The notes under the pieces: generated by a model
What the model was told of the DNA's origin: nothing
The model's input: only the letters and a program-made list of their open reading frames with translations
The model's database searches: none
Shown: one piece after another, positions 1-64,000 of the stretch
Numbering within the stretch: the first letter of the stretch is position 1
How the letters are laid out: each line of letters starts with the position of its first letter
From: an uncultured archaeon
GTDB lineage: Archaea; Thermoplasmatota; Thermoplasmata; Thermoplasmatales; Thermoplasmataceae
Direction: 5' to 3'
NCBI GenBank assembly: GCA_000965745.1
Contig: CP009479.1
Location: forward strand, 512,001 to 576,000
Length of the DNA: 64,000 bases
Made by a program: the position numbers and the translations under genes

Positions 1-2
1 CT

Positions 3-170
3 ATGGCACCTATCGGGGGAAACATAGTTGGACATACCGCTACTTTCAGGGTTTATTTGAGAAAGGGGAAGGCCGGAAAGAGAATTGCAAGGCTGATAGA
101 TTCCCCCTATCTTCCTGAGGGAGAGACGGTAATCCAGCTTTCGGAGAACGGCATACTGGACGGAGTGTGA
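3..170 (+). CDS. radA: DNA repair and recombination protein RadA, C-terminal end (gene starts before window)
   Basis: Manual translation: ...[54 protein letters not shown], the conserved RadA/Rad51 C-terminus. Confidence 0.95.
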
Positions 171-276
171 CCTCCTTCCACCTTTTTACACTGCAATCAG
201 ATTTTTATATTATCAGACGGCAGGATTGCCAGAAAAAGAAGATTTAACATACCAATTCAGGGTACATGGTTATCCA

Positions 277-789
277 ATGTGGAAATACATTAAAGATGAG
301 TTTTCCAAACAGCCATCTCAGCTGAAAGTGGTAATGAAGCTGATATCAATCGGCCTTCGTGTCGTAAATTCCGACGGCGAGGTAAAAATATTCTGCGACG
401 ACATAGAGATAAAGCCAAACAGCCTCGCAAAGGCCCTCAAAGTAGACAGGAGGGTGGTTGTGGAGGTGATGGAGAAAATAGTCAGGGACAGTACACTCGG
501 CCCGTTTTTCAAAGAACTATTCCCAGTTGCCAACCTCGGAAGGGCAAGCTCAAAAATGGGATTTGGTGTTATCCAGATAGTCCCCGATTCAGCAACCAGG
601 CCTGCAATAATTTCCGGCGTATCACAGATTATAGCGCGTGAAGGGATCAGCATAAGGCAGGTCATAATGGATGATCCGGAAATAAATGAAGATCCAAGGG
701 GAATAATAGTCACTGACAGCCCCGTGCCTGCCACACTTCTTCCTGAAATCCGCAGGGTGCCCGGCGTCGAGGCTGTAGTGATACTCTGA
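277..789 (+). CDS. ACT-domain putative regulator of amino acid metabolism (COG2150-like)
   Basis: ATG at 277 (MWKYIKDEF...); N-terminal HTH-like LAKALKVDRRVV and C-terminal ACT-like fold (ISIRQVIMDDP...PGVEAVVI). Confidence 0.8.
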   Translation: MWKYIKDEFSKQPSQLKVVMKLISIGLRVVNSDGEVKIFCDDIEIKPNSLAKALKVDRRVVVEVMEKIVRDSTLGPFFKELFPVANLGRASSKMGFGVIQIVPDSATRPAIISGVSQIIAREGISIRQVIMDDPEINEDPRGIIVTDSPVPATLLPEIRRVPGVEAVVIL

Positions 790-793
790 AATC

Positions 794-1726
794 TCATAGA
801 TTCGCTTTCAGGACACGGTAAGCGTTCTTCCAGAAAACATCCTCTGCATGCTCGCCAAGCTTTTCAGCGAGGTTGTTGAGTTTTGACAGGTTCTCGAAAT
901 CTTTTGGTGTATCAGGGATTCCCAGAAAATCAGTCCCTAGAGAGACGTACTGCCATCCGAATGTATCTCCGATGTAATTTACGTGCTTCACCATGTCTTC
1001 TATGCTAGGGTCGTCGGATAGAGTGGCCCTGATAGCTGTCACCCCTATCGTTCCGTTCTTCTTCACGACCGCCTCAATTGTCTCATCGTCCAGGTTTCGG
1101 GCATGGTCGTGCACACCCTTTGCGTTAGTGTGGGACACAAGAATAGGCTTTGAAGAGACTTCAGCTGCTTGAATGATTGAATTCTTGCTTGCATGAGCCC
1201 CATCTACAACAATTCCGTTCTCGTTGCAGATCTTTATGGCGTCCTCGCCCGATCCGGTAAGCCCGTAATCCTTTCTTGACATGCATGAGGCCGCAAATTT
1301 GTTGTCGTAATTCCAGCAGAGGCCCATTGACCTCATGCCCAATTCCTTCAGCATGTATACGTCGTATGGATCCGTAAGCGCGTCAAGCCCCTCCAGGGCT
1401 ATGAGAAATTTCAGGCCCCCCTTGTCGAGATCTGGCGCACTTCGTACTATGGTTCCAAGATTTGCCCTCTCGAAATAGTGATAAAGTTTGATCTGCTCCA
1501 TCATTATGTGGAATAGTGGTGCAGTCGATGGCTGCTTTGACCCATATTTCTTTGAAAGCATGTCGCTTCTCTCATTCCATGTGCCGACGTGCGGAAACAA
1601 AACCGAGAAAACTGTAGCGTCACCCAGGTCGGCCAGAGCTTTGATGCTTGACTGCTTTGAATCCTCCCGGACGTCTGTGGTCTGGGACGTAAAAGCAAGG
1701 TCTTCGTGCAGATCAATAACTTTCAT
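794..1726 (-). CDS. Membrane dipeptidase (peptidase M19, amidohydrolase fold)
   Basis: Motifs DLHED, ALEG, VDGAHAS, VSHTN, RNL, LGTDF. Confidence 0.9.
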   Translation of the reverse strand: MKVIDLHEDLAFTSQTTDVREDSKQSSIKALADLGDATVFSVLFPHVGTWNERSDMLSKKYGSKQPSTAPLFHIMMEQIKLYHYFERANLGTIVRSAPDLDKGGLKFLIALEGLDALTDPYDVYMLKELGMRSMGLCWNYDNKFAASCMSRKDYGLTGSGEDAIKICNENGIVVDGAHASKNSIIQAAEVSSKPILVSHTNAKGVHDHARNLDDETIEAVVKKNGTIGVTAIRATLSDDPSIEDMVKHVNYIGDTFGWQYVSLGTDFLGIPDTPKDFENLSKLNNLAEKLGEHAEDVFWKNAYRVLKANL

Positions 1727-1816
1727 GTGACCGCAATCGCCTTTTTATCTATAAATGTGAGGCTATGCCTGCATTGCTTCCCTCAATTGATGAATTCTGA
1801 GATGGTCTCATTGTGT

Positions 1817-3001
1817 TTACCCTGATTTACGTCGGTAGATTATGGCAGTAAATACTGCTGCTGCTATAACAACCGGCACTATGACATAGAACACATAGAA
1901 ACTGTTCGGGGGATGAGGTTTGCTGGCTGCCTGATTCACGTATATGGCACTCAGAGTACCCTTGCCGGAGTCTACCACATAGAGGTACCCCTTTTCAGAG
2001 ACGTAGCAGGCACCTGTTGGCCCCGAACTCAGGTTCAGCGTCTCCAGGGCCCTGAATGTTGTAAGATTATAGACTGAAAGCGTTCCCGCCAGCTCGTTTG
2101 TAACAAATAGATAATTCCCGGCATATGATGCCGATATGCTCGAAGGGTAGGCGCCCGTCGTCATATTTCCCTCAATGCCGTAAGTAGCTGCATTAATGGC
2201 GTACACCTGCTGCACCAGAGGAACTGCAGCATAAACTGCGTCTGTCCCTGATTCATAGAAGAGGTCCCCCACCTGTGCCGGGAATGTTATATTTCTAAGG
2301 ATCTTTCCCGTCGTTGCATCCAATACAACGACAGTCCCGTTTTCAAAGTTTGAGGCAAAAACTGTATTGTTTTGAGGATCATAGGCTATCCCTGGAACTG
2401 GATGCCTGTAGGTGCCATTATACAATCCTATGCTCACATTTCCAGACAGTTTCCCTTTCGAGAGATTTATCTTTTCATAGGTGAGGTTCAGCAGGTTCAG
2501 CAGGTAAATTGTGTCGGCATTGCCATTTATGGCCATCCTGCTGGAGAAAACTCCAGTGCTTATGTTCCCGCTGATTCTCAAGGTTTTCCCGTCAATAATG
2601 CTCAGCTTCTGGTTCAGGTTGCTGGCGTAAATATTTCCGTTCATGCTGTCATAAATTACGTCGAACGGCTCTCCACCGACGTGTAGAGTTTTCTTGAGTG
2701 ATAATTTGCTGCTGGAAATCACCGATATGTTTTGGAGCAGATTGGTAACGTAGAGGTCACCGGTGCTGTTGTCGTAAGCGATTCCAGCTTCTCCCTGGCT
2801 TGCAACAAGGTTGCTTTTTGGTACATAATTACCGTTGAAGACCGTACCGTTTCCCAACAATACAGTGTATTTAACGTAGGGGAGAGTGGATGCGGCATCT
2901 GATGTAGTACCCGCAACTGATGCCCCAAGCAGCCCGGGAAGCAACAGGGTTATGATAGCAGCTGCCGCCAGTGTACGTTTGCTGTCCACTAGATAAAACA
3001 C
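1817..3001 (-). CDS. YncE/YVTN-type beta-propeller surface protein with signal peptide and C-terminal membrane anchor
   Basis: Hydrophobic N-terminus, ~40-aa repeats (GIAYD..LYVTN...ISVI), many N-x-S/T sequons, C-terminal TM + RRK. Confidence 0.85.
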   Translation of the reverse strand: MFYLVDSKRTLAAAAIITLLLPGLLGASVAGTTSDAASTLPYVKYTVLLGNGTVFNGNYVPKSNLVASQGEAGIAYDNSTGDLYVTNLLQNISVISSSKLSLKKTLHVGGEPFDVIYDSMNGNIYASNLNQKLSIIDGKTLRISGNISTGVFSSRMAINGNADTIYLLNLLNLTYEKINLSKGKLSGNVSIGLYNGTYRHPVPGIAYDPQNNTVFASNFENGTVVVLDATTGKILRNITFPAQVGDLFYESGTDAVYAAVPLVQQVYAINAATYGIEGNMTTGAYPSSISASYAGNYLFVTNELAGTLSVYNLTTFRALETLNLSSGPTGACYVSEKGYLYVVDSGKGTLSAIYVNQAASKPHPPNSFYVFYVIVPVVIAAAVFTAIIYRRKSG

Positions 3002-3068
3002 AGCAACATGTTAGATATATATTTTGAATTGAAACGCTTTCATGGATCGTTCTTCCAGTGTGCAAGGG

Positions 3069-4160
3069 TCAGATATAATCCTCAAGCATCCCTCTGTAGA
3101 GTATATCTGAAACCGCGTCCAATTTACTCTTCAGGGTCATGTAGTCTTCGGATGTGACATTAACATGGCCGACTTTCCTCTTCCTCCTTACCCCGTTCTT
3201 GCCATACCAGTAGTACCTTGTCCCCTCTATAGACAGGATTTTTCTGATCTGCCATTCGTCCGGCTCTGTGCCTATTATGTTCTGAATGCCGCTTGGCAGG
3301 AAGAGTTCAGGATCGGGTATCGGCATCCCGGATATTGCCCTGATGTGTTGTTCGAACTGTGAAATGGAAGAGCCGTGAAGCGTGTGATGGCCTGTGTTAT
3401 GGACTCTCGGAGCAAATTCATTGATGATGGGCTTCCCTCCTGAAATGTAGAACTCTATTCCCATGACACCAACGTATTCGAGCTTCTGCATAAGGTTGCG
3501 GGCAATTTTCACCATGCCATGGTCCTCTATGGGGGCAGCATTATTGATCAGGATTGCAGATTTGTTCAGGTTAAAGGAGGGGCTGTGCCAGGCAAAATTG
3601 CCGTCTAGGTCTCTAGATGCTATCAGGGAAGCTTCATACTCGTAGTCTATGAACTCCTCTATGACATACTTGCCCTCGGGGATATCCCCTGAATGTGTTT
3701 CTTCCTCCTCGAAAAAGTATTGCCCTTTTCCATCATAGCCTCCGCTCACAGACTTGATGACACATTTCCCGAAGTCCCTCCTTGCATTCCAGAGTTCCTC
3801 GAGATTACCGGCTACCTCATACCGGGCAACGGGAAAGCCATTCTCCCTGAGATATTCCTTTTCAAGGGCCCTGTCCTTCTTCAGTTCCACGGGGAGGATC
3901 GACGGAAAAAGCTTTCCCTTGGACTCAGCATATTCAAGGGCTTCCTGCGAAACATGCTCGAATTCGTATGTAACTACGTCACACTTGTCAACAAATTCCC
4001 TGTAATCCCCAAGTTCAAAGAATCCGTCAGCTATCTTTGATGCGGGTCCGCCACGGTCCCTGTCCAGGACAAAATACCTGTTCTTGAGTTTTCGGCCTTC
4101 GAGTATCATCATCCAGCCAAGCTGGCCTGAGCCCATTATTCCTATGTCCATTGAGATCAC
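3069..4160 (-). CDS. purK: N5-carboxyaminoimidazole ribonucleotide synthase
   Basis: GSGQLG, TYEFEHV, GGYDGKGQ, NEFAPRVHNTGH, RKVGHVN; adjacent to purE. Confidence 0.97.
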   Translation of the reverse strand: MISMDIGIMGSGQLGWMMILEGRKLKNRYFVLDRDRGGPASKIADGFFELGDYREFVDKCDVVTYEFEHVSQEALEYAESKGKLFPSILPVELKKDRALEKEYLRENGFPVARYEVAGNLEELWNARRDFGKCVIKSVSGGYDGKGQYFFEEEETHSGDIPEGKYVIEEFIDYEYEASLIASRDLDGNFAWHSPSFNLNKSAILINNAAPIEDHGMVKIARNLMQKLEYVGVMGIEFYISGGKPIINEFAPRVHNTGHHTLHGSSISQFEQHIRAISGMPIPDPELFLPSGIQNIIGTEPDEWQIRKILSIEGTRYYWYGKNGVRRKRKVGHVNVTSEDYMTLKSKLDAVSDILYRGMLEDYI

Positions 4161-4181
4161 CCGTTTATCTTTCTGAATCTG

Positions 4182-4661
4182 TCATTCAGTGTCGAGTTTC
4201 TGGTTGAGAACTGAATTCTTCTGATTCTCCATGAATTCAGACACCTTTCTGCGTATCGCCTCATGCTTGATAGAGAGAATTCTCAAGGCGAGTAATGCCG
4301 CATTTTTAGAGTTTCCTATTGCCACTGTAGCAACTGGTATTCCTGATGGCATCTGGACAATCGACAGAAGCGAGTCGATTCCCTTCAGGTTCCTTGTCGG
4401 AACCGGTACGCCGATTACTGGCAGAGTGGTCATTGACGCAGTCATGCCAGGAAGGTGAGCTGCTCCACCAGCTCCTGCTATTATAACCTCAATCCCCCTG
4501 TCTGCGGCTGAGGAGGCGAATTCATACATGAGCTGCGGAGTCCTGTGTGCAGATACAATCCTTGCCTCAACTTCGACACCAAATTCCCTCAGGGTGTTTA
4601 TCGCATCGCTCATATGCTCGTAATCGCTCTTGCTACCCATTATGACTGCAGCCATGGCCAT
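4182..4661 (-). CDS. purE: N5-CAIR mutase
   Basis: [39 protein letters not shown]. Confidence 0.98.
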
Positions 4662-4764
4662 GTTTTTAGATGCGGTTCGGCTTTAAATGATTGCCGATAA
4701 CCACTTGAATTCAAAAAGGGAAAATTGGAACTACGCCCGAAGAATCGAGGAATTGCATGAAAAA

Positions 4765-5901
4765 TCAGCTTGAAAGGATGTTTTCAATTTCGCCGTTGTA
4801 GAATCCAAGAAATTTGAGCCTGTCCGCAACCTTCTGGTTGTCAAGTTCAAGGGCATACATCCTTTCCTGGTCTGCAGTGAAGGTCTTCATGCCATCCTTT
4901 ATTCTATCTCCGAGCAGCTCAAATACACGTTCTGACAGTTTTCCAAAGTTCTGGCTGGTAAGAATGTCTTCCCCGTCCACAGTCAGTGCGGAGAGCCTTA
5001 CCGGATTGGATCTGAGGGACCTGATGGAGTTGGAGAGAAGAGTGAGGGAGGTCTTTATTGCTTTTCCGTCCACATAGTTCTGGAGTGCAGGGTGTGAATT
5101 TATGTCCACAGTCTCATGCTCGTCCTTGTACTCTATCGCAAAAACTGCCTGTTGCCCGCTCCCTGACAGAACAAACCTCACATCGGACCTGCTTTCCTCG
5201 TCCCTGAATACTGCAATCATCGTTCCATGTGCAAATTCAGCGTTCACGAGTAGGTAACTGTCAAGTTTTTCCCTGTCTATTACGGTCTCCTTCGTGATCC
5301 ACGATGAAGACTGCCTTATCGGGATCCTCATTCCCTTGTACAGTCCCGAAAAATATAGAGGGCCTTCGAGAAGTTCTGTTTCAGCAGTGTTCAGGATAAT
5401 CTCATACTGGATGTTTCCCTGGCACTGCACCTTTCTTACTGCCTTGTATCCGCCGCTCACGTACCTTATGTACATAGCACTTTCTTCAATCGGGACGGGA
5501 TTGTCAAAGAGGAATGTCTCAGCCCCTTTCAGAGCCTTTGTAACGTATGAGGTGTTTGTGGAAGCAATCTCGTCTTCCTTTGAACGGAACTCGGCATTGA
5601 TCTTTTCCTTGTACTGCTCGAGTGCCGTCCTTGCAAACTTTGTAATGGCTTCGTTTGTCTGCTTGAATGGTTCAGAGGGATTTGCTTCGAAGTATTTCCT
5701 CAGGGGTTTTGTGATGTTTCTAAGGAGTTCGTCCACATCTGCTATCTTTTCAGAATGCTTCGTGTTGAGCTCATCCATCTGTTTTGAGGACAAATCCTGC
5801 CTGCTTGAAAACAGAACTGCCTCGTATAGATCCGTTATAACGCCCCGGAATAATGATGCGTTATCCTCTGTTCTTGTCTGAGTGTCAGGGATCATTGCCA
5901 C
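4765..5901 (-). CDS. Hypothetical protein (helical N-terminal half, beta-rich C-terminal half)
   Basis: 378-aa ORF with normal composition filling the gap; no motif recognised. Confidence 0.75.
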   Translation of the reverse strand: MAMIPDTQTRTEDNASLFRGVITDLYEAVLFSSRQDLSSKQMDELNTKHSEKIADVDELLRNITKPLRKYFEANPSEPFKQTNEAITKFARTALEQYKEKINAEFRSKEDEIASTNTSYVTKALKGAETFLFDNPVPIEESAMYIRYVSGGYKAVRKVQCQGNIQYEIILNTAETELLEGPLYFSGLYKGMRIPIRQSSSWITKETVIDREKLDSYLLVNAEFAHGTMIAVFRDEESRSDVRFVLSGSGQQAVFAIEYKDEHETVDINSHPALQNYVDGKAIKTSLTLLSNSIRSLRSNPVRLSALTVDGEDILTSQNFGKLSERVFELLGDRIKDGMKTFTADQERMYALELDNQKVADRLKFLGFYNGEIENILSS

Positions 5902-6060
5902 TATAGATCAAACTACTTATTAAGTGCTACTTTCAAAAGGTAAGGGCTGAGACACGATTCCTTGATCGCGCATAATTAATTCTGATTGGCAATTGTTTGT
6001 TTCTTTTCGTAAATATACTTATTAATCCGTAATCTCTCTTATGAAGCCGAGGTTGTAACA

Positions 6061-6528
6061 ATGGAACAGGCAGAAAATGGATTGGATGAGGAAATTGGAA
6101 GTCTTGTTCTCTCCGTTAAGGCGGTCATGCTGCTTTGCGGGAATTCAGTGGAATGCAAAAATGCATTAAGGGAAAGAATAAATACTATGCAGGACGAGGA
6201 AATAAACTCGTTCATAGACATATTCCAGAAACCTCCCAGAGGTATTGTGCCACAGATTTCAATAGCCATAGGCGAGGTTATACTCGCCTCCATACTACTC
6301 TTCGTCGGAGTTGGCATACTCACTCCTGCCCTAATTGGTTTCCAGGGGCCTGATGCTTTTCTGCACTACTTCGTGAGCACACAGATAGCGCTCATAAACG
6401 CGTTCCCGTACTTCCCCTTTGTAATTCTTACAGACTTCATAATAGCAATTGCACTGCTCTCAGCAGCCTTCTATGCCCTGAGGGAGTCTGCAGATCTCTT
6501 TGCAGACGCCGGTTTGAGGTACAGGTGA
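6061..6528 (+). CDS. Hypothetical membrane protein (2 TM)
   Basis: 155-aa ORF, two hydrophobic segments, 3 nt before the permease start. Confidence 0.75.
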   Translation: MEQAENGLDEEIGSLVLSVKAVMLLCGNSVECKNALRERINTMQDEEINSFIDIFQKPPRGIVPQISIAIGEVILASILLFVGVGILTPALIGFQGPDAFLHYFVSTQIALINAFPYFPFVILTDFIIAIALLSAAFYALRESADLFADAGLRYR

Positions 6529-6531
6529 TTC

Positions 6532-8364
6532 ATGGTCTCGGTGAAGAGGGTCCTGAGAAGACTTGCGTTTGCATACAAGATTGCAGCGTCCATTGTTGGG
6601 GCTGGGATCACTTTCTTTGCTTCAGACTACCTGATTGGGACAATAGCAGGATTCTTTGTCAAGGGGGACGTTGTCCTCTACGCCCCGGTTTTCCTCCTCT
6701 CCCTTTTTGCTGCCCTGATTACAGGAATAGAGCTTATATCATCACTGACCGGTTCAATAAAGGTCCGTTTTATACGGCCTGTAAGAAGGGCAGTAAGCAA
6801 GCCCATCCTTGGCTTCTTCAGCGTACTTTCCATAGGAATGGCCGCCACAATAGCTTCTCCCCTCTTTGTTCTTATCCCTGAGAACGTGATGCAGTTTGAG
6901 CTCATTTCCATTGCCTCGCTCATCATCTCCGCAACGCTCTCCACACTCATGGCACGGAATTACGGCACTCTTTACAAGTACTCCCATGAAAGAAATCTGG
7001 ATTCAGTGGGTGGCCCGTCTTTTGTGAGATCCGCCACAGGCCCCAAGAGCCTCAGGTACTTCCTCACCAGGCTTTCCCTTTGGCTTGCAAACACTGCTCT
7101 GGCCGCTTATTCAGCACTTCTTTTCAGCGATTTTGATTTCCAGATATTTCCGGGAGTGCTCAGCAGTTTTTCAATCGGGCCCATAACTGTCAACATCATT
7201 GTTGTTGTAGTGATTGCTCTCTTTGTATTCTGGTTCATAATAAACGCATTCTTCGAGAAGAAGTACACAAAGCTCATCGGGCTTGTGCAGGTCTTCCTTG
7301 TTGCCATTCTTGGTGTGATAATGATAAGCCAGACAATTCTGCTTGGAAGCAAGACTGGCTGGAATATGGCGCACCTGCTTCCGGTCCCGAAGAACTGGGC
7401 GTTTGACCTTATAATAAACGTTGGCTACGTGTATCTGCTTTTCTTCGGATTCCAGGAGATCCAGAGCGTTGAGAAGGAATCGATGCCTGAAGTGGAGATA
7501 AACCTGTTCAACTGGAAGAAGTTCAGGATAACAAAGGAAAACTACCTTCCGCTTACAATGGTGCTGGCCGTATCAGTTGGCTCCGCTATAGAGATATTCT
7601 ACGCAATAGCTGTGTTCTCAACGCATCCGAGCCAGCAGCTCATCGAGAAGGCTGCCATACCGGCAGTCACAATCTCCAGGCTGGTCCTGGGCAACGTGGG
7701 GGCCCTTACCATATCCATTGCATTCCTCATATCCACTGTCGGAACCTTTGTAACTGCTTTCGTCGCCTCGTCAAGGCACCTCAGGTCTCTGGGAGAGGAT
7801 GGCTTCCTGCCCCAGTCCATGAGTTCTGCGTCCTGGATTTTCAGCATACTCTTCATAGCGATCCTCTCGCTTGCAGGAGAGAATTTCCTTGTAAGCATAA
7901 TTGATTTTATGGCACTGATAAGCCTCTCAATCATTAACCTGTCACCCCTCTGGCTGAGAAAGGCGACCCTGACCACGCTCAAACGCTCGGATGGACTGCC
8001 GCTGTTCGTGGCGATGTTTTCCTTTGTTACCGCAATTGCTGAGTATTTCATCACCCCGTCGGTTGTGCTGTTCGGAGTGCTTGCGCTTGTTTTCGGGTAC
8101 CTGATATACGACCTGTTCCGGCTCGGCTCAATTGGGGTGCAGATCTTCACAATACTATTCGATCTGGTGTCTTTTCTGCTGTTATCCCTCATATCCACAA
8201 CGTCGTTCATACCTGAGACTCCGTATATTGCGCTTCCTGCATTCCTCACGACGCCCCACTTATTCCTGTTTCAGGCAGCCCTCATAATAGGGCCTGTGCT
8301 TATAGCCGAAAATCTGCTCATAGACATATTCATCCTTAAAAGAACAGGGCTTGTCAGCAAATGA
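6532..8364 (+). CDS. APC-superfamily amino acid permease
   Basis: Many TM helices; SIVGAGI (TM1), FFGFQ (TM6), SRHLRSLGEDGFLP. Confidence 0.85.
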   Translation: MVSVKRVLRRLAFAYKIAASIVGAGITFFASDYLIGTIAGFFVKGDVVLYAPVFLLSLFAALITGIELISSLTGSIKVRFIRPVRRAVSKPILGFFSVLSIGMAATIASPLFVLIPENVMQFELISIASLIISATLSTLMARNYGTLYKYSHERNLDSVGGPSFVRSATGPKSLRYFLTRLSLWLANTALAAYSALLFSDFDFQIFPGVLSSFSIGPITVNIIVVVVIALFVFWFIINAFFEKKYTKLIGLVQVFLVAILGVIMISQTILLGSKTGWNMAHLLPVPKNWAFDLIINVGYVYLLFFGFQEIQSVEKESMPEVEINLFNWKKFRITKENYLPLTMVLAVSVGSAIEIFYAIAVFSTHPSQQLIEKAAIPAVTISRLVLGNVGALTISIAFLISTVGTFVTAFVASSRHLRSLGEDGFLPQSMSSASWIFSILFIAILSLAGENFLVSIIDFMALISLSIINLSPLWLRKATLTTLKRSDGLPLFVAMFSFVTAIAEYFITPSVVLFGVLALVFGYLIYDLFRLGSIGVQIFTILFDLVSFLLLSLISTTSFIPETPYIALPAFLTTPHLFLFQAALIIGPVLIAENLLIDIFILKRTGLVSK

Positions 8365-8369
8365 TCTGG

Positions 8370-9425
8370 TCATCCTGAATGAAGCAGGGCCTCCAGTTCT
8401 TCCTTGGAATTTATGGTTCCGGAAGAGGCTTTCCTGATCCTGTTCATTATTGCAAGCCCCACTCCCCTTTCTGGAAAGGACTGAATCAGCCCGAAAGCCT
8501 TTGGGGTGCGCTCAAGTTTCCTGAACGCAGTAAAAAGGTTCCTTGCAATCTCGTAGAGGTTCTCTTCACTGCCCAGCGAGATTCCATCGACCGAAAGGCC
8601 CTCGAATTTTTCACTGCTCATAATAAGCATAGCTTTTTCGCCGACAGCCCCCGTGGGAAAGGACTTGATCAGTCCAGCATCAGAAAGTATGTACAACTCC
8701 CTGTCGGGAGAGTAATGCCTGTACTTCATGCCTGGCGTGATCGCTATTTCCGATGCGGATATGCCCCTGGCAACATCGCTTACAACAATATTGTCAAAGT
8801 ACGGTTCCAGATCCGCATGATCAAATGCTCCCGGCCTGAGCAGCTCGACCGGCTTCTTCATAGTGTTGATTATTGTTGACTCTATGCCGAAGAATGTGGG
8901 CCCGGCGTCAAGAATCATGTCAACGAGCCCGTCAAGTTCAGCTATCGCGTCTGCGGAATCCACGATACTTGGTCTTGTTGCTATGTTGGCGGAAGGGGCC
9001 GCTATCGGTACGCCGGACATCTCTATAAGCTTCAGGGCCAGGGGGTTTGCCGGCATCCTGACTGCCACGGTATCAAGGCCTGCCGTTACGTTGTCAGGTA
9101 TTCTGCTGCTCCTCTTCATCAGGACCGTGAGAGGGCCGGGCCAAATGCTGTCGAGAGCTCTCATCACTTCCGGGTCCTGTTCCGATGTGCAATCAAGCAG
9201 CTGACGCCTGTTAGCTACGTGGACGATCAGCGGATTGTCTTCCGGCCTGTTCTTCGCCTTGAAAATCTTGCTGCATGCCTCTGCCGAGTAGGCGTTCGCA
9301 CCAAGCCCGTACACCGTTTCAGTCGGAAAAACAACTGTACCGCCGTTTTTGATCACGCCTGATGCTTCCTTGAGAACCCCGATATCCGGATCTACCTGGT
9401 CGACTTTGACTACCCTGGTCTTCAT
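8370..9425 (-). CDS. sua5: L-threonylcarbamoyladenylate synthase (Sua5)
   Basis: FPTETVYGLGA, KNRPEDNPLIVH, WPGPLT, APSAN, PGMKYRHY. Confidence 0.97.
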   Translation of the reverse strand: MKTRVVKVDQVDPDIGVLKEASGVIKNGGTVVFPTETVYGLGANAYSAEACSKIFKAKNRPEDNPLIVHVANRRQLLDCTSEQDPEVMRALDSIWPGPLTVLMKRSSRIPDNVTAGLDTVAVRMPANPLALKLIEMSGVPIAAPSANIATRPSIVDSADAIAELDGLVDMILDAGPTFFGIESTIINTMKKPVELLRPGAFDHADLEPYFDNIVVSDVARGISASEIAITPGMKYRHYSPDRELYILSDAGLIKSFPTGAVGEKAMLIMSSEKFEGLSVDGISLGSEENLYEIARNLFTAFRKLERTPKAFGLIQSFPERGVGLAIMNRIRKASSGTINSKEELEALLHSG

Positions 9426-9583
9426 GGAATTTTATGGCAATAGTGTCAAGCGGATTAACTGTTTTGTTTCCCCTGTCCAAGGGGCCCGGCTAATTTTCCC
9501 GGTCCCGAAAGTCTGTTTGCTGATCCCTATAACATCATAAGAAGAACATTATATTACAATCGGCTAATTCTGATACTGGTATT

Positions 9584-11968
9584 ATGGAATTCAAAAACTA
9601 TGACATCAAGATCAGCATTGACGATGTTAACAGGAAATTCACGGGAAGAGAGACTGTCCGCTTGAGTGCTTCGAATGAGGAGATTCTGCTCAACGCGGTG
9701 GACCTTGACATATACTTCATCAGGATAAACGGGAAGGATGTGGAATTCAAGGTCCTGAAAGATGAGGAGGAGATAAGGATCAGTGGAAAATTTGACGGTG
9801 ATCTTACCCTTGAGACGGAATTCAGCGGATCGATACAGGACATACTTATGGGGCTTTACTTTTCGCAGACCTCATCTGGTGATTTTTACACGACTCAGTT
9901 CGAGAGCACAGGGGCCAGGAGAGTGTTTCCGTGCATGGACAACCCTGGATATAAGGCCGAGTTCAGCCTGACACTTGCCATCAGCAAAGATCTGAATGCG
10001 ATTTCCAATATGCCGGTCGAATCCGAGAAGGCAGAAGGTGAGAGTAAGATCGTAGCATTCCAGAAGACGCCAAGAATGTCGACATATCTCCTGTATATTG
10101 GGGTTGGAAAACTGGATGAGAGAAGTGAGAAGTTCAATGATGTTGATCTCATCATAGCCGCCCCGAAGGGGCATCTCGGGGAGGTAGAGCTCCCGTTCCA
10201 GTTCGCGAAGGATTCTATCAGGCACTTTGAGGAGTATTTCGGGATCAAGTACGTGCTCCCCAAAATGCACCTGATTTCGGTGCCGGACTTTGGTGCAGGC
10301 GCGATGGAGAACTGGGGTGCAATAACCTTCAGGGAAGTTCTTCTGAACGTGAGTCCGAGCACCAGCGCACTGATCAAGAGAACAATAGCGGAAGTGATAT
10401 CCCACGAAATTGCACATCAGTGGTTTGGAAACCTTGTCACCATGAAATGGTGGAATGACCTCTGGCTGAATGAGAGCTTTGCCACTTTCATGGCATACAA
10501 GACAGTTGACCGGTTCCACAAGGACTGGGACATGTGGGGGCTTTTCCTGCTTTCTGAAACCTCGGGTGCATTGAGCGGTGATGCCCTGAAGGGGTCACAC
10601 CCGATCGATGTGGAAGTCAGGGATCCCAACTCCGTGGCCCAGATCTTCGATGAGATAAGCTACGGAAAGGGGGGAAGCATCCTCAGGATGATTGAATCCT
10701 TCGTGGGGGAGGACAATTTCAGGGACGGAATAAGGAAGTACCTCAAGGAACACCAGTTCGGGAATGCCGTTGGAAAGGACCTGTGGAGTTCAATAGCGTC
10801 TGTTTCTGACCAGCCGGTTGAGGAAATAATGGGTGCATGGGTAAAGAAACAGGGATATCCGGTGATTACTGCCACAAGAAATGGAGACAAGATACACCTC
10901 GAACAGAGGAGGTTCCTAATCAGCGGAGAACAGACGGAAGATCTCTGGCCGATTCCACTGACCGTAAAAAATGAGAGCGGCGTAAAAAGCGTCCTGTTCA
11001 AGGACAGGTCCATGGATATTGACGCAGAGGGCTTCATGAAACTTAATGCGGACCAGACAGGGTTCTACAGGGTAAACTATGGGGATGACCTGTTCAGCGC
11101 AGTCATGGGAAAGGGTGATAATCTCACAGGTCTTGATAAGTGGGGGCTTGCAAATGATCTCTATTCCTTCCTGAGTGCCGGAAGGATCAGCGTGGATGAT
11201 TATTTCGACAGGATAGCCGCGTTCCTTGAGGATGTGGATCCCATTGTAGCAGAATCAGTAGCCGGGCAGCTTCTCAGCCTGCACCTCATAATACCTGAAA
11301 ACAGGAGGCTCAAGGATATTGCCGACATGTTCTTCAGGAAACAGCTTGAGCGTATTGGCGAAAAGAAGGATGGCGAGAAGGACAGGATTTCCATTCTGCG
11401 AGGCACTCTTTCAAACGCCTACGCAGTCATAAACGAGGATTATGCGAAACAGCTGGCGCCACTGTTCAAGAAGTTCGAAGAAACAGACCCGGATTTGAGA
11501 AGCGCGATTTCAGCCTCTTTTGCGATCAGCAGCAATGAACTTGGAACACTTGCGGAGAAGCTCAAGGCAATGAAAAGCGATGAAGACCGCATAAAGATCA
11601 TAGGAGCCATGGGATGGCTCTCCGGGAAGAACAGGTATGACGGGGTGATGGAGCTCATAGAAAATAATACGATAAAAAAGCAGGATATGATCAGGTTCTT
11701 CATGTCTGCAGCCATGAACCCTGCCGGAAGAGATTTCATGCTTGAAAATTATGAAAAGATGGCTGATGAAATGAACAGGTACTTTGTCGGGACCGGCTAT
11801 ACCGGAATGATCATAGAGGCCACCCTGCCCTATCTCGGGCTCAGGAACTACAGCCTTACACGGGAAATAGCGGAGAAGGTCAGGCAGCCGGAAACCGAGA
11901 AGGGTGTGCAGAAGGGCCTTGAACTCCTGGAAGTCTATGCAAGGATCAGGAAAGGGTCCGGCCAGTAG
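9584..11968 (+). CDS. M1 zinc aminopeptidase (tricorn-interacting factor F2/F3 family), paralog 1
   Basis: TQFE, GAMENWG, HEIAH-x18-E (WLNESFA), YGKG. Confidence 0.95.
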   Translation: MEFKNYDIKISIDDVNRKFTGRETVRLSASNEEILLNAVDLDIYFIRINGKDVEFKVLKDEEEIRISGKFDGDLTLETEFSGSIQDILMGLYFSQTSSGDFYTTQFESTGARRVFPCMDNPGYKAEFSLTLAISKDLNAISNMPVESEKAEGESKIVAFQKTPRMSTYLLYIGVGKLDERSEKFNDVDLIIAAPKGHLGEVELPFQFAKDSIRHFEEYFGIKYVLPKMHLISVPDFGAGAMENWGAITFREVLLNVSPSTSALIKRTIAEVISHEIAHQWFGNLVTMKWWNDLWLNESFATFMAYKTVDRFHKDWDMWGLFLLSETSGALSGDALKGSHPIDVEVRDPNSVAQIFDEISYGKGGSILRMIESFVGEDNFRDGIRKYLKEHQFGNAVGKDLWSSIASVSDQPVEEIMGAWVKKQGYPVITATRNGDKIHLEQRRFLISGEQTEDLWPIPLTVKNESGVKSVLFKDRSMDIDAEGFMKLNADQTGFYRVNYGDDLFSAVMGKGDNLTGLDKWGLANDLYSFLSAGRISVDDYFDRIAAFLEDVDPIVAESVAGQLLSLHLIIPENRRLKDIADMFFRKQLERIGEKKDGEKDRISILRGTLSNAYAVINEDYAKQLAPLFKKFEETDPDLRSAISASFAISSNELGTLAEKLKAMKSDEDRIKIIGAMGWLSGKNRYDGVMELIENNTIKKQDMIRFFMSAAMNPAGRDFMLENYEKMADEMNRYFVGTGYTGMIIEATLPYLGLRNYSLTREIAEKVRQPETEKGVQKGLELLEVYARIRKGSGQ
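10436..10502 (+). repeat. 67-bp tract identical to 12943-13009 (second identical 32-bp tract at 10703-10734 / 13210-13241)
   Basis: gtcaccatgaaatggtggaatgacctctggctgaatgagagctttgccactttcatggcatacaaga in both M1 genes. Confidence 0.95.
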
Positions 11969-12096
11969 CCCGGCTTCCGCTCCTTATTCCCTGATACCCC
12001 ATTTTCCCAATTAATCTGGCCTTGTTTGAAAGGTATTGACACTGCTGTTCTGGCCCTACGGCAAACGTAAAGTCAACTGATCTGCTTACAGTGATT

Positions 12097-14475
12097 ATGC
12101 GTGTTGAGTCCTATCAGATTTTGTTGAAGATCGATGAAGAAGCTAACAAGTTTTCAGGCTCTGAAGAAATAACACTCAATGCCGATCCTGGAAAACTTGT
12201 TCTGGATTCGGTGGATCTTAACGTGGAAAAAGTAGAAGTTGACGGAAAGCCTGCAAAATTTTCTGCGGGAAAGGCAAGCCTTGCGGTGGAGAACATCCCT
12301 TCCGGGGACCATGTTGTCCACGTGGAGTTTGAAGGGACAATAGGGCAGAATCTCACAGGCCTTTACCTGGCAAAGACTGACGAGGGCGATATGTTCACGA
12401 CCCAGTTTGAATCAACAGGGGCACGGCGTGTCTTTCCATGCATCGACAACCCAGGGTATAAGGCAGAATTCGAGCTTTCGCTTGATATCGCGAAGGGCCT
12501 TGGCGCAATTTCTAACATGCCTCCCCTTGAGATTACAGAACAGGGCGGCAGGAAAACAGTTCGCTTCATGAGGACCCCGAGAATGTCAACGTACCTTCTT
12601 TACATAGGAGTTGGAGAGTTTGAGGAAAAGAGACTTGACTACAACGGCAAGGATGTTATACTTGCAGCCCCCAAAGGCCACCTCAGCCCGTCGGATTTCC
12701 CGCTGGAGGTCGCAGAGAAGTGCCTTAAGCTTTTCGAAGACTACTTCGGGATACATTACATGCTTCCGAAAATGCATCTTATTTCTGTTCCCGAATTTGC
12801 AGCCGGAGCGATGGAAAACTGGGGAGCCCTGACTTTCCGCGAAGTCCTGCTTTATGCTGACAATTCCACCGGTTCCCTCACGAAGAAGAGGATTGCTTCA
12901 GTAATAGCACATGAAATTGCACACCAGTGGTTCGGTGACCTGGTCACCATGAAATGGTGGAATGACCTCTGGCTGAATGAGAGCTTTGCCACTTTCATGG
13001 CATACAAGATGGTCAATGAAATCTACCCTGAAATGGATGCTTTCGGCGAGATGATAATGACCAGGACATCTGGTGCGCTCATGGACGATGCGCTTCTGAA
13101 TTCCCACCCGATCGACGTGGAGGTTGAAGACCCGAATTCGGTAGCTCAGATTTTTGACCAGATCAGTTACGGCAAGGGCGCGAGCGTACTAAGGATGATA
13201 GAAGCCTTTGTGGGGGAGGACAATTTCAGGGACGGAATAAGAGAATACCTGGAAGAAAACAAGTACTCCAACACCAGGGGAGCCGACCTTTGGTCTTCAA
13301 TTTCAAAGGTTTCCGGAATGCCAGTGTCCGAGATCATGGAAGCTTGGATCACAAAGCAGGGATATCCGGTTGTCCATGCGTCCAGAGAAAACGGAGAGAT
13401 AAGGCTGGAACAGCACAGGTTCCTTCTGGGCTCATCCGGTGACTCGATCTGGCCCGTTCCGCTCACGGTGAGAAGAGAAAGTTCCGTAGAGAGCACAGTA
13501 CTCGATAAGAAAACAGGCAGCATCCCGGCTGCAGGCTTCATAAAGGCAAACCATGAGAACACCGGATTTTACAGGGTGCAGTATTCAGACGACCTCATGC
13601 GCAACCTTATTGGAAACAGTGGCAAGCTCAGTTATCTCGACAAATGGGGCCTGGTGAATGATTACTATGCGTTTCTGCTCTCCGGGAGAATAGGGCTTGA
13701 TGATTACATTTCAATCTTGGGCTCCTTTGAGAATGAGGAGCACCATATAGTTGTGGAAGAAATAGCGTCCCAGCTTCTAAGACTTCACATGAAGGCACCG
13801 GACAACCGGACGGTGAAGGATACTGCGCTCAAGCTCCTGGGAGGCTTCCTCAAGGGAATCGGCGAAAAATCACCGGGAGAGGATATGAACACCTCCATAC
13901 TGAGAGGGTCGCTCAGCCAGAAGCTCGCGATATTGGATGGAAACTTTGCCTCAAAGCTTGCCGGGAAGTTTTCCGCCCTGGATACCGTAGACCCCGACAT
14001 GCGGAGTGCAGTAGTGCTCTCCTATGCAATATCGGAAAATAACTTCGACGGGCTGATTAACAGGCTTGGCAGTTCCAGAAAAGATGAGGAAAAGACGAGG
14101 ATCATCAGTGCGCTTGGCTGGCTCAGGGACAGCGACAGCCTTGAGAAGGCAAACATGATGGTTCTGGATGGAAGGATAAAAAGGCAGGATTCGATGAGCT
14201 TCTTTGCTTCGGTTGCAGCAGCACCCCATTCCAGGGACTTCAGCTTTGAGCACCTAGAGGAGTCCATAGAATTCCTTAAGAGGACTTTTTCAGGCAGCAG
14301 GAGGGCTTCAGCAGCGCTTGAAGGAATAGTCCCCCTGGTCGGAATGGGCAGAAAGAGTGAGATGGAAGAACTGCTTGAGAAGATAAGAGCGCCTGAGACC
14401 GAGAAGGGGATACTGAAAGGAAAAGAGCTTCTTGAGATAAATGAGTCATTCAGGGAGAAATACGGAGGTGCGTGA
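12097..14475 (+). CDS. M1 zinc aminopeptidase (tricorn-interacting factor F2/F3 family), paralog 2
   Basis: Same motifs (GAMENWG, HEIAH, WLNESFA, YGKG); tandem with paralog 1. Confidence 0.95.
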   Translation: MRVESYQILLKIDEEANKFSGSEEITLNADPGKLVLDSVDLNVEKVEVDGKPAKFSAGKASLAVENIPSGDHVVHVEFEGTIGQNLTGLYLAKTDEGDMFTTQFESTGARRVFPCIDNPGYKAEFELSLDIAKGLGAISNMPPLEITEQGGRKTVRFMRTPRMSTYLLYIGVGEFEEKRLDYNGKDVILAAPKGHLSPSDFPLEVAEKCLKLFEDYFGIHYMLPKMHLISVPEFAAGAMENWGALTFREVLLYADNSTGSLTKKRIASVIAHEIAHQWFGDLVTMKWWNDLWLNESFATFMAYKMVNEIYPEMDAFGEMIMTRTSGALMDDALLNSHPIDVEVEDPNSVAQIFDQISYGKGASVLRMIEAFVGEDNFRDGIREYLEENKYSNTRGADLWSSISKVSGMPVSEIMEAWITKQGYPVVHASRENGEIRLEQHRFLLGSSGDSIWPVPLTVRRESSVESTVLDKKTGSIPAAGFIKANHENTGFYRVQYSDDLMRNLIGNSGKLSYLDKWGLVNDYYAFLLSGRIGLDDYISILGSFENEEHHIVVEEIASQLLRLHMKAPDNRTVKDTALKLLGGFLKGIGEKSPGEDMNTSILRGSLSQKLAILDGNFASKLAGKFSALDTVDPDMRSAVVLSYAISENNFDGLINRLGSSRKDEEKTRIISALGWLRDSDSLEKANMMVLDGRIKRQDSMSFFASVAAAPHSRDFSFEHLEESIEFLKRTFSGSRRASAALEGIVPLVGMGRKSEMEELLEKIRAPETEKGILKGKELLEINESFREKYGGA

Positions 14476-14497
14476 ATGCACCCCCAAATGCCCAGAT

Positions 14498-15802
14498 TCA
14501 GAATGACCTGGTGATGTTAACATTCTCAACCAGTGCGTAGGGCATTATGGATGGCTCAATCTCGAGCCACCATTTAGTGTTCTTTGTTTCTCTCGACACT
14601 TTGGAAACGTTCCCGAGAATGTTCAAAACAGAGTCGCTTATCCTTATTCCTGACCATGACTCCTGGATCCGGCCGTCCTTTATTCTGAAAACACCGTCTC
14701 TTGGGACAGTAGAAAATACTCCGTTTCTATAGTCCTGGAACCTTGTGTACCATGTGTTGTTTATGAAAAGGCCGTCCTTTATCTCCGAGAGCATGTCCTC
14801 CATGCTTTCTGTCCCTTTCTCCAGTTTGAGCTGCCAGGGGACAGGGAAAAGGATCCCCGCATTCCCGGTCGATTCTGTTGAGTTCAGCTCTGCAGTGGAA
14901 TAAGAGTGGAGAAAGGTCTTCAGCCTGCCTTTCTTTATCAGTGTGTTCTTTCTGGTTGGAGTCCCCTCATCATCAACAGGCCTCACACCTTCGCCTGACC
15001 TGTCAGTTGGGTCGTCAACGAGTGTGACGTTCTCTGATGCAACATCTTCTCCGAGCCTGTTCATGAATGGACTCAGGCCTGTCCTGGCCATATGCGATGA
15101 CAGGAAACCTCCGCTGCAGGAAAGAATGTTGCCGAGAACGTATGGAGACATTAAAACGGTGAGCTTTCCCTCGTCACCCTGCCTGACATCCCTCCCCTTC
15201 CTTGCAGTCTCCGCCGCGCTTCTTCCCATCTCGCCGGGGTCAACTGCTGGCAAGGAGAGTCCGGGTCCGAAGTGAAAGCTTTCCTGCCCGCTGTATTCAC
15301 CAATGAAGGACCTTATTACTAGTTCAGTGCCGCCTCTATCATATACCAGATCATTGTACCCACTTCTGAGATGTATCCTGGAGAATCGCGAGTAAACAAC
15401 ACCAGCTGACCTTTCTGAACCAAATTCAACCGATCCGTCGATCATGCTCCGGGCGTATTCCATCACCTTTTCAGAGTCCAGAGGAGTAACCTCCTGGGCC
15501 CCAAGGCTCGCCTTCTCATGGTTGATCCCCATAAATTCTGGATTTTCAGGGACTTTTGAGCAGAGGCCTGCTATCTCCTCCACCAATTCATCTATCCTGC
15601 TGTAATCCTTTATGGCCGCGTTTGCAACACGCTTTCCACTGCTTGCAAACACTGATATTGTACTTTCGCCCCATGTGTTGAAGAGGTCCTTGGTGCTTTC
15701 TGAAAAACGAATCTGGTGTACCTGGCTGTCAGACTGTTCAACAACAACTTCATCCAGGCCCTTTCTCACCAGTTTGCTGTAAATTTCATCAGTATAGTCC
15801 AT
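14498..15802 (-). CDS. PmbA/TldE-family protein (non-catalytic partner)
   Basis: DDP, DDEGTPT, GRLKTFLHS, STGNAG; lacks HExxxH; follows tldD. Confidence 0.88.
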   Translation of the reverse strand: MDYTDEIYSKLVRKGLDEVVVEQSDSQVHQIRFSESTKDLFNTWGESTISVFASSGKRVANAAIKDYSRIDELVEEIAGLCSKVPENPEFMGINHEKASLGAQEVTPLDSEKVMEYARSMIDGSVEFGSERSAGVVYSRFSRIHLRSGYNDLVYDRGGTELVIRSFIGEYSGQESFHFGPGLSLPAVDPGEMGRSAAETARKGRDVRQGDEGKLTVLMSPYVLGNILSCSGGFLSSHMARTGLSPFMNRLGEDVASENVTLVDDPTDRSGEGVRPVDDEGTPTRKNTLIKKGRLKTFLHSYSTAELNSTESTGNAGILFPVPWQLKLEKGTESMEDMLSEIKDGLFINNTWYTRFQDYRNGVFSTVPRDGVFRIKDGRIQESWSGIRISDSVLNILGNVSKVSRETKNTKWWLEIEPSIMPYALVENVNITRSF

Positions 15803-15811
15803 TTTCCAGCC

Positions 15812-17197
15812 TCACTGTATGTAAAGACCCCTCAGTCTCATGTGCGGGCCACCCATCCATACATCAACACCCTGCTCCGGATCGCCTTTTCCGCAGGTTC
15901 CCGCGTTGAATTGCAGATCACTGCCTATTGCGTCAATGGAACTGTAGAAATTTATTGTGTTGGTCTCTATTATTGGTCTCTTTACCCTTCCGGTGAGATC
16001 CCCGTTTTCTATGAAGTATGCTTCCTTCCCGACGTACTTCTCGTTGAATCTGATATCATCAATGTTCCATTCAGTGAATGACTTAATGTATATGCCTCTC
16101 CTGATTCCGTCAAACAGTTCATCGAATTTATGGTCTCCAGGTTCGATGTATGTTGTACTCATTCTGGCAAGCGGCTCAAGGTTCCATGAGCCTGACCTTC
16201 CGCCTCCGTTTGATTCCACGCCAAGGCGTGCTGCACTCTCCCTGTTGAGTATATATTCATTCGTCAGGCCGTTCCTGTAGAGGTATCTCTTTCTGGCCGG
16301 GATACCTTCGTCATCATACTTGTAATACCCATAGCTCTTTGGCATGGTGGGATCGTCGACCACACTTACCATGTCCGATCCTATCCTGAAATGATCCGGC
16401 TTTCCTGCCAGGAATGATTCCCCTGCCTGAGCACCTTCCCTGCCCAGGATTCTGTCATATTCAGCAGGGTGCCCGCAGGACTCATGCGCAACTATACCTG
16501 AAATTTCAGGCCCGACTACCACGTCGAATTTTCCAGGATTTGGCCTTGGAGCTACCAGGCTTTCCCTCAGATCCCTGAGATCGTTGGATATCCTGTCTTC
16601 AAGATGCAGCCCATCTATAACCTCATATCCGCCCGTGCCGCCAAATTCCTCGGCGGACTGTTCAAATTCACCGCCCTCCATTACCCCTGCCAGGTAAAAA
16701 TATGACACCCTGGAGGTCTCGCCCTCTATTCTTGAGCCAGCGGAATTCTCATAAATCTGCCTTATCTTCTTGTCCCCGACCGCATTCATCCTCACCGCAG
16801 CGTCGAATGATTCCTGCAGCTTGTCCATGTCCTTCACGATCTCAATGCGATCATCTATGGGCACATCCTCAATTTTCCTTTTGCCTTCAACTTTCCAGGA
16901 ATCTCTGATTGCCTCCCCCTCGTATAAGCTGTTCTTTCCCGGGAAGTGAGAGTGCTTGAGGGCTTCGCCAATCAGCTCTTTTGCACGGTCCCAGTCCTCC
17001 GAATCCACATAGGCCATGCTGATTGACTCGTTCACAACCCTTACCGCGTAGCCTTCCTCCTTGACAGAAGCTGTTCCCTCGAAAATACCATTTCTGTAGG
17101 ATACACCCCTTGAATCCAGGGACATGAACCTTGCCTCTGCGTACCTTGAGTTCCGGGAAGCGTAGTCCAGGAGCTTGTCAAGGAGCTCGCCGCTCAT
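15812..17197 (-). CDS. tldD: TldD-family metalloprotease
   Basis: HESCGHPAE, YDDEG, ARMSTTYIEPG, C-terminal CGKG. Confidence 0.92.
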   Translation of the reverse strand: MSGELLDKLLDYASRNSRYAEARFMSLDSRGVSYRNGIFEGTASVKEEGYAVRVVNESISMAYVDSEDWDRAKELIGEALKHSHFPGKNSLYEGEAIRDSWKVEGKRKIEDVPIDDRIEIVKDMDKLQESFDAAVRMNAVGDKKIRQIYENSAGSRIEGETSRVSYFYLAGVMEGGEFEQSAEEFGGTGGYEVIDGLHLEDRISNDLRDLRESLVAPRPNPGKFDVVVGPEISGIVAHESCGHPAEYDRILGREGAQAGESFLAGKPDHFRIGSDMVSVVDDPTMPKSYGYYKYDDEGIPARKRYLYRNGLTNEYILNRESAARLGVESNGGGRSGSWNLEPLARMSTTYIEPGDHKFDELFDGIRRGIYIKSFTEWNIDDIRFNEKYVGKEAYFIENGDLTGRVKRPIIETNTINFYSSIDAIGSDLQFNAGTCGKGDPEQGVDVWMGGPHMRLRGLYIQ

Positions 17198-18294
17198 GTG
17201 CTGCCTTTCTCCTTGTACTTCTTCAGCCTCTTTTCATATGCGTCAAATATTTCAGAAAGCACTTCACCGTAATTCCACCCGGAATAATTTTCGGCCAGAA
17301 CTATGGGTTCGGAAATGAGTTTTGTCCTGATTGAGTACTTGCTAACGCCCTCCCTGTGGTATTTCATTACGTGGACTTCCAGTTTTCCGTAGGACTGGTT
17401 GGTGAGGTTTGCAAACTTAGAAGTGAACTTGCTCGCAAGGAAGTATGTTATGTCATAAAGATCTGTTTCGTAGGGGGTGAGGCCGCTGATAGAGATCAGG
17501 ATTCCCTCGTCTTTGCTGTCTGTCTCAATGATTTCAAGAATGTCCCACAGGTCTATCACACCGACAACCTTGTCGGAGTCGTCCACTACGGGAAGCATGT
17601 GGAGCTGCTTTTCAGTCATCAGCTTTGAGGCCTGGGAAATGCTGTCGGTCTTCCGTACCGAGAAAGGATTATCCATGATCGAGGCGCTTGTCACCTTCAC
17701 CTTCTCCCTTTCTCCCCTTACTTCTCCAACTGTGGTCTTGCTCTTGTCCCGTATGATCATGTCCATGATGTCATCGAGCCTTAGAATTCCCTTGAGCATC
17801 CCCTCCTTGGAGACCACGGGTATCTCATACTCATACAGTCCGCGTATCTTTTCAGCAGCAGAGAGTATATCCTCGTCCACCTTCGCAAGAACGGGATCTG
17901 TTGTGGCGATATCCCTCACCTGCAGGTCTGCCGTAATAATGCTGTCTATATTCCTTACAATATCTGTTTCAGACACTATTCCCACGAGTTTTCCCTTTCT
18001 CAGGACTGGCAGAGCAGGAAGCCCGGATTCCTTGAGCTCTCCTACAGCAGCGAGCACATCCTGCTTCTCAGAAAGCTCTGGCGTCTTGACAGCGAAGTTC
18101 CTTGCCTTCGATTTGAGCCTGACACTCTTCCTTCTCATCAGTTCCCTGTAGTTTATTGCACCGAGATAGGTGTTCCCGTTCACCACAGGCAGGTGATGAA
18201 TGCGAAGATCACGCATTTTCGCTATGGCTTCCGATATCCCGTCATCACCATTCAGGTATACCGGGTCCTTTGTCATTATCTCTTCCACTTTCAT
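17194..18294 (-). CDS. Four-CBS-domain protein with C-terminal HPF/RaiA-like domain (HibA-type ribosome hibernation factor candidate)
   Basis: Four CBS repeats (HHLPVV, ALPVL, EIPVV, MLPVVD) then ~100 aa with beta-alpha-beta-beta-beta-alpha pattern ending in a basic helix (SEIFDAYEKRLKKYK). Confidence 0.75.
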   Translation of the reverse strand: MKVEEIMTKDPVYLNGDDGISEAIAKMRDLRIHHLPVVNGNTYLGAINYRELMRRKSVRLKSKARNFAVKTPELSEKQDVLAAVGELKESGLPALPVLRKGKLVGIVSETDIVRNIDSIITADLQVRDIATTDPVLAKVDEDILSAAEKIRGLYEYEIPVVSKEGMLKGILRLDDIMDMIIRDKSKTTVGEVRGEREKVKVTSASIMDNPFSVRKTDSISQASKLMTEKQLHMLPVVDDSDKVVGVIDLWDILEIIETDSKDEGILISISGLTPYETDLYDITYFLASKFTSKFANLTNQSYGKLEVHVMKYHREGVSKYSIRTKLISEPIVLAENYSGWNYGEVLSEIFDAYEKRLKKYKEKGST

Positions 18295-18300
18295 GCCCGA

Positions 18301-19470
18301 TCACTCACAATACTGGATAGACAGTTCTGAGACTATCTTCCTGACTTCATCCTTGACGTCTCCGCCCTTCATTGCTTCCGCCATCAGGGGGCCTACCCTC
18401 TCGATGTCCCTGATGCCCATCCGGGTTACCTCAGCTGATCCTATCCTTCCTTCCCTGTCCACGATCATGCCGTTTGCCTCCAGCTTCTTGCTGAATTCCA
18501 GGAAGCTAAGGCCCATTTCCTTGAGTTTTTCACTGTTAAGAAGGCTTTGGTGAGACTCTGAGTACCATGGGGCGTGATCCACAGGTATCCCGCTTTCGTC
18601 CATGGACCTGGCGAGCTTTTTTGTGTTTGATACGACATTTGCGGCATATTCCTTTCCGTACTTTTTCATCTCCTCAAGTGCGACGCCTAGAGCTGCAACC
18701 CTGGAAATGTGGTAATTATCCATGGTTTTCCAGATGAGGCTTTTTCGGACTGAGTCCATGATGTGCCTGTCGTTGGTAAGAACTATCCCTCCCTGTGGGC
18801 CGAAGAAAGTCTTGTGGGTTGAGCCGTAGAGGACGTCGCAGTACTCCAGCACATCTGGCTGGAACTGTTTTCCCGCGATCAACCCCATAACATGCGACCC
18901 GTCGTAGGCGATCAAGGAATCGAACCTGTCTGCGATCCTCCTTATCTGCTTCAGGTCGTAAGGCTTGACGAAGAAGGACTGGCCGAGCACTATGAGCTTC
19001 GGGCTGATCTCGTCCATCACCTTCTCGAAACTGGCAAGATCAATTTCCTGCCTGCCCCCGTTGAAAGGTATGTAATAGCTCTGAAACCCGTACATGTGCG
19101 GAAGGTAGCCCTGGGCATATCCTGTGTATCCCCCATTCTTCTCGGCTACTGCCATTATGCTTTCCCTCTTTCTGATGAGCCCCAGGAGGACAGCAGAGGC
19201 TGCAATATGTCCTCCAATAGTCCTCACTTCTGCATACCTTGCCCCGTAAACATCGCAGGCAAGGCGTTCCACCTGTGCCAGGAGCTCGGTTGAGTAGCGT
19301 GTGCCTCCGTAGGCGTCATCACTGTCAATAACAAGCGAATACCTTGAAGCCATGTCGGATGAAAGTGCCTCCCTGGCCTTCTGGCTCAATACATTCTCAG
19401 ATACCTGCAGGTTCAGCGTGGCCGCCCTATAGCTGTTATGATTTCTAACAATATCCATGACATCTGTCAT
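18301..19470 (-). CDS. glyA: Serine hydroxymethyltransferase-family PLP enzyme (possibly threonine aldolase-type)
   Basis: LNLQVSEN, YDGSHVMGLIAG, PLP Lys in GSTHKTFFGPQGG, RIGSAEVTRMG; YAEG and GGHLTH motifs altered. Confidence 0.75.
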   Translation of the reverse strand: MTDVMDIVRNHNSYRAATLNLQVSENVLSQKAREALSSDMASRYSLVIDSDDAYGGTRYSTELLAQVERLACDVYGARYAEVRTIGGHIAASAVLLGLIRKRESIMAVAEKNGGYTGYAQGYLPHMYGFQSYYIPFNGGRQEIDLASFEKVMDEISPKLIVLGQSFFVKPYDLKQIRRIADRFDSLIAYDGSHVMGLIAGKQFQPDVLEYCDVLYGSTHKTFFGPQGGIVLTNDRHIMDSVRKSLIWKTMDNYHISRVAALGVALEEMKKYGKEYAANVVSNTKKLARSMDESGIPVDHAPWYSESHQSLLNSEKLKEMGLSFLEFSKKLEANGMIVDREGRIGSAEVTRMGIRDIERVGPLMAEAMKGGDVKDEVRKIVSELSIQYCE

Positions 19471-19563
19471 AAAATTTTGAACTCCTTTTTATGTTCACAC
19501 CGGAATAGTATTTCAAGCACATCAAAACAAAAAATTTCCGGGTGCACGGTTATGAATCTCAAT

Positions 19564-19576
19564 GAGAATATTTAAC
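19564..19576 (+). promoter_or_regulatory. Archaeal BRE/TATA-like promoter for candidate ncRNA
   Basis: gagaatatttaac, TATA-like element ~25 nt before the first base of the folded region (19598). Confidence 0.45.
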
Positions 19577-19597
19577 ATTTTTGAGTTGTATCATTCA

Positions 19598-19815
19598 GGA
19601 AATCTGCCTTCAAGGAGACCCGGTTGAATTTGGAAACGGGTTGATCCATACGGCTTGCCCGCGTATGGCAGTGTTGGAACTATGCCCCGGGGCAGTACCT
19701 CCTTCCGATGCCTCGAAGTCTCCTCCCTAATGCCCTGGGCCATAGCTTCCGGCAGGCTGTATGGAATAGGTTATTGAAAGGAAACTTTCCACTGCCAGAG
19801 GCTCTTCCTCTCCTC
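19598..19815 (+). ncRNA. Candidate structured non-coding RNA (~215 nt), family unknown
   Basis: Nested stems 19598-602/19786-790, 19607-613/19774-781, 19645-659/19751-765 (15 bp, 2 G-U), 19676-684/19741-750, 19686-694/19731-739 (1 G-U); bulge 19666-673 complementary to 19790-797; GC-richer than flanks; no credible ORF. Confidence 0.7.
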
Positions 19816-19880
19816 ATGCCATAAAATTATGGGTATGGTACCAAAAAGAATTATTAGGCGTACGGAGTTAGGATGTTGTA

Positions 19881-22301
19881 ATGCAGATTCAGATGAGGAT
19901 AATTACTGCGTCATACAGAAGAGAGGACGTAGTTGTGGAGCTTTACGGCAAGACCAGGGATGGAGAGTCTGTCACAGCCCTTTACTACGGATTCAAGCCA
20001 TATTTTGACGTTGTTGAGCCTGATGAGCTTTACATAAATTCAATCAAGCAGCATCCCGAATTCATCAGGATGGAGGAGAAGATACTCTGGGACGAAGGAT
20101 CCGACAAGAGGGTAGTCAGAATATACATCAAATACCCGTGGAAAGTTCCGGAATTCAGAAAGGATTGCCAGTTCAGGGTCCTCGCCGCAGATATTCCTTT
20201 TCATCACAGGTTCATCTATGATTTTGATCTCGGTTCATGCGTGGAGATGGAATGCGAGCCTGCAGATGAAGAGAAGGGGAAGTATACAACAGACATCGTT
20301 GTGAGAATGAAGAGCGCAGGGACCGTTGAGGCCTTCAATCCAGTCCTGAAAATTCTAAGTTTCGACATAGAAAATGCCATTGTGTTTGATGGCTCAGAAG
20401 ACTATGGCAGGCTCCTGATGATAGGGTACTCCATAGCAAAGGGGGAGGAAAACAAAAAGGGGAGCATCTATGGAGATGAAGAGAGGATAATAAGGGAATT
20501 CATCGAACTGGTACACGAAGAAGACCCCGACGTAATAACCGGATACAACATAGACGGCTATGATCTTCCCGTCCTGGAGTACAGGGCCAAGAAGTACAGG
20601 ATACCACTCAGGATAGGAAGAGATTACAGTCCACCCACGAGGATAATGGGGCAGTTCTGGAGGCTGCATGGGAGAATAGTTAACGACACATGGTGGAGCG
20701 TGAAGAGAGTTCTCCATCCAAAACATGAAACTCTCAATTATGTCGCAAAAATGCTTCTTGGAGAAGGGAAAGACAACATCAACAGGCTCAAGATAGAGGA
20801 GGAGTGGGAGAACAGGAGAGACGACGTCATAAAGTACTGCATCAAGGATGCTGACCTGACCCTTCAGATATACAGGAAGATTAGGATTCTAGACAGGAAC
20901 ATGGATATGTCCACCGTCACGAAGCTCCCACTTGATGATGTTACAAATGGAGGGACCAGCAACTATGTTGACTCCATACTGATAAGGCGCGCCGACAGGG
21001 AAAACATAGGAGTGCCAATGACAACCAGGTCGATGAAGCAGGATGTCATCGAGGGGGGTTATGTCCATTCCGTAGAGCCTGGCCTTTATGATTTTGTCAT
21101 AGTGCTCGACTTCAAGAGCATGTACCCTTCGATGATCATGAAGCACAACATCTGCTTCACCACCCTTAACGAGAAAGGGGCAATCGTGTCCCCGACCGGC
21201 ATAAGATTCCTGGAGAAAAGTGAGAGAGAGGGCCTGATCCCGAGAATTCTCAAAGACCTCATGGACGAACGTGACCAGGTAAAGAAGAAAATGAAGAATG
21301 CCAGGGACGATGAAGAGAGGGATTACTATGACGGTGTCCAGGGAGCGTTGAAGATCCTTATGAATACATTCTACGGGGTCCTTGCCTCGTACTTCTACAG
21401 GTTCACTAATGTACAGATTGGAAGTGCCATAACAGCCTTTGCCAGAACTACCATCAAGGATGTCATTTCAAAACTTGAAAATGAGAGTTTCAATGTGATA
21501 TACGGGGATACCGACAGTGTCTTCATAGAGTCCGGCCAGACCACCGAGGAAGATACCATAAAGATGGGGCATGATCTCAGTGAGAGGCTTTCTGCGGAAG
21601 AGAGCATATCCCTCGAGTTCGAGAAAGTACTGAACCCGTTCTTCTCCAGCGGCGCCAAGAAAAGGTACATCGGGAGGATTATATACCCTGATGATCAGAA
21701 AGGGGAGACTCTCGTAAGAGGCTATGAAGTCAGAAGAACAGACTCCTTTGACCTGCAGAGTGAGACTCTTTCAAGACTCTTCGAGTATGTGCTGGACCGG
21801 GATGTGGAAGGGGCGGTCAAGTATTCAAGGGACATGGTCGAAAGGGTGAGGAAGGGAGATGAATCCATACCCATTGAAAAGCTCGTTATCTCAAGAAGCG
21901 TAAAGAAATTCGGGGACTACAAGGATGGAAAATCACTCGCGAACGTAAGGGTAGCCCAGAAGCTCATAGAAAGAGGTGAAACATTCATCCCCGGAATGAA
22001 GGTCTCATGGATAGTGGTAGACCACAAGAAGAACCCCCAGGTCGTGGAGCCCTTCATTGACGGGAGCACCTTTGAATTCAAGCCTGACTGGGAATACTAT
22101 GCCAGAAGGGTGGAGGAAACACTGAACCGTGTCCTCGAAGCATTCAAGGAAGAGATAAACATTTCACAGAAAGATCCCGGGCAGCAGACCCTTACTGGAA
22201 TGTCAGATGAAGAACTGCCTTCAGTGCCTAGCAGCAACTCTGCTCAGAACAATGAGAAAAAAGAGAGGAAAACAGGGAACATCACCCTGGACAGTTTCTG
22301 A
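19881..22301 (+). CDS. polB: Family B DNA polymerase with 3'-5' exonuclease, no intein
   Basis: SFDIE, GYNIDGYD, YCIKDA, DFKSMYPS, KILMNTFYG, YGDTDS, KKRY. Confidence 0.97.
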   Translation: MQIQMRIITASYRREDVVVELYGKTRDGESVTALYYGFKPYFDVVEPDELYINSIKQHPEFIRMEEKILWDEGSDKRVVRIYIKYPWKVPEFRKDCQFRVLAADIPFHHRFIYDFDLGSCVEMECEPADEEKGKYTTDIVVRMKSAGTVEAFNPVLKILSFDIENAIVFDGSEDYGRLLMIGYSIAKGEENKKGSIYGDEERIIREFIELVHEEDPDVITGYNIDGYDLPVLEYRAKKYRIPLRIGRDYSPPTRIMGQFWRLHGRIVNDTWWSVKRVLHPKHETLNYVAKMLLGEGKDNINRLKIEEEWENRRDDVIKYCIKDADLTLQIYRKIRILDRNMDMSTVTKLPLDDVTNGGTSNYVDSILIRRADRENIGVPMTTRSMKQDVIEGGYVHSVEPGLYDFVIVLDFKSMYPSMIMKHNICFTTLNEKGAIVSPTGIRFLEKSEREGLIPRILKDLMDERDQVKKKMKNARDDEERDYYDGVQGALKILMNTFYGVLASYFYRFTNVQIGSAITAFARTTIKDVISKLENESFNVIYGDTDSVFIESGQTTEEDTIKMGHDLSERLSAEESISLEFEKVLNPFFSSGAKKRYIGRIIYPDDQKGETLVRGYEVRRTDSFDLQSETLSRLFEYVLDRDVEGAVKYSRDMVERVRKGDESIPIEKLVISRSVKKFGDYKDGKSLANVRVAQKLIERGETFIPGMKVSWIVVDHKKNPQVVEPFIDGSTFEFKPDWEYYARRVEETLNRVLEAFKEEINISQKDPGQQTLTGMSDEELPSVPSSNSAQNNEKKERKTGNITLDSF

Positions 22302-22321
22302 CCAGTAGAATCAACGGGAGT

Positions 22322-23810
22322 TTACAGGGAGAATTCCCCGATTGCCTCCAGTTTGTGCTTGTACTTTACAAAGGTGACAACAAGCGCAACGCATATCACT
22401 GCTATCCACACCAGAGATCCGTAAACCCCGTAGATATACGGTGCTTCAAGGTTCAGGTACACTGCTACAACTATCGCGAACAGAAGCGTTATTGTAGATA
22501 TTGAAGGAATAACGAGATGCTTTATGTAGGATATCTTCAGCCTGTTTTTTCTCATGTAAACGAAGAGTGAAGTGTTTGTCAGTATGTGTACCAGGTACAT
22601 AATCGGGCTTTCAAGGATGAGCAGGAACACTGACCCGTACAGGAGTGCCTGATCAAGGTTCCCGGGATAAAAGTACATGAAGACGAATCCGGTTGCCAGG
22701 ACTATCACCGCTGAAATGGATCCAACGACTGCTATGGCCACGGTTGGAGTGCCGTTTTTGGCCCTTGTTTTAGAAAGTGCAGGCGGGAGCACATTTTCCC
22801 TTGAAAGGGAGAAAAGAACCCTAGTTGCATTTGTCCCGAGAGAAACTGTTGCTGTGAAGAAGGAGTTTGAGACTATGATCAGCAAGAGTCCGTAGAAGAC
22901 TATGCTCAAGAATCCGAAATCGTGCCTGTATATCTGCATAACCGGATACACAACTGTTGTTCCGAAGGTACCCATGTTTGCCGCTCCCCATACGATGACC
23001 TGTGCATAGGAGGATACGATGATAGTGATCCCAAGTATAGCCACTGTAGCAAGAATCGCCCTTGGAACGTTCCTCTTCGGGTCTCTTGTTTCCTCCGCTA
23101 TGGGTATTGACCCCCCTATTCCCACAAAGGTTCCAATCGCATACACCATCATTGTTGCAAGTATGAGCGGATTGTTTCCCACGGGAGCCGCAGTAAACGG
23201 TGCGGGTGTAAGGGAGGAGTAGTTCTTTGCCAGGAGATAAATGGAGGTCGTGAGGAAAAATACCACTTCGATCACTATGATGTAGGACACGATTTTCATC
23301 GAAGGCCTGATGCCTGCATAAATGAGGAAGGACACAAGGCCTATCATGCCAGCTGTAATGAAAACCCAGAGAAGGGCAGGATCAGGGATGGATATCCCCA
23401 GGGAAGGAAAAATTCCGTATATGAACCCTAGGAAACCCAGGAGCCCGAAGCCAGTGAAACTAAGAACCTGATAACTCAGGTACGACAGTGCCGTTACGAA
23501 CCCTGCATATTTCCCCAGCCCCCGGGTTACAAAGGTGTAGTACCCCCCCTGAACTGGACAGGTATCGGGAGAATTCGTACATTGAGAACGTCATCATGGC
23601 ATATACAGCAAGGGAAAGTACCAGGATCAGAGGGATGGAAAATGCACCCTGCGGATACTGGGAAAAAGTAAAAGTCATCAGAGCAGCGGTTCCTATCACA
23701 TAGAGAACAATTGTTCCTCCAGGCGCATTGAGGGCAACCGCCTGCGAAACTGCATGCCGTAATCCAAGCTGGCCAACATTCAGACGTTTGAACCGACGAG
23801 GAGCTTCCAT
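22322..23810 (-). pseudogene. APC-family amino acid permease split by a +1 frameshift in a G7 run
   Basis: MEAPRR... start at 23810; removing one G from the run at 23543-23549 joins ...SSSGG-YYTFVTRGLGKYAGF... in frame to ORF 22322-23347. Confidence 0.85.
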
Positions 23811-23969
23811 TTTTTTCAGGAATAATGGTGCATATATAAAACTGTGTTTGCAAGGGAGGTAGTGTTTTACCTGTTTGTCATACAATTTGCCCCTGTTGTG
23901 CTCGAACCTCCTGCATCATTTAGCCGGCGCAACAAAAGTATTTTATTGCGAGAATATGTATAAATTTCA

Positions 23970-26444
23970 ATGAAGGTAAGGTGGCTTATAATTGTAGTAG
24001 TAGCGATTGTTGTCCTGTCTTACTTCACTCAAAGTTATAATTTCTTGAATCCCCGAGAAGGTGTCTGGTCAGTTGCCGGGAATACTAACTACACTTCGGG
24101 CAGTTATTCAGTTCCGGGCCTTGTGCAGCCGGTAAATGTCACGATAGACCAGTCTGGGGTTGCACACATTTCCGCACAGAATCTGCATGACCTGTTTCTG
24201 GCACAGGGATATTACTCAGCCAGCAACAGGCTGTTTCAGATGGAGCTTCAAGGCCTGCTTGCTACCGGAAACCTCAGCAAATACATAGGACAGAGCGGTT
24301 TAGGGTCAGACATGGCGATCAAGCTAATCGGGCTGCCGGAAAATGCCGTCAAGCTTCAGCACGCCTACGAAAGCCAGTACCCGACATACTATTCTTACCT
24401 GCAGGATTATGCATCAGGCGTGGATGCATACATCAACCACACAGGAAATGCAGTCCCCCTGGAGTTTAAGCTTCTTGGAATAAAGCCGTACCAGTGGACG
24501 GTTTATGACACACTCGCCTGGCAGCAGTACATGGCCTGGTCACTGACCACGGGAGCAATGGAGCCCTTGCAGTCGGCACTCCTTTACAGTGCATTCGGTT
24601 TCAGCAACACTACTCAGATATGGCCCTATTATCCATACTATACCGAAAATGTGACTGTGGTGCCTGGTGACGGTACTGTGAACGGGTTTAACCTCTCCCA
24701 GCAGGGCATATCCCCATCATATCTATGGTCACTCAACTGGTATCAACAGTGGGCGACAGGAGTTAACGATACCTTGCTTAAGAGCCTGAATGGCCTTATA
24801 AAGGCAGCGATAAGCAATATATCAGATCCCTACAATTTCCCCGGAGCACATGGAATAGGTTCAGCGGTTGGAAGCAACAGCTGGGAGGTAACATCCGGAT
24901 ACGCAAAGAATGGTTTTCCGATACTTGCAAATGATCCTCACCTGCCACTGTCTGTGCCTTCTCTCTGGATTCCAATGCAGCTGTCTGCAGGGCCGGTGAA
25001 TGTGACGGGATGGGACCTTGCCGGAGTCCCGGGAATACTGATTGGGCATACTCCAAAAACAGCCTGGGGTCTTACCACACCGGAGGGTAATTCGGCCAAT
25101 GACTATCTGGAGATGCTCAATGGCACAAATTACCTTTTCAACGGTTCCTGGCACAGAATGGCCGTCTACAACTACACTCTTCTTGGAGCGCAGCACAGCA
25201 TCTATTACACAAACAACGGTCCCATTATAGCAAGAGAAGGAAATTATGGAATCAGCCTCAGATGGACCGCGTCAACTCCTTCCTTTGACCTGATAACTGA
25301 GATCATGCTTGATCAGTCTGCCAACTACTCCGATATGGTGAACGCCCTCAAGCACTGGGGATCCCCTCCGCAGAATTTTGCAATGGTTTCGGACGCCTCT
25401 GCTGGAACGCTCACAGCCGGGATATATCCCCTGATAAAGGAGACACTGCCGGACAACCAGACCTTGTCAGTTGTTGGTTCGAGGACGCTCCTAAACGGGA
25501 CCCTCCCGGCATATGAGCCAGCAGGAAACGTTCAATTTGATCACCTGCCGCAGGCAAAGAACCCTGCTAGGGGGTATATGCTTGCGCCAAACCAGCCAAC
25601 GGCGTGGAAGAATTACCCGGACCCGTTCGTGGGAGGGTTCTGGGCATCTGGCGGGAGAGCACAGACAATTTACCACTTTCTCAGGGCAAACCCAAACATG
25701 ACTGTCCAGAAGATGATGAACCTGCAGTCTAATGTCTCAGATTACTGGGCTACTCAACTTACTCCGATGCTGCTGAATGCCCTCAAGGGCGTGGGCATGA
25801 ATTCCACTGAACAGTCGGCATACACATACCTCTCAGACTGGAACTACACCACTTACCAGAGCCAGATCGGGATAACCGTGTACTGGTATCTCGTATCCTC
25901 AATATACAACAACACCTTTGACAGGATATACAAGGAAAACGGGGTGTCAGGAGAGCCACTCCCGTTCGTGAGTTCGCTCATTCATCTGGCAAGGACCGAG
26001 CCAAACTCAACCTGGCTGAACGGGAACTTCACCCAGCTTGTGCGCAGTTCGTTTGAGCAGGAAGTGTCGCTCCTCTCAGATAAACTTGGATCTACATCAA
26101 ACTGGCAATGGGGCAATGTCCACAAGCTTGTCATATCGAGCCAGACCGGGCTCTCATCCCTTTCAATAGGCCCACTGCCAATATGGGGTGACAGCCATAC
26201 AGTGAGTGTGGGTTCCGTTCCCCTTTCCATGGAGGTGCCAGAGCCCAATGTTGCGGTTGGGTCATCTCTCAGGCAGATCTCCTCGCCAGGGCAATCCACC
26301 TTCTACGGGGTGTTTCCGGGCGGGCCGAGCGGCAATGTGATAAGTTACTATTATTCAAACCAGCTCAGTGACTGGCTGTCACATTCCTACTATAACATGA
26401 ATGACCAGAAGACGGAGGTGAAAATCAGATATGTGGCTGCGTAG
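23970..26444 (+). CDS. Secreted penicillin acylase family protein (Ntn hydrolase, S45)
   Basis: N-terminal TM, DQSGVAHI, AQGY..A.NRLFQM, nucleophile GSNSW, LANDPHL, NNGP, PGGPSG. Confidence 0.93.
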   Translation: MKVRWLIIVVVAIVVLSYFTQSYNFLNPREGVWSVAGNTNYTSGSYSVPGLVQPVNVTIDQSGVAHISAQNLHDLFLAQGYYSASNRLFQMELQGLLATGNLSKYIGQSGLGSDMAIKLIGLPENAVKLQHAYESQYPTYYSYLQDYASGVDAYINHTGNAVPLEFKLLGIKPYQWTVYDTLAWQQYMAWSLTTGAMEPLQSALLYSAFGFSNTTQIWPYYPYYTENVTVVPGDGTVNGFNLSQQGISPSYLWSLNWYQQWATGVNDTLLKSLNGLIKAAISNISDPYNFPGAHGIGSAVGSNSWEVTSGYAKNGFPILANDPHLPLSVPSLWIPMQLSAGPVNVTGWDLAGVPGILIGHTPKTAWGLTTPEGNSANDYLEMLNGTNYLFNGSWHRMAVYNYTLLGAQHSIYYTNNGPIIAREGNYGISLRWTASTPSFDLITEIMLDQSANYSDMVNALKHWGSPPQNFAMVSDASAGTLTAGIYPLIKETLPDNQTLSVVGSRTLLNGTLPAYEPAGNVQFDHLPQAKNPARGYMLAPNQPTAWKNYPDPFVGGFWASGGRAQTIYHFLRANPNMTVQKMMNLQSNVSDYWATQLTPMLLNALKGVGMNSTEQSAYTYLSDWNYTTYQSQIGITVYWYLVSSIYNNTFDRIYKENGVSGEPLPFVSSLIHLARTEPNSTWLNGNFTQLVRSSFEQEVSLLSDKLGSTSNWQWGNVHKLVISSQTGLSSLSIGPLPIWGDSHTVSVGSVPLSMEVPEPNVAVGSSLRQISSPGQSTFYGVFPGGPSGNVISYYYSNQLSDWLSHSYYNMNDQKTEVKIRYVAA

Positions 26445-26790
26445 ACTTGGATCCATTGGCCTCTCGATTGTCCTCTCCTATGTCGCACTTCTGACGATAC
26501 CGTACCTCTGGATGGCAGTTCCGGCAGCCCTGCCGTTCCTTGCACTCAAGAGCTGGAAGAACGCGTTTACCGGGTTTGGAATAGGAGCGCTTTCAGCGGC
26601 ATCAGTATACCTGTTCTACCCGCTTGGCCTTGTCTCAGAGCTTTCAAACATCCTCGGTTCAATTGCCGGGCAGCCCCCGATAATAGTGCTTGCACTGTAT
26701 CCCCTCATTTATGGCGTAATATTTGCACTTTCAGCGTTGCTTTGGTCTGGAGTTGACTATAAAACACTGAAGATAGGGGTTCCTAAGTGA
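26431..26790 (+). CDS. Small integral membrane protein
   Basis: 119 aa, ~4 TM; overlaps acylase stop. Confidence 0.75.
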   Translation: MWLRRLGSIGLSIVLSYVALLTIPYLWMAVPAALPFLALKSWKNAFTGFGIGALSAASVYLFYPLGLVSELSNILGSIAGQPPIIVLALYPLIYGVIFALSALLWSGVDYKTLKIGVPK

Positions 26791-26797
26791 TCAGGGT

Positions 26798-27319
26798 TCA
26801 GGATCTCCCGGCGTTCATGATCTCATCGAGCCTCTTTCGTGCAGCCTGATGGATCGGTATGTATCCTGTGCACCTGCAAATATGGCCGGTAAGCCCGTCT
26901 TTTATGTATTCGTCCAGGTCCCCCCCATGAATCGATTCCACAACTCTCGGGTCCTTCCTTACCTCTGATTCCATAGCTTTTACAGCCATTATGAAACCTG
27001 GAGTGCAGTATCCGCACTGGAAAGCCCATTCGTTCATGAATTCATACTGTATCCTGTCAAGTTCCTGCTCGCTTCCAAGACCGTCAATCGTTGTTACATC
27101 TTTTCCATCCGCATTCATGGCCGGGAACATGCAGGAGTAAACGTTTTCAGAATTCACCAACACCGTGCAGGCACCACATCCCTCAGCCTCACAGCCATGC
27201 TTTACCCCCCTCTTCTCCAGCTTTTCCCTGAGTATGTCCTGAAGTGTATCCCTGATGTCTGCCTGGACAGTCACCTTTTCGCCGTTTACCCTCATCGATA
27301 TTTCTCTCTTTTCAGACAT
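26798..27319 (-). CDS. Xanthine dehydrogenase family small [2Fe-2S] subunit
   Basis: GCEAEGCGAC, QCGYC, CRCTGY; GGAGGTG upstream of ATG 27319. Confidence 0.93.
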   Translation of the reverse strand: MSEKREISMRVNGEKVTVQADIRDTLQDILREKLEKRGVKHGCEAEGCGACTVLVNSENVYSCMFPAMNADGKDVTTIDGLGSEQELDRIQYEFMNEWAFQCGYCTPGFIMAVKAMESEVRKDPRVVESIHGGDLDEYIKDGLTGHICRCTGYIPIHQAARKRLDEIMNAGRS

Positions 27320-28184
27320 GTGCTGCAACACCTCCCGTGAGTTTTTTCACGCCTCTCCTGAGCATTGTCCCCACCATCCGTTTTCTGTAATCAGACGAAG
27401 ATTTGTGATCGGAATAGAATTCAAGACCAGTGCTATTCAAGATGGAGTCAAAACCCATATCCAGCAGCTCCTGGTCAATTTCATTTCCTCTCATGGCCCC
27501 TTCGACGTGCGGCAGCTTGATCGGCTCTGAATCCAGAGAGCCCCCTCCAACTGCCAAACTGATGTCCTCGATGAAATCGCCTTCAACCCTCATTGCAATG
27601 GCAAGGCTGACATCGCTGAACCCATGTTTTGTGTAGCTGAACTTCTGGTATGTAGTTCTGTTGAATTTTGTTGCCGGAGCTTCCACCGATTCTATTATGG
27701 AGCTTCTTGGAATCGCCGGGTCGAACATAGCATTGTATACATTTGACATCGCAATTTCCTTATCCCTGTAACCGTCTGTGACTGAGATTGATCCGTTCAA
27801 TGCCAGCAGGCACACTGAAAGATCAAATGCCGGGAATGCAGTGAATATCTGCCCTCCCATTGTACCCATGTGCCGCACTTCCTTGGGAATCGACTGAACC
27901 GCCTCGTCCAGCATCTGTATGCCAGTGATTCCTGCCCCCATGTCACTGAGCCTGGTTGTTGCACCAATCCTGATTTTTTCCCCGTCTTTTTCAACGAATG
28001 AAAGGTTGAGTTTTCCCAGATTGACCAGAGTGTCAACGTTGCTCATCATTCCTTTGTTCGAAAAAATATAGATTCCGGTCCCTCCGGCGATAGGCATTGA
28101 ATTTTCTTCTGAAGCCAGTATATCGCACGCTTCTCTCGTTGAAGGCGGAGCATGATATTTTTTTAGATCCAGCTTAAAGGGCAT
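27312..28184 (-). CDS. Xanthine dehydrogenase family FAD-binding (medium) subunit
   Basis: PIAGGT, IRIGATTRL, RHMGTMGG, DHKSSSDYR. Confidence 0.9.
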   Translation of the reverse strand: MPFKLDLKKYHAPPSTREACDILASEENSMPIAGGTGIYIFSNKGMMSNVDTLVNLGKLNLSFVEKDGEKIRIGATTRLSDMGAGITGIQMLDEAVQSIPKEVRHMGTMGGQIFTAFPAFDLSVCLLALNGSISVTDGYRDKEIAMSNVYNAMFDPAIPRSSIIESVEAPATKFNRTTYQKFSYTKHGFSDVSLAIAMRVEGDFIEDISLAVGGGSLDSEPIKLPHVEGAMRGNEIDQELLDMGFDSILNSTGLEFYSDHKSSSDYRKRMVGTMLRRGVKKLTGGVAAHV

Positions 28185-28332
28185 AAAACTATAGACGATT
28201 AGGTCGTTATTATTCTTTTCTGCTTCAATGTGACAAAACTGTTGCAGTTTAATCAGAGAATTTAATTACCGCTTTTTGTCTGGTATAAGCAAGAAGGCAA
28301 AAATCTTAGGATAATTTTGGCTGAATTTGCGA

Positions 28333-29124
28333 ATGAGGGGATATGGGTTGACAGGCAGGCTTAAGGGTAAAGTATCCGTCATAGCTGGGGGAAGCTCCGG
28401 GATAGGAAGAGCTATAGCCCTGGAATATGCCAAAGAGGGTGCTAGAGTGGTGATCGGAGACATAAGGGAGGAGCCCAGCGAAGGAGGTTTACCTACTGAA
28501 AATGAGATAAGGAGGATCAATGGAAGAGCCCTGTTTGTGCGCGCCGATGTTTCAAAAGAAGAATCTGTCAAAGAACTCGCTCGATCCGCAGTGAGGGAGT
28601 ATGGCGGGATTGATGTGCTTGTTAACAGTGCCGGTATCCCCATGAAGAAGAGTCTCGCTGAGACAACCGCTGAGGATTTCGACACGATGCATGGGGTTAC
28701 GGTCAGGGGGGCTTTTCTGGCCGCAAAACACTGCATGCCATACCTTCTGAAATCGGGAAATCCGAAAATAATCAACATAGCTTCCAACTTCTCCTTCACG
28801 GCCCTTCCCGGAATGAGTGCATATGCCTCTGCAAAAGCTGCGGTCATAGGCCTTACTAAGTCTCTTGCCCTTGAGTTTGGCCAGCAGGGTGTAAACGTCA
28901 ATGCAATATGCCCCGGTGCAACCAAAACGGAGATGTCAAGGCCATTCTGGGGAACGGATGAGGGACTGGATCTGCTCAGGGCAAGAACCCCTTTGAGAAA
29001 GGGCGAAAGATTCATCGCTTACCCTGATGATGTGGCAAAACTGGCTGTTTTCCTGGCCTCAGAAGACTCTGACATGATTACAGGCGAGAGTATCCTGATT
29101 GATTCTGGCTGGAATGTGCCATGA
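28333..29124 (+). CDS. Short-chain dehydrogenase/reductase (classical SDR)
   Basis: AGGSSGIG, NSAG, YASAK, NAICPG; exact start uncertain (ATG 28333 or TTG 28348). Confidence 0.92.
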   Translation: MRGYGLTGRLKGKVSVIAGGSSGIGRAIALEYAKEGARVVIGDIREEPSEGGLPTENEIRRINGRALFVRADVSKEESVKELARSAVREYGGIDVLVNSAGIPMKKSLAETTAEDFDTMHGVTVRGAFLAAKHCMPYLLKSGNPKIINIASNFSFTALPGMSAYASAKAAVIGLTKSLALEFGQQGVNVNAICPGATKTEMSRPFWGTDEGLDLLRARTPLRKGERFIAYPDDVAKLAVFLASEDSDMITGESILIDSGWNVP

Positions 29125-29292
29125 GGTAAAATGTCTAGCAGGCGACTTGTTAATTTCCCCTAGAGAATGCGAAGTTTCTATGCGGTCTCTCTTTGATTAT
29201 GCTATTTTAATGTGTAAGTTTTCATATAACCTTTAGCAAACATTTATAAGTCATCAGTTTACTACCATTATCTATTAGGAATAGGAGATAAA

Positions 29293-30651
29293 ATGGTAGA
29301 TGTACAACAGGATTTTCAGGTGAGTGAACGTCTGGAACGTTTCAGGACTTGGCCTTGGCCCTACACCGTTCTGGTGATAGTGGGTGCGGCCTACTTTTTT
29401 GGTCTTTTTGACGTCTTGACTATTGGAACCGCTGCGCCCACCATAGGCGCACAAATGGGAGTGGCGGGGGAAGTAGTCGCCTCAAACGGAACTGTGTTCT
29501 CACTGGTAGGATATGCGGTAGGAGCTTTCTTGTTCTCCCACATATCAGACACACTCGGAAGAAAGAGGGGGCTGACTGTCTCATTAATAGCTTATTCAGT
29601 AGGCTCTATTCTGACAGCTACAGCGACGGATATCACTCAGGTCTACGTATGGAGATTTGTGACCGGTATAGGGATTGGCGCTGATCTGGCGATAGCTGCT
29701 GCATATCTCAGTGAGCTTGCACCGCACAACAACAGGGGAAAATTCCAGAGCCTTGGAACCTTCTTCGGTTTTACTGGAGCCGGTGTTGCACCGCTTATAG
29801 GTTATTTCCTCATACCTCCATTAGACATAGGGTGGAGGATATTCTTCATAATTGGTGCACTTGGAGGAATATTTGTTCTATTCATAAGGAAGAACGTACC
29901 CGAAAGCCCACGTTGGCTCCTTAGTAAAGGAAGAGCGAAGGAAGCGTCCGAGCTTCTCGATAAAATAGAGATTACATACAAATCGAAATATGGTGATCTT
30001 CCTCCATTGAGCGAAATGAAGGCTGAGATAGTCGAAAGTGAGATGAAAGTCCCACTGCTGCATCTTTTCTCCAAAAAGCACGGGCTCAGACTGGCTCTGG
30101 TTCTTGCAGTGTTTCTGTTCTACTATCTTTACACGTATCCCTTCCTGGCACTGACGACCTCGCTCCTTGTCCATTCTGGGTTTTCCATAGTTGCCAGCCT
30201 GTTTATGGTAGGTCTCGGTGGTCTCGGGTATGCAGTAGGTGCTTTTTCAGCGTTCCTTACGACAGAGAGGATAGAGAGGAAGTATCTGATATCAATTCTC
30301 TTTGTTCTTCAGGGAATCTGTATGTTCGGCATAGCCATCAAGCTGAACACCGCGGAAATTATAATTTCTGACTTCTTCGGGTCCCTTACGAACACCTTCC
30401 TTGCAACAACGCTCTATGTGTACGCTGCAGAGAACTTCCCGACAAGAGCAAGGAGCAACGGCGTGGCTGCAACCGATGGAGTAGGCCATCTTGCACCAGT
30501 ATTCGGCCTGCCATTCATGATAGGCTTCTTTGGAATGAACGGGTTCTTCAACACATACCTGCTCATCGGGATAATAGCCATAGTGGGAGGAATAGTTGTT
30601 CTGGCAGGCATAAGATCCACAGGAAGGAAGCTGGAGGAATTGTCAGAATAG
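29293..30651 (+). CDS. MFS transporter (aromatic acid / niacin / metabolite:H+ symporter-like)
   Basis: SDTLGRKRG, ELAP..RG, PESPRWL, ENFPTRARS; 12 TM. Confidence 0.9.
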   Translation: MVDVQQDFQVSERLERFRTWPWPYTVLVIVGAAYFFGLFDVLTIGTAAPTIGAQMGVAGEVVASNGTVFSLVGYAVGAFLFSHISDTLGRKRGLTVSLIAYSVGSILTATATDITQVYVWRFVTGIGIGADLAIAAAYLSELAPHNNRGKFQSLGTFFGFTGAGVAPLIGYFLIPPLDIGWRIFFIIGALGGIFVLFIRKNVPESPRWLLSKGRAKEASELLDKIEITYKSKYGDLPPLSEMKAEIVESEMKVPLLHLFSKKHGLRLALVLAVFLFYYLYTYPFLALTTSLLVHSGFSIVASLFMVGLGGLGYAVGAFSAFLTTERIERKYLISILFVLQGICMFGIAIKLNTAEIIISDFFGSLTNTFLATTLYVYAAENFPTRARSNGVAATDGVGHLAPVFGLPFMIGFFGMNGFFNTYLLIGIIAIVGGIVVLAGIRSTGRKLEELSE

Positions 30652-30698
30652 TTCATGAATAGTGTTTGGGAAACCAATCCTATTTTTTATAAATTTTA

Positions 30699-32000
30699 GG
30701 TTCTTCCTAGTTTTGTGTGGGCTCATGGATAAAGCTCCAGATTTCCGCATTTGAAATATATTGCTGTCTTGAGATGGCCTCTGTTCCTGAATCCATACGC
30801 CATCTTCTCTATCAGCGCGATCTTTGAATTGATTCCCTCTGCCTTTGCGTTTGTTATCCTGTGGATGAAATAGTTCAGTATCTTGTCGATGTGCATTCGC
30901 ATCATCTTCGCCACCTTCTTCATTGCATCAATCGAGGAGTGCACGATCCAGGAGTGCCATCTCTTCCAGTAATCCATTGCATCCTCCATTGAGGGGAGAT
31001 TCCACAGGTTCCTTATGTTCTCCTTCATGGAGTACGCCTTGCCCGTCCTTAGATCTGAATTCCTTAGCTCATTGTACCGCTCCCTGTACCTTTCGGGAAG
31101 GCGATCGCCGGAATAGAGCCATATGTACCTTGATCCTTTGAGGTCCATGATACCCTTCTTCACCAGTTCACGATTCTCCTCCTTCCTCACCGCATCAACC
31201 GCTTCATTCACATGGCGCATGACATGAAACCTGTCGAAGACGATCTTTGAATGAGCCTGTGGTACATGCTCAAGCGTGGATGATATGTACGGATCCCACA
31301 TGTCCATTGATACCGCATCTATGCGAGATAATTCATCATCACTCATCGTTTTGTAATACTCATCGAGTGATGATTTCCTCCTGTCCATGGAGATGAACTC
31401 AACACCGCTGTTCTCCATGTCCATCACCAGCGTGATGTACTTGTGCCCCTTCCTGTACGATTTGTCATCAACGCCTATGATCCTTGGCCTTGATGTTTTC
31501 CTTGACAGTCCTCTCTTAACCGCATGATCGATGATGTTCCATGCCCGGCTCCAGGAAATGTCCATTACCCGGGTGAAATTCTCAACATCCATGTTCTGGA
31601 GCATCCTTATGGATCTTGATTCGAATCTGAGAGTGAACCTTGATCTCTTCTCGGAGAGGGGCATGACCGCCTCTCTTATGCCATGCTCCGGACACTGTAT
31701 CCTTGGTGATCTGGCATGAATGAATGTCTTGAACCCTATGCTGTCAAGATCCCTCCAGACCCTTTCCCTCAGATGATCGTAGACCATGCACTCCCTCCTG
31801 CACTCGGGACATGGGAGCTTAGCTCCCCTGTCGTGTGCTATGAAGACTTCAACAACCTTGTCATTTGAATCAAGTGAAACACTCTCAACCCTCCAGGGGT
31901 TCTTGAGCCCTAAGAGCTCGGAGTACAACTGTTCAGCATCCTGCATGGCAAATATAATGAAAAGAAGGATAAAAATACCCACACATTTCTAGGATGAACC
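30699..32000 (-). mobile_element. ISL3-family insertion sequence, 1302 bp, apparently intact
   Basis: 23-bp TIRs (30699-30721, 31978-32000; 19/23 identical, GG termini); 8-bp TSD aaatttta at 30691-30698 and 32001-32008. Confidence 0.96.
30723..31946 (-). CDS. ISL3 transposase
   Basis: CPEC...CPEH zinc finger, IGVDD, SMDMW, FDRFH, AEGINSKI. Confidence 0.95.
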   Translation of the reverse strand: MQDAEQLYSELLGLKNPWRVESVSLDSNDKVVEVFIAHDRGAKLPCPECRRECMVYDHLRERVWRDLDSIGFKTFIHARSPRIQCPEHGIREAVMPLSEKRSRFTLRFESRSIRMLQNMDVENFTRVMDISWSRAWNIIDHAVKRGLSRKTSRPRIIGVDDKSYRKGHKYITLVMDMENSGVEFISMDRRKSSLDEYYKTMSDDELSRIDAVSMDMWDPYISSTLEHVPQAHSKIVFDRFHVMRHVNEAVDAVRKEENRELVKKGIMDLKGSRYIWLYSGDRLPERYRERYNELRNSDLRTGKAYSMKENIRNLWNLPSMEDAMDYWKRWHSWIVHSSIDAMKKVAKMMRMHIDKILNYFIHRITNAKAEGINSKIALIEKMAYGFRNRGHLKTAIYFKCGNLELYP

Positions 32001-32081
32001 AAATTTTAATACCACATTCATATTTTTTGCACATTTCTTCAAATCATTAGGCCACAATACTTAAGACACATCAAGACAGAG

Positions 32082-32618
32082 CTAGAAATTGATGGGCGGG
32101 GCCCTTCTCTTCATGAAAAGTGAAACAAGTATTGTAACAAAGCCAATGAATGCGGATATCCCGCCAGAGGAACTAAGATAGCCTGAATACATCAGAGGGA
32201 TTGACGGAGTTATGGTGAAAGCAATAACATCATTTTCTGGTTCAACAAATGCATACGAACCGGATTTGACGTTGTTGAAATATATGTCTACGGTATTGTT
32301 ATAGGGCTTTTCAACATTGTATTGCCTGAAGTTCGAAGCGTTTACGTGAGAAAGGTCAGATTGAGGTACAAGGGCAAACTGGCCAGGTACCCCTCCGCTC
32401 GAGGGCTTTGGGACAAACATCATGTCAGATTCCTGGTTTGTCAGCTTGGGTGGAACATCAATTACGTAAAGCCCGTTTTCCTGCTTTGTGTAGTTGGATG
32501 AGAAGTGTATCTTTGAGGATTTTCCGTGGAAATACGGGTTTATTACAAGACTTACAGAGATTAGTGATATGCCCACGATGAAGAGTGATACTCCAGCCAG
32601 GAACAATATTCTGTTCAT
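32082..32618 (-). CDS. Hypothetical membrane protein (N- and C-terminal TM, extracellular loop)
   Basis: Two hydrophobic ends with a soluble domain between. Confidence 0.7.
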   Translation of the reverse strand: MNRILFLAGVSLFIVGISLISVSLVINPYFHGKSSKIHFSSNYTKQENGLYVIDVPPKLTNQESDMMFVPKPSSGGVPGQFALVPQSDLSHVNASNFRQYNVEKPYNNTVDIYFNNVKSGSYAFVEPENDVIAFTITPSIPLMYSGYLSSSGGISAFIGFVTILVSLFMKRRAPPINF

Positions 32619-32761
32619 CAATTATTGCAAACGGGTAGAATTTATTATAGTTATCGCTCCAGCAATGCCGAAAAGAACAAGGAGGAGAAGTGCCACTGGA
32701 TAACCCCTAAGATGCATTATCTAAGCTTAAAGCGGCAAAGAAATAATTTCAAGTGTTCTTT

Positions 32762-33904
32762 TCAGAATGATGGCGGAAGCCCAAGAGAGTGCCTCGCTAT
32801 CAGTGAAAGCGTCATCTGCTCCGAAACGGGGCCGACCCTGAACAGCCTCAGGTTTCTCCAATGCAGTTCTACACCCATGTCTATGGAAAAAGACATCCCG
32901 CCAAAAACCTGCATTGCGTGATCTGCGATTTCATACGCAGATTTTGCTGAAAGGTACGCAGCAGCATTTGCCTCAAACATTCCATCCTCTCCGGAATCCC
33001 TCTTTCTTGCTGCTTCATCTATAAGGCGCCAGCTTGCCTCCAGCATAATCCTGCCGTGGGCAAGTGGAAACTGAATGGACTGGTTTGAGCCGAGCTGCCT
33101 CCCGAAAAGTTTTCTGTCCTTCGCGTATTGTGTGGCAAGATTCAGGACTAACTCACCGGTCCCCATGGATATTGATGCCGTTGAGAGGCGCTCAAGGTTC
33201 AGTATTCCCGTCAGTGCACGCCACCCTTTTCCTTCTTCTCCTAGGATGTCGTCTTCGGAAAGTTCCACGTTGTCAAAGAATACTTCGCATGAGCCCAGCG
33301 ACCTGAGAGCAATATCGTCAATTCTTGATGAAGTTATGTTCTTGTGCTCCTTCGGGTCAATTGCGAACAGTGTCAGCCCCTTGGTACTCTTGGTGCTTTC
33401 CTTGGATGTGCGTGCAAGAACAAGCATAAGATCTGACATATGGGCCATGGTTATCCAGATCTTCCTTCCCGAAAGAACTAGCTTTCCGTTTGCCCTTTCT
33501 GCGTGCGTGGAAATGTTCAATGTGTCTGTTCCGGCGTTTGGCTCGGTAATGGCAATTGACGATATGACCTCATTCTTTGCAACCCTGGGAAGAAACTTCT
33601 CCTTCTGATGTTCATTTCCTAGGGATGCAATGGAGTAGGCTCCGAATACGTTGTGAGCCATAACGAGGTCTCCTGCAGCGACACCATGTATGGAAGATAC
33701 GTGCTTTACAATCCGCACGTAATCTGATACTGAAAGACCGCTGCCCCCATATTCTTCTGGAAGAAAGAGCGTCGTTAGGCCCAGTTCCTGTATCGATTTC
33801 AGAAACTCCGAGGGAAATTCCGCCTTCCTGTCCTTCTCCACCCAGTATCTGTTGTCAAATTTTTCAGTCCCCTGGTTTATGTAGCTGATAATTGTATCGA
33901 GCAT
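32762..33904 (-). CDS. Acyl-CoA dehydrogenase
   Basis: LPEEYGG, AITEPNAGTD, GRKIWIT, LNLER, QVFGG. Confidence 0.93.
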   Translation of the reverse strand: MLDTIISYINQGTEKFDNRYWVEKDRKAEFPSEFLKSIQELGLTTLFLPEEYGGSGLSVSDYVRIVKHVSSIHGVAAGDLVMAHNVFGAYSIASLGNEHQKEKFLPRVAKNEVISSIAITEPNAGTDTLNISTHAERANGKLVLSGRKIWITMAHMSDLMLVLARTSKESTKSTKGLTLFAIDPKEHKNITSSRIDDIALRSLGSCEVFFDNVELSEDDILGEEGKGWRALTGILNLERLSTASISMGTGELVLNLATQYAKDRKLFGRQLGSNQSIQFPLAHGRIMLEASWRLIDEAARKRDSGEDGMFEANAAAYLSAKSAYEIADHAMQVFGGMSFSIDMGVELHWRNLRLFRVGPVSEQMTLSLIARHSLGLPPSF

Positions 33905-33923
33905 CTTTGTTCACATCCATATT

Positions 33924-36281
33924 CTATTGAGCGGCCTTTGGTTCTCTGGACTTCTCAATAGCTTTAAGAACTTTTTCTCCCCAGAATGGAAGAGAGGTAA
34001 CCCTTCCATTTGTTGCATCGTACACCGCATTTCCAACTGCCCCGGATATCATGATAATGCCCATTTCTGCAATTCCCTTGCCGCCAAATGGACCCTCTCT
34101 GCTTTCCGATTCAATGAATTCAACCTCTATCTCCGGAATTTCGGTTATGCCCGGGACCTCGTAATCGGAGAAGCCAGTGTTGACGACCTCACCCCGCTCG
34201 GTAGCAAGTTCCTCGAATAGAGTGTGCCCCAAGGCCTGGGCAGCCCCCCCTATTATCTGGCCCTTGGCCCCCTTCGGGTTGATGATTGTGCCGCAGTCCG
34301 CGACAACCACGATCTTAAGGGGCGTAACTGCACCGGTTTCAGTGTCGACTTCAACAAGGGCCGCGGTTGCTCCGGTCACATAATCGGACGAAATGTTCCC
34401 TTTATTGGTTTTGGTATCTGCCATCTCGGTGTCGGGATCAAAGTAATGGTAACTGAGATATGTCTTTCCATTGTTCCTGAAATGGGACTTTCTTACAAAC
34501 TTGCCGAGATCCATGGTCTTTGAACTGTCAGACCTGGATTTGATTATGCCCTGCTCTATGACCAGGTCCTCCAGATCCGTTTTGAGCAGATCTGCAGCAT
34601 CTTTCAGAAGAGTCTCCTTCAGCTCCCCCGCCGCCCTCTGTGCAGCGGCTCCGTTTACAAATGTGCCTCTGCTGGCGTGTGTGGCCGTGTCCCATGGCCT
34701 GAGTTCCGAATCGCCTTTGTAAACGACGCTGACCTTTTCCAGTGGGACACCTAGCTCAGAAGCAACGATCTGTGAAAGTGCCTGTATGGAACCCTGCCCG
34801 ATCTCGCTTATCCCTGTGAACAGGGTCACGTTGGCGTAATCGTCCATTTTGAGGATAGCACCGCTTCCGTCGGTGTGGTAGACTCTTGCCCCGCCGCCTA
34901 CATGGAAGAGGCCTGAGAACCCAATTCCACGCTTTTTTGCTCCATTGCCTGGTTGCATGTGGGGGCCCTTCCAGCCGATCTTCTCAGCAGCAATTTCCAG
35001 GGCCCTCTTCAGGTTTGAGTTTCTGGCAAACATTCCCTGAGGAGTCATGTAGTCTCCCTGGTGTGCATTGACCAGCCTGAATTCAAGCGGGTCCATTCCA
35101 AGTTGTGAGGCGACCATATCATGGTGCGATTCCAGGGCGAAGTCCATCTGGGGATTTCCTGCACCCCTCATGTTGATCGTGTACACATTGTTAGTGTAAA
35201 CAGCCCTGGCGTCGAACTTCACGTTCTCGACCTTATAAAGGCCTGTAACAGTAGAAGCCATCACCCTGGCATCAAAGGCTCCCCATGAAACATATGCTCC
35301 CGTGTCAAGGATGGCGTCTACCTCTCTTGCGAGGATTTTTCCACGCTTGTCCACGCCAGTTTTGATCCTGACTTTCAAGGGCTGCCTGGTTGGCGAATAC
35401 TTGAAGTCTTCGGTCCTGTCCAGGACTATCTTCACGGGCCTTCCTGTCTTTAACGCCAGGGAGGCAACTATGACCTCGAAGGGATAGAGTGCCATACCCC
35501 TGCCGAACGTTCCGCCAATGTAGGGCTGGGATATCCTTATTCTTGAGGGGTCGAAATTGATTGCCTCACCAAGCTCCCTCTTCAGCTGGAACGGCTGTTG
35601 GGTATTGGACACAAGTACCAGATTCCTCGACTCGTCAAATTTTGCCAGAGCAGCAAGTGTGCCCATTGGCGCGAATGCCACCCTGGGGACGCTAAATTCG
35701 TCCTCCCTCACCAGGAAGCTTTTGCTGAAGCCTTCCCCAATGTCTCCCGACTCCACATTGAAATTTGCTTTCACAACGTTTGAGCCAGTCTCCTCGTGTA
35801 CGAGAGGGGCTCCTTCCCTTAGTGCAGCATCAGCGTCGAAGACCCCTTCGTACGTTTCATATTCAATCTTCACGTCCTCCTGCACATCGTGTGCCGCCCT
35901 TTCAGGATCAGTGGTTGCAATCGCGAGAATCTCGTCTCCCAGCGACCTGATCTTCGGATACTTGAGAGGCGGGTTGTCCCTCAAGGGGCCAATCATGTTG
36001 AAGCCGGAATCTTTTCCGGTTATGACAGCCTTCACATGATCTCTTTCGAGCAGCTTGCTGTAATCAATGCTCTTGATCACACCATGTGGAATTGGGCTCC
36101 TTACTATGTAAGCATAGAGCATCCCTGGCAATTCCATATCGTTTATGTACTCTGCAAAACCCCTAACCTTGTCTTCCCCGTCGAAAGTCCTTGGAACTGA
36201 TGTTCCTATATACCCCTGCCTTTCTTTCTTCAAGTGTTGTATCTGCTGGGTCTCCGGATTTTCTTCAACTGCTCTTGACAT
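33924..36281 (-). CDS. Xanthine dehydrogenase family molybdopterin-binding (large) subunit
   Basis: RSPIPHG, GGTFG, MRGAGNPQ, EIGQG, ASR, INP..AKGQIIGG, GGKGIAE. Confidence 0.94.
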   Translation of the reverse strand: MSRAVEENPETQQIQHLKKERQGYIGTSVPRTFDGEDKVRGFAEYINDMELPGMLYAYIVRSPIPHGVIKSIDYSKLLERDHVKAVITGKDSGFNMIGPLRDNPPLKYPKIRSLGDEILAIATTDPERAAHDVQEDVKIEYETYEGVFDADAALREGAPLVHEETGSNVVKANFNVESGDIGEGFSKSFLVREDEFSVPRVAFAPMGTLAALAKFDESRNLVLVSNTQQPFQLKRELGEAINFDPSRIRISQPYIGGTFGRGMALYPFEVIVASLALKTGRPVKIVLDRTEDFKYSPTRQPLKVRIKTGVDKRGKILAREVDAILDTGAYVSWGAFDARVMASTVTGLYKVENVKFDARAVYTNNVYTINMRGAGNPQMDFALESHHDMVASQLGMDPLEFRLVNAHQGDYMTPQGMFARNSNLKRALEIAAEKIGWKGPHMQPGNGAKKRGIGFSGLFHVGGGARVYHTDGSGAILKMDDYANVTLFTGISEIGQGSIQALSQIVASELGVPLEKVSVVYKGDSELRPWDTATHASRGTFVNGAAAQRAAGELKETLLKDAADLLKTDLEDLVIEQGIIKSRSDSSKTMDLGKFVRKSHFRNNGKTYLSYHYFDPDTEMADTKTNKGNISSDYVTGATAALVEVDTETGAVTPLKIVVVADCGTIINPKGAKGQIIGGAAQALGHTLFEELATERGEVVNTGFSDYEVPGITEIPEIEVEFIESESREGPFGGKGIAEMGIIMISGAVGNAVYDATNGRVTSLPFWGEKVLKAIEKSREPKAAQ

Positions 36282-36414
36282 TCAATGAAAGCTAGCGTTA
36301 GGGCTGTATTTATTTTTATGTGTCTCAGAAATGCTCTGTGCTATTCACTTATATACCATGAATAAGAAATTAGTGGTTTTCATAGTTTCTTTTGGAAGAA
36401 ATGAAAAAGAATGT

Positions 36415-37383
36415 TCAGAGATCGATCTCTGTGAATTCATTCTTCTCAATAGCTTTCTCGTAAAGGTATCTGGCGGATATCACGTCAAGAGTCGCGTATC
36501 CAACGGACTTGAAGATCGTTATGTCCCCGTCCCTCCTTTCCAGTTTGGACCTGCCCGATATAAGGCCGTCCAGTTCAAGGAAATCTTCTATCCTCAGAAT
36601 TCCGTCATCAACTGCGGACATTATGTCACCGGCCTCCTTCATGACGTATTCTGTCCTGTCCAGTATCACGTGGTTTGCGCGCTCAATTGTCGTTCGGTCA
36701 AGCTCCCTTCTGTTCGGAAGTGTTCCTATACTGGAAATGTGGCATCCTTTCTTCAGGTGTTGGCCATCAAGCACAGGAACTTCAGAATCTGTAGCAACGA
36801 TCAGTACGTCCGCATCCTGCACAGCCTGATTTGAATCGGACGCTTCAGAAACCTTCTGGCCCATTTTCCTGATCTTCTCTGCGAAGCTTCTTCTGTGCTC
36901 AGGGTTTGGGCTGAAAACAGTAATGCTTTCAAAGTTCCTTGATGCGATGGTTGCCTTAGTGAGGAAATCTGCTTCTAGGCCGGAGCCTATCACGCCAAGC
37001 TTCCTTGAATCTTCCCGTGATGCGTATTTTGTCCCAAGCCCAGCCATTGCCCCTGTCCTGAGGGCTGTGACGTAATTTGAGTCCAGAACTGCAAGCACTT
37101 CACCGGTGGATGCCTTGGAGAGCATTGTGAGGCCTGTTGCCTTTGGAAGTGATTTCTTAGGGTTTCCCTTGTATTCTGAAACCAGTTTCACCAGGAATGT
37201 ATCCCTGGTGAAATCAACAACCGGCATTGAGAGCCAGACTGATCTGGATTCCTCAATAGTGATGACCTGCCTCATGGGGAGAATGCCCTCAGTCTTCCTT
37301 ACTATCTCTTTTTCCAGGTATCCCAGAAATTCGGCCATATCTGAAACTGATTCAGAGGTCTGGTAGTTGATGAATTTTGTCAC
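36415..37383 (-). CDS. Ornithine cyclodeaminase/mu-crystallin family protein
   Basis: SMP, VKLVS, TALRTGA, GVIGSG, FKSVG...D. Confidence 0.92.
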   Translation of the reverse strand: MTKFINYQTSESVSDMAEFLGYLEKEIVRKTEGILPMRQVITIEESRSVWLSMPVVDFTRDTFLVKLVSEYKGNPKKSLPKATGLTMLSKASTGEVLAVLDSNYVTALRTGAMAGLGTKYASREDSRKLGVIGSGLEADFLTKATIASRNFESITVFSPNPEHRRSFAEKIRKMGQKVSEASDSNQAVQDADVLIVATDSEVPVLDGQHLKKGCHISSIGTLPNRRELDRTTIERANHVILDRTEYVMKEAGDIMSAVDDGILRIEDFLELDGLISGRSKLERRDGDITIFKSVGYATLDVISARYLYEKAIEKNEFTEIDL

Positions 37384-37389
37384 GCTGAC

Positions 37390-38526
37390 TCACTCCTTTG
37401 CCCCGGGCATGTTGAGGGTTCTTTCAGCTATACTGACCAGTGCCAGCTGTTCGGATATAGGCCCCATTCTGTAGTATCTTATGTCCCTGTACAGTTTCTC
37501 AACAAAGCCAGACAGGTATCCGCTGGCTCCCAGAGTCTGAAGAGCTGCATCTATGGCCATAGAAGCGGCATTGACCGAATGGTAATATGCGCCCATTGGA
37601 ATGTCCCTGTTCCTGTCAATTTCACCGTTGTCCATCATTTCCGAACCGCGAAGGATGTACGCCTCTGATGCTGACAGCTCAATGAAAGCTCTTGCCAATG
37701 GAAACTGGATTCCCTGGTTTGAGCCTATCTTCCGTCCAAATACTTCCCTCTCCCTGGCATATTCAGCCGCCCTGTCCAGTGCCATCCTCCCCATTCCGAC
37801 AAACATGGCGCCAAGGGCAAGCCTGTCTGCGGCAAAGGTTCTTGATAGAAATGACCACGCCCTGTCGATCTCTCCGAGCACGGCATCCCTGGATACTTTG
37901 ACTCCGTTGAATGATACCGAATATAGCGGCAGAAAATTCAGCCCCATTTTTCCAAGACTCACAAAGCTCGTTTTGGCTGGCTGCTTTTCTGTTATCACGA
38001 ATGTTGTCAGGCCGTGGCTCTTCTTATCAGAAGGGGGAGATGTGCGGGCTGCAACCATGAGGTAATCCGCACCCTTGCCGTTCGTGACACAGTACTTGTC
38101 ACCGGTGATGCTGTAGTTACCGTCACCTGTCTGAACCGCCTCTGTATTTATGGAGAGTGCATCGGCCCCTGACTGCTCCTCCGTAAGGGCAAGATTCACC
38201 TTCGCCTTTCCTGCCATCACCTCTGGAAGCAGAGACCTCAGCTTCTCCGTGCCATGGTCGTCAAAGAGCTTTGCAGAAAGATTCTGCGCAACAAAATAGT
38301 AGGTGAGCGTCCCGGCTCTCCTGCTCATATCAAGAATATTCTGCACGAATTCCGAAAAACTGATTTCTGATCCTCCGTTCTTATTTGAAACCAAGAGGCC
38401 GAACCTGTTGTCCGCTCCCAAAGCAGAGAAAAAATCCTCCGGAAATTCATTCTTTTCAGAAACATGATCATAATAGATTTCATCGTACTTGGAAGTAAAT
38501 TTGCTTACCCAGTCTTTTTCCAACAA
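37390..38526 (-). CDS. Acyl-CoA dehydrogenase family protein (second, divergent)
   Basis: ALTEEQSGAD, GDKYCVT, REVFGRKIGSNQGIQF, QTLGASGY; Asp (AADR) where the other paralog has Glu. Confidence 0.9.
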   Translation of the reverse strand: MLEKDWVSKFTSKYDEIYYDHVSEKNEFPEDFFSALGADNRFGLLVSNKNGGSEISFSEFVQNILDMSRRAGTLTYYFVAQNLSAKLFDDHGTEKLRSLLPEVMAGKAKVNLALTEEQSGADALSINTEAVQTGDGNYSITGDKYCVTNGKGADYLMVAARTSPPSDKKSHGLTTFVITEKQPAKTSFVSLGKMGLNFLPLYSVSFNGVKVSRDAVLGEIDRAWSFLSRTFAADRLALGAMFVGMGRMALDRAAEYAREREVFGRKIGSNQGIQFPLARAFIELSASEAYILRGSEMMDNGEIDRNRDIPMGAYYHSVNAASMAIDAALQTLGASGYLSGFVEKLYRDIRYYRMGPISEQLALVSIAERTLNMPGAKE

Positions 38527-38701
38527 TCAACACCTATCCTTCTTCATAATTACATCAAACATCCATTTATTCTTACTGGCCGAGTATATCGCGACGGGAA
38601 ATAGAAGGCGCCATGCCGGCCATTGTAAGGCCGGTAAAGGCGTACTTTGCATAAGGGCCTTCCATGGTGTGCAGCTTCTGTACACACCGGAGAGCGGCTT
38701 C

Positions 38702-39472
38702 CTACTTTCCCGAATAATTCGCTTTTCTTTTCTCCAGGAAGGCCTTTATACCTTCTTTTAGGTCGTCAGTGTAGAAAAGTGACGAGTTCTCTTTGAGCTG
38801 GTACTCCATGCCTTCATCAATGCTCATCTCTGCCCCGTTGTTTACTACGGACTTTATTGCGCCCATTGCAAGCGGGGCCTTCTCTGATAGTGCAGAACTT
38901 ATTTCCTCAACTTTCGCCATCAGTTCATCGGGCTCCTTGACCCAGTTAACAAGACCAAAGGACATTGCGGTGTCAGCAGTCATCCATTCCCCGAGGAGAG
39001 CTATTTCCTTTGCCTTGAGCTTCCCTACTATACGGGGAAGCCTGACGAGAATCCCTGCGCCAGGGCTTATTGCCACGTTAACCTCTGGAAGCCCGAATTT
39101 CGCTTTGCTCGATGCCACAACCATGTCCACGGCCTGTATCGTCTCAAGGTTGCAGTGGCCGTTAACCGCTGCAATTATTGGTTTCCTGACATGTTCGAGC
39201 AGCCTGAACAGATCTATTACTTTCCTGTTGAAGCGCTCAATGCCTTTTGAGTCGAAAGCGAGAAATTCCTGAAGGTCGCCCCCCACCGAAAACGCCCTCC
39301 CCTTTCCTGTAAGCACAATCACTCTTGTATCATCGTCATACTTTGAATTGTTCAGGAAGTCTGTAAGTTCATCCACCAGCGCCTCGTTCCATGAGTTCAG
39401 GCTGTCGGGCCTGTTGAAATACACTGTGGCAACCTTGTTGTTCTTTATAACTTCTATATTCTCATAATCCAT
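38702..39472 (-). CDS. Enoyl-CoA hydratase/isomerase (crotonase) family protein
   Basis: NRPDSLNS, AFSVGGDL, KPIIAAVNG, FGLPE, EGIKAFLEKR. Confidence 0.92.
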   Translation of the reverse strand: MDYENIEVIKNNKVATVYFNRPDSLNSWNEALVDELTDFLNNSKYDDDTRVIVLTGKGRAFSVGGDLQEFLAFDSKGIERFNRKVIDLFRLLEHVRKPIIAAVNGHCNLETIQAVDMVVASSKAKFGLPEVNVAISPGAGILVRLPRIVGKLKAKEIALLGEWMTADTAMSFGLVNWVKEPDELMAKVEEISSALSEKAPLAMGAIKSVVNNGAEMSIDEGMEYQLKENSSLFYTDDLKEGIKAFLEKRKANYSGK

Positions 39473-39660
39473 AGAACGTACCCTTCGTGACATACGGTGT
39501 TGAAGTATTAAATTTTGTTGCAATCAAATCATGAGCTAGCATTCAACGCCACCAAACAGAAATTTTTCCCCTTTTTTTAATAAATTTTGCCTTAAAGTAT
39601 GATAGAATCTATTATGTTGAAAACAGAAAAAATTTATAGATAGTCTACCGTTGATATCTC

Positions 39661-41055
39661 ATGCTCAAAGATCTTTTCAGCCCACACGCAGTGGCCATAA
39701 TAGGAGCTTCACAGGACCCCACAAAAATAGGCAATGCAATCCTCAGAAATATGATAGATTCGGGCTACAAGGGTAACATCATTCCCATAAATCCCTCGAG
39801 CCAGGAAGTTATGGGGTTGAGGTTCTACCCATCAATTGACAAAGTGGACGATACGCCGGAGCTTGCAGTGATAGCGCTCCCTGCCTCCAGGACCATTGAT
39901 GCCCTCAAAGGTTGTGTTGAAAGAGGGGTCAAATTCGTAATTATCATAGCTGGAGGGTTTTCTGAGCTTGGAAAGGAAGGCAGAGACAGGGAATTGCAAT
40001 TGCTCGACATCATCAAGGGGACTGATACCCGCATCATAGGCCCGAATACACTTGGAGTGTATTTTCCCCATATCGGTGTGAATACAGCCCTCACGTCACC
40101 GGGAAGAATGGCATTCCTGCCAAAAGGGGAGATTGCGTTCGTATCGCAGAGCGGTGCCCTTGGCCTTCTCACCATGGACGGCGTTTCTGAGTATAATGTT
40201 GGAATCTCTGCATTTCTCAATCTCGGGAACCGGGTGGACCTGAATGAGGTTGAACTCCTTGACTATTTTGCGGCAGATGAGCTGACAAAGAGCATAGTCC
40301 TATATCTGGAGAGTGTTCCGAAAGGAAGGGAATTCTTCAGCAAGGTCAAGGAGATAACCATGAAGAAGCCAGTCGTAGTCCTTAAGTCAGGAAGGACAGA
40401 GGAATCTGCTGTCGCTGCATCCCTGCATACAGGGGCCATGGCTTCTGACGATGCAGTCGTAAATGGCGCGATTTCCCAGGCAGGTGCGGTTCGGGCATAC
40501 GATGAGACCGAGATGATGGATTTTGGAAGAGTGCTGGCGTACTCAGGAAGGATCAGTGGAGACAGGATCGCCATAATCACCACAGCAGGGGGTGTTGGAG
40601 TCATCACTGCAGACTACATATCCTCTAAGGTCAATGGAATAGGCATGAGGCTTGCCAGCCTGTCAGATGAGACCAAGAGGAGAATCAGGGAAGTTGTTGT
40701 ACCGTTTGCATCAGTTAATAACCCGATTGACCTCACAGCAGATGGAAGCGTCGATAATTTCGACAAGGTAATAGGGATACTTGAAGAGGATGATGAAGTG
40801 GACGGCATAATTGCATATCCGCTTCCACAGACTCCTAAGATGGGTGTTGGAGTCGTTGATGTGATAAATAAGTACAAGGGTGGCAGGAAGCCCATTATTG
40901 TTGGAGTGCTGGGTTCCAAAATTGCCAAAGAACTCATCATAGAGTTTGAGAAGAGGAAGATTCCGGCATACCCGTCGGTCCACCGAACTGTGAAGGCTCT
41001 GGAGGCACTGCGCTCTTATAGCAGATATGTAGAGAGAAGGAGGGGTTCTAGATGA
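39661..41055 (+). CDS. acdA: Acyl-CoA synthetase (NDP-forming) alpha subunit
   Basis: AIIGAS, GPNTLG, SQSGA, phospho-His in SLHTGAMA, NPIDL. Confidence 0.9.
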   Translation: MLKDLFSPHAVAIIGASQDPTKIGNAILRNMIDSGYKGNIIPINPSSQEVMGLRFYPSIDKVDDTPELAVIALPASRTIDALKGCVERGVKFVIIIAGGFSELGKEGRDRELQLLDIIKGTDTRIIGPNTLGVYFPHIGVNTALTSPGRMAFLPKGEIAFVSQSGALGLLTMDGVSEYNVGISAFLNLGNRVDLNEVELLDYFAADELTKSIVLYLESVPKGREFFSKVKEITMKKPVVVLKSGRTEESAVAASLHTGAMASDDAVVNGAISQAGAVRAYDETEMMDFGRVLAYSGRISGDRIAIITTAGGVGVITADYISSKVNGIGMRLASLSDETKRRIREVVVPFASVNNPIDLTADGSVDNFDKVIGILEEDDEVDGIIAYPLPQTPKMGVGVVDVINKYKGGRKPIIVGVLGSKIAKELIIEFEKRKIPAYPSVHRTVKALEALRSYSRYVERRRGSR

Positions 41056-41774
41056 ATGCACAGGATGCCAGGAAGCTGATAAAGGAGGGGGGAGTTACAG
41101 AACATCTTCTCAAGGAGATGCTTGGACTATATGGAGTGTCAGTGCCAAAAGGGGTGGTCGTCAGGTCGCTGCCAGATCGGATCGACCTGAGGTTCCCGGT
41201 GGTCTTGAAAGTTTCAGACCCCGAAATTCTGCACAAGACTGAAGTCGGCGGAGTCAAGGTAGGCATATCCAGCCTTGCTGACCTTAGGGATGAGTTCTCA
41301 AAGATGTCAGGAAAATTCACTGGAAAGGATTTCCTCATAGAGGAGATGGCTGATCCCGGGGTGGAAATCATCATCGGAGTTCTTAGAGATTCCAACTTCG
41401 GGCACGTGCTGATGCTGGGAATGGGCGGCATATACACGGAACTCTACAATGATGTTGCATTCAGGCTTCTGCCCATAGAGAGAATCGATGCAGAAGAAAT
41501 GATTGAAGCTGTTGGAATAAGGAGATTTGTCGACGGCTTCAGGGGGAAAAAGATTTCAAAGCCTGACCTTGAAAACCTTCTGATCAGCATCTCTAAAATG
41601 GTTGTCGAGCTTGGGCCTGAAATAAAACAGCTCGACCTCAACCCCGTAATTCTCAGCGGGAATTCGGCGGTTGTTGCAGATGCTAAACTGTTGTCGGATA
41701 GATCGGATCAGGCCGATCAATCCTATTTTTCAACTTCTGTGAGCGGGAAATCCCCTTCCGAAAGGGAGGGATGA
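41052..41774 (+). CDS. acdB: Acyl-CoA synthetase (NDP-forming) beta subunit (ATP-grasp)
   Basis: FPVVLKV, HKTEVGGV, GMGGIYTE, LDLNPV; ATGA overlap with alpha; stop lies inside the downstream element. Confidence 0.9.
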   Translation: MNAQDARKLIKEGGVTEHLLKEMLGLYGVSVPKGVVVRSLPDRIDLRFPVVLKVSDPEILHKTEVGGVKVGISSLADLRDEFSKMSGKFTGKDFLIEEMADPGVEIIIGVLRDSNFGHVLMLGMGGIYTELYNDVAFRLLPIERIDAEEMIEAVGIRRFVDGFRGKKISKPDLENLLISISKMVVELGPEIKQLDLNPVILSGNSAVVADAKLLSDRSDQADQSYFSTSVSGKSPSEREG

Positions 41775-42002
41775 AAGTGAACCTATTTGCGTCACAAACA
41801 GATGTAATTCCTGTTCGCTGGCAGACAGAAGTGAAAGTGGTCGGATAGCATATTGCTCCATGCATGCCTGCGTCCGTAAAGTCAGGTGGCTGAGCATGGA
41901 GGACATAGTACCTTCGGGCCAAGGGGAATTCAAGCCTGTGGAGATTCCGCCAGCAACCTTTGAAGCAGGAAGCTCCCTGTGAAAGCTGGGAGAGGAGGTC
42001 AC
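41735..42002 (+). mobile_element. Non-autonomous IS200/IS605-family (TnpB-derived) miniature element; left boundary approximate
   Basis: GAAA-loop hairpins near both ends (41750-41772; 41973-41992), right end gaagcaggaagctccc...gaggaggTCAC, residual TnpB tail peptides VPSGQGEFKPVE and KQEAP; no TIR or TSD. Confidence 0.8.
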
Positions 42003-42022
42003 TAATTCGAGAGTGCCATTAC
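41856..42022 (+). ncRNA. Putative omega/reRNA scaffold plus guide from the TnpB-type right end
   Basis: Right-end sequence retained; internal hairpin ctccatgc...gcatggag; the guide would be flank taattcgagagtgccattac. 5' end is a guess. Confidence 0.4.
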
Positions 42023-43201
42023 CCCTTTGTTAAGAAGGTTGGAGTTGTATCCGAGCCCTCCAAGGCCGGTTACAAGGCCGTTTCTGCAGTCCTTTATCTG
42101 CCTCCCTTCAGCCTCACCGCGAAGCTGCTGTATTGCTTCTACGAACAGTGAGAAACCGCCTGCAGTTCCTGCCTGGCCCCCTGACAGCTGGCCTCCTCCT
42201 GTGTTCACCGGCAGATCCCCCCTGAAGCTTATATCGTTACTCTCAAGGAACTTCCCGCCTTTCCCCTTCTCCGCGAAGCCCAGTGCTTCAAGCTGCATAA
42301 GAGTGATGATTGTAAAATCGTCATACAGCTGCAGGAAATCAACTTCCTTCCTGCTTATTCCCGCCTGCTCCAGAGCACTGTCAGCAGCGTTCTTCATCCT
42401 CATGTCAGTTATGTCCCTGAGTTCATTTTTCGACTCTGTATTAAGCGCTGTCTCGAATCCTTTTATGTAGACCGGTTTGTCTGTTAGCTTCCCAGCTTCC
42501 TCTTCACTTGAGATGAGCATTGCATATCCGCCGTTTACGGGGATAACCGCGTCCATTACCCTCATAGGCGTGGCTATCACAGGAGATTTCATGTATTCCT
42601 CGACTGTGAGAGGTTTCTTCAGGTATGCGTTTGGATTCAGTAATGCGTGGTTCCTCGCAGCTATTGCCACCTCTGCCAGGTTCTCCCCGGTTGTTCCGTA
42701 CTGGTGCATGTGCCTTTTCATGATCATTGCTCCCTCACTGAGTGGGCCGATCATGCCTATTGGCATCTCATAGTTGATCTCATACCTCCAGGTTCTCTCC
42801 GGCCTGTGGGTGGACTGAGGTGGTGCCGGAATCATTGGTGAATCCGCCCCTATGAGAAGGAAATGGTCAAATCTGCCGGATGCGATTGAAAGATACGCCT
42901 GAATCATTGAAAAGAATGCAGCTGCGCCTCCATGGTCTGAAACAAACGTAAGCCCGGGTGAGAGCCCGAGATTGGCCATGACTTCGGAAGACCAGATCAT
43001 AGCGTGGGGCCACATGGGCCTGTTTAGTCCTACTCCAAACTTCATTGTTTCAAGGTCCTTTCTCTCAAGGCCCGTGTTCTGAAGAAGCTTGCTAAGTGCA
43101 AGAGCCTGATACTGCTCTGTGGTAAATGCGTCTTCGCCTTTGTCCTTCCTCCCCCTTGATGGCTTAACTATGGAATACCCTGAAACTGCAACTCTTTTCA
43201 T
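42002..43201 (-). CDS. Thiolase-fold protein lacking the catalytic Cys (Ltp2/SCP-x-like)
   Basis: ARNHALLNP, SPVIATP, QLYDDF, VNTGGGQLS; SDHGGAA where thiolases have the nucleophilic Cys. Confidence 0.88.
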   Translation of the reverse strand: MKRVAVSGYSIVKPSRGRKDKGEDAFTTEQYQALALSKLLQNTGLERKDLETMKFGVGLNRPMWPHAMIWSSEVMANLGLSPGLTFVSDHGGAAAFFSMIQAYLSIASGRFDHFLLIGADSPMIPAPPQSTHRPERTWRYEINYEMPIGMIGPLSEGAMIMKRHMHQYGTTGENLAEVAIAARNHALLNPNAYLKKPLTVEEYMKSPVIATPMRVMDAVIPVNGGYAMLISSEEEAGKLTDKPVYIKGFETALNTESKNELRDITDMRMKNAADSALEQAGISRKEVDFLQLYDDFTIITLMQLEALGFAEKGKGGKFLESNDISFRGDLPVNTGGGQLSGGQAGTAGGFSLFVEAIQQLRGEAEGRQIKDCRNGLVTGLGGLGYNSNLLNKGVMALSN

Positions 43202-43287
43202 AACGTAATGTTAAGAAACCTAAAACTCTTAAATCTTGTTATGCCGAGATTAGTGGCCTGATGCCGTGTAATCAGTGAATGACTGCC

Positions 43288-44772
43288 CTAGGGGTCAGGC
43301 GAAGCATTTTCCTCACTTTCAAGTAGTTTATGCAGTATTTTACCAAGTGAGGATTTTGGCAGCTCCGTTCTGAATTCCACGATTCGGGGAACTTTGTATG
43401 CAGATATCCTGCCCCTGCAAAACTGGACTATCTCGTCCTTTGTTGTGGAGCATTTTGGAACCACGAATGCCTTTACTGTTTCTCCGTAAATGGGATCCTT
43501 TACGCCTATAACTGCAGTTTCCCGTACACATTCATGCTCCATCAGGGTGTTTTCGACCTCCGCCCTCCATATCTTGTACCCGCCTGATATGATCACGTCC
43601 TTCGTCCTGCCCAGGAGATACACACCATCATGGTTGACGTAACCGGAATCACCTGTAATCAGGTACCCGCCGCTGGTGAACACAGTCAGGTTTTTTTCGC
43701 CGTTCTTCCAGTATCCTGACATTACCTGTGGCCCCCGTGCTGCAAGCATTCCCTGTTCTCCATCGGGGAGTATTCTGCCAGCTTCGTCAACGGATACTAT
43801 CTCAGTCCCGGGAAGCGGTTTTCCCACATAGTTCTCCCTGAAGGTGCCGAGGGGAGCCACAGTAAGCTGTGGAGAAGCCTCAGTAAGGCCCCATCCTATG
43901 TCTATATGCTTTCCGGTTTGGAGAAAGAATGAGTTTTCAATATTTTCCTGCATCTTTGCACCCGAGGAGAAGAACACCTTTACCGAAGAGAGGTCCCTCC
44001 CCGACAGTTCAGTGTTCTTTACAAGACTGCTGTAGACAGTGGGAACCCCGACAACTACTGTTGCCTTCCTTTCTTCTATTATGTCGAGCAGCGCTTCCGG
44101 ATCGAATTTCTCCATGAAAACTGCCTTTCCGCCGTTATACAGGCAGGTGTTCATGCTGCAGTTGAACCCCCCGCTGTGAGTCATTGGTAGAAACTGGACA
44201 AATGTTTCACTGTGTTTCTCGAGTGACCAGGCACTGCTCAGGCTCCTTATAACGTGAAGAATATTACTGTGAGTTAGCGGAACGCCCTTTGGAAACCCGG
44301 TTGTCCCTCCTGTGTAGAATATAACTGCAGGATCGTCCGGGTCATATGAAGGCCATTGGGACAGACCTTTCGCGGTAGGGAAGTCAAACTTCCTGTTTGA
44401 GAAAATTGTTTTCCTGCAGTATGGTGATGCGCATTCCTTTTTCTCCTCATCAATGAACTGCAATGCTGCCTCCGTGTTTTCTACAATGTATTCCAGCTCT
44501 CTTTGGCTTGACCTGTAGTCGACTGGAACTGCTATGCCGCCTGCCTTTATGATCGCGTAAAATGCAACAACGAATCTCCAGTCGCTCTTCTGAAAAATTG
44601 CAACGCGTTCCCCCTTGGAAAGTTTGCATTCACCTATCAGGTATTCAGCCAGAGCAGAAATCCTGCCAGATAACTCTCCGTAAGTCAGCGTCTCACCCTT
44701 ATCGACTATGGATACGCGATTCCTGTCACTATTTGATATTATGTCGTGCAGCAGTTGTGAATCCGGCAACAT
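43288..44772 (-). CDS. AMP-forming acyl-CoA synthetase
   Basis: YTGGTTGFPKG, GWGLTE, TGD, GRTKD, KVP, LGKI. Confidence 0.93.
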   Translation of the reverse strand: MLPDSQLLHDIISNSDRNRVSIVDKGETLTYGELSGRISALAEYLIGECKLSKGERVAIFQKSDWRFVVAFYAIIKAGGIAVPVDYRSSQRELEYIVENTEAALQFIDEEKKECASPYCRKTIFSNRKFDFPTAKGLSQWPSYDPDDPAVIFYTGGTTGFPKGVPLTHSNILHVIRSLSSAWSLEKHSETFVQFLPMTHSGGFNCSMNTCLYNGGKAVFMEKFDPEALLDIIEERKATVVVGVPTVYSSLVKNTELSGRDLSSVKVFFSSGAKMQENIENSFFLQTGKHIDIGWGLTEASPQLTVAPLGTFRENYVGKPLPGTEIVSVDEAGRILPDGEQGMLAARGPQVMSGYWKNGEKNLTVFTSGGYLITGDSGYVNHDGVYLLGRTKDVIISGGYKIWRAEVENTLMEHECVRETAVIGVKDPIYGETVKAFVVPKCSTTKDEIVQFCRGRISAYKVPRIVEFRTELPKSSLGKILHKLLESEENASPDP

Positions 44773-44845
44773 TCAGCCTACTGTGAAAATCTATTTAATT
44801 CCTTCCATGCCGGAGTATGGCAAACATTCGTTCTGATCTCCCAGT

Positions 44846-45256
44846 TCAGAGCAGCTCGAATGTTGGAAGGCCTACATCCTGGTTAACCTGAACCGGTACG
44901 GACTTGACCTTGTCTCCAATAGATGCTTCCTTGTTGCCTTCATTATTTATACGGCCATAGAGCCTGACACCTTCTTTCAGCTCAATCGATGCTATGGTGT
45001 AAGGGACTTCATCGTTGAACTCCTTGGAGTTCATGATAACCCTGTTTATGCTGGTAAGCGAGTAAATGGTGCCTTCACCTGAGCTTTCTACCCATCCAAG
45101 TTCCACAGATGAGCAGTTCACGCATATCGGCTTTGGGTAGAATTGCAGATTGCCGCATTTTGAGCATTTCTGAATGAGGAGCCTGTTTTCACTCAGGCCT
45201 TTGAAGAATTCGGAATTGACTGGGTCCAACTCAGGTAGTGGTTTGTCGCTTGCCAT
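44846..45256 (-). CDS. DUF35 Zn-ribbon/OB-fold acyl-CoA-binding protein
   Basis: QKCSKCG...YPKPICVNC, SGEGTIYS, PYTIASIELKEG. Confidence 0.92.
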   Translation of the reverse strand: MASDKPLPELDPVNSEFFKGLSENRLLIQKCSKCGNLQFYPKPICVNCSSVELGWVESSGEGTIYSLTSINRVIMNSKEFNDEVPYTIASIELKEGVRLYGRINNEGNKEASIGDKVKSVPVQVNQDVGLPTFELL

Positions 45257-45304
45257 CGTGAAAATAAACTGCTGCCTGTTTAATAATATTTGCCTTGTTG
45301 AGGA

Positions 45305-46186
45305 TTATGGCCGTCCATAATCTCCAAGGTCAACGACATTCTCAGGGTGCCCCTCGAGGAACCGCTTGACATTTTCACACGCCTTGAGAGTTGCATCTCT
45401 GAGGGTTTTTTCCGTGAACCCTCCAACGTGTGGTGTAAGCATGGCGTTTTCGGGTATAGGGACTGTCAGTTCCGGCTCACCCCACCAGACATCGGAAAAG
45501 TAGAACTTTTCGGGATTATCCTTCAGAAACTTGAGCATGTCGTCCTTATCGACGACTTCTGCCCTTGCAACATTCACAATGTAAGTGCCCTTGAACTTTG
45601 AAAGGAGGCTCCGGTTTACCATACCCCTGGTTCCCTGATTAAGGGGGGTGGACACCACAACAACGTCAGATGAGGAGAAGAGGTCTTCCGGCGTTTTCAC
45701 GAGCGCATCAAGAAAGTCGTTGTTCTTCACAGATCTGGAGTAGGCAAGAGTCTTCATGTCAAATGCCCTGGCCAGCCTGGCCACCTGCCTGCCAATCCCG
45801 CCATATCCTAGCACACCCATGCTGAGTCCTTCCAGCGTCTCAATCTGTTCCCTCTTGAAAACGCCATTCTTGGTGTCCGCCGTAAATTTGCAGATTTTTT
45901 TCATGTGCGCAAGAAGCTGTGCAAAGACCATTTCTGCCACAACGTTGGAGTATGCTCCTGCGTTGCTGCATATTGTCACCCTGTCATTTGCCCCCGAAAA
46001 ATCGAGGTGATCCACACCAGCCGATGAGGTCTGAACCAATACAGTATTCTCCTTGATTCTTAAGCGTGAAAAGCCTATGATTATCTCTCCGGCCCCGTCC
46101 CTGTCAATCGAAGTTTCAAGTCCAGTAATTTTAGAACATTTTTCAACCGTATCCCTGTCGACATTATATGTTATAGAGACTCTCAT
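45305..46186 (-). CDS. D-2-hydroxyacid dehydrogenase family protein
   Basis: SAGVDH, VAE, GYGGIG, VNVAR, DVWW.EP, TPHVGG. Confidence 0.92.
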   Translation of the reverse strand: MRVSITYNVDRDTVEKCSKITGLETSIDRDGAGEIIIGFSRLRIKENTVLVQTSSAGVDHLDFSGANDRVTICSNAGAYSNVVAEMVFAQLLAHMKKICKFTADTKNGVFKREQIETLEGLSMGVLGYGGIGRQVARLARAFDMKTLAYSRSVKNNDFLDALVKTPEDLFSSSDVVVVSTPLNQGTRGMVNRSLLSKFKGTYIVNVARAEVVDKDDMLKFLKDNPEKFYFSDVWWGEPELTVPIPENAMLTPHVGGFTEKTLRDATLKACENVKRFLEGHPENVVDLGDYGRP

Positions 46187-46280
46187 TCGTGCTCAAGATA
46201 TAAAAAAATGATAAATAATTGATCTTGAAGACCAATTAACATTGATTCTTATTCAAAGATAAAAAAAAATAGTTTATGGT

Positions 46281-47960
46281 TTACTTCGAACCATCACCGA
46301 CTACAGTGCCATCGGCTCCTGTCTGCGGTACCCTGTATGGTGCCGTATATTCCTCGTGGTAGTACTCTTCCTTGAGTCCTGATGCGACTCCCCATGGGAA
46401 GAATATCAAGGTTGTAGCGAGGAACGTAATCAGAGTCCCCCAGGTGAACGGTATGAATCCGACGTGGACACCATACATTGTTCCTGGGCCTACTGTCTTT
46501 GAGAAGAAGACAATTACCAGCAGGAATGCGAAATACATGATGTACCAGATTGAGTTCTTTACCTGTTCGAAAGCCTTGAATGGCACTCCGAATATAATGA
46601 CTCCAATAGTGATCAGGAGCATAGCATACGGGTCAGAAGGCCAGCCGCTCCAGTATACCACCAGTGATGATACACCCATGGCTATGGGCCCGTAGAGCAG
46701 TGCTCCGCGGAACTTCTGATCCTCCCTTGTTACACCCTGCCTTCTCTGGACCCACATCGCAACTGGATGTGTGGAGAACCCGAGATATCCCGCAACAGTA
46801 GCATCAACGATCACACTGTAAACGCTTGGTGCCGGCGAAGATATCATGACGGTTACTGCCCCAACAATGGCAAAGGTTATGATTGCCCAGAATGGAACTG
46901 AGTACCTCTTGTGCAGATTCTTGAAAGCGCTTCCGAGGAAACCTGATCTGCTGCTGGAGAAGAAAATTCTTGCTCCGGCTCCAGAGTATATGTATCCTGT
47001 CACGAAAGGAGCCATAAGTCCTGCAATAACTGCGAATATGAATATAATTCCAAGTCCGTTAGAGTGCGCGAGTATGAAGAACGGGTTGTCCCCATGCATC
47101 GCACCTTTCAGTCCTGCGTAGTCTCCCGGCGTCAGTCCAAGGGCGTGCCAGTTGATACTTGCAAGTATCGCAACCGCAATCGAGATGTAAATCAAAGTCT
47201 CGAAAAGAACAGTCAGACCTACCGCCTTGACAATTGCATCATTTTTCTCAACTTCGTTCTTTCTTGTCTCTCCAGCCAGATCCGGTATAACCCTGATTCC
47301 TCCGAAATCATACATTGTCAGTGGCATGATCAACAGTATTGCTACTGCGCCGTATGGCAGAAAACCGCCATACGCATGGTTCGCAAAGTTGCCGAAGTTG
47401 TGAACAACGAATATAAGCCCAAGGCCCATGGATACATAGAAGAACAGCTTGACTGCTCCAATGTACTTTGTACTCTTTCCGAACATTCCTACTCCGAAGT
47501 AATTAAACGGAGCAAATGCCAGTACCAGAGCTATTCCAACTAGAACTCCCTCTGCGGTTGGATATCCGGATGCCCCAAGTAACGGGGACCCCGGCACTAG
47601 ATAGTTTATACCATCAACGATGGACAGTGCCTCAAGAGGCGGTATAAACACATACCATATGATATCCGCGAACGAGTTAATCAAACTCGTTGTTCTTCCG
47701 TGCGAGTACAGTGAAAACCTGGAAGGCGCTCCCGCCTCAGGATGTACCCTCGCCAGTTCCATGTAGGTCAGTGCGATAGTGACGTAGATTGCTCCTCCGA
47801 ATATGAAGGCAATAATTGCGCCGGGTCCGGCCACGGTGACCATTCCCACGGCGCCAAAAAGAGCTCCGTTACCTAGAGCTCCAGCCACTCCAATAAAGAC
47901 CAACTGAACGAGAGTAAGCTCTCTCTTTAGTTGTGGTTTTTTGGATGCTGCTGATTCCAT
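46281..47960 (-). CDS. APC-family amino acid permease
   Basis: LKRELT, GALGNGALF, AGPG, YMEL, DFGG...LAGE. Confidence 0.9.
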   Translation of the reverse strand: MESAASKKPQLKRELTLVQLVFIGVAGALGNGALFGAVGMVTVAGPGAIIAFIFGGAIYVTIALTYMELARVHPEAGAPSRFSLYSHGRTTSLINSFADIIWYVFIPPLEALSIVDGINYLVPGSPLLGASGYPTAEGVLVGIALVLAFAPFNYFGVGMFGKSTKYIGAVKLFFYVSMGLGLIFVVHNFGNFANHAYGGFLPYGAVAILLIMPLTMYDFGGIRVIPDLAGETRKNEVEKNDAIVKAVGLTVLFETLIYISIAVAILASINWHALGLTPGDYAGLKGAMHGDNPFFILAHSNGLGIIFIFAVIAGLMAPFVTGYIYSGAGARIFFSSSRSGFLGSAFKNLHKRYSVPFWAIITFAIVGAVTVMISSPAPSVYSVIVDATVAGYLGFSTHPVAMWVQRRQGVTREDQKFRGALLYGPIAMGVSSLVVYWSGWPSDPYAMLLITIGVIIFGVPFKAFEQVKNSIWYIMYFAFLLVIVFFSKTVGPGTMYGVHVGFIPFTWGTLITFLATTLIFFPWGVASGLKEEYYHEEYTAPYRVPQTGADGTVVGDGSK

Positions 47961-48197
47961 TGCCGTTACATCCGGCTACCTTATAAGACTGTTTCGCAGT
48001 AAAACTTAAATAGTCATTATTTAAATTTATCTACAGAAATGGTTTTTTGATGCTCTCTCAAGCCAGTAGTCATGGTAGTCATTAATGAATTTATCCAGCT
48101 TGAAATTTGAAGCCCAATCCGGGAAAGCAACAAAAATGAATATGCTGGAAGAATTGTAAAAAATTAAGGTAATTAAAAATGGATAAGATATGTAGTT

Positions 48198-49442
48198 CTA
48201 TTTTTGTGTTTCAGGCCTGGAAATCTGGCGAGGAGGCTTTATCTGACTTATTTTCTGTATGTAGTCGTCTCCGAAGTGCATCCTGAATAGCCACTCATAT
48301 CCGCCCTTGAGGGATGACCAGTAAATTCTTTCCATGAATTTCTTTTCGACATAGTTTATTGTCGACGGAAATTTCTTTTCGACAGGCCGTTCATAGGTTC
48401 CCACAACAAAGGTCGCCTGATGGTATCCTGTCTCCATGGAACATTGCATTCTACCAGTGAAGAGATACTTGTCTGTCCCTCCCTTGTAATCCTCTATTAT
48501 GTTGCTGGCCACTGTGATGGCCTGAAGATGGGCTTCCACACCTGCTTTTGAAATAGGAATGTTCGTGTTGTCTCCTATTGAGAATGCATAATCGTAATCC
48601 TTTATGTGCATATCCCGCTTGTCTGTGATAACCCAGCCATACTTATCCACAAAATCCGATTTCTTCACAACATCCACTGTTCTGTGCGGAGGTACCAGGA
48701 TCAACTCGTCGTATTCTAGTGAGTCTCCCTCCAAAGACAGAATCTCTTTTTTCTGAGGATCAACATAGTCGAGGTTAAACCCTGTTACGATGTCTATGTT
48801 CCTGTCCTCGTACATCGGCGTTATCACTTCACTGATCGGTTCCGCAGGGTACGCCCTGAGATATGGAGTTACAAACGTGATTTCTACCTTTTCCCTCATT
48901 TTGCGTTTGGCAAAGAATTCGTCAGCCATGAATGCGCCCTCGTTTGGTGAGGGGGGGCATTTGTACGGGAGACCTGCGATGCCGACGACTATCTTTCCAG
49001 ATTTAACCCTGGACATTCTCTCGTAAAGCTCAGCAGATTTTGAGGCGTTGGTATGAAAGTCATGATTAGCTTCGGAAAGGCCGGGGATCTGGCCGGGGTC
49101 TGTCAAACACCCGGTTGCAACAACAATGGTGTCGAAATTATACCTGTTCACGCTTTTTTCAGTTATGACATACCGGTTTTCTATGTCTATAACTGAACAG
49201 TTCTCATGAACGAGCTTCACACCCGGATAGATCAACTGGGTCAGTGACCTCTGCATCCTGCTCGGCCGGGAACCCCTGAATGCCACTCCCAGGTATCCCG
49301 GTTGAAATTCATGGTTTTGCGAACCATCAAAAATTGTTATGGAAATCCGGCCATTCCTCAACTCGTCTCCCATTTCCTTGGCAAGTTTGCTTGCCAGTAT
49401 AAGGCCTCCTGCCCCTCCGCCAACTATCGCAATATCGTTCAT
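48198..49442 (-). CDS. sqr: Sulfide:quinone oxidoreductase family flavoprotein
   Basis: IVGGGAGG, FQPG, VATG, KCPPSP.E, IGD, SKAG, second Cys in QCSMETG. Confidence 0.85.
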   Translation of the reverse strand: MNDIAIVGGGAGGLILASKLAKEMGDELRNGRISITIFDGSQNHEFQPGYLGVAFRGSRPSRMQRSLTQLIYPGVKLVHENCSVIDIENRYVITEKSVNRYNFDTIVVATGCLTDPGQIPGLSEANHDFHTNASKSAELYERMSRVKSGKIVVGIAGLPYKCPPSPNEGAFMADEFFAKRKMREKVEITFVTPYLRAYPAEPISEVITPMYEDRNIDIVTGFNLDYVDPQKKEILSLEGDSLEYDELILVPPHRTVDVVKKSDFVDKYGWVITDKRDMHIKDYDYAFSIGDNTNIPISKAGVEAHLQAITVASNIIEDYKGGTDKYLFTGRMQCSMETGYHQATFVVGTYERPVEKKFPSTINYVEKKFMERIYWSSLKGGYEWLFRMHFGDDYIQKISQIKPPRQISRPETQK

Positions 49443-49495
49443 TTTAACTCACTCCCTCTTTTTATATGGGCATAGTAGAGGACTGGGGTGATTTT

Positions 49496-49735
49496 TCACC
49501 TCGTCCTTTTCGAAACTATTCTTATCTCTACTTTGTAGACATCATTTTCCTCAGTGATGTTGAGTAGCTCATTCTTGGTCCTCTCGCACCAAGCCTTAGT
49601 ATCCGCTTTCACTCCCGGATCGGTAGCAAGAAGTTCTATCACATCTCCATTGCTGGATTCCCTGTAAGCCCTTATCAGATCGGTAATAGGGCCGGGGCAG
49701 GAAGTACCCCGGCTGTCCACCTTCAGAGTAGTCAT
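49496..49735 (-). CDS. tusA: TusA-family sulfur carrier
   Basis: DSRGTSCPGP, ATDPG, WC. Confidence 0.9.
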   Translation of the reverse strand: MTTLKVDSRGTSCPGPITDLIRAYRESSNGDVIELLATDPGVKADTKAWCERTKNELLNITEENDVYKVEIRIVSKRTR

Positions 49736-49746
49736 TCTTAACACCC

Positions 49747-50178
49747 TTAGATGAAGATTACCTCTCTGTCTTCGCACATCTGCAGAAATGCTGCTGCCCC
49801 AACAACATCATCAACAATCGGGTCAAGATCATTCTTCGTGTCTATCTTGAATGCGCCGGCCATCATTGAGCAGACATAGACCTTTACATCCCCCATTTCC
49901 TTGGCTTCTTTGAGCATATCGTACCAGGATGGTGCTTTCATCTCCTCCATTCCCTTCATTAGATCCGGGACAAGGTCCTCAAATTCCTTCGGCATTCTGT
50001 TAACCTTCTTGTATCCGTCTTTTCTGAATCCCTGAATTGCCCACCCTGTCACAAATATAGATACAGGCATCTCGAGATTAACCGCCGACTGTGTCAATAC
50101 ACCCAGCGGAATGAACTTATCCGCTGTTCCTGAGAACATTACAAAGTTTAGGCCTTTTTTTGCCATAGAGTCCACCAT
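49747..50178 (-). CDS. DsrE/DsrF-like sulfur relay protein
   Basis: IFVTGWA, VYVCSM, VGAAAF; operonic with tusA and sqr. Confidence 0.88.
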   Translation of the reverse strand: MVDSMAKKGLNFVMFSGTADKFIPLGVLTQSAVNLEMPVSIFVTGWAIQGFRKDGYKKVNRMPKEFEDLVPDLMKGMEEMKAPSWYDMLKEAKEMGDVKVYVCSMMAGAFKIDTKNDLDPIVDDVVGAAAFLQMCEDREVIFI

Positions 50179-50268
50179 AAAACTAGTTCCAGAAATCTAT
50201 TAATCTGGGCACCTTATGGTTAACGTACCGTGCAGGGTTCCACCGCTAACATTCCTGCATGATGGCTT

Positions 50269-51420
50269 CTATGAAAAAAGTTCTTTCGACACTCCTTTCA
50301 GCCTATCCTCCCTAATTAATTTTACCGTGTCCTTGAGTTCCTTAGTCTGTCGGGGTTTACTTGCCCTTGCAGACATAGCCTTCATCTTCTTCTCTGTCAG
50401 TGCATCAACGTGATCAACGAATTCAACACCCCTGGAAAGCATTGTCCATATGATCTCCAGAAGCTTCCGGGCAACTGCAACAATAGCCCTCTTCATGCCA
50501 ACACGTCTGACAATGCTGAGATACTTCTTCTTCATCCTTCCGGAGTACTTGATGATGTGATGCGCTGCATTCACGAGGATGAAGCGTATCATGGAAGGTC
50601 CGTGCTTCGTTATATGACCACGGTAATCAGTTCCTCCCGACTGGTCCTGTTTCGGCACCAGGCCGGCATAGGATGCAAGCTTCTCCTTAGATTCGAAGCG
50701 TGATACATCATCGATCTCTGAGACGATTGCAGCAGCTGAATAGACATTTATCCCGGGGATTGTCATGAGCAGCTTCACGTCGTTCCTTTCATGGCACATT
50801 CTTGCGATCTCGTCCTCCATTGTTGATTCCCGATCCTTCAGCTCCCTTATCCTTTCAATCATGTCTGAAACGATTATCCTGTCTGATGCACTCATCTTTT
50901 CAGAGGATCTCTCAATCTCACTGAGGCCACGCTTCCCGAAGATATCCGTGGCATCTATGGAGATGCCGTATCTTCCCAGTACAGCATGAACGCGGTTCTT
51001 TATCTCCGTGACCGCATCGCCCAGGGATTTCCTGTACCTGACTATGGAGCGTAGGTCATCTGCCTCCTTTGATGGCAGGTGCACTTCCGGCAATTCTCCC
51101 AGTCTCAGGAGCTTAGCTAGCTTGTATGAATCTTCCTTATCGTTCTTCTTCGAGGTGTTGAAGATCAGTGAAAGCTTCACAGGATCTGCCATGTGCACGG
51201 AGAATCCCATGTCCCTCAGCATCCTGGTGCAGTACTTTCCTGCGGTGGACACTTCCAACGCAATCTCAGGTTCCAGGTAAAGATACCGTTCCATGAACAT
51301 ATTCCAGGAATCGGTGTCATTGCCCATCCTGAACTGCTGTTCAATTGTGCCGCCATTTCCCATTTCCGTAACATACACGCTATTTTTATGTACGTCGCAT
51401 CCAATATAGATTACAACCAC
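50269..51420 (-). CDS. IS110 DEDD recombinase
   Basis: GCDVHK, ALE, KKNDKED, LMTIPGI, YAGLVP..DQSGG (Ser), AVARKL. Confidence 0.95.
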   Translation of the reverse strand: MVVIYIGCDVHKNSVYVTEMGNGGTIEQQFRMGNDTDSWNMFMERYLYLEPEIALEVSTAGKYCTRMLRDMGFSVHMADPVKLSLIFNTSKKNDKEDSYKLAKLLRLGELPEVHLPSKEADDLRSIVRYRKSLGDAVTEIKNRVHAVLGRYGISIDATDIFGKRGLSEIERSSEKMSASDRIIVSDMIERIRELKDRESTMEDEIARMCHERNDVKLLMTIPGINVYSAAAIVSEIDDVSRFESKEKLASYAGLVPKQDQSGGTDYRGHITKHGPSMIRFILVNAAHHIIKYSGRMKKKYLSIVRRVGMKRAIVAVARKLLEIIWTMLSRGVEFVDHVDALTEKKMKAMSARASKPRQTKELKDTVKLIREDRLKGVSKELFS

Positions 51421-51625
51421 CTCCTATGTGGTATGTGAGAGTTTAAAGTCGGAGAATGCTCGACAGTCTTCTATTCACCCTTGTTTCAGGGTAGTATGTC
51501 GAGACGAAGGGCAGCAAATCTCGGGTACGATCTCACAGATCAAGCCATCATACTGCTGCCACTCCGACTCTCACGCTATCATCGTCATGATAGCGTGGAC
51601 AAAAGAGCTTTTTTCATTGACATCT
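50271..51625 (-). mobile_element. IS110-family insertion sequence (~1355 bp)
   Basis: TCT core at both junctions (50268-70, 51623-25); subterminal inverted repeats atgaaaaaag (50271-80) / cttttttcat (51608-17) extending imperfectly to ~22 bp; structured upstream non-coding region. Confidence 0.9.
51445..51597 (-). ncRNA. IS110 bridge RNA candidate
   Basis: 5' 11-bp hairpin, closing stem, two stem-internal loop-stem arms; loop AUGAUGGCUU (51551-51542) equals insertion flank 50259-50268. Confidence 0.82.
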
Positions 51626-51905
51626 CCAATAAGCGTGCATCGAGAGAATATGCCTGAACTGGCGAAACGGTTTTACAGGTTTTTAAAATGATTTGATGAG
51701 GGTCAGCAAAAAAAACCCAATTGCAGAAATCCTCTTGTTTTCCATTATATATCACTTCCCACATACTCTTGGCTTTTTCGCTTGTTGTGAGAAGGGTTTT
51801 TTTTCCTTCAACGGGATAGTATAATGGCCTATGTAGGCTAGTCTTAATTCAGGTCCCTTTCAATCTCCCGAATTAAGTATTTATCTTTGAACCTACTAAC
51901 TGTTT

Positions 51906-53042
51906 GTGCGTGACGCGATAGTGGTTGGTGCCGGTCCATCAGGCTCCTACCTTTCATACCTTCTTTCGAAGCTGGGCTATGATGTCCTGAATCTCGAGGA
52001 GCACCAGGAGATCGGTAAACCGGTGGAGTGCACCGGGCTGGTCTCCGAGAGGGTTTTCAGCTATGTTAAGAGCAATTCAAGAATAAATTCCGTAACCGGT
52101 GCAAATGTTTTCTTCCCGAACGGAAGAAGTGTTCACGTCGAGAAGCCCGAAAGAACAATAGTCATAGAGAGAGACACGTTCGATCGTGATGTTTCTGCAA
52201 TGGCCATATCTGCAGGTGCTGACGTTAAGATTGATGCCAGGGTGCAATCTGTCAAGACCGGGAGCGATGGAGTTACAATAAAGTACAAGGAAGGCGGCCA
52301 GATAAAGGAAGAGAGGGCAAAAATCATAGCAGGTGCAGATGGCGTCAACAGCATGGTCAGAAAGGAGCTTTACGGGGTGAAGTCAAAGAGGATAGTGTCC
52401 ACCTACCAGGTAGATTCAGCGACCCCAATGGAAGACCAGGACAGCGTGGAAGTGTATCTCGGTTCGGAATCCACAAGAGGCTTCTTTGGTTGGGCAACTC
52501 CGGCAGGGGAACTGACAAGGATTGGAGTTGGGACATACGGAATCTCTCCATTCAAGTACTTCGGCAGAATCAGCAAAAGATTTCCGAAGGACAGAATTAT
52601 AGGCGTCACAGGAGGGGCTATACCAATCGCGTACCTCAAGAAGACATACGGGTACAGGAACCTCCTGGTAGGCGATGCTGGAGGCATTGTCAAGCCTTTG
52701 ACCGGTGGTGGGATATACACTGGTGTTGTTTCAGCAAAGCATGCAGCGAAAACGCTTAACAATGCGCTTGAAAAGGAAGATTTCTCAGAGAAGCTCATGT
52801 CCCAGTATCAGAAGGACTGGAAGAGAGAGCTTGGGAGGGAGCTCTGGATTGACGGCAAAATTCAGAAGTATTTCTCATCCCTGAGCGACAAGACCCTGAA
52901 TATGATATATGAGGCAGTATCCAGGAAGAGGATGGTAGAACTGATTAATCACATTGGAGACATAGATTACCCGTCAACTGTTGTCCTGTCACTGGCTGTG
53001 AGAAACCCGAGACTGCTTATGAGACTGATAACAAGAACCTGA
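51906..53042 (+). CDS. Geranylgeranyl reductase family flavoprotein
   Basis: GAGPSG, GKPVECTG, GADG, VGDAGG.VKPLTGGGI; PxxYxWxFP is divergent (GFFGWATP). Confidence 0.88.
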   Translation: MRDAIVVGAGPSGSYLSYLLSKLGYDVLNLEEHQEIGKPVECTGLVSERVFSYVKSNSRINSVTGANVFFPNGRSVHVEKPERTIVIERDTFDRDVSAMAISAGADVKIDARVQSVKTGSDGVTIKYKEGGQIKEERAKIIAGADGVNSMVRKELYGVKSKRIVSTYQVDSATPMEDQDSVEVYLGSESTRGFFGWATPAGELTRIGVGTYGISPFKYFGRISKRFPKDRIIGVTGGAIPIAYLKKTYGYRNLLVGDAGGIVKPLTGGGIYTGVVSAKHAAKTLNNALEKEDFSEKLMSQYQKDWKRELGRELWIDGKIQKYFSSLSDKTLNMIYEAVSRKRMVELINHIGDIDYPSTVVLSLAVRNPRLLMRLITRT

Positions 53043-53043
53043 G

Positions 53044-53949
53044 ATGGCATCTAGAAACCAGTTTTTCTACCTTGGCCTTCTTCTCCTGGTTACTTTCTTC
53101 TGGGGGCTCACATTCCCACTGATAAAGAACTCCCTGGAATACATCTCCCCAGTGCTTTTTCTCTCGCTCAGGTTCCTTCTCTCATCACTCCTGCTGCTGC
53201 CATTCCTGAGAAACAAGAATGCTTTCTCCAAAACAAACATAAAATATGGTTTCATTGCCGGTGCATTTCTTTTCATAGGATACTATTTCCAGACGGTTGG
53301 CCTTGAGTTTACGACAGCAGCCAAATCAGGGATTATAACGGGGACTTACGTAGTCCTGATTCCACTGATATCATATTTCTATCTGAGAAAGAAGATCAGG
53401 AGGATGGATTCCATTGCTTCTATTCTGGCGTTCGCCGGATTGATCATAATGTCCGCAGGAAACATATCCAATACACAGGTGCAGATAGGCGATATACTCA
53501 CTCTTATCTGTGCCATCGGATACGCGTTCCAGATAGCATACGTTTCAAAATACACAAAAGATCTTGACTCAACTGTATTCACTTTCTACCAAATCCTTGC
53601 TGTGGGCATTTTCTCCACAATCGCGATTCCAACATACCCCCTGGCGGGACAGGCAATAAACTACTACGTGATCTTCACGATATTCTTCACTGCAGCTTTT
53701 GCGGGTGTTTTCGGATACTACATTAACACCAAGGCGCTCATCTTTGTCGAGCCGACCACGGCAGGAATAATCTTCGTAGGCGAACCCATTTTTGCGGCCA
53801 TAACATCGGTTCTCATCAATGGAGAAATACTCGGAGTTCTCGGCCTGATTGGCGGCGGAACGATGGTAATGGCAATGTTCTTCACAACATTCGACAAATA
53901 CCTTGCAAGCAGGAGGAAAAGGGGTCTTACTCTTCAGAGGGGTCCTTGA
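53044..53949 (+). CDS. DMT/EamA family transporter
   Basis: FWG.TF, QTVGL.FTTA, GD.LTL, EPIFA; 10 TM. Confidence 0.92.
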   Translation: MASRNQFFYLGLLLLVTFFWGLTFPLIKNSLEYISPVLFLSLRFLLSSLLLLPFLRNKNAFSKTNIKYGFIAGAFLFIGYYFQTVGLEFTTAAKSGIITGTYVVLIPLISYFYLRKKIRRMDSIASILAFAGLIIMSAGNISNTQVQIGDILTLICAIGYAFQIAYVSKYTKDLDSTVFTFYQILAVGIFSTIAIPTYPLAGQAINYYVIFTIFFTAAFAGVFGYYINTKALIFVEPTTAGIIFVGEPIFAAITSVLINGEILGVLGLIGGGTMVMAMFFTTFDKYLASRRKRGLTLQRGP

Positions 53950-55864
53950 TGCTCTTTATGCTGTGATGAGTTTTGACAGCAACACCGCTCCTGTAATCAC
54001 CAATTTCACGCCCGGAAACGCTTGCTCTGCCTACAGCTACAACATTGTCTTTTGAGTCCACCACAATTGTCTCGTTTGAGGCCACAATGCCCCTGTCATA
54101 CTCTGTTATGAACTTGAAAAACACGTTGAATCCCTTCGAGTTATATTCAGCGCTGTCGTCCGTGACTGAAACCCGGAGCCCGGGGTACTCTACTGCATCC
54201 CGGATCCTTTCGGCGCCAGCTACAGTTAGAGTGAAAAAACCATCCTGTGCACGCATAGTGGCCAATATCTGGTCATTCAGCAGTATGTTCCTCAGCCTTC
54301 CTGTTGCACGGGACGTTATTATTCTGCAGCCGTCGGGGAAGAGTGCCTTTCCCACACTATGCCCGAACTGGAGGTCGGCAACAGCCCTTATCTTTTCAAG
54401 GTTGAAATTCCTGGATTTTTCGGTAATATCGGAGTGATCCTTCATCTCTTTCTTCTCAAATACCCATCCCTTGCCGATTATCTTCTCCACCTTCAGGAGT
54501 TCATTCCGATGAAGCCTCTCATCAGTGATATCTGATGAGATGATCTGTTCAATGGGGTAGGTATCCTCAAGCTCAATGGGGACGTATGTGTTGCACCAGG
54601 GCACTAGGAGATTCATGTCATATTTTTCATATATGTCCCTGATAATTCCGTAATCTCTTTTTCCGGGGTTTCTTGAACCGAATGGAAGAATGACTGTTTC
54701 TTTCCTGTTCTCTGTAAGGAACCTCTCGGTGAATTCCGAAAGCCTCTTCAGAGTGGGGTGGCTGTTCGAGTAGCTGTCATAGTAATGAAAGGAGGCTTTC
54801 CTGTAAAGAGGCTCAAATCCCACCAGGTCGCCATTCCTTTCGAGTATGCGCCTGAAGGCCCTGTACAGATAGGGATGGCTGCGTGCCCTAGACTCGGCGT
54901 ACTGCCATAGATTATTCTGGAATATTCTTTCCTTGATCTCGTTTATTTCCATGAATATGGCAGCGAGATTGTGGCGTGACAAAGCTGCTGTCCGTTCTTC
55001 ACTTTCTGCATCCAGCAGTTCTTTTACTGTGTACTTACCGTATATCGGGCTCCATCGAGGAAGTGTCCTCAGCTTCACAAGGTCCCTTGTGCCATCGGGA
55101 TAGAGCATTCTTCCGTCTCTGGCATACTTGACGTATGAAGCGGAATCGAAGAAGTCCACTCCAAGCAGGACCGAAATTGCCAGGAACATAGGGTGTCCTC
55201 CGCCGAACAGGTGTATTGGCTTTGAGAAATCCGAGTTCATCCTGGCCGTAAGAACTATGTCGACGAGCTTGTCATACTGGTAAGATTCCAGAAGGGGCAC
55301 CACCCCGCCCACCGGGAGATATCCTGCATCACTGGAGCTCATGAGCCTAGCCGCCTTTTCCCTCAGGTCCTGATATACGGACCCCTGCACAGGTCCGGCA
55401 ATGATTTCACCGTCACCTACTTCTATTTCCCTCATTCTGCTGTATGTCTCATCGACGGCATCCCTCGCCATCCCGTATGTATCATCAGGTTTCGAGAAAA
55501 TATCCAGTATGGTGATTATATCGCTTCCTATCTTCCGCTGGAAGTCCACAATCCCCCTGTTGTCGTATTCCATGTCACCATATACGTAACTCTGAAACGT
55601 GCCGGAGTCTGTCATTATGGGCCCGTCAAAAGATACCAGGCTGTGGACGCCGTCCTTCAGTGCTTTTTCCCTAAGTGCGTCTGTTCTCCTTATAATATAG
55701 CTGTTGGTTATTATCCCCTGCGCTCCGAGAGATTTCATCTCTTCTGGCGTGATCGTGATCTTGTTGGGGTTGATTACAGGAAGCACTGTTGGAGTTTCAA
55801 TCACCCCATGCTTGGTTTTGAACTTGCCTATTCTGGCCAATCCGTCTCTATGAACCAGTTCCAT
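53927..55864 (-). CDS. tgtA: Archaeosine tRNA-guanine(15) transglycosylase with PUA domain
   Basis: DGLARIG, MTDSGTFQ, PVQG, GGVVP, HLFGGGHP, DFFDSASY, C-terminal PUA. Confidence 0.95.
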   Translation of the reverse strand: MELVHRDGLARIGKFKTKHGVIETPTVLPVINPNKITITPEEMKSLGAQGIITNSYIIRRTDALREKALKDGVHSLVSFDGPIMTDSGTFQSYVYGDMEYDNRGIVDFQRKIGSDIITILDIFSKPDDTYGMARDAVDETYSRMREIEVGDGEIIAGPVQGSVYQDLREKAARLMSSSDAGYLPVGGVVPLLESYQYDKLVDIVLTARMNSDFSKPIHLFGGGHPMFLAISVLLGVDFFDSASYVKYARDGRMLYPDGTRDLVKLRTLPRWSPIYGKYTVKELLDAESEERTAALSRHNLAAIFMEINEIKERIFQNNLWQYAESRARSHPYLYRAFRRILERNGDLVGFEPLYRKASFHYYDSYSNSHPTLKRLSEFTERFLTENRKETVILPFGSRNPGKRDYGIIRDIYEKYDMNLLVPWCNTYVPIELEDTYPIEQIISSDITDERLHRNELLKVEKIIGKGWVFEKKEMKDHSDITEKSRNFNLEKIRAVADLQFGHSVGKALFPDGCRIITSRATGRLRNILLNDQILATMRAQDGFFTLTVAGAERIRDAVEYPGLRVSVTDDSAEYNSKGFNVFFKFITEYDRGIVASNETIVVDSKDNVVAVGRASVSGREIGDYRSGVAVKTHHSIKSIKDPSEE

Positions 55865-56056
55865 TTCAATCAATTCTCTTCGCGTCAAAGGTTTTCCTTC
55901 ACCTGCTGACCGAACTTGAATGCGGTGGGCAATAAATTACTTCGCAGTTCAGCGGCATATATTCTTCACACCCATCAAGCTGTTTCATCCAGCCGGAATT
56001 ACAGGTTCCGGATGCCAGTCAGGTTCTGTGTTGTAATCTAAGTGCAGTTCAGCCGT

Positions 56057-57829
56057 TCACTCAGAGTAATAATAATTGCCGGATTCCTTCTGGCTCCTGT
56101 CCAAGCTGCTGTCAGGCTTGTTTATCCTTGGCCTTTTCGTGGATTTGTCCCTCCTGAAGCTGATTCCGATGTTCTTCAGGAACCTGTTCATCCCTGTCTT
56201 CATGTCAGTGGGGCCGAATGATTCGCCACTTTTTCCCTGTTCGCCTGTAAAGACCATCAGGCTGTCCGAGATAAGGTCGATGAAGTATACGTCGTGGTCT
56301 ACTACGATGGCGCTTTTCCTGTTGTTTTCCATGGCTCTTCTTATCACCTTGGCGGCATTCATCCTGTAGGAACTGTCAAGGTGCGCCGATGGTTCATCCA
56401 GCAAGTAGATGTCCGCGTCCCTGGAGAGTGTCAATGCGATGGAAAGCCGCTGCAGTTCACCTCCGGATAGATCCTCAACTTCATTTTCCATCATGTCGGG
56501 TATGTCCAGCGGGTGCAGAATTTCATTGTTTACAAACGGGTCCGTCACCCTTTCCTTGAGAGAAGAATAAAGGAGTTCACTCACCGTGCCCTGAAAATCT
56601 GTTGATATATACTGGGGCTTGTAGGCTATTTTCGGGGAAATTTCAACTTCTCCCGAATCGGGTTTCATGACGCCCGCAAGTATCTTCATGAAGGATGTTT
56701 TCCCGAGAGCGTTTTTCCCCAGAACACCTATTATCTGGGTGGACTCTATTGAACCTCCATTAATCTTGAGGTGGAAGGAGTCCAGAGTCTTTTCCATGCT
56801 CCCCCAGTCTGATACTACTACGTTATGTGTAGTCCTCTTGTGGGACCTGTCCTGGAACTTGATTTCATATGGGCGGATCCTGACATTCTCCTCCCTCAGG
56901 TATCCTGAAAGGAACGAGTTGATCGCCCTGTTGCTAGTTCTTGTTTCAGTTATTACACCATATGCGCCGCTTTCGCCGTAGACCAGGTGCACTGAGTCCG
57001 CGAGCCAGTCAAGAATTGCCAGGTCATGCTCCACTATCATGACTGTCCTGGTTTTTGACAGGTCCTGGATGATGTTTGCCACCCTGATTCTTTCGTTTAT
57101 GTCCAGATATGAGGACATCTCATCAAAAAGATATATATCGGCATCCTTCAGGAGTGTCGTAGCGATTGCGAGCTTCTGAAGCTCTCCCCCTGAGCAGACT
57201 GATACATCCTTGTCTAGAGAGGATCCCATTGCCAGTTTGGAAACTACCTCGTCAAATTTGCCTGAAACATCGCTGTTCCTCAGAATCTCGGAAATAGTGC
57301 CTTTGACGACCATTGGAATCTTGTCAACATACTGGTTTTTCAGAACAGCTTTTTTCTTTCCGTCATAAAGATTCTTGAAATAAGTACCCATAACTGTTCC
57401 CGCGTATCTCTCCAGAACTTCTTCCTTGCCGCCGGGTTTCTCGTAGTTCCCAAAATTTGGAACAGTAATGCCTGCAAGAATGTTCATGGTAGTTGTTTTC
57501 CCCATTCCATTCTGGCCAAGAACGGCAGTAACCTTGCCCTCTGAAAGCTTGGGGAGGGAATATATCCTGAATGCATCAAGCCCAAACTGATGTACAAGAT
57601 CCTTGTTTAGCTCATCCGGAACCGTTATGATCTTGATTGCCCCGTATGGGCACCTCTTTATGCATATACCGCAGCCTATGCAGAGTGATTCTGTTATAAC
57701 AGGCTGTCCATCCGGGTCCGGAAAATCAATTGTCGGGGTTCCGCTTCTGACAGGTGGACAGTAATACTGGCACTCGTGATTGCATTTTTTCGGATGGCAT
57801 TTCTCCCTGTCTAGAATGGCTATATGCAA
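56057..57829 (-). CDS. rli1: Ribosome recycling ATPase ABCE1/Rli1
   Basis: N-terminal Fe-S Cys motifs, twin ABC domains (GQNGMGKT, GKNALGKT, SGGELQ x2), RPRINK. Confidence 0.97.
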   Translation of the reverse strand: MHIAILDREKCHPKKCNHECQYYCPPVRSGTPTIDFPDPDGQPVITESLCIGCGICIKRCPYGAIKIITVPDELNKDLVHQFGLDAFRIYSLPKLSEGKVTAVLGQNGMGKTTTMNILAGITVPNFGNYEKPGGKEEVLERYAGTVMGTYFKNLYDGKKKAVLKNQYVDKIPMVVKGTISEILRNSDVSGKFDEVVSKLAMGSSLDKDVSVCSGGELQKLAIATTLLKDADIYLFDEMSSYLDINERIRVANIIQDLSKTRTVMIVEHDLAILDWLADSVHLVYGESGAYGVITETRTSNRAINSFLSGYLREENVRIRPYEIKFQDRSHKRTTHNVVVSDWGSMEKTLDSFHLKINGGSIESTQIIGVLGKNALGKTSFMKILAGVMKPDSGEVEISPKIAYKPQYISTDFQGTVSELLYSSLKERVTDPFVNNEILHPLDIPDMMENEVEDLSGGELQRLSIALTLSRDADIYLLDEPSAHLDSSYRMNAAKVIRRAMENNRKSAIVVDHDVYFIDLISDSLMVFTGEQGKSGESFGPTDMKTGMNRFLKNIGISFRRDKSTKRPRINKPDSSLDRSQKESGNYYYSE

Positions 57830-57838
57830 AAACTACAC

Positions 57839-58276
57839 CTATGTTGGGTTCCAGTATTCGTCTGGTATTTCGTCATAAATCTGGGATTCCTTGTCTATAT
57901 CTTTCCTCGTTTCCACAATCCTCATCTTGGACAATTCAATAATCTTGCTGACGTTGAGAATCCAGTAATGTATTCTCCATTCCCTTCCATCATATAGTGT
58001 AGTTTCCTCCCTTTCTGTCTGGAGGACACCTATATCTTCCATGGTGTAGAAAGCGTCCCGGTCCTCGGGTTCAAGCATGTTATCAATAACTCTGTCATTG
58101 TAGCCGAAGAAGTTTATCAGATGCTCTGCTGCTTCCACAGATTCTTCCTGGCTCATCCTCCTTTGCTGGAGGCTCAAACCGGTTCCTATGGCTCTGGACA
58201 GTTCATCCAGATTAGTGAAATTCCTTGAGGCTTGTTCGGAATTCGAAGAGCCGTTGTTAGATTTCATAGTAATCAT
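57839..58276 (-). CDS. Conserved Thermoplasmata hypothetical protein (DUF6015-like)
   Basis: NFFGY..RVIDN.LEPEDRD.FY.MED.G, GREWRIHYW; family name recalled, not searched. Confidence 0.7.
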   Translation of the reverse strand: MITMKSNNGSSNSEQASRNFTNLDELSRAIGTGLSLQQRRMSQEESVEAAEHLINFFGYNDRVIDNMLEPEDRDAFYTMEDIGVLQTEREETTLYDGREWRIHYWILNVSKIIELSKMRIVETRKDIDKESQIYDEIPDEYWNPT

Positions 58277-58479
58277 CTCGAAGCCTTCGTGGTTAGGATA
58301 ACCCTAAATGCAAGGGCATTAATAAGTTTAGCTTTTTGTCTACTTTTTGGCTGGTATTCCGATTTATTGGCTTCATTTGGTTCATTTTTCCGTACATATA
58401 TACTGAATCCGAGAATAAAAACCTATTTTATATACTCATGCGAATTTAGATATCACTATAAACCTGCACAAAATCCTGC

Positions 58480-59553
58480 TTGGTGAATGATGCAGTGATA
58501 TTCCCTGCCAGAAAAGGATTGCGAATAGACGGTGGCCTGGAGCCGCGGCGGTTCCTTTTTGAGGCTTACTCCCGTGATGGGGAAGGGCCTGAGTCTTCGA
58601 GGCTGTTGAATGAAATTGTGATAGAAGGCGAAAAATGGTTTCATTTCATCACTGACCTTGACCTGAAGGGTATCAGGGATTTTCTATTCATGAAGAGTGG
58701 ATACAGCGAGAAGCACGCCGGTTATCTCTCATCAAGGCTCATTGACAGATTGGTTTCTGATGCAACCAAGCCAGGAATAATGGGAATAGTTAATGTCACC
58801 CCTGATTCATTCTATCCGGGCTCCAGAATGCAAGGGAAACCAATGAGCGGGATCGATGCAATTCTCGACCAGAAACCCGATGTTATCGATATTGGCGGTG
58901 AGAGCACTAGGCCCGGCAGCAAGAAGCTGGATGCTGAGGCGGAAATTGACAGGATCAGGCCTGTACTGGATTATGTCTCATCAAGCTCCGACATACCTGT
59001 ATCATTGGACACGAGGAATCCTGAAACAGCCGAGTTCGCGCTGAGTTACGGGATAAAATACCTCAATGATGTCACAGGGTTCGAGAACCCGGAAATGATC
59101 CGGATAGCATCAGAGAACAACCTCGATTCAATAGTCATGCACATGCGTGGAGAGCCTGAAAACATGCAGAAACTTACCGAATATGGCGACCTTCTGTTCG
59201 AGATCAGCCTTTTCCTGCAAAGAAGGACAAAGAGAATGATAGAAGGAGGAATTCACCCATCAAGAATTATCGTGGACCCAGGCATAGGTTTTGCAAAAAA
59301 CATGTCCGGAAATCTTGATATCATACGCAATGTTGAAAGCCTTAATAGAGGATTCAGGGTCCTCGTCGGAGCGTCCAGAAAAACATTCATTGGAAGGATA
59401 ACGGGTGAGCCTGTTGAGAAGAGGCTCTCAGGAACTCTTGCAACTTCAATTTACCTGATGAATGGCAAATGTGACATCATAAGAGTGCACGACGTGAGGG
59501 AGAACAGGGAGGCGATTGATGTGTACAGGGCTATTGAGAACGGTTTGCCGTGA
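58480..59553 (+). CDS. folP: Dihydropteroate synthase with ~95-aa N-terminal extension
   Basis: IMGIVNVTPDSF, DIGGESTRPG, SLDT, NDV, MHMRG, DPGIGF, SRK, RVHDV. Confidence 0.95.
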   Translation: MVNDAVIFPARKGLRIDGGLEPRRFLFEAYSRDGEGPESSRLLNEIVIEGEKWFHFITDLDLKGIRDFLFMKSGYSEKHAGYLSSRLIDRLVSDATKPGIMGIVNVTPDSFYPGSRMQGKPMSGIDAILDQKPDVIDIGGESTRPGSKKLDAEAEIDRIRPVLDYVSSSSDIPVSLDTRNPETAEFALSYGIKYLNDVTGFENPEMIRIASENNLDSIVMHMRGEPENMQKLTEYGDLLFEISLFLQRRTKRMIEGGIHPSRIIVDPGIGFAKNMSGNLDIIRNVESLNRGFRVLVGASRKTFIGRITGEPVEKRLSGTLATSIYLMNGKCDIIRVHDVRENREAIDVYRAIENGLP

Positions 59554-59578
59554 GGACCGCAAAATCACTGGAAATAAA

Positions 59579-60013
59579 TCAGTGATTTTCGATCTGTTCC
59601 GCACTGTTGCATTCAGGGCAGAGTCCACGCATGACCAGGTTTGCTCCAGTTATTTTGTAGCTTGCCTCTGAAGAAAGATCTGCAAATCTGCCAGGGTCAA
59701 CCTCCACGTCTATGATCTTCCCACAGCTGTCACATACCAGGTTTCCATGGAACTGCACGTTTGTCTCGAACCATGTCTTGCCGTTCACTTCAAACGAGTT
59801 TATGTTGCCAGACTCCTTGAGAGCCCTAAGTATGTTGTACACTGTGGCCAGTGTGATCGTTGGTTCGCTTTCCTTAACGCTGCTGTAAACATCTTCAGCC
59901 GTGAAATGGTTGTAATTGCCTTTCTCAAGAAAGTTTATGACCTCAAGTCTCTGAGGCGTGATTTTGAAATTTGATTTTCTAAGATTTTCAACATAGGTTT
60001 CCTTCATGCTCAT
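59579..60013 (-). CDS. Fur/PerR family transcriptional regulator
   Basis: ITPQR, HFTAE, LATVYN, CDSCG, GLCPEC. Confidence 0.92.
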   Translation of the reverse strand: MSMKETYVENLRKSNFKITPQRLEVINFLEKGNYNHFTAEDVYSSVKESEPTITLATVYNILRALKESGNINSFEVNGKTWFETNVQFHGNLVCDSCGKIIDVEVDPGRFADLSSEASYKITGANLVMRGLCPECNSAEQIENH

Positions 60014-60084
60014 GATCCGTTATCACTATTCAAACTCGGTTTATAAGATTAATTAATATTTCTAATTAAATCGTAGCAGTTGAA

Positions 60085-61401
60085 TCAATGTGTGGAATAT
60101 GCGAGGATCGTTCTGTACGCTGCCCACAAATCTATTTTGGAGACTGCACTGCAGAAATTTCTGCTAACGGAAACAACGCGAGCCATGTTGACAGCTTCAG
60201 GGATGCTCTTTGAAAATGCGGTTCCAATAGTCCCCCCACTGTGGAATTCATAGTTCTTCGGACTTTTTACGTATGGAATTCCAGCCTTCTCTAGACTGTC
60301 TTCAATTATGCCAAGCAATCGCTGAGACCTGGACGAGCCCCCGGTTGTGCCTATGATTGTTCCCTTACCTATCGGAAGTGGTTTGGCTGGGACTTCCTGA
60401 GAAGTCTTTGACTGTTTGAGCTCGAGATCCGTGACGTTGAGTATTCTGCTGAATTCGAATATATCCTTTACTGCGTTCTCGGATACTTTCTCAACAACTT
60501 TTTTCAGTATCGACTCTGCGACCTTTTCAGTAATCTCTTTGTTGTGATTCTTCCTGCTGCATTCACCTTTTTGAGTGTGGAAAATCACAACAACAGTGTC
60601 CTCAGGCCTTGTAAGGTCGGTGAGCGTTTTTAGTGATGCATAAACCGGCAGCAGCTCCCGGGCTCCGAAACCCTGGATCAGCGATCTGTCCGACCCCATT
60701 TCATTGGGCATGGATGCTGGTACGAGTGACAGCGTGGCGGAGTTCAACTCCTTTTCAGTCATTCCTATGGAATTCAGGAAAGCCTCAGAGTAGTGTGGCT
60801 TCTTGTCTTTGCCTTCAGGGGCAGCAGATCCAACCACGAGATCGTACTGCTTCTTGACCTTTTTGCTCTTTGCAGCCTTTTTTTCTGGAGCTGGCGCAAT
60901 GAAATATCCTGGTTCCTTCCTTGACTCGCCCAGTGTGAATGATCTTCTGGAATTGTCCTTTAAGATTCTAAGTCCGTGAATGGAGACGTCTGTTGACATC
61001 CACTCATCTCTGACATCTTCGTTGAGGGGGGAGAACCTTACGGTTGAAATATCTGATTCCGGAATTAACCCCGGACTTCTGGGGCCCAGTTCAACATTGT
61101 CCAGATCTATGGGGCACCCTATTATGCTTAGGCCCCTCTTCTGTATGTTAGAGGTGCCGAAAACACCTGCGGCAATGCATCCATCATCAAGATCTTCTAT
61201 GAAGCCAAGGCCGGGTGAGGCACTGGAGATCTTCGAAAGGTCAGAAAATCTGAAGTGCAATAATTTCCTGAAAATGTAGTCCTTCACTTCCCACTCAGTC
61301 TTTGTTGTCTTGAGAAAATCCAGAAAACCTTCAGAAATTGAGTGTATCTGGGAAACGCTGTTAAGATCAATTTGTCCCCAGAAGCTCTGAAGGTTTCCCA
61401 T
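60085..61401 (-). CDS. M18 aminopeptidase-like protein with degenerate metal ligands
   Basis: Colinear with M18/ApeA (DFLKTTKTE, GLSIIG, GSDRSLI, GGTIG, SKIDL) but GCPID replaces GAHxD and the DD, EE and MHS motifs are absent. Confidence 0.7.
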   Translation of the reverse strand: MGNLQSFWGQIDLNSVSQIHSISEGFLDFLKTTKTEWEVKDYIFRKLLHFRFSDLSKISSASPGLGFIEDLDDGCIAAGVFGTSNIQKRGLSIIGCPIDLDNVELGPRSPGLIPESDISTVRFSPLNEDVRDEWMSTDVSIHGLRILKDNSRRSFTLGESRKEPGYFIAPAPEKKAAKSKKVKKQYDLVVGSAAPEGKDKKPHYSEAFLNSIGMTEKELNSATLSLVPASMPNEMGSDRSLIQGFGARELLPVYASLKTLTDLTRPEDTVVVIFHTQKGECSRKNHNKEITEKVAESILKKVVEKVSENAVKDIFEFSRILNVTDLELKQSKTSQEVPAKPLPIGKGTIIGTTGGSSRSQRLLGIIEDSLEKAGIPYVKSPKNYEFHSGGTIGTAFSKSIPEAVNMARVVSVSRNFCSAVSKIDLWAAYRTILAYSTH

Positions 61402-61615
61402 GGGTCATTTAGGCTTTGTATTTATTTAAAAGTTTTTGGGTTATACCGGAATTTCACCTTCGACGGAATTTGCCATCCATCCACGTTGAGCTGTTTTCAA
61501 GGGAGTCATGATATGAGGACGTTCTCTCGATACATAAGAAGAAAAGTAGCAATTCATCTTGACAGGACTGTTTTCATTCCGAATCCATGGATCAGCTCTT
61601 AAACTGTTGGTGAGC

Positions 61616-62175
61616 ATGAATGAAAAAATCATATGATCTAGTTGTAATTGGAACCGGCTCGGCCATTATGCCAGCCACATTTTACTGCAGCTCAAATGGC
61701 ATGAGTACAGCTGTGATAGATTCGAAGCGGCTCCAAAGCAACGATAATCCATTGGGGGAGAAGGGTCCTTGAGAATTTTGACGGTAACAAGAGACAAAAG
61801 GGGAGTTCGTTGCAAATGAATATATGCAGAGCATATCCAATGAATCCGTATATTCTGCAGGGGACACTCTACGGTGGGAATGAAACTTACGCCTGTTGCA
61901 AATATAGAAGGGGACGCCGCCGCCTTCAATACCGCCAATAGGAACAACAGAAAGATTGATTACAGTGCAATACCGACGGTTGTTTTCTCCCTCCCTCCTC
62001 TGGTCATGGTGGGTGACACCGAGGAGGAAGACAGAAAGAAGGGGAGGGTGTTCATGGTAAACCCGGAGGATTCGTCCTCCTGGTACAATTCCAGGAGAAA
62101 GAGGCATAATCATTCATGAAACAAGATTCTGATTGACGAAGAGACCTCTAAAATCATTGGTGCACACATATTCCC
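61616..62175 (+). pseudogene. Decayed pyridine nucleotide-disulfide oxidoreductase (glutathione/mercuric reductase-like)
   Basis: Fragments YDLVVIGTGSA, NEYMQSISNESVYSAGD, LTPVANIEG...DYSAIPTVVFSLPPL..VG, KILIDEETSKIIGAH across frames, with stops and a large deletion. Confidence 0.85.
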
Positions 62176-62192
62176 GGCAATTCAGAAGCATC

Positions 62193-63098
62193 CTACTGCG
62201 AAAGTATCGACTTCAATGCGGTCTCAAGTTCAGGGTATTCAAAACTGAAACCCGAGTCCTGCAGTTTTTTACTCGACACCCTCTGGCTTGTAAGCAGAAG
62301 ATAGTCTGCCATTTCCCCCAGCATACCTTTGAGTATTGCTGCCGGAGCAGGCAGCCTGGCTTTTTTCCCAATAGCTCTTGCCACGGTCTGCATGAATTCC
62401 TTATTGACAACCGGTGAAGGAGCAGAGAGGTTAACAGGCCCGTGAATAGAACCTTTCAGAAGGAAACTCATTGCCCTTGAGACGTCATGACCGTGTATCC
62501 AGGACATCCACTGTTTGCCGCTTCCAAGCCTTGAGCCGATTCCCCTTCTCAAGGGCGCCACTATCTGAGGGAGCGCTCCCTCATTTGAGTCAAGGACTAT
62601 GGATGTCCTTGTGGCAATTACCCGCAAGCCGTAATCCTGAGCCTTGAATGCCTCATTCTCCCAATTTACGCAGAGCCTGGCAAAGAAGTCATCTCCGGGA
62701 TCAGAGTCCTCCGTCAGGACTTCGTCTCCCCTGGACCCGTAATATCCTATTGCGGAAGCATTGATGAGTACTTCAGGTGCATCATCCATATTCCTTATTC
62801 CCTCCACAATTGACTTTGTAGAATCAATCCTGCTGTTATCTATGGCTCTCTTGACCTCCTCATTCCATTTGTCAGAAATGGATCTGCCGCTCAAGTTGAA
62901 TACCGCATCAATCTTTCCGGTTCTCTTTACCCAGGACATGTCATCTTGCTTTCCAGACCATTTTACATATGTTGCAATGTTGCCCGAATTGGAATTTTCA
63001 GACCTTGTCAGTACGACTATCTCGTTCCCGTCTTTGGACAAAGTCTCGGTCAGCCTCTTTCCGATAAGCCCGGTTCCCCCTGCAATGAGAATTCTCAT
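62193..63098 (-). CDS. TIGR01777-family NAD-dependent epimerase
   Basis: IAGGTGLIG, NLSG, SRI, NASAIGYYG, GSGKQWMSWIH, C-terminal DUF1731-like region. Confidence 0.92.
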   Translation of the reverse strand: MRILIAGGTGLIGKRLTETLSKDGNEIVVLTRSENSNSGNIATYVKWSGKQDDMSWVKRTGKIDAVFNLSGRSISDKWNEEVKRAIDNSRIDSTKSIVEGIRNMDDAPEVLINASAIGYYGSRGDEVLTEDSDPGDDFFARLCVNWENEAFKAQDYGLRVIATRTSIVLDSNEGALPQIVAPLRRGIGSRLGSGKQWMSWIHGHDVSRAMSFLLKGSIHGPVNLSAPSPVVNKEFMQTVARAIGKKARLPAPAAILKGMLGEMADYLLLTSQRVSSKKLQDSGFSFEYPELETALKSILSQ

Positions 63099-63476
63099 AA
63101 AGCTTCGATCAAATATACCACACATTGCATAATAATTTTTTCCGTGGGGCTGGATAGTTATTGTGCAAGGTTATTGTGGGTGCTTGCTTCATTCAAACCA
63201 AAGCCTGTAAATCCTTGCTCCATTTCCCAATTCATCATTTTCCGTCTCCGAATTTAATCAAACCTCCTGCCAAGCGGTTTGTTTAATAACAGCTAACATG
63301 AGTAGAGTTGAAGCGATTTTAAGAGCAGAGGACCCAGTAATTGATCGCTGTTATGTTCATGTTTCTTTTTGTACAGGATATTTTGTCAACTTTCAGAGAT
63401 GTAACAAAGATTCCTGTTCTGTTATAAGAAAACGTTCACTTTTAATACAGAAAGACTAACTTGAATGTGGTGAGAA

Positions 63477-64000
63477 ATGAAGAAAAGAGATTTTTTGAAA
63501 AATTTGGCAGTATTTGCAAAAGGTAGAACAAGAAAATTCTGGGTTGCGATCATAGTGATACTTATGAGCGGAAGCGCTACAGCAGCTGTAATGGCATGGG
63601 AACACCCAAGCAATTTCAACTTAACGAGTTCTCATGCAAGTGTTGCTTTTGAGACAGTCGTAACCGGCATATCCACGAATGCCAATCAGACCCCGCTGTC
63701 GATTAACGGGCACAACTACAACCTTGATAACGTGATCAACTTCAACTATATCAGCCATGGAAATGGAGGAATGGCCTCAAATGTGAACCTTCAGACAGGG
63801 AATTTCCTCCCGGGTGACTATGTGCAGTTTCAGGTAACTGTAACAAACACAGGCGGAACTACCCTGCTTCTTAATTCAACGGACAACAACTATACATACT
63901 CAAACTACTTTGTCAACTCACAGGGGCAGTACATTAACTCTCCAGATCAGCAGCTCTATGGAAACGGTTACAACAACTCAAGTTCCCCAATGAACTATAC
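63477..64000 (+). CDS. Secreted TasA/bundling-pilin-like surface protein, partial (runs off window)
   Basis: Manual translation MKKRDFLK...KFWVAIIVILMSGSATAAVMAW...NFLPGDYVQFQVTVTNTGG; open to window end. Confidence 0.6.
   Translation, partial: MKKRDFLKNLAVFAKGRTRKFWVAIIVILMSGSATAAVMAWEHPSNFNLTSSHASVAFETVVTGISTNANQTPLSINGHNYNLDNVINFNYISHGNGGMASNVNLQTGNFLPGDYVQFQVTVTNTGGTTLLLNSTDNNYTYSNYFVNSQGQYINSPDQQLYGNGYNNSSSPMNY

Follow-up and report, generated by a model that had tools for sequence, protein, structure and literature searches.

A strand-biased RNA-like fold between glyA and polB of an uncultured archaeon, and its tentative reading as a stranded IS110-family mini-element

A variable gap between two conserved promoters

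The DNA analysed here is a stretch of 64,000 nucleotides (the window, whose positions are used below unless genome positions are given) from a complete 2.23-Mb archaeal genome, whose closest named protein relatives are from the Thermoplasmataceae. The same region was recovered as identical contigs in two sequencing runs, possibly of the source samples, which indicates that the assembly is sound. At the locus considered, a 410-bp intergenic gap lies between the start of a glyA-like gene (19470, − strand) and the start of polB (19881, + strand), with a conserved promoter towards each edge:

18301-19470 (−): glyA-like serine hydroxymethyltransferase gene, left neighbour
19569-19584 (−): BRE-TATA of the glyA operon, conserved; read on its reverse face (19564-79, +; 6.5 bits), it could initiate transcription near 19598
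19841-19856 (+): BRE-TATA of polB, conserved
19881-22301 (+): family B DNA polymerase gene, right neighbour

The glyA-like gene shares an operon, conserved in the genus, with tldD, pmbA and a gene at 17194-18294 (−) that encodes four CBS domains and a weak HPF/RaiA (S30AE) domain, the make-up of a HibA/AHA-like hibernation factor.

An earlier note on this DNA had proposed an independent sRNA in the gap with a TATA-like box of its own, and a separate promoter for polB. The polB promoter is there as described. The other box is mainly the promoter of the glyA operon, scoring 10.5 bits on the − strand against 6.5 on the + strand here, and 7.6-10.5 bits on the − strand across every relative scored, while its + face reaches 7.3 bits in one relative (G002) and 0.1-4.6 bits in the others. 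The 6.5-bit reading exceeds the lower quartile of tRNA promoters, and firing of a single archaeal TATA box in both directions is established (PMC6640164), so a + strand transcript from about 19598 is plausible; alone it would not show function, and passive transcription from the reverse face of the glyA box may occur.

The stretch between the two promoters is single-copy and species-specific, and the gap that holds it is hypervariable. Both promoters are kept in all 10 relatives compared (three congeners and seven from sequencing runs), and the middle of the gap is kept in none, so the conservation expected of an independent sRNA is missing at this locus in 10 of 10. In its place are 54-113 nt in seven relatives, about 360 unrelated nt (up to 365) in two, and a 4.2-kb cassette of four genes (HTH-NnrS-DUF2249-hemerythrin) in G002. 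The cassette (L043:2605-6061; HTH_10, NnrS-like, DUF2249/cupin and hemerythrin genes) has an 11-bp direct repeat at its two ends. The two ~360-nt inserts (L178 and L181) are unrelated, have no strong fold and found no match in this genome. An inverted likeness between the stretch and the L181 insert (score 60.5) was rejected, as no pairing is kept and unrelated intergenic DNA scores equally.

No homologue was found by DNA search in 60 relatives, 168 genomes of the order and 400 of the phylum, which returned only 20-29-nt matches, nor with a one-sequence covariance model of low sensitivity in genomes of the family (102), the relatives (39) and the class (149). Scanning viral, metagenome and genome collections for its pattern gave one real match, L353, which is the same species at the same locus, and plasmid and phage searches for a homologue found nothing. 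No RNA data set was among the sequencing runs listed as containing the stretch. Four-fold sites are 36% identical between G000 and G002, near saturation, which limits what this absence of homologues can show. The possibility of a multicopy MITE, raised in the earlier note, is contradicted by the single copy and by the lack of terminal inverted repeats beyond a 5-nt end repeat. As for coding potential, five reading frames had no Pfam or PHROG match, and two longer searches gave nothing credible.

Fold of the stretch and known RNA families

The predicted secondary structure consists of a hairpin, a long rod and a second hairpin followed by a strand that could pair back into the rod:

19617-19642 (+): 5′ hairpin, 6 bp plus loop
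19645-19765 (+): 33-bp rod, with a 15-bp basal helix, a bulge, an 18-bp upper helix and an apical internal loop with a weak hairpin
19776-19789 (+): 5-bp hairpin with a GAAA tetraloop
19790-19797 (+): possible pseudoknot partner of the bulge

Much of this had been drawn before. The 15-bp helix (19645-59/19751-65) was recovered with pair probabilities of 0.86-1.0, as was the further apical helix, put at ~18 bp and found as 18 pairs (19676-94/19731-50; 0.86-1.0). The rod does carry a 16-nt one-sided bulge, and an exact 8-nt complementarity joins 19666-73 to 19790-97; the significance of this pseudoknot match ranges from p 0.006 in a narrow test to 0.047 when any loop is allowed. The terminal GGAAA/TTTCC helix of the earlier drawing is not supported. 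Its pair probability is 0.006, forcing it worsens the fold by 3.8 kcal/mol, and it uses base 19790 of the pseudoknot strand and would disrupt the GAAA-capped 5-bp hairpin at 19776-89, which was absent from that drawing. Ten same-species contigs are identical save for A19779G in one of them, which retains the affected pair of this hairpin as G-U.

Three pairs of the rod (19652-19758, 19655-19755 and 19689-19736) are G-U on the + strand and none is on the − strand, as the earlier note had pointed out, a bias that is weak by itself (1 in 8). The fold of the core (19645-19765) has a z of −4.8 on the + strand vs −2.7 on the − strand, local z values varying with the reporting threshold. Among 1382 intergenic strands of the genome the rod ranks 25th by fold, and shuffled intergenic DNA yields 6-11 that equal it, which puts the share of chance among folds of this kind at about 20-35%; with an added energy cut, five genomic folds stand in the top class vs 0-2 from shuffles. 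The fold is thus unusual, yet alone it is not beyond chance. Comparable stability is seen in four other intergenic folds, namely a CRISPR array (twice), the non-coding end of an IS110 element and a strongly folding non-coding locus among mobile-looking genes (L455, genome about 621,550-622,800).

The absence of RNase P, SRP and common riboswitch signatures was borne out. An Rfam scan, also proposed in the note, gave no match for the stretch and none to riboswitches or ribozymes, and the RNase P and SRP RNAs were located elsewhere in the genome. A box C/D guide RNA was looked for, and the stretch lacks a C box as well as a D box on the + strand; the K-turn and ACA box of an H/ACA guide RNA were not seen by eye. 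An imperfect slippery heptamer (19631-19637) stands 7 nt ahead of the rod and gives a weak match to an Rfam frameshift site (E 4.9), with neither a start codon nor a homologue in support. A frameshift signal, an attC site and an HDV or hammerhead ribozyme were dropped, their core motifs being lacking as judged by eye. Together these results support a strand-biased, RNA-like fold of no catalogued family.

Loop strands, element ends and IS110 bridge RNAs

IS110 bridge RNAs read donor and target DNA through loop strands, and they are 150-250 nt long with a 5′ hairpin (PMC11208160), a size and a 5′ hairpin that the stretch shares with the RNAs of this group (IS621; seekRNA) (PMC11208160, PMC11187229). 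In IS110/IS1111 bridge RNAs, two loop regions match the target and donor arms around a 2-nt core (PMC11208160, PMC11187229), and a comparable arrangement can be proposed here when the ends of the stretch are placed as follows:

19610-19611 (+): left copy of a TC core, direct repeat
19612-19815 (+): proposed 204-bp mini-element, from left end to right core; species-specific insert absent from relatives
19664-19670 (+): bulge strand TATGGCA, candidate target guide; reverse complement of the right flank 19817-23; shares bases with the pseudoknot strand 19666-73
19699-19704 (+): apical 5′ strand CTCCTT, candidate donor guide; reverse complement of the element's left end 19612-17
19719-19725 (+): apical 3′ strand TCTCCTC, candidate donor guide; same sense as the right end plus core 19809-15
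19746-19749 (+): CTTC, candidate second target guide; same sense as the left flank plus core 19608-11; 4 nt, paired in the predicted fold
19814-19815 (+): right copy of the TC core

The rule of polarity is that a 5′ strand is the reverse complement of the downstream arm and a 3′ strand has the same sense as the upstream arm plus core. As a positive control, IS110 elements of the Thermoplasmatales were extracted and their guide-to-flank polarity was examined. In the family to which the genome's own IS110 belongs, the target loop matches the right flank with its 5′ strand (10 nt in this genome) and the left flank plus core with its 3′ strand (up to 7 nt), and a second local subfamily (L464) has the same polarity over 11 and 10 nt. 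The four strands of the stretch match the four junction arms over 7, 4, 6 and 7 nt in this same polarity. The bulge match to the right flank lies one base off the core, and the two donor-arm matches (6 and 7 nt), noticed post hoc, abut exactly at the predicted circle junction. The TC dinucleotide repeated at both ends of 19612-19815 is by itself common by chance.

The test of these matches allowed either polarity, either loop assignment and any boundary. The summed junction score of 23 was equalled by one dinucleotide shuffle in 60,001 and by one other pair of genomic windows in 55,660; of the six top random genomic draws, five fell on the element itself. Without the weakest (4-nt) strand, 6 of 45,801 shuffles scored as well. 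The test was devised after the matches had been seen and after many other ideas had been tried, with strand windows and a 1-nt skip of our choosing, and the result is therefore discounted to a larger p of perhaps about 0.01 (1 in 100). The CU-rich matches are of low complexity and not fully independent, and opening all guide strands costs 13 kcal/mol. With respect to the ends, likeness to the closest genome stops near 19611, the proposed left boundary, and the 8-mer at 19623-30, just inside that end, is shared with G002 and argues against it. The GC content of 19612-19815 is 55% vs an intergenic mean of 41%.

We tentatively read the stretch as a stranded, non-autonomous mini-element of the IS110 family, the body of which may well be a bridge RNA whose target and donor loops are nested; a protein-free mini-transposon of this kind is more likely than a regulatory RNA of the host. 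In this reading the donor, a circle joined at TC, would have inserted where the left flank, TC and the right flank meet, guided by the RNA of the stretch bound to a DEDD recombinase supplied in trans. The element is now probably immobile, because the sole intact IS110 of the genome uses an AG core and another junction. In favour of such an origin, the gap takes up foreign DNA, to judge from the unrelated 54-365 bases and the cassette found in relatives, and the peers of the stretch among the top folds include the IS110 end, the CRISPR array and the locus near mobile-looking genes. A more specific version is possible but doubtful: an archaeal mobile element of 204 bp that encodes no protein and consists of a bridge RNA only. 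A single rod would hold both its target and its donor loops, the pseudoknot may protect the target guide, and the element would come from an unsampled TC-core IS110 clade and be served by a recombinase in trans.

While the polarity of the loop-to-arm matches is that of the local IS110 elements, other traits differ. The stretch has no transposase gene and a possible pseudoknot over one guide, unlike IS110/IS1111 bridge RNAs, and it nests its loops in one rod with a one-sided bulge, where the local families have a two-arm layout. Its core is TC rather than AG, and it has no sequence likeness to the three local IS110/IS1111 RNA families, ranking 111-690 of 1242 in comparisons with them. A covariance model run on about 50 IS110 loci gave no match, the element holds no ORF, no cognate DEDD recombinase was found, and neither a second copy nor an empty site was seen. 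With no sequence likeness, second copy, empty site or recombinase, the stretch is described as one that may work like a bridge-RNA element and is not filed as a member of the group.

A documented precedent for a protein-free RNA module dependent on IS110 is ssr9 of ISPpu9 in Pseudomonas putida (PMC12288879). Like the stretch, it is a dinucleotide-bounded RNA unit, and an IS110 transposase acting in trans is its proposed mover. Unlike it, ssr9 is multicopy, adjoins its transposase and has been shown to circularise, whereas the stretch is single-copy and archaeal with no partner found; the RNA of ssr9 is described as regulatory, not as a guide (PMC12288879).

The one intact IS110 of the genome (window about 49,300-51,600, −) has a textbook bridge RNA in its non-coding end (about 51,400-51,600), and eleven Thermoplasmatales homologues share a common scaffold, variable guides and the AG core. 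Two more archaeal IS110/IS1111 subfamilies, sampled as left ends (L460-L469) and as regions downstream of the transposase (L470-L475), have distinct RNA scaffolds, one with two loop-bearing arms and the other a long multi-branched rod, and form a ready set for a covariance model. A resemblance of the stretch to the right end of the L460-L469 subfamily failed a profile test.

Competing explanations and significance

The strongest competitor, which we nevertheless consider unlikely, is a chance fold, either in neutral spacer or in a gene that has decayed, such as the hemerythrin gene (its 3′ half) found in the G002 gap. The share of equally stable folds that arise in shuffles and the failure to find a homologue fit this explanation, and the stretch aligned colinearly with that 3′ half at a score of 55, a value reached by 1 of 1000 shuffles; at the divergence of the G000-G002 four-fold sites, a remnant would be barely alignable. 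Unrelated intergenic DNA equals that alignment score in 5 of 1696 segments, however, and profiles of 29 hemerythrins give an E of 0.12 at best, with no DNA match. Chance would also have to produce the G-U bias, the GNRA hairpin, the 8-bp match and the four junction matches.

A non-coding remnant of another kind of mobile element (a group II intron domain, a TnpB guide scaffold, a retron-like RNA or a single-strand DNA origin) is improbable. The genome does contain two group II introns and six TnpB-type matches, and the high GC content, the hotspot location and the mobile or defence peers among the top folds would suit such an origin. Neither the group II intron 5′ GUGYG nor domain V nor the profile of domains I-III matched in the stretch, and 5-8% of controls align with an intron as well as the stretch does. 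Likewise, no IS200/605 TnpB right-end hairpin and no likeness to local tnpB 3′ ends were found, the local TnpB ends being different from the stretch. No reverse transcriptase lies nearby, and as DNA both strands fold alike and weakly (−25.8 and −24.4). The two group II introns (L454 and L431, genome about 1,299,800-1,301,800 and 710,600-712,500) carry maturase genes, one of them frameshifted, and their 5′ ends read GCACG where GUGYG is usual, a trait shared with several Thermoplasmatales copies.

The main idea of the earlier note can be recast as a young, species-specific, trans-acting sRNA whose open CU loops would pair with ribosome-binding sites and whose transcription would begin at the glyA promoter, on its reverse face; we give this reading a low probability. 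Its 6.5-bit promoter reading and the bidirectionality of archaeal TATA boxes (PMC6640164) allow it, and there is a precedent in sRNA162 of Methanosarcina (PMC3510493), an intergenic, structured RNA of about 200 nt, the open pyrimidine-rich loops of which can pair with ribosome-binding sites. Since archaeal sRNAs are mostly poorly conserved (PMC4152357), non-conservation is compatible with a young sRNA. In contrast to sRNA162 and similar archaeal sRNAs, the candidate promoter of the stretch is shared with glyA and no homologue was found. An independent, conserved sRNA with a promoter and closing stem of its own is not supported.

The CU tracts that had prompted this idea are present. ACCUCC is found in the apical loop at 19697-702 and is the core of the 16S tail in this genome, although its occurrence is commonplace (77 of 1368 intergenic 215-nt windows, 5.6%). 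The apical 3′ loop is 93% unpaired, and binding is predicted to 157 start regions vs 52-83 for shuffles, but binding to Shine-Dalgarno sites is expected of any CU tract. The best predicted duplex (−40.9 kcal/mol) spans the treS/maltokinase junction and is matched by 1 of 107 shuffles; its p is about 0.02 uncorrected and about 0.07 after correction for the four segments scanned, and the site is not kept in two congeners. No T-tract terminator was found for such a transcript. The CU loops match the element's own ends more specifically than they match Shine-Dalgarno sites, and these matches the sRNA leaves unexplained. The treS/maltokinase junction belongs to a bacterial-type glycogen/trehalose cluster (L422, genome 1,160,800-1,176,300) with treS, a maltokinase-like gene and probably glgB, glgE and glgX; treS is also present in two congeners.

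A cis-acting leader or insulator limiting the transcription that reaches polB from the reverse face of the glyA promoter, or else a mimic of 6S RNA or of the 16S tail, is very improbable. The lack of a terminator between polB and a TATA box that can fire both ways, and the HibA-like factor in the neighbouring operon (PMC13324472), would suit these roles. Against them, polB is served by a conserved promoter of its own and ten relatives manage without the element, the one-sided bulge is not the central two-sided bubble of 6S RNA, Rfam gives no match to the stretch, a copy of the anti-Shine-Dalgarno is unable to pair with the 16S tail, the longest same-sense 16S match is 9 nt, and nothing was found in support of the mimic ideas of the earlier note.

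Were the IS110 mini-element reading false, the stretch would be an orphan fold in a hotspot of gene traffic, of little general interest. If it is true, it shows that a bridge RNA is able to move on its own account as a minimal parasite, and archaea would have provided a new bridge-RNA layout and core. It would also offer a simple rule, that of loops matching their own junctions, by which such orphans may be spotted among unexplained intergenic folds.

What the first reader, a model, noticed from the sequence alone, without database searches (positions are those of the whole stretch)
50259..51627. Archaeal IS110 with a readable bridge RNA whose guide matches its insertion site
Seen: upstream of the recombinase the - strand folds into an 11-bp hairpin (51572-97), a 10-bp closing stem and two stem/internal-loop/stem arms. 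Arm 1 loop AUGAUGGCUU is identical (10/10) to the DNA abutting the far end of the element (50259-68), and its opposite side GAGA can pair with TCTC of the rebuilt empty site (atgatggct-TCT-ccaat). Arm 2 has AUAGA, complementary to TCTAT of the predicted circle junction (gaca-TCT-atg); this 5-nt match is weak alone. G-U pairs favour the - strand. Established: IS110 recombinases use bispecific bridge RNAs. Notable: the RNA is upstream of the ORF yet the element has IS1111-like subterminal IRs and a 3-nt shared core. Inference: a compact reprogrammable recombinase from an archaeon.
Basis: partly seen in the sequence, partly recalled or inferred. Interest (0 to 1): 0.78.

Follow-up and report, generated by a model that had tools for sequence, protein, structure and literature searches.

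The report
Archaeal insertion sequence with bridge RNA
This is an intact, apparently recently mobile IS110/IS1111-type insertion sequence of a Thermoplasmatales archaeon. Its upstream structured leader has the anatomy of a bridge (seek) RNA, and its loops spell out the element's own insertion site and its own ends. That makes it a well-documented new member of a known kind, not a new mechanism.

Summary
The finding is real. Window 50268-51623 (minus strand) is a 1356-bp IS110-family element. It has a DEDD/Ser recombinase ORF of 383 aa and, upstream of it, a ~165-nt structured leader: a 5' hairpin, a closing helix and two stem/internal-loop/stem arms.

Evidence:
- Across 66 Thermoplasmata homologues the stems covary, while the arm-1 loops are hypervariable and track each element's own flanks.
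- A 98%-identical copy at a second site (L099) matches both arm-1 guides. A third site appears in a metagenome run.
- Empty alleles exist for the window's site (one 58-nt metagenome contig) and for the third site (the window's own genome).

- The shared core is 2 nt (AG, which is CT on the + strand), not 3.
- The right end is ...CTTTTTTCAT-AGA.
- The arm-2 match is 7 nt (AUAGA-AG), not 5.
- The G-U argument for the strand is weak.

The guide order (top-strand complement first) and the 10-13-bp subterminal repeats are IS1111-like. The RNA, however, lies upstream of the ORF, a known exception (ISHvo9 in Durrant et al. Table S5).

No RNA or biochemical data exist. The scan had already found a relic of this RNA family in another genome (e1-3145691).

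The parts
51626..51630 (-). Left target flank (LT), ATTGG on the minus strand
   Evidence: Flank up to the empty-site joint. Only 2 of 5 positions match the arm-1 3' guide ACCCG. At the second insertion (L099) the flank is ACCCG, 5 of 5.
51624..51625 (-). Left copy of the 2-nt core AG (CT on the + strand)
   Evidence: The joint 50265|51624 has 2 letters that fit either side. The flank unitig starts exactly at 51624. All family members have AG here.
51618..51623 (-). Left terminal extension ATGTCA (first bases of the element; the donor right half in IS621 terms)
   Evidence: The start of similarity among G013 copies and with L099 lies here. Its first 5 nt covary with the arm-2 5' side GACAU, and its first 2 nt with the AU that follows the core in the arm-1 3' loop.
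51608..51617 (-). Left subterminal inverted repeat ATGAAAAAAG
   Evidence: It is the reverse complement of CTTTTTTCAT at 50271-50280. The repeat is 13 bp in the G013 homologue and conserved in 66 homologues.
51572..51597 (-). 5' hairpin of the leader (11 bp, loop GACG)
   Evidence: Six of its pairs show compensatory changes in 10-30 of 66 sequences.
51435..51600 (-). Candidate bridge (seek) RNA, ~165 nt; the ends are not mapped
   Evidence: MFE -67.1 kcal/mol, z -6.2. The family structure is 90.1% paired, against 33-42% when partners are slid. There are 290 double-change cells against 31-67 in the slid controls, and 0 of 500 shuffles reach the observed value. No Rfam family matches.
51542..51553 (-). 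Arm-1 (target-binding loop) 5' side GUAUGAUGGCUU; it pairs with the ORF-sense strand of core + right target
   Evidence: Its reverse complement is A-AG-CCAUCAUAC. The window flank is AG-CCATCATGC (9 of 9 with one wobble), L099 has AG-CCATCGTAG and the third site AG-CTTTCATAC. Cognate Smith-Waterman scores have median 8 against 4 for non-cognate pairs.
51517..51528 (-). Arm-1 3' side GUACCCGAGAUU = left-target guide ACCCG + core AG + 2-nt handshake-like AU
   Evidence: L099's left junction ACCCG-AG-AT matches 9 of 9. A contiguous run of >=4 nt from the core occurs in 35% of cognate pairs against 0.4% of non-cognate pairs. The 2 nt after the core equal the first 2 nt of the element in 58 of 69 elements, across four states.
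51492..51500 (-). Arm-2 (donor-binding loop) 5' side; GACAU is complementary to the element's first bases ATGTC
   Evidence: Five covarying states occur in the family: GACAU/ATGTC, GACAC/GTGTC, GAUUU/AAATC, GACCU/AGGTC and GACUU/AAGTC.
51466..51477 (-). Arm-2 3' side UGAAUAGAAGAC; AUAGA-AG has the same sense as the right end ATAGA + core AG
   Evidence: It matches CATAGA-AG at 50266-50273. The family variant AUAGGAG goes with CATAGG-AG (8 elements). The next 2 nt do not covary with the right target (p = 0.31).
50269..51420 (-). Recombinase ORF, 383 aa, GTG start; the stop TAG lies at 50269-50271, inside the right end
   Evidence: Pfam PF01548 (1e-17) and PF02371 (2e-24). E56, D94, D97 and S261 align to catalytic residues of ISCro4/IS621 and are invariant in A1. 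D9 sits in the IGCDVHK motif.
50271..50280 (-). Right subterminal inverted repeat CTTTTTTCAT (lies within the ORF's last codons)
50268..50270 (-). Right terminal extension AGA (last 3 nt of the element)
   Evidence: The empty-site joint and the unitig break after 50267 place these bases inside the element. G013 copies share sequence through CATAGA-AG.
50266..50267 (-). Right copy of the core AG
50257..50265 (-). Right target flank (RT), CCATCATGC
   Evidence: It is complementary to the arm-1 5' guide at 9 of 9 positions, one of them a U:G wobble.

Best explanation
Window 50268-51623 is a complete IS110-family insertion sequence of a Thermoplasmatales archaeon.

**Proposed mechanism (inferred).** The leader upstream of the recombinase gene is transcribed in the ORF sense into a ~165-nt bridge (seek) RNA, which the DEDD/Ser recombinase binds.
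- Arm 1 is the target-binding loop. Its 5' side (GUAUGAUGG-CU) pairs with the ORF-sense strand of AG-CCATCATAC on the right of the insertion point. Its 3' side (ACCCG-AG) pairs with the other strand on the left. The next two bases (AU) can pair with the incoming element end, like the handshake guide of IS621.
- Arm 2 is the donor-binding loop. Its 3' side (AUAGA-AG) and 5' side (GACAU) read the two ends of the element as joined in a circle: ...CTTTTTTCATAGA-AG-ATGTCA....
- Recombination at the shared AG/CT dinucleotide inserts the circle, leaving one core copy at each end.

**Specified target and affinity.** The guides specify ACCCG-AG-CCATCATAC. The window's copy sits at a site that matches only the right half. 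The guide polarity and the long subterminal repeats are of the IS1111 type, with the RNA gene moved to the upstream side.

**Shown versus inferred.** Shown are the anatomy, the boundaries, the structure covariation, the guide-flank and guide-end covariation, and polymorphic insertions. Inferred are transcription, RNA binding, the circle intermediate and catalysis.
For: - **Protein.** IS110 Pfam domains are present. Catalytic E56/D94/D97/S261 align to solved ISCro4/IS621 and are invariant in relatives.
- **Boundaries.** An empty-site contig skips 50266-51623 with a 2-nt ambiguity, and unitig breaks fall at 50267 and 51624. Three G013 copies diverge exactly outside AG...CATAGA-AG.
- **Second insertion.** L099 is 98.2% identical over 1366 nt and has flanks ACCCG-AG | AG-CCATCGTAG.
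- **Third insertion.** A loose end in run X4 matches 30 of 30 to G000:C1:1767953 (ATCCG-AG-CTTTCATAC), which is empty in the window's own genome.
- **Right guide across the family.** Among 41 elements the cognate Smith-Waterman score is >=8 in 51%, against 1.0% of 1566 non-cognate pairs. The anchored 9-nt score is >=7 in 41% against 2.6%.
- **Left guide.** A run of >=4 nt from the core occurs in 35% of cognate pairs against 0.4% of non-cognate pairs.
- **Donor guides.** They covary with both element ends, and handshake-like bases match in 58 of 69 elements.
- **Structure.** 43 pairs are 90.1% paired, with 290 compensatory cells against 31-67 in slid controls and 0 of 500 shuffles as high.
- **Precedents.** The guide geometry matches the published rules: 3' ends of the guides at the core, and handshake bases after the core on a 3' guide (PMC11208160, PMC11208158). 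The guide order is that of IS1111 seekRNAs (PMC11187229).
Against: - There is no transcript evidence of any kind. No listed sequencing run is on record as RNA.
- The strand cannot be decided from structure alone.
- The arm-1 and arm-2 5' guides behave differently at the core. The arm-1 5' guide covers it (CU), but the arm-2 5' side does not (GACAU-AC).
- No handshake signal was found in arm 2.
- The window's own left flank matches the left guide poorly (2 of 5).
- A subset of homologues has a right junction 1 nt shorter than the model predicts (L061, L107, L106).
- The empty-site allele rests on one 58-nt Logan contig of depth 8.
- Related sequences are not independent, so the covariation counts overstate the number of events.
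- No circle junction was seen in the four runs.
Confidence: 0.88

Rival explanations
1. It is the same kind of element, but this copy is a stranded, no longer mobile insertion. It sits at a half-matching site and the RNA is no longer made, so it is a fossil rather than a working system.
For: It is the only full copy in a complete 2.23-Mb genome. The left flank matches the guide at 2 of 5 positions. A decayed 60-nt left-end relic lies elsewhere in the genome. The best-matching sites in this genome (IS3 ends) are unoccupied. No RNA data exist.
Against: The ORF is full length with all catalytic residues. The RNA scaffold has no disruptive changes relative to 65 relatives. In related populations the same element (98% identical) sits at two other sites, and the window's site is also found empty, which indicates recent movement.
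Confidence: 0.07
2. The conserved leader acts at the DNA level or as an mRNA leader, for example as folded single-stranded DNA ends recognised by the transposase or as a translational control element. The loop-flank matches would then reflect DNA-DNA recognition or target preference imposed by the protein.
For: Both strands fold equally well. The stem covariation is nearly as compatible with the opposite strand: 88.3% against 90.1%. The structure ends right at the ribosome-binding site and start codon.
Against: For this recombinase family, RNA guidance is established by experiment and structure (PMC11208160, PMC11208158, PMC11187229). Only the ORF-sense RNA puts the 3' ends of all core-reading guides at the core, as in the solved IS621 complex. 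G-U cells outnumber A-C cells 142 to 93. Protein-imposed preference would not make loops and flanks change together in 41 elements.
Confidence: 0.04
3. The loop-flank identity in the window is a chance match in an ordinary IS leader.
For: A single 10-mer repeat in 64 kb occurred in 2 of 100 shuffles.
Against: The match lies exactly at the element boundary. It recurs at two further insertions. The same relation holds family-wide against non-cognate controls.
Confidence: 0.01

Closest known systems
IS621 bridge RNA and recombinase (IS110 group; Durrant et al. 2024 PMC11208160; Hiraizumi et al. 2024 PMC11208158)
   Same: - A DEDD/Ser recombinase.
- The RNA lies in the left end, upstream of the ORF.
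- The RNA has a 5' stem-loop followed by a target-binding and a donor-binding internal loop.
- The core is a dinucleotide, CT (AG on the ORF-sense strand here).
- Guides run 5'->3' towards the core.
- Two bases after the core on the 3' target guide match the donor (handshake guide).
   Different: - The polarity relative to the ORF is mirrored. [quoted passage not shown]
- The subterminal inverted repeats are long (10-13 bp) rather than 2-3 bp.
- The two arms are enclosed by a closing helix.
- Protein similarity is weak (PDB 8wt6 E 9e-7, C-terminal domain only).
IS1111-family seekRNA elements (ISEc11, IS4321/IS5075, IS1111; Siddiquee et al. 2024 PMC11187229; Partridge & Hall 2003)
   Same: - Subterminal inverted repeats of about 11-13 bp, with a 3-bp extension on the right and 6-7 bp on the left.
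[quoted passage not shown]
- Insertion is orientation-specific.
- The best natural target found here is the terminal inverted repeat of another transposable element (an IS3-family IRL). IS4321/IS5075 likewise target Tn21-family inverted repeats.
   Different: - The non-coding region and RNA lie upstream of the transposase, not downstream, so the arrangement looks like a circular permutation of the usual IS1111 order. The published surveys mention a few such exceptions.
- The host is an archaeon.
- IS4321 transposase is only 25.6% identical.
ISHvo9/ISHvo10/ISH18 of haloarchaea (ISfinder; Durrant et al. Supplementary Table 5)
   Same: - It is the closest named relative of the recombinase (31.7% identity over 334 aa, E 5e-45).
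- It is listed as IS1111 group with the bridge RNA detected in the LEFT end, the same unusual combination as here.
- It has a long upstream non-coding region.
   Different: It belongs to a different archaeal class. No recognisable similarity of the leader sequence was established here.
Thermoplasmata bridge-RNA relic found earlier in this scan (e1-3145691)
   Same: It is the same RNA family (10 of 71 short words shared). It was judged a bridge/seek RNA of a Thermoplasmata IS110/IS1111 element.
   Different: That copy has a truncated recombinase gene. The present one is complete, and its boundaries, empty sites and additional insertions have been identified.

Membership tests
IS110 family (DEDD bridge recombinase elements) | [quoted passage not shown] | tested here: met
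   E 1e-17 and 2e-24, both above the curated cut-offs.
IS110 family (DEDD bridge recombinase elements) | Catalytic Asp/Glu/Asp/Asp plus the Ser nucleophile | tested here: met
   E56, D94, D97 and S261 align with the corresponding residues of ISCro4 and are invariant in A1. D9 lies in IGCDVHK, assigned by motif comparison with IS621's IGIDTAK in Table S5.
IS110 family (DEDD bridge recombinase elements) | Site-specific insertion at a short core shared by donor and target, without a conventional target-site duplication | tested here: met
   A 2-nt AG core lies at both junctions. The empty site has a single AG, and the third site agrees.
IS110 family (DEDD bridge recombinase elements) | Non-coding end encodes a structured RNA with loops complementary to target and to donor | tested here: met
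   Structure covariation; target guides; donor guides.
IS110 family (DEDD bridge recombinase elements) | The RNA is expressed, binds the recombinase and is required for recombination | not testable with these tools
   No RNA run holds the stretch. This needs bench work.
IS1111 group | Subterminal inverted repeats of 7-17 bp with short asymmetric terminal extensions | tested here: met
   ATGAAAAAAG/CTTTTTTCAT is 10 bp (13 bp in G013). The right extension is AGA (3 nt). The left extension is ATGTCA (6 nt), or 5 nt in most relatives.
IS1111 group | Guide RNA gene in the long right end, downstream of the transposase | tested here: not met
   The RNA lies upstream, and the ORF runs to 1 nt from the right end. 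The literature notes exceptions (PMC11187229; ISHvo9 in Table S5).
IS1111 group | In the RNA, the complement of the top strand precedes the match to the bottom strand | tested here: met
   The arm-1 5' side is complementary to the ORF-sense strand of the right flank. The 3' side has the same sense as the left flank. The rule is from PMC11187229.
IS1111 group | Transposase clusters with IS1111-group transposases | tested here: inconclusive
   The closest named relative, ISHvo9, is labelled IS1111 group. IS4321 gives E 8e-22, and IS621 gives E 9e-7 against a different database. No tree with ISfinder references could be built.
IS110 group sensu stricto (IS621-like) | 5' sides of the loops pair with the bottom strand (left target/left donor), 3' sides with the top strand | tested here: not met
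   The arrangement is mirrored relative to the ORF.
IS110 group sensu stricto (IS621-like) | Bridge RNA in a long left end; only 2-3-bp subterminal repeats | tested here: inconclusive
   The left-end location is met. The short-repeat feature is not met (10-13 bp).
Rfam RNA families | Match to a curated covariance model | tested here: not met
   No hit at E <= 1 in 49500-52500.

The most novel reading that the evidence does not exclude
The Thermoplasmata elements may form a distinct, circularly permuted lineage of IS1111-type bridge recombinases. In it the RNA gene has moved upstream while the IS1111 guide polarity, a CT core and a target-loop handshake guide are kept. Its natural preferred targets would be the terminal inverted repeats of other insertion sequences (IS-on-IS parasitism). 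If active, it would be the first archaeal, acidophile-derived programmable bridge recombinase, and a natural case of half-matched insertion.
Probability: 0.3. Interest if true: 0.6.

Novelty: new member of a known kind. Interest (0 to 1): 0.42.

Why it matters
Bridge (seek) RNA-guided recombinases have been characterised only from bacteria.

This locus gives an unusually complete natural record for an archaeal element: exact ends, a 2-nt core, a 16-nt specified target, three insertion sites, and empty alleles for two of them. It also gives a 66-member alignment in which the target guides, the donor guides and a handshake-like dinucleotide all covary with DNA.

It shows that IS1111-type guide polarity can coexist with an upstream RNA gene. 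It also suggests that the terminal repeat of an IS3-family element is the preferred target.

For tool builders it offers a compact 383-aa recombinase plus a ~165-nt RNA from a presumably acidophilic archaeon, to judge from the lineage, with a clear prediction of which nucleotides to reprogram. It does not change the known mechanism.

Tried and rejected
- **Rfam.** A scan of 49500-52500 at E <= 1 found nothing.
- **Empty site in same-genus genomes.** The two flanking genes are 6.3 kb apart in G002 and on different contigs in G001 and G003. The intergenic DNA does not align, so no empty site could be read there.
- **Own-genome copies.** There is only one full copy, plus a 60-nt left-end relic.
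- **RNA evidence.** No RNA holder is listed among the public runs, so expression could not be examined.
- **Circle junction.** No back-joining contig appeared in the four runs laid. A 41-nt skip (51426|51468) in run X4, with a 25-nt side, was not pursued.
- **First register.** My first model had core AGA (or AG directly after CAT), with the following AAG as target plus an arm-2 handshake. I abandoned it after the empty-site contig. The arm-2 handshake idea was then tested in the new register and rejected (17 of 41 against 15.2 expected, p = 0.31).
- **Strand from G-U pairs or folding energy.** Inconclusive.
- **IS3 remnant in the window's flanks.** I checked whether the window's flanks are remnants of an IS3 end. 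They show no similarity elsewhere in the genome.
- **Tree against ISfinder references.** Not possible, because the reference sequences are available only as text in a supplement and may not be typed in.
- **RNAalifold on arm 2.** On its own it mis-paired arm 2. The arm-2 helices were supported only when given explicitly, and mostly by conservation: 1 of 7 basal pairs and 2 of 4 distal pairs have compensatory changes.
Full report
**What is at the coordinates.**
The minus strand of 50269-51420 encodes a 383-aa protein with both IS110-family Pfam domains (PF01548 1e-17, PF02371 2e-24). E56, D94, D97 and S261 align with the catalytic Glu/Asp/Asp and the Ser nucleophile of the solved ISCro4 and IS621 recombinases. 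They are invariant in relatives, and D9 sits in the usual IGxDxxK motif.

- an 11-bp hairpin (51597-51572);
- a closing helix UCGGAG/CUCCGA, extended outward by GAGAG/CUCUC;
- arm 1: GGCAGCA / 12-nt loop / GAUC-loop-GAUC / 12-nt loop / UGCUGCC;
- arm 2: CUCGACA / UACUA / CCCU-loop-AGGG / 12-nt loop / UGUCGAG.

The 165-nt stretch folds at -67.1 kcal/mol, z = -6.2 against shuffles. Rfam has no matching family.

**Relatives and structure.**
The genome is a single 2.23-Mb contig and holds one full copy plus a 60-nt relic of a related left end. Relatives at 45-66% protein identity are common in Thermoplasmata and Thermoplasmatales genomes and metagenomes. They include E-plasma, Acidiplasma aeolicum and many MAGs.

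I aligned 66 distinct leaders (A2). The scaffold is highly conserved. Both sides of the arm-1 internal loop are hypervariable.

For the seven-helix structure I specified:
- 90.1% of 2794 cells form standard pairs, against 33-42% when partners are slid by 1-3 columns.
- 290 cells carry compensatory double changes, against 31-67 in the slid controls and 92 +/- 10 in shuffles.
- 0 of 500 shuffles reach the observed value.

The hairpin and the arm-1 basal stem carry most of the covariation. Arm 2 is supported mainly by conservation. RNAalifold on its own recovered the hairpin and arm 1 but not arm 2.

**Boundaries.**
- Three near-identical copies in genome G013 diverge exactly outside AG|ATGTC...CATAGA-AG|.
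- In metagenome run X1, a 58-nt contig (depth 8) joins 50265 to 51624. It skips 1358 nt, with 2 letters that fit either side. The flanking unitigs end at 50267 and start at 51624.
- The empty site is therefore ATGATGG-CT-CCAAT on the + strand, or ATTGG-AG-CCATCAT in the ORF sense.
- The element is 50268-51623 (1356 bp). The shared core is the dinucleotide AG/CT.
- The right end is ...CTTTTTTCAT-AGA and the left end is ATGTCA-ATGAAAAAAG....

The stop codon TAG lies wholly inside the element.

**Guides against DNA.**
The reverse complement of the arm-1 5' loop is A-AG-CCAUCAUAC. The window's right junction reads A-AG-CCATCATGC, which is core plus 9 of 9 with one U:G wobble.

The arm-1 3' loop reads (GU)ACCCG-AG-AU(U). 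The window's left flank, ATTGG-AG, matches only 2 of 5 before the core. The window's insertion is therefore at a half-matching site.

*Second insertion.* Metagenome contig L099 carries the same element (98.2% identity over 1366 nt) at another place. Its flanks are GACCCG-AG|...|AG-CCATCGTAG. Its left junction matches the 3' loop at 9 of 9 positions (ACCCG-AG-AT), and its right flank matches the 5' guide.

*Third insertion.* A loose end in run X4 has the right flank AG-CTTTCATACAT.... This is 30 of 30 identical to G000:C1:1767953-68. There the window's own genome carries the unoccupied site ATCCG-AG-CTTTCATAC.

**Family-wide covariation.**
- *Right guide.* For 41 elements with both ends in hand, the 5' guide against its own right flank scores a median of 8 by local alignment, against 4 for 1566 non-cognate pairs. 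A score >=8 occurs in 51% against 1.0%. Anchored at the core with wobble allowed, >=7 of 9 occurs in 41% against 2.6%.
- *Left guide.* It gives a contiguous run >=4 nt from the core in 35% of cognate pairs against 0.4% of non-cognate pairs.
- *Handshake-like bases.* The two bases after the core in the arm-1 3' loop equal the first two bases of the element in 58 of 69 elements. Four states occur: AU, GU, AA and AC.
- *Arm-2 5' side.* It tracks the element's first five bases: GACAU/ATGTC, GACAC/GTGTC, GAUUU/AAATC, GACCU/AGGTC and GACUU/AAGTC.
- *Arm-2 3' side.* It tracks the right end: AUAGA-AG against AUAGG-AG.
- *No arm-2 handshake.* The two bases after the core in arm 2 do not track the target (p = 0.31).

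These sequences are related, so the counts overstate the number of independent events. Several distinct states exist for each relation, however.

**Mechanism and comparison.**
[quoted passage not shown] All guides include the CT core. Two handshake bases follow the core on the 3' guides (PMC11208160, PMC11208158).

Here every rule holds only if the element is read on the strand opposite to its ORF. The core then becomes CT. The long 5' guide then reads the 'left' target and includes the core. The short 3' guide then reads the 'right' target plus the core plus two donor bases.

Relative to the ORF the arrangement is thus mirrored. That is exactly what Siddiquee et al. report for IS1111-family seekRNAs, where the top-strand complement comes first (PMC11187229).

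The 10-13-bp subterminal repeats, with a 3-nt right extension and a 5-6-nt left extension, also fit IS1111. The RNA gene, however, is upstream, as in the IS110 group. Both surveys mention such exceptions. The closest named relative, ISHvo9 (31.7% identity), is listed as IS1111 group with the bridge RNA in the left end (Table S5).

I therefore file this as an IS110-family element with IS1111-type logic and a permuted gene order. It is a new member of a known kind. An earlier follow-up in this scan reached the same class for a truncated relative in another genome (e1-3145691).

**Strand.**
- Both strands fold equally well (z -6.2 against -6.5).
- Family pairing is 90.1% on the ORF-sense strand against 88.3% on the other.
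- G-U cells number 142 against 93 A-C cells.

The ORF-sense assignment rests on two other points. Only that RNA places the 3' ends of the core-reading guides at the core, with the handshake bases beyond it, as in the solved complex. The structure also lies directly in front of the ORF.

**Target biology.**
The L099 insertion lies 2 nt inside the left terminal repeat of an IS3-family element (TG-ACCCG-AG-CCATCGTAG...). The window's genome has three 1294-bp copies of a 78%-similar IS3 element. It has OrfA with HTH_Tnp_1 and OrfB with rve. Its end reads TGAACCG-AA-CCATCATAGG. That is a near match with a broken core, and it is unoccupied. This recalls IS4321/IS5075, which target the inverted repeats of Tn21-type transposons.

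**Limits.**
- No RNA data exist, and no RNA run is listed.
- No circle junction was seen.
- The empty allele rests on a single short contig.
- Three homologues have right junctions 1 nt shorter than predicted.

Transcription, RNA binding and catalysis are inferred from the bacterial precedents.

Noticed in passing
L002 1500-1560 (G000:C1:1500226-1500284): A 60-nt relic of a related IS110-family left end, 88% identical. It has the core AG, ATGTCAAT, the subterminal repeat and the 11-bp hairpin, and is cut off right after the hairpin. About 430 nt downstream lies an ORF that I took by eye for a mutator/IS256-type transposase; no domain search was run on it.
   Followed up: partly
G000:C1:1789158-1790456, 1530473-1531766, 1919082-1920375 (L178, L179): Three 99.9%-identical copies of a 1294-bp IS3-family element (OrfA HTH_Tnp_1, OrfB rve). 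Its left terminal repeat, TGAACCG-AA-CCATCATAGG, is a near match to the IS110 element's specified target, but with AA in place of the AG core. All three copies are unoccupied. In metagenome contig L099 the homologous IS3 end (ACCCG-AG-CCATCGTAG) carries the IS110 element.
   Followed up: partly
G000:C1:1767953-1767968 (L177, minus strand): An unoccupied site ATCCG-AG-CTTTCATAC in the window's own genome. In run X4 the same sequence is the right flank of a 98%-similar copy of the element, so this is an empty/occupied pair across populations.
   Followed up: yes
L061, L107, L106 right junctions: In three homologues the right junction reads CATAG-AG-GAC... instead of CATAGA-AG-.... That is one A short of what their own arm-2 guide (AUAGA-AG) predicts. 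In these elements the core-reading CU of the arm-1 5' guide abuts the distal stem, without the spacer U seen in the window's RNA. This is unexplained. It may mean that the cut position is measured from the RNA scaffold.
   Followed up: no
L006 / L060 / L062 (E-plasma scaffold), about 2640-3060 of L006: Two different IS110-family elements (61% and 49% identical to the window's recombinase) lie head to head. One is inserted exactly at the left terminus of the other, and its left guide (AGU-AG-AU) matches that junction. Its ORF carries a TAA stop.
   Followed up: partly
window 49747-50178 and 51906-53042 versus G002:C15:21502-28838: The two genes flanking the element are 6.3 kb apart in the closest same-genus genome. 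From reading the translations, without a domain search, they look like a DsrE/F-like protein and a geranylgeranyl-reductase-like flavoprotein. The window's genome therefore differs here by a larger rearrangement or deletion besides the insertion.
   Followed up: no
window 51847-51881: A 35-nt stretch upstream of the reductase gene (aatacttaattcgggagattgaaagggacctgaattaagac region, a hairpin-like palindrome) recurs at 88-91% identity at other places in same-genus genomes G002 and G003. Loose ends in run X4 start here as well. It may be a small repeated element or a terminator.
   Followed up: no
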